Shown in pieces: positions 1 to 24,000 of a DNA stretch of 24,000 nucleotides (position 1 is the stretch's first letter; each line of letters starts with the position of its first letter). Both the position numbers and the translations under genes were made by a program. Under the pieces are notes generated by a model that was not told where the DNA came from, did not search any database, and saw only the letters and a list, made by a program, of their open reading frames with translations. Source of the stretch: Gottfriedia acidiceleris. GTDB lineage: Bacteria; Bacillota; Bacilli; Bacillales; Bacillaceae_G. The stretch is from positions 1-24,000 of the forward strand of contig NZ_SCFN01000026.1 of the NCBI RefSeq assembly GCF_004138285.1. Direction: 5' to 3'.

Positions 1-34
1 AGTCAAACGCTCTATCCAATTGAGCTACGGGCGC
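1..34 (-). tRNA. tRNA, 5' portion only (cut by window edge); best match tRNA-Arg(ACG) type
   Basis: Reverse complement of 1-34 reads GCGCCCGTAGCTCAATTGGATAGAGCGTTTGACT: acceptor stem, D-arm and 5' side of the anticodon stem. The anticodon is outside the window, so the Arg call rests on recalled similarity to Bacillus tRNA-Arg. Confidence 0.7.
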
Positions 35-72
35 ATATTGTAAAGTGTGTCGTCTTCGTTAGCGACTTTTAC

Positions 73-101
73 AGTTTATAACATCCAACTGTTTATGTCA
101 A
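73..101 (-). promoter_or_regulatory. sigma-A-type promoter (proximal) for the left-edge tRNA
   Basis: Minus strand: TTGACA (101-96), 17-nt spacer, TAAACT (78-73), with an A/T-rich tract upstream. Lies about 40 nt upstream of the tRNA 5' end. Confidence 0.55.
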
Positions 102-188
102 CACTTTTTTAAAAGTTTTTTAAACTTTAAAAGCTTACTACGATAAGCTTTCGTTGACTTCGTTAACTTGTCTGACGTGACTTAAACT

Positions 189-217
189 ATACTAAAGCAT
201 CGGACAATCAATGTCAA
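189..217 (-). promoter_or_regulatory. sigma-A-type promoter (distal), tandem with the proximal one
   Basis: Minus strand: TTGACA (217-212), 17-nt spacer, TAGTAT (194-189), preceded by a long A/T run (UP-element-like). The tandem P1/P2 layout is typical of stable-RNA operons. Confidence 0.5.
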
Positions 218-618
218 CATTTTTTATAAAAAAAAATCACGAGTAATCCACTTTTTATTAACATATTTGATTTAACTGGACTTATAGAGCCTTTTTAAGT
301 TATAAATATAGCTTTAATCAGTACATATTTAACATTTCTGACATAGTACTACACAACAATAAATGAATTACTATAGTACTATTTAAAGACAAGCTCTGAT
401 AAAAGTAAATCATCCCCCTTTCCTAATATAACCAAGAAGTTCTTAGTTTCCTTACTTTGATATTTTATAGTGAAAGAATTGGTATAAATAATATGTTTTA
501 GAGTAACTATGAAGTGTTTTCGAATACTTTGTTCTATTAAATAAAAAATATTATTAATGAGCATTAAAAAAGATATTAAACTAATATAAGGTAATCTAAC
601 TAATAGGAAGTGTGAAAA

Positions 619-2061
619 ATGGATATTAATTTTCTTACAATCCTCCTTATCATTAATATACTTCTAGCAGGAGTACTAGTATTTATCGAAAAAAGAGATG
701 TTGTCGCCACATGGGCGTGGCTAATGATCTTACTTTTTATACCTATAGTGGGATTTTTACTATATTTATTTTTAGGTAGGCAGCTAAAACAAAAAAATTT
801 CTACCATCTATCTACTAAAGAAAGAACCTATCTTCAATTAGCGGTTACAGACCAAGCTAATAAAATTCATAATGATCAAAGTTTTCATCAAGATGAGCTA
901 CTATCAAAGCATTCACATTTAATTATGATGAATTTAAAATCAGCTAACGCTTTATTAACGACAGATAATGAAATCCAAACGTTTCGAGATGGACACGAAA
1001 AGTTTAATTCTCTATTCAAAGACATACAACTTGCCCAAAAAGAGATTAATATTCAGTACTATATCATCCAGCGAGATTCGTTAGGAAAAAAACTTAGAGA
1101 TGAACTTTCAAAAAAAGCAGAAGAAGGTGTAAAGGTACGAGTCCTTTACGATGACATTGGTTCCAAAAGAATTACCCCTTCTTTTTTCAAAGAACTTGTT
1201 AAGCATGGTGGAGAGGTAAAAGCTTTCTTCCCTTCATTCTTAAGACTCATCAATTTTCGATTAAATAATAGGAATCACAGAAAACTGTGTATTATCGATG
1301 GAAGAATTGCTTATATAGGAGGGTTCAATATTGGAAATGAATATCTTGGTATTGATCAGAAATTTGGTTATTGGAGAGACACTCATTTTCGTATAAAGGG
1401 AGAATCAGTAAACCAAATTCAAGGTAGATTTATTTTAGACTGGCAACAGGCTACTAATCAACCTGTACATAATATAGAAGAATTCTCATTTAATAATGAA
1501 AAAAATATCGGAAGTACCCCTATCCAAATAGTTGCAAGTGGACCAAATTCAGAAACAGAGCACTTAAAAAACATGTACGTTAAGTTAATTATGTCTGCCA
1601 AAAAAAGTGTTTATATTCAAACACCGTATTTTATTCCAGATGCAAGCATTATGGATGCGTGCAAAATCGCAATTTTATCCGGTATCGATTTAAGAATAAT
1701 GATTCCAAGTAAACCTGATCACCCATTCGTGTATTGGGCATCTCTATCGTACGCTGGAGAACTTTTATCGTATGGCGCAAAGATATTACTTTACGAGAAT
1801 GGTTTTTTACATGCTAAAACAATCGTTGTTGATCATGAAGTAGCTTCTGTAGGAACTACGAATATTGATACACGTAGTTTTAAATTAAATTTTGAAATAA
1901 ACGCGATTACCTATTCAGAAGAAAAAGCTTCTGAGCTACAAAATCTTTTTTTACTTGATAGTAATCATAGTAGTGAGCTTACAATTGAAAAATATCAAAA
2001 GCGATCAGTCATAATCAAGCTAAAAGAAGCTATCTCACGCCTCTTATCTCCAATATTATAA
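619..2061 (+). CDS. cls: cardiolipin synthase (phospholipase D superfamily)
   Basis: 480-aa ORF with two N-terminal TM helices and two HKD motifs (HRKLCIIDG, HAKTIVVD). SD AGGAAGTG lies 6 nt upstream of the ATG. Confidence 0.93.
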   Translation: MDINFLTILLIINILLAGVLVFIEKRDVVATWAWLMILLFIPIVGFLLYLFLGRQLKQKNFYHLSTKERTYLQLAVTDQANKIHNDQSFHQDELLSKHSHLIMMNLKSANALLTTDNEIQTFRDGHEKFNSLFKDIQLAQKEINIQYYIIQRDSLGKKLRDELSKKAEEGVKVRVLYDDIGSKRITPSFFKELVKHGGEVKAFFPSFLRLINFRLNNRNHRKLCIIDGRIAYIGGFNIGNEYLGIDQKFGYWRDTHFRIKGESVNQIQGRFILDWQQATNQPVHNIEEFSFNNEKNIGSTPIQIVASGPNSETEHLKNMYVKLIMSAKKSVYIQTPYFIPDASIMDACKIAILSGIDLRIMIPSKPDHPFVYWASLSYAGELLSYGAKILLYENGFLHAKTIVVDHEVASVGTTNIDTRSFKLNFEINAITYSEEKASELQNLFLLDSNHSSELTIEKYQKRSVIIKLKEAISRLLSPIL

Positions 2062-2064
2062 TTA

Positions 2065-2099
2065 AAAAACATTACTTAACAGTAATGTTTTTTTATTTT
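2065..2099 (+). terminator. rho-independent terminator after cls
   Basis: 12-bp perfect stem AAAAACATTACT/AGTAATGTTTTT, loop TAAC, then a T-run. Confidence 0.85.
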
Positions 2100-2193
2100 A
2101 TCTTTATAGTTTCAAAATGAAAGGTGATATCAGCTTTTCTGTAGAATAATGGTTATAGTTAACAGATTATTTAAAAATTAAAGAAGGTGAAAT

Positions 2194-3012
2194 ATGAATA
2201 TTATTAAGAAGATATTTTTAGTTTTTTTAACTCTTTCATTTCTATCGATAAGTTTCTTTACAAATCCAACTTCTACCTATGCAGCAAATAAAGTTTATAC
2301 TGTAACTGCTAGTAAACTAAATGTCCGTAGTGGGCCAAGTACATCATATAAGTTGGTTGGTGCTGTTAAAAAAGGCCAACTTTTAACGGTTATTAATAAA
2401 CAATCCAATGGATGGTATAAAATTAAATTTAAAAAAACAACAGGATTTATAAATGGGAAATATGTGACGGCGGAGTTCACTAACGTTAAATCATTAGATA
2501 AAAGTATTATTGTTGACTTGAAATATAACACAACCAATAACTTTACTGGCAAACGTATTTATAATTTTAGTCAAGCAATACTTAGGACAAGCACAGCAAA
2601 AAAATTAGCAAAAGCAAACGCAATACTGAAAGAACAAGGATATACAATTAAAGTATGGGATGCTTATCGTCCTTTATCTGCACAACAAACACTTTGGAAT
2701 GCATATCCTAATTCGAATTATGTAGCTAAACCTGATCCTAAAAATATCCGTGGACACCAACTTGGCGCAACGGTGGATATTACACTATGTACTATAGATG
2801 GAAAAGAAGTACAAATACAATCTAAATTCGATGATTTTTCTTCACGAGCATCTCGAAGCTATAAACGAAGCAGTGTACAAGAAAAGTATTATCAAATTAT
2901 AGATAAGGCAATGAGACAAGTAGGTTTTGTAGGCTATTCTAAAGAATGGTGGCATTACTCTGATAATAATCAAAACTTTAAAGCTGTCCAGGTAAATCCT
3001 GCAAATTATTAA
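2194..3012 (+). CDS. secreted SH3b-domain D-alanyl-D-alanine dipeptidase (peptidase M15D, VanX/DdpX family)
   Basis: Signal peptide ending TYA/AN. SH3_3-like segment (YTVTASKLNVRSGPS...GWYKIKF). VanX-family motifs VDLKYNTTNNFTG, VWDAYRP, GHQLGATVDITL (HxxGxAxD zinc site) and EWWHY. SD AGAAGGTG. Confidence 0.88.
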   Translation: MNIIKKIFLVFLTLSFLSISFFTNPTSTYAANKVYTVTASKLNVRSGPSTSYKLVGAVKKGQLLTVINKQSNGWYKIKFKKTTGFINGKYVTAEFTNVKSLDKSIIVDLKYNTTNNFTGKRIYNFSQAILRTSTAKKLAKANAILKEQGYTIKVWDAYRPLSAQQTLWNAYPNSNYVAKPDPKNIRGHQLGATVDITLCTIDGKEVQIQSKFDDFSSRASRSYKRSSVQEKYYQIIDKAMRQVGFVGYSKEWWHYSDNNQNFKAVQVNPANY

Positions 3013-3016
3013 TGCT

Positions 3017-3056
3017 AAAACTCACTTTTGAATAAAAACAAAAGTGAGTTTTTTTA
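3017..3056 (+). terminator. rho-independent terminator (stem symmetric; may also serve convergent frlR)
   Basis: 14-bp stem AAAACTCACTTTTG/CAAAAGTGAGTTTT, 8-nt loop, T-run on the plus strand. Confidence 0.85.
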
Positions 3057-3092
3057 TAAATATATGTATTCCATTTAAAATAGTAATTATCT

Positions 3093-3821
3093 CTATTTTG
3101 TGCGATGGACGGTTAAGGTTACTTTACTCGTTTCACACATAAACGTTGAAAGGTGGACAGGTTCCTCATTTGAATCATAGGCGATTTTTAAGATTTTAAA
3201 GAGATTGGCTCCTATATCGCATTCAAGGTAACTGGCATATACTTTTGTCGCACCGATTACGTCGATGGTTTTATCGTTGCTTAGAATTTCTGTATTATAG
3301 TCCTTTGAGAGAACTTTATATGTGGATTCGTCTGTTGCTATTTTCTTTTCCAAATCAGGAAAACGAATTAGTGAGTAATGTGCAATATCATAAAAAAGTG
3401 GACGGTCGTTCACATACATAAGTCGCTCAAGTTCTAGTACGCGACTTCCTTCCTCAACTTTGAGATGTTCTGCAACATCCTTTGGTGCCGGGATGACTTC
3501 ACTTCTAAGGATTCGGGAATTTGGAATCATCCCTAGTTGGTGGCTAAACTCTGAGAATCCGCTTACAGATAACAGTTCATTATTAAACTTATTCGAAGCT
3601 ACAAACGTCCCTCTGCGTGGTATGCGTGTCAATGTACCATCCTTCACTAATTCCTCAATGGCCTTTCGAATAGTGATTCGACTGACATTATACGTTTCAC
3701 AAAGCTCAGCTTCTGTGGGAATCTGTTGATCCGGTTTATATTTCCCTTGTTGGATATCATTCTGTAGCATTTGCCTTATCTGCATATAGAGAGGCTGTGG
3801 GGTTGAAGAATTTAGGTTCAT
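3093..3821 (-). CDS. frlR: GntR/HutC-family transcriptional regulator, FrlR-like
   Basis: Winged-HTH block IPTEAELCETYNVSRITIRKAIEELV followed by a UTRA-type C-terminal domain. Last gene of the frl-like cluster. ORF track starts at TTG 3842; I prefer ATG 3821 (AGGA about 8 nt upstream), with ATG 3830 as an alternative. Confidence 0.85.
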   Translation of the reverse strand: MNLNSSTPQPLYMQIRQMLQNDIQQGKYKPDQQIPTEAELCETYNVSRITIRKAIEELVKDGTLTRIPRRGTFVASNKFNNELLSVSGFSEFSHQLGMIPNSRILRSEVIPAPKDVAEHLKVEEGSRVLELERLMYVNDRPLFYDIAHYSLIRFPDLEKKIATDESTYKVLSKDYNTEILSNDKTIDVIGATKVYASYLECDIGANLFKILKIAYDSNEEPVHLSTFMCETSKVTLTVHRTK

Positions 3822-3840
3822 AATTTTCATCCTATCCGTC

Positions 3841-3870
3841 AATGTTTTTCAACATTATTATACACTGCCG
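3841..3870 (-). promoter_or_regulatory. candidate frlR promoter with extended -10, plus overlapping palindrome
   Basis: Minus strand TGTATAAT (3864-3857), a TGnTATAAT match, with a weak -35 GTGACG. The palindrome AATGTT-N4-AACATT (3841-3856) follows immediately downstream. Confidence 0.45.
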
Positions 3871-3881
3871 ACTAGTTATCG

Positions 3882-4664
3882 TCACCATGCACCGAAATAG
3901 CCAATTGTTTTTGCAGCTTTTTTAGTCCCCAATTCCAAACACTGTTGGATCGAAAGGCCCTGTAAAGTACCATAAAGAAAACCAGCTATGAAAGAATCTC
4001 CTGCTCCCATCGTATCTACAACGTTATCTTCTAATATTCCAAATTGATAAAAATGTTTGCCATCGAAAGCAAGAGATCCATTTTCTCCAAGCGTAGCAAC
4101 TGTCATCTTGGAACCTTGTGTTTTTACATCTTTTAAAAATCCCCTGATAAATTCATCATCTTTTTTATAAGAAAAAAAGGAATAGTCCACAAAACTAGGC
4201 AGTGTCCTTACTAAATCGTGCTCTAACTGGTCTGAAAAATCAAATGCAGTAAGCAACCCTTTTTGTTTAAAAAGTGGATAATACCCCTCGACATGTCCCC
4301 ATATACCAGCATGGACAAGTTGATGGGTTTGAATAAACTCCTGTTCCTTATCAGTTAAAGTGAACTGAGCCATTACTCCTTCATCATAATCTCCAAAATG
4401 GCGGTCATTATTAACCAATTCAACATGGGTAACAGCTGTTTTTCCTATCTTTTTAGAAATAAACGACGTATCGACACCTTTACTCTTAATCGACTTAATC
4501 ATTTGTTCACCGAAAAAATCACTTCCAACCCAGCCGATATACGAAGAGTCTGCCCCTAACTCCTTTAAGTAAACAGCAACATTTACCGGATTTCCTCCGG
4601 GATACACTTTTTCGTTTGCAAGATAGACATCCATACAGTTATCGCCGACTGTAACAATTCTCAT
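3882..4664 (-). CDS. frlD: fructoselysine 6-kinase-like PfkB-family sugar kinase
   Basis: 260 aa. Motifs GDNCMDVY, GGNPVNVAVY, DTMGAGDSFIAGF and a C-terminal GAW closely track recalled E. coli FrlD. Confidence 0.85.
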   Translation of the reverse strand: MRIVTVGDNCMDVYLANEKVYPGGNPVNVAVYLKELGADSSYIGWVGSDFFGEQMIKSIKSKGVDTSFISKKIGKTAVTHVELVNNDRHFGDYDEGVMAQFTLTDKEQEFIQTHQLVHAGIWGHVEGYYPLFKQKGLLTAFDFSDQLEHDLVRTLPSFVDYSFFSYKKDDEFIRGFLKDVKTQGSKMTVATLGENGSLAFDGKHFYQFGILEDNVVDTMGAGDSFIAGFLYGTLQGLSIQQCLELGTKKAAKTIGYFGAW

Positions 4665-4698
4665 CTAATCCCAACCTTCTTTTTAATCTAAGAAACGA

Positions 4699-4715
4699 GC
4701 ACTACTATGTAGTGC
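4699..4715 (-). other. intercistronic hairpin between frlB and frlD
   Basis: 7-bp stem GCACTAC/GTAGTGC with a 3-nt loop. On the minus strand it is followed by TCGTTTCTT, a weak U-tract. Possible partial terminator or processing/stability element. Confidence 0.35.
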
Positions 4716-4726
4716 CCATAAATTTT

Positions 4727-5740
4727 TTAATATTCTACTTTGCGGTAGTATCTTCTTAGGTCTAATGAGTGGTTTCTTTCCCTTTCAAGGTATACACTGA
4801 TTCGACTTAAAACTGCCCAGTTAATACTGATAGAAAAGTGTTTTCTAAATTCCTCACTAATGCCTAGCAATTCAAAGTCCTTTGTATCAATTACGGTTAA
4901 TTGATCCGTAATTTTTTCAACAAACCTTTCAACACGATCCATCAATGGTCTTGTTTCATCTTCACCTTTAAGTAAAATAACACTAGTATCCTCAACTACC
5001 AGTTCAAGCGTACCATGGAAAAACTCCGCTGCATGGATGGATTTTGCATGAATCCATTGCATCTCCTCCAAAATACACATTGCGTATGAATAAGTGTTTC
5101 CCCATAAGTTACCTGAGCCCACCATCATATGGTAATCTGTATCCTTATGTTTAATAGCAAATTCCTCAGCCTTTTTATCAAAGTCTTTTACGGCAGCTAA
5201 AATCGCTTGTGGCAACAAGGAAACTTCTTTTGTGAACTTTTCATATTGCGGAAATTCATTGTTATTATACATGAAGCGAAATACTACCATGTACAACAGC
5301 ATAAAGAACGTATCAAATGAATGTTTTTCTGAACCTGTTGTGATACAGTAATCCACTACCTGCGTTAATGGAGTATTCGCCTCTGCTACTAATGCAATTG
5401 TAGTAGCACCCCTTTCTTTACAAAACTCTGCAGCCGCTACAGTTTCTTGTGTTGTCCCTGAAACAGAAGTAAAAATACACACAGAATCCCTTGAAAATTG
5501 CTTATTGTTCATGACCATAAACTCGGCAGCGATTTCAGCATGTACATTGATCGTTGAATTTGATTCTAAAATATATTTATAAGGATACATCATTGCAATA
5601 GTTCCGCCAGCACCAATCAGGAAAAGATTGCTGTAACCTTTTTGACAGATTGAATCGACGATATCCTCAATTTTACTTCTAAATGCAAGTCCTTCTTTTT
5701 CCACAAGTTTTAAAAATAACGCTTCATCAAATTTTAACAT
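4727..5740 (-). CDS. frlB: fructoselysine-6-phosphate deglycase-like, double SIS-domain protein
   Basis: 337 aa with SIS signatures (FLIGAGGT, TSVSGTTQET). The C-terminal RRYYRKVEY resembles the E. coli FrlB tail RRYYGGLVEY. SD AGGGGGA lies 7 nt upstream. Confidence 0.85.
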   Translation of the reverse strand: MLKFDEALFLKLVEKEGLAFRSKIEDIVDSICQKGYSNLFLIGAGGTIAMMYPYKYILESNSTINVHAEIAAEFMVMNNKQFSRDSVCIFTSVSGTTQETVAAAEFCKERGATTIALVAEANTPLTQVVDYCITTGSEKHSFDTFFMLLYMVVFRFMYNNNEFPQYEKFTKEVSLLPQAILAAVKDFDKKAEEFAIKHKDTDYHMMVGSGNLWGNTYSYAMCILEEMQWIHAKSIHAAEFFHGTLELVVEDTSVILLKGEDETRPLMDRVERFVEKITDQLTVIDTKDFELLGISEEFRKHFSISINWAVLSRISVYLERERNHSLDLRRYYRKVEY

Positions 5741-5760
5741 GGTTAGATCCCCCTAAAATA

Positions 5761-5806
5761 TATTTGTTATGTCTTGTATTATAATTAAATATAACAAATA
5801 AAGCAA
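5761..5806 (-). promoter_or_regulatory. frlB promoter with embedded inverted-repeat operator (copy 1 of the conserved 40-mer)
   Basis: Minus strand: TTGCTT (5806-5801), 17 nt, TATAAT (5783-5778). The 10-bp inverted repeat TATTTGTTAT (5761-5770) / ATAACAAATA (5791-5800) brackets the -10. 33/40 identical to 8091-8130. Confidence 0.65.
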
Positions 5807-5815
5807 TCGCATTTT

Positions 5816-7239
<1,424 letters not shown>

Positions 7240-8061
7240 TTATACAATTCCTAATTCATTTAGTTTCACTAAGGATTTTTTAACAGCATCTAGTGGATTT
7301 TGATAGTAAGTTGACCCCATAATTTCAAGGGTGCATGCCCCATCGTATTGGTGCTTTTGAACGCTTTTTACATATTCTCTCCATTGTAAATTACCATCAT
7401 CTAATGCAAGATGAGAATCTGACTTGCTATCACCATCTATTAAATGGAAATGACATAACTCAGGAAGCAATAAAAAATAATCATCTGGTGTTTCACCCGC
7501 CAGGTTCATTGCAACGGTATCAATCATCCCTTTTAAATTAGGGGATTTTATTTCTTCAATCATTCTCTTTAATCCCCGCGTATTAATAATTAAATTAGAT
7601 TCGAATCTTGTTAATGGTTCAAGTGCAAGCGTGATACCCTCGTGCTCCGCCACCTTTGTAATTTGATATATTGATTCACTTGCATATTTCCACGATTCTT
7701 CTTTTGTTAAGGAGAAATCACCTATTCCTGAAGTAATTAGCATCTTTTCCGTCTCCAATTCCACAGCAGAGTGAATATTTTCAATAAAATAATCAATACT
7801 CGTTTTTCGCCAATTCGAATCTGAAGCAGCAAGGTTGTAAGGATAAATGCATTGTTCTGGAGTATAGCAGACTATTTCCATACTTCTAGCTTTAATTTCT
7901 TTCTTTATCTTTCTCAAATTGCAAAGCAAGTTTCTATAAACATAGAGGTGTGGTTCACCAGCCCATAATTCAATGCTACTGATGCCTAATTGGTCCATAC
8001 AATCCAAAAAATATTGGATAGGATAATGCTTGAATGTAATATTCATCCCTGCTATTTTCAT
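7240..8061 (-). CDS. frlC: xylose-isomerase-like TIM-barrel sugar epimerase, FrlC-like (fructoselysine 3-epimerase)
   Basis: 273 aa. Motifs CYTPE..YPYN, LEPLTRFESN and HFHLIDGDSKSDSH match recalled E. coli FrlC blocks. Strong SD AAAGGAGGT. Confidence 0.8.
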   Translation of the reverse strand: MKIAGMNITFKHYPIQYFLDCMDQLGISSIELWAGEPHLYVYRNLLCNLRKIKKEIKARSMEIVCYTPEQCIYPYNLAASDSNWRKTSIDYFIENIHSAVELETEKMLITSGIGDFSLTKEESWKYASESIYQITKVAEHEGITLALEPLTRFESNLIINTRGLKRMIEEIKSPNLKGMIDTVAMNLAGETPDDYFLLLPELCHFHLIDGDSKSDSHLALDDGNLQWREYVKSVQKHQYDGACTLEIMGSTYYQNPLDAVKKSLVKLNELGIV

Positions 8062-8090
8062 TGATTACCTCCTTTCTCTTAAAGTTATTT

Positions 8091-8136
8091 TATTTGTTAT
8101 GCTTTGTATTATAATCAAGAATAACATAAAACACAA
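8091..8136 (-). promoter_or_regulatory. frlC-frlA promoter with operator (copy 2 of the conserved 40-mer)
   Basis: Minus strand: TTGTGT (8136-8131), 17 nt, TATAAT (8113-8108). Half-sites TATTTGTTAT (8091-8100) and ATAACATAAA (8121-8130). Confidence 0.6.
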
Positions 8137-8280
8137 TAAATTTTAAAAATTTTTAATATTCATTTTCAAATTCTACAAATCCCAGATTCCTAATCAAACA
8201 ATGCTATTGGGAAACGGTTTTCCTATACTTCTAGAGTTAAGTACCTTGACCAACTAGTCTATAAACGTCATAAAATTTTT

Positions 8281-8315
8281 AAACACAAAAAGGCCTCTAC
8301 ATTACGTAGAAGCCT
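8281..8315 (-). terminator. rho-independent terminator ending the tRNA transcription unit
   Basis: 11-bp stem (8289-8299/8305-8315) with one position that pairs (G:U) only in the minus-strand RNA. Followed by TTGTGTTT. Confidence 0.8.
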
Positions 8316-8338
8316 TATTACTTTTATATATAATTTGA

Positions 8339-8421
<83 letters not shown>

Positions 8422-8434
8422 GAATAAACAAAAG

Positions 8435-8507
8435 TGAGCCATGAAGGATTCGAACCTTCGACCCTCTGATTAAAAGTCAGATGCTCTACCTACTGAGCTA
8501 ATGGCTC
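8435..8507 (-). tRNA. tRNA-Lys(UUU)
   Basis: Minus strand GAGCCATTAGCTCAGTAGGTAGAGCATCTGACTTTTAATCAGAGGGTCGAAGGTTCGAATCCTTCATGGCTCA. Canonical cloverleaf, anticodon TTT. Confidence 0.95.
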
Positions 8508-8623
8508 ATAATAATACGATTTATAAAATATAGCCCATTCTATTAGACGTCCTTGTCTCAGATAGAAATTCAAGTAGCAGTTCAACAAGTACGCTGAAGT
8601 AATCGCTTCGTAGCATATTCGTT

Positions 8624-8650
8624 CGTGCTCTACCTACTGAGCTAATGGCT
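8624..8650 (-). pseudogene. truncated tRNA-Lys copy (acceptor 5' strand + D-arm only)
   Basis: Minus strand GAGCCATTAGCTCAGTAGGTAGAGCAC equals nt 1-26 of the intact tRNA-Lys at 8435-8507, then similarity is lost. Its upstream flank (8651-8675) also resembles the flank of the intact gene (8508-8532). Confidence 0.85.
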
Positions 8651-8778
8651 CGTAATATAAAGATATTACAAGTATAACTAAATACCATATATTTTTAAAC
8701 CAACTTACTGTTTACACGATCGCGCCTAAGATAAAAGCAAATCCCCTTACCTTAAACATATTTATAAAAAAACTAAAA

Positions 8779-8853
8779 TGGCTGGGCTACCTGGATTCGA
8801 ACCAGGGCATGACGGAATCAAAATCCGTTGCCTTACCGCTTGGCTATAGCCCA
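8779..8853 (-). tRNA. tRNA-Gln(UUG), copy 1, CCA encoded
   Basis: Minus strand TGGGCTATAGCCAAGCGGTAAGGCAACGGATTTTGATTCCGTCATGCCCTGGTTCGAATCCAGGTAGCCCAGCCA. Identical to copy 2. Confidence 0.95.
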
Positions 8854-8892
8854 TTGATATAACATCATGAATCAACTTCTCCGAGTAACCTT

Positions 8893-8976
8893 CATGAACC
8901 TGCACCGCAGGATTTTTTTTATGTTGTATTGCCCTACCTCTTGAATTAACTCCTCAAGATAAAAAACAATCCGACA
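8893..8976. repeat. 84-bp conserved core repeat, copy 1 of 5
   Basis: CATGAACCTGCACCGCAGGATTTTTTTTATGTTGTATTGCCCTACCTCTTGAATTAACTCCTCAAGATAAAAAACAATCCGACA. Two substitutions from the consensus. Confidence 0.9.
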
Positions 8977-9014
8977 TTTCGAAACTCATCTTTATCAAGA
9001 ATACGAAATAACTT

Positions 9015-9097
9015 CATGAACCTGCACCGCAGGATTTTTTTTATGTTGTATTGCCCTACCTCTCGAATCAGCTCCTCAAGATAAAAACAATCCGACA
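9015..9097. repeat. 84-bp conserved core repeat, copy 2 of 5
   Basis: Same core, 83 nt: three substitutions and an A5 run instead of A6. Confidence 0.9.
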
Positions 9098-9135
9098 TTT
9101 CAATATACTTCTTATTGTAGAATACGAATTAACTA

Positions 9136-9219
9136 CATGAACCTGCACCGCAGAATTTTTTTTATGTTGTATTGCCCTACCTCTCGAATTAACTCCGCAA
9201 GATAAAAAACAATCCGACA
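9136..9219. repeat. 84-bp conserved core repeat, copy 3 of 5
   Basis: Same core, 84 nt: one substitution (GCAGG to GCAGA). Confidence 0.9.
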
Positions 9220-9261
9220 CTCTAAAAAAATACAAATATACTCTACCTTACAAAAAACAAA

Positions 9262-9336
9262 TGGCTGGGCTACCTGGATTCGAACCAGGGCATGACGGAA
9301 TCAAAATCCGTTGCCTTACCGCTTGGCTATAGCCCA
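9262..9336 (-). tRNA. tRNA-Gln(UUG), copy 2, CCA encoded
   Basis: 75/75 identical to 8779-8853. Sits between core copies 3 and 4. Confidence 0.95.
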
Positions 9337-9375
9337 TTGATTTAGCATCATGAACTAACTCCTTCGAATTAACTA

Positions 9376-9461
9376 CATGAACCTGCAACGCAGGATTTTT
9401 TTTTATGTTGTATTGCTTTTACCTCTCGAATTAACTCCGCAAGATAAAAAACAATCCGACA
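9376..9461. repeat. 84-bp conserved core repeat, copy 4 of 5
   Basis: Same core, 86 nt: loop change ACC to AAC, T9 run, and TGCCCTACC replaced by TGCTTTTACC. Confidence 0.9.
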
Positions 9462-9500
9462 ATTTCGGAATTCATCTTTACCTAAAGTACAAGTAACCTT

Positions 9501-9583
9501 CATGAACATACACCGCAGGATTTTTTTTATGTTGTATTGCCCTACCTCTCGAATTAACTCCGCAAGATAAAAACAATCCGACA
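9501..9583. repeat. 84-bp conserved core repeat, copy 5 of 5
   Basis: Same core, 83 nt: CCTGC replaced by CATAC (small hairpin lost) and an A5 run. Confidence 0.9.
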
Positions 9584-9602
9584 TTTCAAAATATTTTTTA
9601 TA

Positions 9603-9631
9603 AATCTAACTCCATATAACCACTCTTGCTA
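9603..9631 (-). promoter_or_regulatory. weak candidate promoter for the downstream Gln-Gln-Lys-Leu segment
   Basis: Minus strand TAGCAA (9631-9626), 17 nt, TAGATT (9608-9603). Both hexamers are imperfect. This is the only plausible sigma-A match between the internal terminator and the repeat array. Confidence 0.3.
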
Positions 9632-9640
9632 TTTTTCTCC

Positions 9641-9672
9641 AAATAAAGAAAAAAATACTACAATTTGTAGTA
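9641..9672 (-). terminator. rho-independent terminator immediately after tRNA-Asp (internal to the tRNA cluster)
   Basis: Minus strand TACTAC-AAATT-GTAGTA (up to 8 bp as TACTACAA/TTGTAGTA), followed by TTTTTTTCTTTATTT. Starts 5 nt after the CCA of tRNA-Asp. Confidence 0.7.
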
Positions 9673-9677
9673 AATAA

Positions 9678-9753
9678 TGGCGGTCCCGACCGGGATCGAA
9701 CCGGCGATCTCCTGCGTGACAGGCAGGCATGTTAACCGCTACACCACGGGACC
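9678..9753 (-). tRNA. tRNA-Asp(GUC), CCA encoded
   Basis: Minus strand GGTCCCGTGGTGTAGCGGTTAACATGCCTGCCTGTCACGCAGGAGATCGCCGGTTCGATCCCGGTCGGGACCGCCA. Anticodon loop CTGTCAC. Confidence 0.92.
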
Positions 9754-9765
9754 ATATGAAGTTAA

Positions 9766-9841
9766 TGGTGGAGGATGACGGGCTCGAACCGCCGACCCCC
9801 TGCTTGTAAGGCAGGTGCTCTCCCAGCTGAGCTAATCCTCC
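9766..9841 (-). tRNA. tRNA-Val(UAC), CCA encoded
   Basis: Minus strand GGAGGATTAGCTCAGCTGGGAGAGCACCTGCCTTACAAGCAGGGGGTCGGCGGTTCGAGCCCGTCATCCTCCACCA. Confidence 0.95.
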
Positions 9842-9850
9842 AGGATAAAA

Positions 9851-9925
9851 TGGTGACCCGTACGGGACTCGAACCCGTGTTACCGCCGTGAAAGGGCGGT
9901 GTCTTAACCGCTTGACCAACGGGCC
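9851..9925 (-). tRNA. tRNA-Glu(UUC), CCA encoded
   Basis: Minus strand GGCCCGTTGGTCAAGCGGTTAAGACACCGCCCTTTCACGGCGGTAACACGGGTTCGAGTCCCGTACGGGTCACCA. Confidence 0.95.
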
Positions 9926-9932
9926 GTATATA

Positions 9933-10023
9933 TGGCAGAGAAGAAGGGATTCGAACCCTCGCACCGCGTAAACGATCTACACCCTTAGCAGGGGCGCCCC
10001 TTGAGCCACTTGGGTACTTCTCT
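9933..10023 (-). tRNA. tRNA-Ser(GCU), class II, CCA encoded
   Basis: Minus strand AGAGAAGTACCCAAGTGGCTCAAGGGGCGCCCCTGCTAAGGGTGTAGATCGTTTACGCGGTGCGAGGGTTCGAATCCCTTCTTCTCTGCCA. Anticodon loop CTGCTAA, long variable arm. Confidence 0.92.
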
Positions 10024-10030
10024 AAAATAA

Positions 10031-10105
10031 TGGCTCCGCAGGTAGGGTTCGAACCTACGACCACTCGGTTAACAGCCGAGTGCTCTACCACTGAGCTACT
10101 GCGGA
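10031..10105 (-). tRNA. tRNA-Asn(GUU), CCA encoded
   Basis: Minus strand TCCGCAGTAGCTCAGTGGTAGAGCACTCGGCTGTTAACCGAGTGGTCGTAGGTTCGAACCCTACCTGCGGAGCCA. Confidence 0.95.
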
Positions 10106-10152
10106 AAAATACTAATCTTTTCATCAAGTGCTAAAACGTGATGACAAGTATT

Positions 10153-10182
10153 AATATAAACTAAATGCATATTAGATGTCAA
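10153..10182 (-). promoter_or_regulatory. sigma-A promoter of the Asn-Ser-Glu-Val-Asp tRNA operon
   Basis: Minus strand TTGACA (10182-10177), then 17-18 nt to TTATAT/TATATT (10159-10153). Lies just after the sprT stop and about 45 nt before tRNA-Asn. Shares the TGTTGACA -35 context with the promoters at 96-101 and 212-217. Confidence 0.6.
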
Positions 10183-10188
10183 CACTAT

Positions 10189-10641
10189 TTATAATAGTTT
10201 TAATGGACTTTTGCATAAACCACATACATAGCGGCTTAGGTCCACTTTTCTTTTTCTTAAGAAGGCTTGCCCACACCCTGAACATCTATATTTATACTTA
10301 TAAGAATGCGTTCTTTTTTTTATTGAATTTAGTGGTTTACAATACCTAGGAGCACCTACCTTTTTTAACAGTTCTTTAAAATCTTTATCTTCGTGCTTAT
10401 ATCCTTTCTTCATAATATGAAGATGATAATGACACAACTCGTGTAATATGATCCCCTTTAACTCTTCGATTCCGTGTTCTTCAAAATAAAACTTATTTAG
10501 TTCGATATTACTTGTTTTTAATAAATACCTACCACCGGTTGTCCTCAATCTAGTATTGAAAGAAGCTTGGTGAAGAAATGGTCGATTGAAATATGTGAGT
10601 GATAGTTCTTCAACTAGTTTTTGTATCTCCTCATTATCCAT
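10189..10641 (-). CDS. sprT: SprT-like zinc metalloprotease-domain protein (B. subtilis YdcK equivalent)
   Basis: 150 aa with HELCHYHLH (HExxH) and a C-terminal CxxC...CxxC zinc ribbon. Its position between tex and the trnS-like tRNA operon matches B. subtilis. Confidence 0.85.
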
Positions 10642-10881
10642 TTATGAATCGCCATCCTTTTTTTCTTATTAATTATAACTGAACAACTCACAAATTCTTG
10701 GGTATGCGCATACATTAAACTTACAAATGAGAATTTCAAAAGATCTTATTAGTACGATTTATGCTAAATGGGCTGCTCTTAGTAAATCTCTCTACATCGG
10801 CGTAATTTTTACTATCAAAATGAACAATACAGTTATCCTTTTTATACAATGTATCGGAAGGTTACCCCTCACTCATTTATT

Positions 10882-10920
10882 TCATCGCCCATCCTCAAAA
10901 AAAGATGGGCGAAGATTTTT
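10882..10920 (+). terminator. orphan plus-strand rho-independent terminator between two minus-strand genes
   Basis: Stem 10882-10893 / 10904-10915 (core TCGCCCATC/GATGGGCGA, one internal mismatch), A-rich loop, then TTTTT (10916-10920). On the minus strand no U-tract follows the hairpin. Confidence 0.55.
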
Positions 10921-10938
10921 AAGTTGGAGGTTTTCATC

Positions 10939-11055
10939 ATGGTAATGCCTAGTTGGCTTAAATCTCAAATTCAAAAAGCATTTTATGAAAAAAACCGTTA
11001 TCAAATTAAATTATTGAATCAATGTTGGTTTTATTATCAAAAAATTAAGCTTTAA
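10939..11055 (+). CDS. hypothetical 38-aa small protein (speculative)
   Basis: GGAGG (10926-10930) lies 8 nt upstream of ATG 10939. ORF MVMPSWLKSQIQKAFYEKNRYQIKLLNQCWFYYQKIKL. Its stop overlaps the convergent tex stop by 11 nt. No recognisable family. Confidence 0.25.
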   Translation: MVMPSWLKSQIQKAFYEKNRYQIKLLNQCWFYYQKIKL

Positions 11056-13243
11056 CGATTTCTTTCGATTCAATTGGTAGCATAGATAAACCTACTCTTT
11101 GTTTCTTTTGGTCTACTTCAGCAATCCATACCTTTATTACTTGTCCAACTGATACTACATCAAGCGGATGCTTAATAAATTTGCTACTTATTCTAGAAAT
11201 ATGAACAAGACCATCGTTCTTTAGTCCAATGTCAACAAACGCACCAAAATCGACTACATTTCTTACTGTTCCTTCAAGTTCCATCCCTATTTTTAGGTCT
11301 TCAATTTGAAGAACATCTTGGCGAAGGATTGGTGCTGCTAATTCATCTCGTAGATCTCTTTCAGGTTGCATTAGTGATGCTAAAATATCTTTTAGCGTAA
11401 TTTCACCAATATCTAGTTGCTCTGATACTTCTTTTAAATTAATAGTCTTTAACTTTTCTTTCAATTCATTCGAACCAATTTGACTCGTTGAGAAATTTAA
11501 TTGCTTTAATAATTTTTTTACTTGTACGTAGCTCTCTGGGTGAATACTTGTACGGTCTAAAGGCTCATCTCCTTCAAGAACACGTAAAAATCCAATACAT
11601 TGCTCATATGTTTTAGCGCCTAATCTCGGTATTGTTTTAAGCTCTTTTCGGTTTGTAATTTTCCCTTTTTCGTCACGGTAATTAACAATATTTTTCGCTA
11701 CTGTTTTGGATAAGCCCGATACGTATTGAAGTAGTGAAACTGATGCTGTATTTACATTTACACCAACTTGGTTAACAGAAGTTTCAACAACAAATGATAA
11801 TGATTCATTTAAGCTCTTTTGAGATACATCGTGTTGATATAATCCTACCCCAACAGACTTCGGATCAATTTTTACTAGTTCTGCTAACGGATCTTGTAGT
11901 CTTCTTGCAATTGATACGGCGCTTCGTTCCTCAACTTGGAAATCGGGGAACTCTTCTCTTGCTAACTCAGATGCTGAATAAACACTTGCGCCAGCTTCAT
12001 TTACGATTACATAGTAAGTATTATTTTTCATTTCTTTTAAAATTCCAGATATAAATAGCTCTGTTTCTCTTGAAGCTGTACCATTTCCAATTGCGATCAT
12101 TTCAATTTTATATTTGATAAGAATATCTTTAATTTTTGCAACTGCTTGTTCTCTTTTATTTCTTTGAACCTCTTCCCTTTCTCCTTTGAAAGGATGTGGG
12201 TAAATTACATCTATTTTGAGTACTTTCCCCGTCTCATCTACTACTGCTAATTTACAACCTGTACGAAATGCAGGGTCTACTCCTAACACGATTTTCCCTT
12301 TTAATGGTGGTTGCAGTAATAATGAACGCAAGTTTTCTGAGAAAATATTAATCGCGTGTGAATCAGCTTTTTCGGATAATTCTTTACGAATCTCTCTTTC
12401 AATTGAAGGCTGAATTAATCTTTTATATGCATCTTCAACGACTTCCATTAAGATTGGTCGTACAAAAGTGTCCTTTGTAATAACCCTTTTTTCTAAATAT
12501 AAAATTATCTCATCAAAAGGAGATTGAATTGCAACTTTTAAAATATCTTCTTTTTCAGCACGATTCATAGCTAGTATTCTATGTGGAACAATTTTTGAAA
12601 TTGGTTCAGAGTACTCGTAATACATTTCATAAACCTTTTTCTCATCTTTTTCGGAGTCTTTTACCGTACTGTCAATCGTTCCTTTTTTGAAAGTAACTTC
12701 ACGAATCCACTTTCGATAAGTTGCATCGTCTGCAATCCATTCCGCAATAATATCTTTTCCACCTTGAATAACTTCATCAACTGTATTAACTTCCAGTTCA
12801 ACATTTATGTATTTTAACGCTTCATCTGCAAGTGAACCTTCATTTGGCATTGAAAATAACCATTCTGCAAAAGGTTCTAACCCTTTATCTTTTGCAACTG
12901 TAGCGCGAGTTCTTCTTTTTTCTTTATATGGTCGGTATAAATCTTCAACTTCTTGTAGCTTTGTAGCTAATGTAATACTTTTACGTAAGTCATCAGTCAG
13001 TTTCCCTTTTTCCTCAATTAAACGGATTACTTCATCTTTTCTCGTTTGAAGATTTACCGCATACTCATATTTTTCTAAAATGGAATGAATTTGCACCTCA
13101 TCAAGAGAACCCGTTTTTTCTTTTCGATACCTGGCAATAAAGGGAATCGTATTTCCTTCTTCCTTTAGTTCAATTACGGTAGCTACTTGTTTAGATGTAA
13201 TCGATAAATCAGATGCAATTTTATTAATCAATTGTTGTGACAA
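11045..13243 (-). CDS. tex: Tex-like transcription accessory protein (YqgF/HhH/S1 domains)
   Basis: N-terminal Tex HTH region (IPFIARYRKE), a YqgF-like core, and a C-terminal S1 domain (GTVRNVVDFGAFVDIG). The track start TTG 13258 overlaps the SD; the real start is TTG 13243 (GGAGG 8 nt upstream). Confidence 0.93.
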   Translation of the reverse strand: MSQQLINKIASDLSITSKQVATVIELKEEGNTIPFIARYRKEKTGSLDEVQIHSILEKYEYAVNLQTRKDEVIRLIEEKGKLTDDLRKSITLATKLQEVEDLYRPYKEKRRTRATVAKDKGLEPFAEWLFSMPNEGSLADEALKYINVELEVNTVDEVIQGGKDIIAEWIADDATYRKWIREVTFKKGTIDSTVKDSEKDEKKVYEMYYEYSEPISKIVPHRILAMNRAEKEDILKVAIQSPFDEIILYLEKRVITKDTFVRPILMEVVEDAYKRLIQPSIEREIRKELSEKADSHAINIFSENLRSLLLQPPLKGKIVLGVDPAFRTGCKLAVVDETGKVLKIDVIYPHPFKGEREEVQRNKREQAVAKIKDILIKYKIEMIAIGNGTASRETELFISGILKEMKNNTYYVIVNEAGASVYSASELAREEFPDFQVEERSAVSIARRLQDPLAELVKIDPKSVGVGLYQHDVSQKSLNESLSFVVETSVNQVGVNVNTASVSLLQYVSGLSKTVAKNIVNYRDEKGKITNRKELKTIPRLGAKTYEQCIGFLRVLEGDEPLDRTSIHPESYVQVKKLLKQLNFSTSQIGSNELKEKLKTINLKEVSEQLDIGEITLKDILASLMQPERDLRDELAAPILRQDVLQIEDLKIGMELEGTVRNVVDFGAFVDIGLKNDGLVHISRISSKFIKHPLDVVSVGQVIKVWIAEVDQKKQRVGLSMLPIESKEIVKA

Positions 13244-13280
13244 AAATAACGCCTCCAATTTTTGGGAATTTTAAAGGACC

Positions 13281-13310
13281 TAAAATAACCCTTTCAAAAC
13301 GAAAGGGTTA
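13281..13310 (-). terminator. hairpin/terminator between ndoA and tex
   Basis: 10-bp stem TAACCCTTTC/GAAAGGGTTA, 5-nt loop, followed on the minus strand by TTTTAGGTCCTTT. Only about 25 nt separate it from the tex SD. Confidence 0.65.
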
Positions 13311-13359
13311 CAAAACATTTATTATAATCTATGTAGGTAAAGCTGCTATAAAAGCAACT

Positions 13360-13710
13360 TTAAAAATCAACAAGTCCTAAACTGATTTGCAACGCTTCGT
13401 CAACCTGATCCATCATCTCATCATCAAGATGTGTTATCTTATCGGTTAATCGTTGTTTGTCAATCGTTCGAATTTGTTCTAGTAGTATAACCGAATCACG
13501 TTCAAATCCATATTTTTTAGCATCGATTTCAACATGTGTTGGAAGCTTTGCTTTTTGGATTTGTGCTGTAATCGCAGCGACTATAACGGTAGGACTAAAA
13601 CGATTACCGATATCATTTTGTATTATGAGAACCGGACGAACTCCACCTTGTTCTGAGCCAACTACAGGGGAAAGGTCTGCAAAATATACGTCGCCACGTT
13701 TTACTATCAA
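13360..13710 (-). CDS. ndoA: MazF/EndoA-family mRNA interferase toxin
   Basis: 116 aa. [62 protein letters not shown] is nearly the B. subtilis EndoA sequence. Confidence 0.95.
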
Positions 13711-13714
13711 GTGA

Positions 13715-13996
13715 TTACCCCCCGCTAACTAAGCGCTCCACTTTAGAATCCGCTTCAGACTCAGCATAGAATGACTCAGAAGATATTAATAAGTTGATTT
13801 TAGCCATTTCCATGTATCCACGTCGCATTTGTTCGCGACTTTGGCGTCTTTTACGATCTTTTAAAAACATCTTAGTCGCTTGATAAATATACTCATTTCG
13901 ATTACCGTTTTCTTGCTTTACTAATCCATCTAGTTCGCTTACTACGTGTTTTGGTAAACGTACTGTTATTTCAGTTGTCGCATTTAGTTCGGACAA
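13715..13996 (-). CDS. ndoAI: MazE/EndoAI antitoxin (RHH family)
   Basis: 93 aa, directly upstream of ndoA (4-nt gap). TTG start with GGAGGTG 7 nt upstream. Conserved alr-ndoAI-ndoA context. Confidence 0.9.
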
Positions 13997-14140
13997 GTTT
14001 CAGCACCTCCAGAATCAACTATTACCCATATATCTCCCTATACTACATCATATCATTATTTTCAGTGATTGGAAAGACACATATCTTCGTTTATCTTAAC
14101 CAAATAACAGTGTTTCATACTTTAATACATCAAATTACAA

Positions 14141-15307
14141 TTAATCTGATACTAGATAATTACTTATGGACTTAATATTTCCATTCTTTTTATATACCCT
14201 TGGTACCCTATGATTAATAAGGCAAGTTACTTCATAATTGATTGTATTCATATGCGTAGCGACTTCCTCAGCCGTTACCGCTCCATCCTTACTTTCTCCT
14301 ATTAAAGTCACTTTTGTACCAACAGGATAATGTTTAGAAAGCTTGATCATACACTGATCCATACAAACTCTACCAACGATTTCTGCCTTTTCACCTTCAA
14401 CCAACACAGAAAATCCTTGCATATCTCTAAGCCAGCCATCTGCATACCCGACTGGTAACGTAGCAATCCACTCTGAATCAGAAGTAAAATACGTTGCACC
14501 ATAACTTACACCACTATTAGCTGGTAATTGCTTAATATGTGAGATTTTCGTATAAAGAGATAGCGCTGGTTTTAATGTAAATGGTAGCATTGGTTTTATT
14601 TCTAAAGATGGAGTTAAACCATACATGATAATACCAACACGTACAGTATTAAATAAGTTAGTTTCTAATGCAGCCGCTGCACTATTTGCACAATGAATTA
14701 GCTCTGGAGAGAATCCACTGCTCTTAACCCATTCTATACATTCGTAAAATTTGTCTACTTGCTCATTAAAATAGGATCTATTTAGCTCATCGGCAGTAGC
14801 GAAATGTGTAAACAAACCTTCCAGTATAATTGATGGATTTTTTTGTAAGATCGATGCAGCTTGCTCCCATTCAGATTTTGTTTTCAGGCCTAATCTACCC
14901 ATCCCAGTATCAAATTTAATATGAATCATTGTACCATCTGTGCTTTTTAGATTTTTAGAAATACCTTCTAACCAATCAACATTATATGCCGTTAAAGTTA
15001 ATTTATTCTTGATTGCAACGTTAATATCCTCAGGTCTAGTTGCTCCTAACACTAAAATCGGCGCCTCTATTCCCGCGTTACGCAGAAAAATCCCTTCATC
15101 AATAAAAGCAACTAATAATCTTGTTGCTCCAGACTTTAATGCTTGTTTCGCCACTTCAACGTAACCATGTCCATATGCATTCGCTTTTAAAGCTACATAT
15201 ATTTCTTGATGATTAGGGTAAAGCGATACAATATTTTTGATGTTTTCCTCAATTGCATCTAAATCTACTTCTACCCATGTGTCGCGATAAAATGATGTTT
15301 CTGTCAT
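14141..15307 (-). CDS. alr: alanine racemase
   Basis: PLP-lysine motif VALKANAYGHG and the C-terminal YEVTCLINHRVPRVY block. The track start GTG 15316 abuts the SD; the real start is ATG 15307 (AAGGAAG 9 nt upstream; MTETSFYRDTW). Confidence 0.95.
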   Translation of the reverse strand: MTETSFYRDTWVEVDLDAIEENIKNIVSLYPNHQEIYVALKANAYGHGYVEVAKQALKSGATRLLVAFIDEGIFLRNAGIEAPILVLGATRPEDINVAIKNKLTLTAYNVDWLEGISKNLKSTDGTMIHIKFDTGMGRLGLKTKSEWEQAASILQKNPSIILEGLFTHFATADELNRSYFNEQVDKFYECIEWVKSSGFSPELIHCANSAAAALETNLFNTVRVGIIMYGLTPSLEIKPMLPFTLKPALSLYTKISHIKQLPANSGVSYGATYFTSDSEWIATLPVGYADGWLRDMQGFSVLVEGEKAEIVGRVCMDQCMIKLSKHYPVGTKVTLIGESKDGAVTAEEVATHMNTINYEVTCLINHRVPRVYKKNGNIKSISNYLVSD

Positions 15308-15420
15308 GATATACACTTCCTTATCGATTTACCCATTACTCTTTTTTTATATGTGTAAAATTATTTGCTTATTTTACTATAAATGTCAACCAATATACTA
15401 CTCAATTATAGTTTATTTAA

Positions 15421-15454
15421 AATTTAAAAAGGCGTGATAAAGCATCATCACGCC
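15421..15454 (-). terminator. rho-independent terminator after the ydcC-like gene
   Basis: 8-bp GC-rich stem GGCGTGAT/ATCACGCC, followed on the minus strand by TTTTTAAATTTT. Confidence 0.7.
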
Positions 15455-15475
15455 CTTTTAAGTTTGAAAAAAATA

Positions 15476-16495
15476 TTATTTTGTGCCTGTATCTCCGACT
15501 GATTGGGCAACTTGAATTAACTCACCTTGAGTTAAGTTTTTAGAAACAATTGTAAAATCTGTTCCACCGTATGACCATGTGATCATCTTATCTGATAACG
15601 CTCCTACCGTTTTACCTAAATCTACTGGTTCGCCAGTGATTTCCATCGTTGTTCCAGACTCTGAAATTCGTGCTTTTTCCTCAATTAAAGTAAACGATTT
15701 TTTATCACCTTTATATGAAAGTATAACCTGAACTCCATTATCTGTTTTTACTTCTTGTTGATCATCTAACACAACACCCTTCATTAAATAATTAGGGTAA
15801 AGTGTAACTAATAAATCAGGATCATTATTTGGATTTGTAGATGTAGGTACACTTAAACGAGCGCTTGTCATATTTTTCTTCACATCAAAAGCATCATTAT
15901 CAAATTTCGCATTGTATTGTACTTTATCGAATTTAACATCCAACACAACATTTTTATCTGTATCTAATAGTTTTACTGATTCAGGTGTCAGACCTTTTTT
16001 ATTAAAAGTAATTTCTTGTGTTGGGAGCAATTGTCTATTTGTGTAATTTGTTTTTGTTTCAAACACATATCCTTGCTTAGTTGTTTTAAACGTTGCATTC
16101 TTATCTTGTACTAAGTCATTAACCAATGATTCCGGTAAATATGGCTGACTGCTGTTTGATGGCCAATCACTTTGGAAGCGATAGCTTTTATTCAATGCTG
16201 GCGTTAAAACAAACACACCCTCTTTGTTTCTTAAAATAATTTGGTTTTGATCACTCTTAGCATTTTTTAATTGTACGCGGTAGTAAGAAGGCTTTTTATG
16301 CCAAATGACTACTTCATACTTTTGAGGATCATTACCGTTATTAATTGTTAATGTTGCATCGGCCTTATAGCCATTCATTTTTTCCATCTGATTGCTAAGA
16401 GAACCTACAACATCATCTTTCGATTTCTTGCCACATGCAGCCAATGATAATACTAACATGATTGTCAAAAGCATCGCTACAAGCTTTTTCTTCAT
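15476..16495 (-). CDS. ydcC: LolA-fold lipoprotein (B. subtilis YdcC-like)
   Basis: Lipobox LSLAAC after a basic/hydrophobic signal peptide. 339 aa. Conserved position between acpS and alr. SD GGAG 7 nt upstream. Confidence 0.8.
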   Translation of the reverse strand: MKKKLVAMLLTIMLVLSLAACGKKSKDDVVGSLSNQMEKMNGYKADATLTINNGNDPQKYEVVIWHKKPSYYRVQLKNAKSDQNQIILRNKEGVFVLTPALNKSYRFQSDWPSNSSQPYLPESLVNDLVQDKNATFKTTKQGYVFETKTNYTNRQLLPTQEITFNKKGLTPESVKLLDTDKNVVLDVKFDKVQYNAKFDNDAFDVKKNMTSARLSVPTSTNPNNDPDLLVTLYPNYLMKGVVLDDQQEVKTDNGVQVILSYKGDKKSFTLIEEKARISESGTTMEITGEPVDLGKTVGALSDKMITWSYGGTDFTIVSKNLTQGELIQVAQSVGDTGTK

Positions 16496-16796
16496 CTCCC
16501 CAGCTCCTTTATTCCTCTTAAATTGTAAAAAAGAGAATTTTATGCAAAGGCTTATGAATAAATGTGCGCGAGTAGCTTAGAAGTAAAATCTAGATTTATT
16601 CATGCACGTTGCAACCTTGCTTCTCATATCCTCATAGAACTATATGAGGTCAAGCTCTAAAATATGCAGACTAGCATGACAAGCTAATTTAAAATATTTA
16701 AAGAAAACTCTCTGATTGGTGAGTCTGTAAGTAAAGACAATGGTGTAGTTACACATATTAATTAATCTATAAAATTTAGCAACTACGTCGAGTATG

Positions 16797-16826
16797 AAAA
16801 AAGAAAAGCCACTCAAATGAGTGACT
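16797..16826 (-). terminator. rho-independent terminator after acpS
   Basis: 8-bp stem (16807-16814/16819-16826) with one pair that forms (G:U) only in minus-strand RNA. Followed by TTTCTTTTTT. Confidence 0.75.
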
Positions 16827-16839
16827 GTTTAAAAAGGTA

Positions 16840-17193
16840 TTATATTTGCTGTAAGACCACTTGAGCGGCAGCATAATGTTCAGTATGCGTAATTGATAAA
16901 AACGGTATAAACGGCAAATCAACGGTTAAAACAGGCTTACCTTTTTCGTCATTTAAGATTTCAATATCATGAAATCCTAATTCTTTCCCAATTCCTGTAC
17001 CAAAAGCTTTTGAACAAGCTTCTTTTGCGGCGAATCTCCCTGATAAAAATTCAAGTTTTCTTCGTTCTGATAAGTTTTCGTATATTTCATATTCTGCTTC
17101 AGTCAAAATCCTTTTCGCAAACCGTGGCTGCGAGCTTATAATTTCTTTCATTCGTTCAATTTCTACTAAATCTAATCCGATACCTACGATCAT
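16840..17193 (-). CDS. acpS: holo-[acyl-carrier-protein] synthase
   Basis: 117 aa. MIVGIGLDLVEIERM N-terminus and the FAAKEACSKAFGTG motif. Confidence 0.95.
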   Translation of the reverse strand: MIVGIGLDLVEIERMKEIISSQPRFAKRILTEAEYEIYENLSERRKLEFLSGRFAAKEACSKAFGTGIGKELGFHDIEILNDEKGKPVLTVDLPFIPFLSITHTEHYAAAQVVLQQI

Positions 17194-17218
17194 ATTTCCT
17201 CACCCTAACTTTCGAGTA

Positions 17219-18184
17219 CTACGGTTTAAAATAAAAGCTTGAATCATTAATAATTTCAATAGACGGATGAGCTTTCAGATCATCCATTAATTGAAATAGT
17301 GCATTATCTTTTTGTTTCGCTTCAATCATACAATCAATTTGCCTAACCGAGCCATAAATTTCATTTAAAAATGTAACAAACATGTTAGCGTCCACAAAAT
17401 CAGCATGAGCACGTATGTCTTTCTCATCTCTAGGACTTGATATATGCATTTTCATAGGCAAGCTTGAAGCCTTCCATGTATCGACTGCATAACTCCAATT
17501 TTTTACCCAATCTTCATTTGTATGATTAACTAGATGATGATGATAGTCAAATACAAGCGGTACTCCTAATTTTTCACAGGCAAATAATGTTTCATCAAAC
17601 GTAAAGGTAGTATCATCATTTTCAAACATTAGCATTTTTTGAATTTGCGCAGGAACAAGGCTAAAATTCTCTATTAATTGTTCCAGTGATTTTTCCTTAT
17701 CATCATACCCTCCGCCAACATGGAGTACACATCGTTGTTCTGTATTAATCTTCATCGCTTTTAAAAGCTGATAATGCATTTTTAAGGTTTTTACCGATGT
17801 TTTTAATAACTCTTCATCAGTTGAGTTTAAGATAACGAAATGATCTGGGTGAAAATCAATCCTCATTTCATTCGTAATCGCAAATTTACCTAACTCATGT
17901 AAACTTTCCTTTAATGGCTTTATGTAATTCCAATCTGATACTTCTTCATGGTTTGCTAAAGGGATTAATTTACTGCTCAGGCGAAAAAAAGATATATCAT
18001 GTGCCTTGTTGTGCTTAAGTAATCTTAAACAGTTATTTATATTAGTTTTTGATATTTGTTCTAGCTTACGAATAGCCGCATCTTTATCCTTTTGCTTTAA
18101 AAATTGTGCAACCGTCATTGTTTTTGAAGGTGAGGCATTTTGTAAATTCATACTCATTGCGACATACCCAAGTCTTACAAGCAT
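17219..18184 (-). CDS. uvsE: UV damage endonuclease UvsE/UVDE
   Basis: Motifs RLGYVAMS, FRLSSKLIPL, ENDD, HADFVD and MIEAKQKD align with recalled B. subtilis YwjD. That alignment favours ATG 18184 (MLVRLGYV) over track start 18202. Confidence 0.9.
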   Translation of the reverse strand: MLVRLGYVAMSMNLQNASPSKTMTVAQFLKQKDKDAAIRKLEQISKTNINNCLRLLKHNKAHDISFFRLSSKLIPLANHEEVSDWNYIKPLKESLHELGKFAITNEMRIDFHPDHFVILNSTDEELLKTSVKTLKMHYQLLKAMKINTEQRCVLHVGGGYDDKEKSLEQLIENFSLVPAQIQKMLMFENDDTTFTFDETLFACEKLGVPLVFDYHHHLVNHTNEDWVKNWSYAVDTWKASSLPMKMHISSPRDEKDIRAHADFVDANMFVTFLNEIYGSVRQIDCMIEAKQKDNALFQLMDDLKAHPSIEIINDSSFYFKP

Positions 18185-18422
18185 TTTTATTCCAACTCTC
18201 ATCTGTTTTTAATTAGTGTATGGAATCTGCCCAAATTCACACAGGTATTTATCTTAAACATAAGAATTAAGTTAGGGGAAATAGGTACATGGATTTTTCC
18301 ATGTACCATACAGACTAATGACAAGCACTCACCTTTTAAGATAACCTTCGTTCTTCAACAGACTTTGCGCCTCGACAGACAAGGTTTTCAGTCAGTCTGA
18401 GCATCGAATATTTGTATTCACA

Positions 18423-18456
18423 TACAAAAAGGCACATGGGGTATCCCATGTGCCTT
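18423..18456 (-). terminator. rho-independent terminator after cshA
   Basis: 12-bp perfect stem AAGGCACATGGG/CCCATGTGCCTT, loop GTAT/ATAC, followed on the minus strand by TTTTTGT. Confidence 0.88.
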
Positions 18457-18466
18457 ATATTTTGTC

Positions 18467-20011
18467 TTATTTATTGCTATCTTGGTGTCTGCGTTGTCCG
18501 CCACGGTTTGCATCGCGAGAACCTTCACTACGTTTGCCACGGAAGTTTCCACCACGGTTTCCGTCTCTATCTCCACGGCGACTATCTCCACGGCGGTCTC
18601 CACCACCACGACGATTGTCTCCTCCGCCACGTTTGTTTTCGCCACGACGGAATCCACCTCCGCCGTTCCCACCACGTCCACGGTCACGTTTCACCATTGG
18701 TGGTTCATCAGTTAAACGGATTGGAGTTTCATTTGGTTCTTTTGTTAGCATTTTTAAAGCAGCTGCAACAACACTTACTGAATCATGTTCTTCAAGTAAT
18801 TCTTCAGCAATACGTTTGTAGAATGCTAAGTTGTCACTTTCCATTGTTGAAGTTAATTTTTCAGCAATAATACGTTGTTGGCTTTCAATTGCCTCATCCA
18901 ATGTAGGTGCAGTCATACGTTCCATACGGCGTTTAGTTGTACGTTCAATATTTTTTAATTGATTAAACTCACGCGGAGTGATGAATAACATCGCGATACC
19001 TGATTTTCCAGCACGACCTGTACGTCCGATACGGTGAACATAGCTTTCAGGATCTTGAGGAATATCAAAGTTATAAACGTGTGTTACACCAGAAATATCT
19101 AATCCACGCGCTGCTACGTCCGTTGCAACTAAAACGTCAATTGAACCAGATTTAAATTTACGAAGTACTTGCTCACGTTTTGCTTGTGATAAATCACCAT
19201 GAATACCTTCAGCTGCATAACCACGTAGGTTTAACGCTTCAGATAATTCATCAACACGACGTTTTGTACGACCAAAAATAATTGCTAATTCTGGAGTTTG
19301 AATATCTAATAAACGTGTAAGCACGTCAAATTTTTTCTTTTCTTGAACTTCAATAAAGTGTTGTTCAATATTAGGCATTGTAACTTCTTTTGCTTTTACT
19401 TTTACGATTTGAGGATTTGTCATAAAAGTTTCTGCAATGCGACGAATTGGATCTGGCATTGTAGCAGAGAAAAGAAGTGTTTGTTTGTTTTCAGGAACTT
19501 CTTTTAAAATCGCTTCGATATCTTCAATGAATCCCATATTTAACATTTCATCCGCTTCATCTAATACCACTGTATTAACGTTATTAAGACGGATTGTACG
19601 ACGGTTAATATGGTCTTGAATACGACCAGGAGTTCCAACAATAATATGTGGGAATTTTTTTAATGAACGCATTTGACGGTTAATGTCTTGTCCACCGTAG
19701 ATCGGAAGGATTTTTACACCTTTGTTCATACCAATTTTGTGTAATTCTTCACCAACTTGGATTGCTAATTCACGTGTAGGTGCGATTACAAGTCCTTGAA
19801 CATTGTTGCTATCTACATCAATTTTCTCTAGCAATGGAACACCAAAAGCGGCAGTTTTACCAGTACCAGTTTGCGCTTGACCAATTACATCATGGCCTTG
19901 TTTTGCTAATGGAATAGTCTGCGCTTGAATTGGTGTAGCTTCCTCGAAGCCTAATTTTTCAATCGCAAACAGGATCTTACTACTTAATCCTAATTCTTGA
20001 AATGTTGTCAA
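18467..20011 (-). CDS. cshA: DEAD-box ATP-dependent RNA helicase CshA with an RG/RGG-rich C-terminal tail
   Basis: Q motif, [21 protein letters not shown] and [10 protein letters not shown]. The start is TTG 20011 (AAAGGAG 10 nt upstream; MTTFQELGL). The 29-codon upstream extension in the track has no SD. Confidence 0.95.
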
Positions 20012-20164
20012 TTTGGTTAATCTCCTTTGTATCTCAATTGATCTATAAAAATGATCTATAAAAAATCTATTAAAATTATATGTTTCGTGACTGTTCATAA
20101 GGAAGGTTCGTTTTTAGTGGAAAACAATTGTCCGAAGTATCATGAAAAGAAACAATATCTACTC

Positions 20165-20193
20165 ATTATACGGACATTCCATCTAAAAAGCAA
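20165..20193 (-). promoter_or_regulatory. cshA promoter
   Basis: Minus strand TTGCTT (20193-20188), 17 nt, TATAAT (20170-20165). Implies a 5' UTR of about 150 nt. Confidence 0.6.
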
Positions 20194-20447
20194 ATGAAGT
20201 TATATTCTAACAATTTGACCTTTGAACTATAAATAACGTTTGGAATATAGATATTTTCTCCGTAAATTCTTAGTTTATAACCTTTTTCACAACTTATATT
20301 ACGAACAGTTTTCATTTGTTAAATTATGAGAATAAAGTTTTCACTTTGTATATGAATTGGGCAAGGCTAAGGGAAAAAGGATTAAAGGATTAGGAAAAGA
20401 TTGGATTTTAATTAACCTTCTCTACCCTATAAATTCCCTATTTTCCC

Positions 20448-21830
20448 CTACCCCTTTTTTAAAAGTGCATTTACAACTTCTTCTAATTTCATTCCCCTAG
20501 AAGCTTTAACTAATACTAGGTCATTTGGTCTTACTTGTTGTAATAAATCTTCAATTAATTTATTTTTATCTTCGAAGCTTTTTACTTTTGAAGAGTCCAT
20601 TTGTTCAAAAGCTGACGTTGCTGCAAATTTACTTAATGGTCCAAAAGTATAAAGAAAATCGAAATGAAGATTTACAACTTCTTCTCCAATTTCTTCATGA
20701 AAAGCAATTTCTTGATCACCTAATTCTAACATGTCGCCAAATACAACAAACTTTCGATTATAACCCTTTAGTTCTGAAGCAAATAAAAGAGCCGCTTTCA
20801 TTGATGTAACACTTGCATTATAGGCATCATTAATAATTGTTATTCCATTTTCATTCTTTAATAATTCCATACGCATTTTTGTCATTTCTAAATTCTGCAT
20901 ACCAGAACTAATTTCATCCCATGTTAATGAAAACTTTCTCGCAACTGCAATAGCTGCCAATGTATTACTAATATTATGTTTGCCTAGTACGCCCAATTTG
21001 AAACGGACATCCTTAGCTTTATTTATTTCAAATTCACTACCAGATTCATTCATTTCAATAAATGTTGGATATACATCATTACTTTCGCTTAAACCAAAAG
21101 TTTCGATTGTATAGATTAAGTTTTTATCTTTTGTACCTTCGATTAATAATGGTTCATCGCCATTAATGACAAGTAATCCGTTTTTTGATAGTCCCCTGGC
21201 AATCTCAAGCTTCGCCTTTGCGATACCAGCTCTTGAGCCTAGTTCCTGCATATGAGACTCACCGATGTTTGTAATTATTGCCGCGTCAGGTTCAGCTAAA
21301 TTAGATAAAAATTCAATTTCTCCAAAATTGCTCATACCCATTTCTAAGACAGCAACCTCCGTATCTTCTGCCATCGCTAATACTGTTAACGGAAGTCCGA
21401 TATGATTATTAAAGTTCCCTTGTGTTTTATGTACTTTATATTTTGCTGAAAGAATGCTAGTTAAAATATCTTTTGTTGATGTTTTCCCATTACTTCCTGT
21501 TATACCAACTATTTTACCATTCCACTCACTTAAATATGATTTAGACAGTTTTTGTAAAGCTTCTAATGTATCATCGACTAAGATGACAGACGCGTTTGTT
21601 GGTACATTTGAAAACTTTCTAGAACAAAGTACTGCACTAGCACCATTTTCAATTGCTTGAGGTAAAAATTGATGTGCATCGAATTTTTCACCGATCAGCG
21701 GTATAAATAATTTTCCATTTAAATCTACACGAGAGTCTGTTGAAACTCCGTTGATTGTTAAATCTTCACCCTTTAATTGGCTACCAGGGATCATATTAAC
21801 AATTTGAGATAAAGTACGTACGATTGACAT
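20448..21830 (-). CDS. murF: UDP-N-acetylmuramoyl-tripeptide--D-alanyl-D-alanine ligase
   Basis: P-loop GITGSNGKTSTKD, NFNNHIGLPLT and DAYNAS. The second ATG (21830) has better SD spacing (GGAG + 9 nt) and aligns with the B. subtilis MurF N-terminus. Track start is 21836. Confidence 0.95.
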   Translation of the reverse strand: MSIVRTLSQIVNMIPGSQLKGEDLTINGVSTDSRVDLNGKLFIPLIGEKFDAHQFLPQAIENGASAVLCSRKFSNVPTNASVILVDDTLEALQKLSKSYLSEWNGKIVGITGSNGKTSTKDILTSILSAKYKVHKTQGNFNNHIGLPLTVLAMAEDTEVAVLEMGMSNFGEIEFLSNLAEPDAAIITNIGESHMQELGSRAGIAKAKLEIARGLSKNGLLVINGDEPLLIEGTKDKNLIYTIETFGLSESNDVYPTFIEMNESGSEFEINKAKDVRFKLGVLGKHNISNTLAAIAVARKFSLTWDEISSGMQNLEMTKMRMELLKNENGITIINDAYNASVTSMKAALLFASELKGYNRKFVVFGDMLELGDQEIAFHEEIGEEVVNLHFDFLYTFGPLSKFAATSAFEQMDSSKVKSFEDKNKLIEDLLQQVRPNDLVLVKASRGMKLEEVVNALLKKG

Positions 21831-21873
21831 TGTCATCGACTCCTCTTCTATAGAATTTTTCTTCTATTCACAT

Positions 21874-21905
21874 GAAAACACTATTCAACCATGAATAGTG
21901 TTTTC
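21874..21905 (-). other. long perfect hairpin between ddl and murF (attenuator or stability element?)
   Basis: 14-bp perfect stem GAAAACACTATTCA/TGAATAGTGTTTTC with a 4-nt loop. A third CTATTCA copy at 21864-21870 allows alternative pairing. No clean U-tract follows in the minus orientation. Confidence 0.45.
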
Positions 21906-21910
21906 AATTG

Positions 21911-23008
21911 TTAAATATTATATTTAATTTGTTGTTTTTGTTCGTAACGTTCAATTGCTAGGTCTATTAATTTTTCAATTAATTTTGGATATGTTAATCC
22001 AGTAGCCTGCCATAATTGAGGATACATACTGAACGGAGTAAATCCAGGCATTGTATTAACTTCATTCATTAATACGCCACCATCTTCTGTTACAAAGAAA
22101 TCAGCACGAGTTAAGCCTGAGCCATCGATTGCTTTGAACGCAACTTCTGCATAATGCTTAATTTTTTCATATGTTTCAGTTTCTACAGGAGCAGGGATAA
22201 TTAGACCAGTATCGCCACTCTCATATTTTGCAGTATAATCATAAAATTCTACTGATGGTTTGATTTCTCCAACAACAGAACATTCAACTTGATCGTTACC
22301 TAATACAGCAATTTCAATTTCACGTCCAACAATGTTTTCTTCAATAATTATTTTACGGTCGAATTGGAATGCTTCTTCAAATGAAGCCATTAATGCTTCA
22401 CGATTCTTAGCTTTCGTAATACCAACACTAGAACCTAAGTTTGCAGGTTTAACAAATACAGGATAGCCTAATTCTTTCTCGACTACTTCATAGCAAGACT
22501 CTGCATTTGCTTTCCACTCTGTTTTTAAGAAATGTACGTATTTAGCTTGAGGAATTCCAGCTTGAGCAAACAAGTTTTTCATAATCACTTTATCCATACC
22601 AGCCGCTGAAGCTAATACACCATTACCTACATAAGGAATATTTAATAGCTCAAGTAAACCTTGAACTGTTCCATCTTCACCATTTGGTCCATGTAATAAT
22701 GGGAAAATAACGTCAACCGGGCCAGTTGAATCTTGATTTGAAGCTGCAGGAATAATTGATGAAGTTAACGCGACAGGAGCGATTTCATTTACATGTTGAT
22801 CTTCATTTGAGAATTTTAAAGCTGCAACACTTTCTACTTTCCCCTCAATTTGTTTCCCTTGTAACCATTCGCCTTGTTCTGTTATATAAATTGGATACAC
22901 ATCAAATTTTGTGTGATCTAAAGCAGAAATAACGGCAAAAGCTGTTTGTAATGATACTTTGTGTTCAGCAGATTTACCGCCATATAATAATCCTAACTTA
23001 ATCTTCAT
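21911..23008 (-). CDS. ddl: D-alanine--D-alanine ligase
   Basis: 365 aa ATP-grasp protein. [15 protein letters not shown]-terminus, [12 protein letters not shown] and EVNTMPGFT. Confidence 0.95.
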
Positions 23009-23039
23009 GATGTTCCCCCTACTATTTTTTGCTCTCCCT

Positions 23040-23068
23040 ATTGTACCACTTTATACAAATGTGTATAA
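23040..23068 (-). promoter_or_regulatory. candidate ddl promoter with extended -10
   Basis: Minus strand TTATAC (23068-23063), 17 nt, TGGTACAAT (TG at 23047-23048, TACAAT at 23045-23040). Confidence 0.4.
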
Positions 23069-23141
23069 GCTTTTATGGGTAGAAACCTATTTTTCTTTAC
23101 AACATATGCAATGATATCTGTTTTGTGATTTCTTTACAACT

Positions 23142-23172
23142 AAAAAAAGCATAGCTCTACTTGAACTATACT
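23142..23172 (-). terminator. probable terminator after the MFS transporter gene
   Basis: 7-bp stem AGTATAG/CTATGCT (one G:U), 11-nt loop, then TTTTTTT on the minus strand. Confidence 0.45.
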
Positions 23173-23232
23173 TAGTTTGTGGATAAGAGTAATAAGCTGA
23201 CGAAGCAACAAAGAAATCAAGTGTCCTGAGAA

Positions 23233-24000
23233 CTATTGCGCTATACCCTGTTTATTATCTCTAATCGCTACTTTTTCATCAAGTGAGCGATACATTATTC
23301 CTGATAGTACAACTCCTGTTCCAAGAATTATAAAAAGCCATATTCCAAGTTTTAAATCAAATAAAAATCCACCTAATAAAGGTCCAAGAAATCCACCAAT
23401 CGTATATTTCATACTACCAACGGCCATGTAGGTCGCTCTTAATTCTTCAGGAGCAATATTCGCCACAAATGTCATTTGAACTGGCGACATGACCATTTCT
23501 CCAAAGGTGTAGTATATGAAGATAATTGCCAAGAAAAATAGAATCACCCACTTACCTAATCCAACTGTAAGCAATAATGGAGGTGCAAGGCCGATTGATA
23601 AAATACCTAAACCAAATAAGATAGTTCCATAAAACATCGTTTTTCCAATTGAACGATTCGATAAATAACTTGAAATTGGAAATTGCAAAAGAACAACTAA
23701 CAATCCATTAAGCGACATTAAAAATGGGTAAGGATTCCACATACCAAATTGCGATTGAAAGGTTTGTTTAAAATAAAGTGGTAGCATTCCTTCAATTTGT
23801 GAGAAGCCCATTGAAATAATCACACCCGTTGCTACGTAAAAAATTAATAATTTATCAGTTCTAATGATTTTCATAACCTTTTTAAAAGGTATTTTCGTTA
23901 CTTCATTCTTATCTTTAACATTCTTTTCCGCAGGAAGTGTTTCTCTTAATAGAATTAACTGTGCAATACTATAAAGTCCTAAAGTGATTGCTGCAATATA
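23233..24000 (-). CDS. MFS transporter, C-terminal part (N-terminus beyond the window)
   Basis: The reading frame stays open from 24000 down to stop 23233, so the track ATG at 23874 is internal, within the central cytoplasmic loop. Six C-terminal TM helices of MFS type. Confidence 0.8.
   Translation of the reverse strand, partial: YIAAITLGLYSIAQLILLRETLPAEKNVKDKNEVTKIPFKKVMKIIRTDKLLIFYVATGVIISMGFSQIEGMLPLYFKQTFQSQFGMWNPYPFLMSLNGLLVVLLQFPISSYLSNRSIGKTMFYGTILFGLGILSIGLAPPLLLTVGLGKWVILFFLAIIFIYYTFGEMVMSPVQMTFVANIAPEELRATYMAVGSMKYTIGGFLGPLLGGFLFDLKLGIWLFIILGTGVVLSGIMYRSLDEKVAIRDNKQGIAQ

Follow-up and report, generated by a model that had tools for sequence, protein, structure and literature searches.

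The window analysed here, a 24,000-nt stretch of the Gottfriedia acidiceleris genome, contains five structured repeat units inside a minus-strand, sprT-linked tRNA operon, and it is on the tRNA strand, rather than the plus strand, that this array has to be read. On sequence comparison the array is tentatively read as a tandemly amplified 5′-leader spacer of tRNA-Gln that would be co-transcribed with the tRNAs, the unit nearest each tRNA-Gln being useful in cis and the extra units being by-products of recombination. The operon is ordered promoter, tRNA-Asn-Ser-Glu-Val-Asp, two units, tRNA-Gln, three units, tRNA-Gln, tRNA-Lys-Leu and terminator (Table 1), and the genes flanking it on both sides also lie on the minus strand. 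The promoter-like site before tRNA-Asn is the probable start of the operon transcript, and the terminator-like hairpin beyond tRNA-Leu its probable end.

Table 1 Features of the tRNA operon that holds the array, in the direction of transcription (window coordinates)
Feature	Position	Strand	Details
Sigma-70-type promoter-like site TTGACA-18-TATATT	10153..10182	-	11/12 match; before tRNA-Asn; identical sequence in relative L008
tRNA-Asn, Ser, Glu, Val and Asp	9678..10105	-	Upstream part of the operon
Hairpin ACUACAAAUUGUAGU then U7	9632..9672	-	Immediately after tRNA-Asp; -11.2 kcal/mol, z -4.0
Unit 1 core (transcription order; copy 5 in plus-strand order)	9501..9583	-	Gln-distal; covariance model 110 bits
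Unit 2 core (plus-strand copy 4)	9376..9461	-	Gln-proximal; covariance model 116 bits
tRNA-Gln(UUG), upstream copy	9262..9336	-	
Unit 3 core (plus-strand copy 3)	9136..9219	-	Gln-distal; covariance model 117 bits
Unit 4 core (plus-strand copy 2)	9015..9097	-	Additional unit when compared with relatives L002 and L009, which have a 2+2 architecture
Unit 5 core (plus-strand copy 1)	8893..8976	-	Gln-proximal; covariance model 121.5 bits
tRNA-Gln(UUG), downstream copy	8779..8853	-	Identical to the upstream copy
Partial copy, 5′ part of core (GGGGAUUUGCUUUUAUCUUAGG)	8716..8756	-	Constant 3′ limit of the array across all genomes
Sigma-70-like promoter match TTTAAA-17-TATACT	8671..8699	-	Downstream of the Gln genes
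Second, separate tandem repeat, one ~144-nt unit	8508..8651	-	tRNA-Lys leader, first 26 nt of tRNA-Lys and ~93-nt insert
tRNA-Lys and tRNA-Leu	8339..8507	-	
Intrinsic terminator-like hairpin, 12 pairs, then T-rich tail (TTTGTGTTTA)	8290..8316	-	

The units lie between tRNA genes, on the tRNA strand and within one promoter-terminator unit, which is the placement of a transcribed spacer. A scan of the window found no sigma-70 match of at least 9/12 in any unit on either strand, and a relaxed promoter scan of all eight regions found no conserved site inside the units, the best matches not being conserved in position; the units are therefore most simply read as part of a polycistronic tRNA precursor. 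The TTTAAA-17-TATACT match is the sole conserved sigma-70-like match between tRNA-Asp and tRNA-Lys. The hairpin and U7 that follow tRNA-Asp have a mean identity of 94% across seven genomes, and the U7 can alternatively pair with the downstream sequence GGAGAAAAAUA; this feature, which precedes the array, is read as a weak element of terminator-like or processing type, and it might halt much transcription before the array is reached. The 39-nt pre-tRNA linker after unit 2 is predicted to form a 14-bp hairpin, and the linker downstream of unit 4 appears by eye to be a mixture of both internal linker types. The ~144-nt repeat that carries the 5′ half of tRNA-Lys is present in 0-3 copies in relatives.

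Tandem Repeats Finder detected a period of 121 nt at 8893-9219 (2.7 copies, 90% matches, score 535), and a repeat search of the window placed five copies in register with spacings of 122, 121, 241-242 and 123-124 nt. A core-derived pattern of 27 specified bases had exactly five matches in the 24-kb window, where shuffled sequences gave an expectation of 0.00. The cores (n = 5) are approximately 83-86 nt long, are 89-96% identical in pairwise comparison and differ from their own consensus at 3, 5, 1, 4 and 2 positions in plus-strand order, part of these differences being homopolymer length (T5/T6, A8/A9). The linkers between them are 38-40 nt long and share 71-75% identity within a type and 54-61% across types. 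The five-core array with diverged linkers reported in the preliminary description is thus real, with cores 1-5 positions from consensus and linkers 54-75% alike, and it is tied, as described there, to a duplicated tRNA-Gln gene whose two copies match at 75/75 nt. The sixth, partial core noted at 8728-8744 was also recovered, and it is kept in all relatives. Across 23 copies, blocks of approximately 20 nt are invariant or nearly so and two short segments are hypervariable; a variable segment of the unit shifts in length by 4-6 nt between copies. Run lengths also vary among units (A7-A9, U5-U7), and the array is considered non-coding because this variation disrupts all reading frames, in agreement with the earlier statement that no frame is conserved.

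On the tRNA strand, the predicted fold of each unit is an imperfect hairpin of ~55 nt that is rich in G·U pairs (UGUCGGAUUGU5-6AUCUUGAG ... UUCGAGAGGU-RRRR-GCAAUACAACA). Next on its 3′ side come an A7-9 tract without pairing, a small hairpin of 5 bp (CCUGC-GGU-GCAGG) and UUCAUG. The RNAalifold consensus of the unit copies is this long hairpin on the tRNA strand. The sense hairpin was more stable than its antisense counterpart in 25/25 copies (mean -12.8 versus -5.5 kcal/mol), with a mean z relative to dinucleotide shuffles of -2.5 for the sense and -1.3 for the antisense strand. In the alignment, 96% of the pair cells of the long hairpin are paired on the sense strand versus 67% on the antisense strand, and 86% of those of the small hairpin are paired on the minus strand versus 79% on the plus strand. 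On the tRNA strand, 94% of pair cells are paired, compared with 41-58% in slid controls in which the partners were moved by 1-3 columns, and pairing on the tRNA strand is kept across homologues. Variation at paired positions is nearly all from U-A to U-G or from G-C to G-U, and only two pairs have changes on both sides. Shuffled controls are only just surpassed (26-27 of 500), with 27 of 500 shuffles reaching the covariation score, and covariation is weak in sequences that are too closely related. Changes from U-A to U-G are also the commonest mutations.

These comparisons alter several points of the preliminary description, which had emphasised the plus strand. Both stems hold better on the tRNA strand, and the change in the small hairpin of plus-strand copy 3, described as degradation without compensation, is a U·G wobble when read on the minus strand; in relatives, this hairpin has GCGGG and GUAGG variants that likewise preserve pairing on that strand only. 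The plus-strand CCTGC-ACC-GCAGG hairpin followed by T8 does exist, and in a simple scan it is terminator-like in 3/5 copies. The long inverted repeat exists as well, although another fold is favoured: when forced, it lies 4-8 kcal/mol above the minimum-free-energy structure.

In eight Gottfriedia-like genomes or contigs, 25 unit copies were found, all at the orthologous locus and each on the tRNA strand, either in the interval from tRNA-Asp to tRNA-Gln or in the one that separates two tRNA-Gln genes. There are 1-5 units and 1-2 tRNA-Gln genes per genome, with variation between close relatives, and the units are arranged around tRNA-Gln as 2+2, 2+3, 3+0 (one Gln lost), 1+2, 1+1 or 0+1. The patterns of unit and tRNA-Gln number fit crossing-over between cores. 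A dispersed family was not found: scanning for the exact pattern in 185,579 species genomes and in JGI metagenomes gave matches at the orthologous operon only, searches with a hidden Markov model (HMM) and a covariance model gave no further copy in the approximately 104 kb of sequence that they covered, and plasmids, phages and viral contigs held no match to the element. The SprT protein of the window had no exact match on record, and a search through its close homologues added arrays from L004 and L013 only, because most of the contigs stop ~100 nt past sprT.

Among the seven close genomes, each tRNA-Gln has an intact unit directly in front of it (at least 104 bits), and the three degenerate copies (63, 77 and 86 bits) are all Gln-distal; this distribution (3/12 distal versus 0/12 proximal; one-sided Fisher p ~0.11) is suggestive only. 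The first tRNA-Gln of relative L013 lacks a core, and in more distant bacilli (L015) tRNA-Gln has a short leader with its own promoter, so tRNA-Gln does not in general require the module. In Fredinandcohnia, the 3′ part of the unit and the pre-tRNA linker are recognisable by eye before tRNA-Gln, which speaks for an origin of the unit as a tRNA-Gln leader, although the covariance model matches only weakly there (16 bits, E 1.6).

The mean distance between cores was 9.7 within a genome and 12.2 between genomes (permutation p < 0.0002), and copies at matching positions in other genomes are 82-87% identical, compared with 89-96% within the window. Cores of the same genome have private variants in common, which points to concerted evolution. 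Between genomes the unit is 82% conserved, versus 88-94% for the single-copy spacers of the same operon; these are at least as conserved, which gives no support for purifying selection specific to the core. The contrast between cores and linkers is due mainly to concerted evolution. The earlier proposal that selection or gene conversion acts on the core was a fair one, and of the two it is conversion or unequal crossing-over that the distances and shared variants favour.

According to the reading tentatively favoured here, the unit adjoining each tRNA-Gln would act in cis within the precursor, as an independently folding leader whose A-rich stretch is accessible. Such a leader may help to separate and mature tRNA-Gln by offering an entry site to an endonuclease, followed by RNase P; the Gln-proximal copy is probably the useful one. 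The Gln-distal units would arise through unequal recombination and be tolerated, partly homogenised by gene conversion and in some cases left to decay, and an unstable number of tRNA-Gln genes would be a side effect of the repeats.

A possible but somewhat unlikely alternative is that the array is functionless repeat DNA, in which a tRNA-Gln spacer was duplicated by chance, the array grows and shrinks by unequal crossing-over, the cores stay alike only through conversion that reinforces itself where similarity is highest, and the hairpin arises incidentally from a U-rich stretch facing a purine-rich one. Several observations are consistent with this: copies within a genome are closer to each other than to those at matching positions elsewhere and share private variants, the units are no more conserved than single-copy spacers, degenerate copies occur and copy number ranges from 1 to 5, compensatory double changes are almost absent, and the presence of another, unrelated tandem array in the same operon suggests that the locus is prone to duplication. 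However, uniform drift with conversion does not predict near-invariant blocks of ~20 nt beside two hypervariable segments, or linkers that have stayed unhomogenised between converted cores, and neither the strand-specific stability of the hairpin above dinucleotide shuffles (mean z -2.5) nor the intact unit before every tRNA-Gln in the seven close genomes is accounted for. A role in trans appears distinctly less probable. The units would then be freed by RNase P, RNase Z and an endonuclease as stable hairpin RNAs, for example as a multi-copy decoy that titrates a CU-rich small RNA or RNA-binding protein through Shine-Dalgarno-like purine motifs (GAGGAG, GAGAGG, AGRGG) and the A-rich single strand; the target and its regulon would be coupled to transcription of the tRNA operon, and hence to growth rate, with a dosage set by copy number. 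The units are indeed structured, multi-copy and on the tRNA strand without a promoter of their own, and the unpaired ACAACAUAAAAAAAAUCC is among their most conserved parts, as would be expected for a recognition site. Precedents exist in E. coli, in which a tRNA external transcribed spacer is a sponge for RyhB and RybB, with functional conservation of transcribed-spacer fragments suggested in Enterobacteriaceae (PMC9514646), and in which the gene rttR of the tyrT operon region encodes rtT RNA (bioRxiv 10.1101/2024.07.17.603846). Such a role is difficult to reconcile with purine motifs that are mostly paired in the predicted fold, an apical loop and purine segment that vary freely among copies, distal copies that decay, and the confinement of the element to one small clade.

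The remaining explanations are less probable again. It is improbable that the cores work at the DNA level, whether as an internal tRNA-Gln promoter, perhaps one for an alternative sigma factor, or as the binding site of a regulator. Other bacilli do have promoters immediately before tRNA-Gln: by eye, TTGTGT-17-TATAAT lies 13 nt ahead of this gene in L015, and the Val-Gln spacer of L014 contains TTGACA/TATAAT. Conserved blocks around a short variable segment resemble promoter architecture, and the terminator-like hairpin behind tRNA-Asp would make a promoter further downstream a sensible arrangement. Nevertheless, the units hold no sigma-70 match of at least 9/12, relaxed matches shift position, the 4-6 nt length change in the variable segment would alter the spacing of hexamers, and nothing convincing emerged when the units were compared by eye with the consensus sequences of SigB, SigH, SigE, SigG and SigK. 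The preliminary description had seen a terminator-like module in the plus-strand hairpins (CCUGCACCGCAGG then U8). That these are intrinsic terminators, which would stop antisense transcription into the tRNA operon or end small antisense RNAs, is very improbable, despite the three of five copies that pass a simple scan, the six sites in the region versus 1.6 expected and the T8-9 tract that follows the stem in most copies. The stem is only 5 bp, and the variants GCGGG, GUAGG, GCAAC and GGAAC keep or wobble-pair the minus-strand stem while producing C·A mismatches or loss of pairing on the plus strand. No plus-strand promoter was found in the window scan, the neighbouring genes to either side have minus-strand orientation, and terminators would leave the rest of the conserved core without a role. 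Most improbable is a mobile element similar to a MITE or REP sequence, with imperfect terminal inverted repeats (GGATTGT6AT / ATA8TCC), inserted repeatedly near tRNA-Gln. An imperfect 13-nt inverted repeat does bracket most of the core, and the Fredinandcohnia leader looks by eye like a unit without the interior of its hairpin. All copies found are nevertheless held by one locus, plasmids, phages and viral contigs are free of matches, no target-site duplications were seen, and the flanking linkers are homologous to one another, as would follow from tandem duplication rather than independent insertions.

The earlier statement that no known RNA family is represented holds, as neither Rfam gathering thresholds nor permissive ones gave a family match: only tRNAs passed the gathering thresholds (tests including rtT RNA, T-box, glutamine riboswitches and Bacillaceae-1), and with E up to 10 the best non-tRNA hit in 8500-9680 was OmrA-B, at 21 bits versus a gathering threshold of 40, from the small hairpin and T-run. 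Several other candidates were rejected. A CRISPR array does not fit a repeat of ~84 nt with "spacers" that are homologous and conserved between genomes, and no cas gene is among the neighbours scanned. A small plus-strand ORF, MNLHRRIFFMLYCPTSRINSAR, is possible in some copies, with differing run lengths and stops and no ribosome-binding site ahead of it, and short minus-strand ORFs from UUCAUG are not common to the copies, again differing in stops and run lengths and having no ribosome-binding site. A sense-strand attenuator, formed as a 5-bp hairpin between the linker end and GUCGGA before the U-run, occurs with one linker type only and is too weak. The GGTTCATGAA sequence resembles a T-loop, but no tRNA model matched it as a tRNA remnant (E up to 10). 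The core contains no exact MazF site (UACAU), and informal comparison with consensus sequences for the Spo0A box, TnrA/GlnR, parS, DnaA and Ter gave no convincing match.

Among known systems, the tyrT repeats and rtT RNA of E. coli (RF00391) are similar in being 100-200-nt tandem repeats that share the strand of the tRNA within its operon, lack their own promoter and are co-transcribed with the tRNA, as is proposed for the Gottfriedia units. In tyrT the repeats follow the tRNA, and a segment of its 3′ end is included in each, whereas the Gottfriedia units lie upstream of tRNA-Gln, contain no tRNA segment in their cores (no model match, E up to 10) and have no sequence or covariance-model similarity to them. 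The separate tRNA-Lys 5′-half array (8508-8651) carries a tRNA fragment and is structurally closer to tyrT than the core array is. The 3′ETS-leuZ sponge and ITS fragments of Enterobacteriaceae are likewise spacer RNAs of polycistronic tRNA transcripts, which the units could resemble in being freed by processing nucleases; those are short spacers present once, which RNase E releases and which base-pair with known small RNAs, whereas the Gottfriedia spacer is present 1-5 times in a Gram-positive organism. Concerted evolution, shared private variants and copy number changed by unequal crossing-over are features that the array has in common with rRNA operons and with LhrC1-4 of Listeria. Each LhrC small RNA has its own promoter and terminator, in contrast to the Gottfriedia units, which have neither on the transcribed strand. 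A repeat-rich tRNA operon of Photobacterium phosphoreum has reportedly been described as a recombination hot spot; there, too, a tRNA gene and spacer are repeated and vary by recombination, with differences in phylum, tRNA and repeat sequence. No relevant paper emerged from literature searches on repeats in Bacillus tRNA operons or on this Photobacterium operon.

The distribution of the element is limited to a single small clade of soil bacilli. The locus breaks short-read assemblies, and such arrays are therefore under-counted in draft genomes. Were the units to be stable spacer-derived RNAs, their importance would be greater, as we know of no multi-copy spacer-RNA regulators inside a Bacillales tRNA operon. 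If the reading as an amplified tRNA-Gln leader is true, the locus would be a clear small-scale example of how the spacers of tRNA operons evolve, in which a structured leader has been amplified and homogenised by recombination and the number of tRNA-Gln genes has been altered between close relatives.

Five in-register copies of the ~84-nt core were found in the window by repeat search (spacings ~122, 121, 241 and 124 nt), Tandem Repeats Finder detected an array with a 121-nt period, and a degenerate 27-base core pattern matched five times, against a chance expectation of zero, and nowhere else in the 24 kb. These analyses confirm the conserved five-copy array of the preliminary description; the duplicated tRNA-Gln genes are indeed identical (comparison of both copies), and a sixth, partial core is present (repeat search). 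The contrast reported between cores and linkers is also genuine (89-96% versus 54-75% identity): window cores lie 1-5 positions off their own consensus with 89-96% pairwise identity, whereas the 38-40-nt linkers share 71-75% identity when of the same type and 54-61% when of different types.

On the minus strand throughout, the window carries alr, a mazEF-like pair, tex and sprT, then the tRNA cluster, then a sugar-amine-type catabolic cluster. The tRNA cluster is headed by a strong promoter-like site (TTGACA-18-TATATT), followed by Asn-Ser-Glu-Val-Asp, two units, Gln, three units and Gln, and ends with a partial unit, a tRNA-Lys 5′-half fragment, Lys, Leu and a 12-bp terminator hairpin. Given this order between promoter and terminator, the array belongs to the spacer inside a tRNA operon, which makes the minus strand the one that matters.

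Features of the window and of relatives' loci (L-numbers)
Locus	Position	Strand	Feature
Window	8893-9219		121-nt period array
Window	8893-8976		core
Window	9015-9097		core
Window	9136-9219		core
Window	9376-9461		core
Window	9501-9583		core
Window	8728-8744		partial core
Window	10182..10153	minus	promoter-like site
Window	8316..8290	minus	terminator hairpin after tRNA-Leu
Window	9632-9672	minus	hairpin and U7 after tRNA-Asp
Window	8671-8699	minus	sigma-70-like match
Window	8508-8651	minus	~144-nt tRNA-Lys unit
L004	4587-5020		~144-nt repeat
L008	8256-8545		~144-nt repeat
L002	2591-2734		~144-nt repeat
Window	3093-8061	minus	catabolic cluster
Window	11045-13996		mazEF-like pair upstream of tex
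L014	1-2651		sigma-factor gene ahead of tex
L014	3975-4163		TTGACA/TATAAT promoter-like hexamers in spacer directly upstream of tRNA-Gln
L015	3968-4026		TTGTGT-17-TATAAT directly upstream of tRNA-Gln
L010	1847-1921		tRNA-Asn
Window	18567-18595		tandem repeat, period 15 nt, 1.9 copies, within ORF region (Tandem Repeats Finder)
Window	20039-20076		tandem repeat, period 13 nt, 3.1 copies, A+T-rich (Tandem Repeats Finder)

Several further features of the operon and its surroundings were observed. Directly 3′ of tRNA-Asp, in the operon's best-conserved spacer (94% mean identity, 7 genomes), the hairpin ACUACAAAUUGUAGU is followed by U7, which has an alternative pairing with the downstream GGAGAAAAAUA; it may serve as a leaky terminator or as a site of processing, setting the level of transcription that reaches the array and tRNA-Gln. 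In the stretch from tRNA-Asp to tRNA-Lys a single sigma-70-like match is conserved (TTTAAA-17-TATACT); its position downstream of both Gln genes suggests that tRNA-Lys and tRNA-Leu may have a promoter of their own. A second tandem repeat, unrelated to the array, has a ~144-nt unit built from the leader and initial 26 nt of tRNA-Lys plus a ~93-nt insert, folding as a whole at -34.9 kcal/mol (z -1.9); the window and L002 have one copy each, L008 two, Bacillus sp. AL-1R (L004) three, L003 and L009 none, and L001 a deleted variant. The cluster downstream of the operon (xylose-isomerase-like TIM-barrel protein, amino-acid permease, SIS-domain protein, PfkB kinase and GntR/UTRA regulator) resembles a fructosamine-type catabolic locus and is ordinary in appearance. 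Synteny upstream of tex differs between the window genus and Fredinandcohnia (L014), with the mazEF-like pair in the former and a sigma-factor gene (Sigma70 r2-r4 domains) in the latter.

In the alignment of all 25 copies from eight genomes or contigs, read on the tRNA strand, the unit consists of a nearly invariant UGUCGGAUUG-U5-7-AUCUUGAG, a variable apical segment of 7-8 nt (GGAGUUAA, GAGGUUGA and others), a conserved UUCGAGAGGU, a hypervariable purine-rich stretch of 4-6 nt, a conserved GCAAUACAACAU-A7-9-UCCUGCGGUGCAGGUUCAUG, and the linker. Run-length variation lets no reading frame survive, as previously noted. RNAalifold predicted a ~55-nt imperfect hairpin in which the U-rich 5′ half pairs with the purine-rich 3′ half; the U-run/A-run inverted repeat originally proposed is 4-8 kcal/mol worse as a fold. 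Over the long and small hairpins, standard pairs occupy 94% of pair cells, compared with 41-58% after partners are shifted by 1-3 columns. Pairs vary almost always on one side alone (U-A to U-G, G-C to G-U), two-sided change being confined to two pairs; all homologues are close relatives, in which covariation is low in power. With pairing this complete and two-sided change nearly absent, the predicted structure is consistently maintained, yet covariation falls short of proof.

In all 25 copies the tRNA strand gave the more stable long hairpin (mean energy -12.8 versus -5.5 kcal/mol on the other strand; mean z against dinucleotide shuffles -2.5 versus -1.3). G·U pairs fill 30% of its pair cells, and the share of cells able to pair accordingly falls from 96% on the tRNA strand to 67% on the opposite strand. 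The small hairpin behaves likewise: the window core at 9136-9219 (UCUGC/GCAGG), described as degraded without compensation, keeps its minus-strand pairing via wobble, and the GCGGG variant of both L003 copies and the GUAGG variant of all L008 copies also pair on the minus strand, each of the three giving a C·A mismatch on the plus strand. The supposed plus-strand terminator-like module thus arises as the complement of the minus-strand hairpin, which an A-tract precedes.

Among 185,579 species, each represented by one genome, an exact-pattern scan matched only Gottfriedia sp. NPDC057991, G. acidiceleris DSM 18954 and Bacillus sp. FJAT-25509, once each and within the orthologous operon, and a second exact pattern matched two JGI metagenome contigs, again at the orthologous locus. 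SprT homologues (the window's closest relative being 95% identical) led to copies at the same locus in Bacillus sp. AL-1R (SprT identity 95%) and the more distant contig L013 (79%). The ~104 kb of sequence searched with an HMM and a covariance model built from all copies yielded 25 copies, spread over eight genomes or contigs, and no others; viral contigs, plasmids and phages gave no match, and Rfam held no matching RNA family, in line with the preliminary description. These searches bore out the tRNA association but not dispersed copies, all those found lying at one orthologous operon, with the proviso that the exact patterns are met by some copies only and divergent dispersed copies could escape. 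All four short-read (Logan) contigs with close SprT homologues (L005, L006, L007 and L012) break off ~100 nt beyond sprT. Assemblies break at the tRNA operon, so that such arrays are under-sampled in draft genomes. Metagenome contig L010 (SprT 80% identical) carries sprT, then tRNA-Asn only, then unrelated genes (Toprim fragments, DUF3231), reflecting either a different operon architecture or misassembly.

Array length varies among related strains, a comparison that had been suggested earlier. L002 and L009 are arranged core-linker-core-Gln-core-linker-core-Gln (2+2), to which the window adds one unit in the second block (2+3); L001 and L008 carry three units but only one Gln, the pattern that a core-core crossover deleting the middle Gln would give; L003 has 1+2 units, one decayed, L004 1+1 and L013 0+1. 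Linker types are common to corresponding positions across genomes (by eye), and the basic array is therefore older than these species. Cores differ at 9.7 columns within genomes versus 12.2 between genomes (permutation p < 0.0002), the nearest neighbour of four of the five window cores is also in the window, and private variants are common to copies of one genome (for example, three window copies have C at column 33 and both L003 copies G at column 89). Identity between position-matched copies of different genomes is only 82-87%. Within-genome similarity and private variants of this kind are the hallmark of concerted evolution. Compared across genomes, the last unit has 82% mean identity and 60% invariant columns, no better than the values for two single-copy spacers: 88% and 69% for the tail that follows the last Gln, 94% and 85% for the lead that follows tRNA-Asp. 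Selection or gene conversion on the core had been invoked for the core-linker contrast; by these results it is explained mainly by recombination between copies, and they lend no support to core-specific purifying selection.

In the simplest interpretation, transcription of the tRNA precursor includes the units. An internal promoter is unlikely, as no conserved sigma-70-type site occurs inside the units on either strand; a plus-strand terminator is also unlikely, its stems holding better on the minus strand and its variants mismatching on the plus. That the element is mobile is unlikely too, the exact-pattern scans having matched the orthologous operon only. An intact unit with a hairpin-forming linker immediately precedes every tRNA-Gln in seven close genomes, and decay is confined there to three copies, each of them Gln-distal, a contrast that is suggestive only (p about 0.11). 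For these reasons we tentatively favour, at somewhat under even odds, a two-part model whose functional step we infer: the Gln-proximal unit would be a cis-acting leader folding on its own, its two hairpins, long and small, and its exposed A-rich stretch aiding precursor cutting and tRNA-Gln maturation, and distal units would be tolerated by-products of unequal recombination.

The main rival, less probable but still a serious contender, is that the entire array is functionless repeat DNA whose copies are kept alike by conversion. A trans-acting, multi-copy spacer RNA has E. coli precedents in the 3′ETS sponge and rtT RNA, and is improbable here. Of known systems the E. coli tyrT operon, which contains tandem repeats and encodes rtT RNA, comes closest; the units have no sequence or model similarity to tyrT/rtT, and the array is placed differently with respect to the tRNA. 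In the possible role of its transcribed RNA the element is like the transcribed spacers of enterobacterial tRNA operons, and in mode of evolution it is like any tandem family evolving in concert.

In more distant bacilli the spacer before tRNA-Gln is a different one: in Fredinandcohnia it is 188 nt, and its last ~70 nt resemble the unit 3′ end and pre-tRNA linker (covariance-model match of 16 bits only); in L015 it is 59 nt, with a good promoter match. In both genera, tRNA-Gln and the following genes may form a separate transcription unit. Judged from these spacers, the 3′ portion of the unit seems to be an ancestral tRNA-Gln leader, and the long hairpin and its amplification are specific to the Gottfriedia-like group. 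The element is filed as an uncatalogued, clade-restricted, amplified tRNA-leader module.
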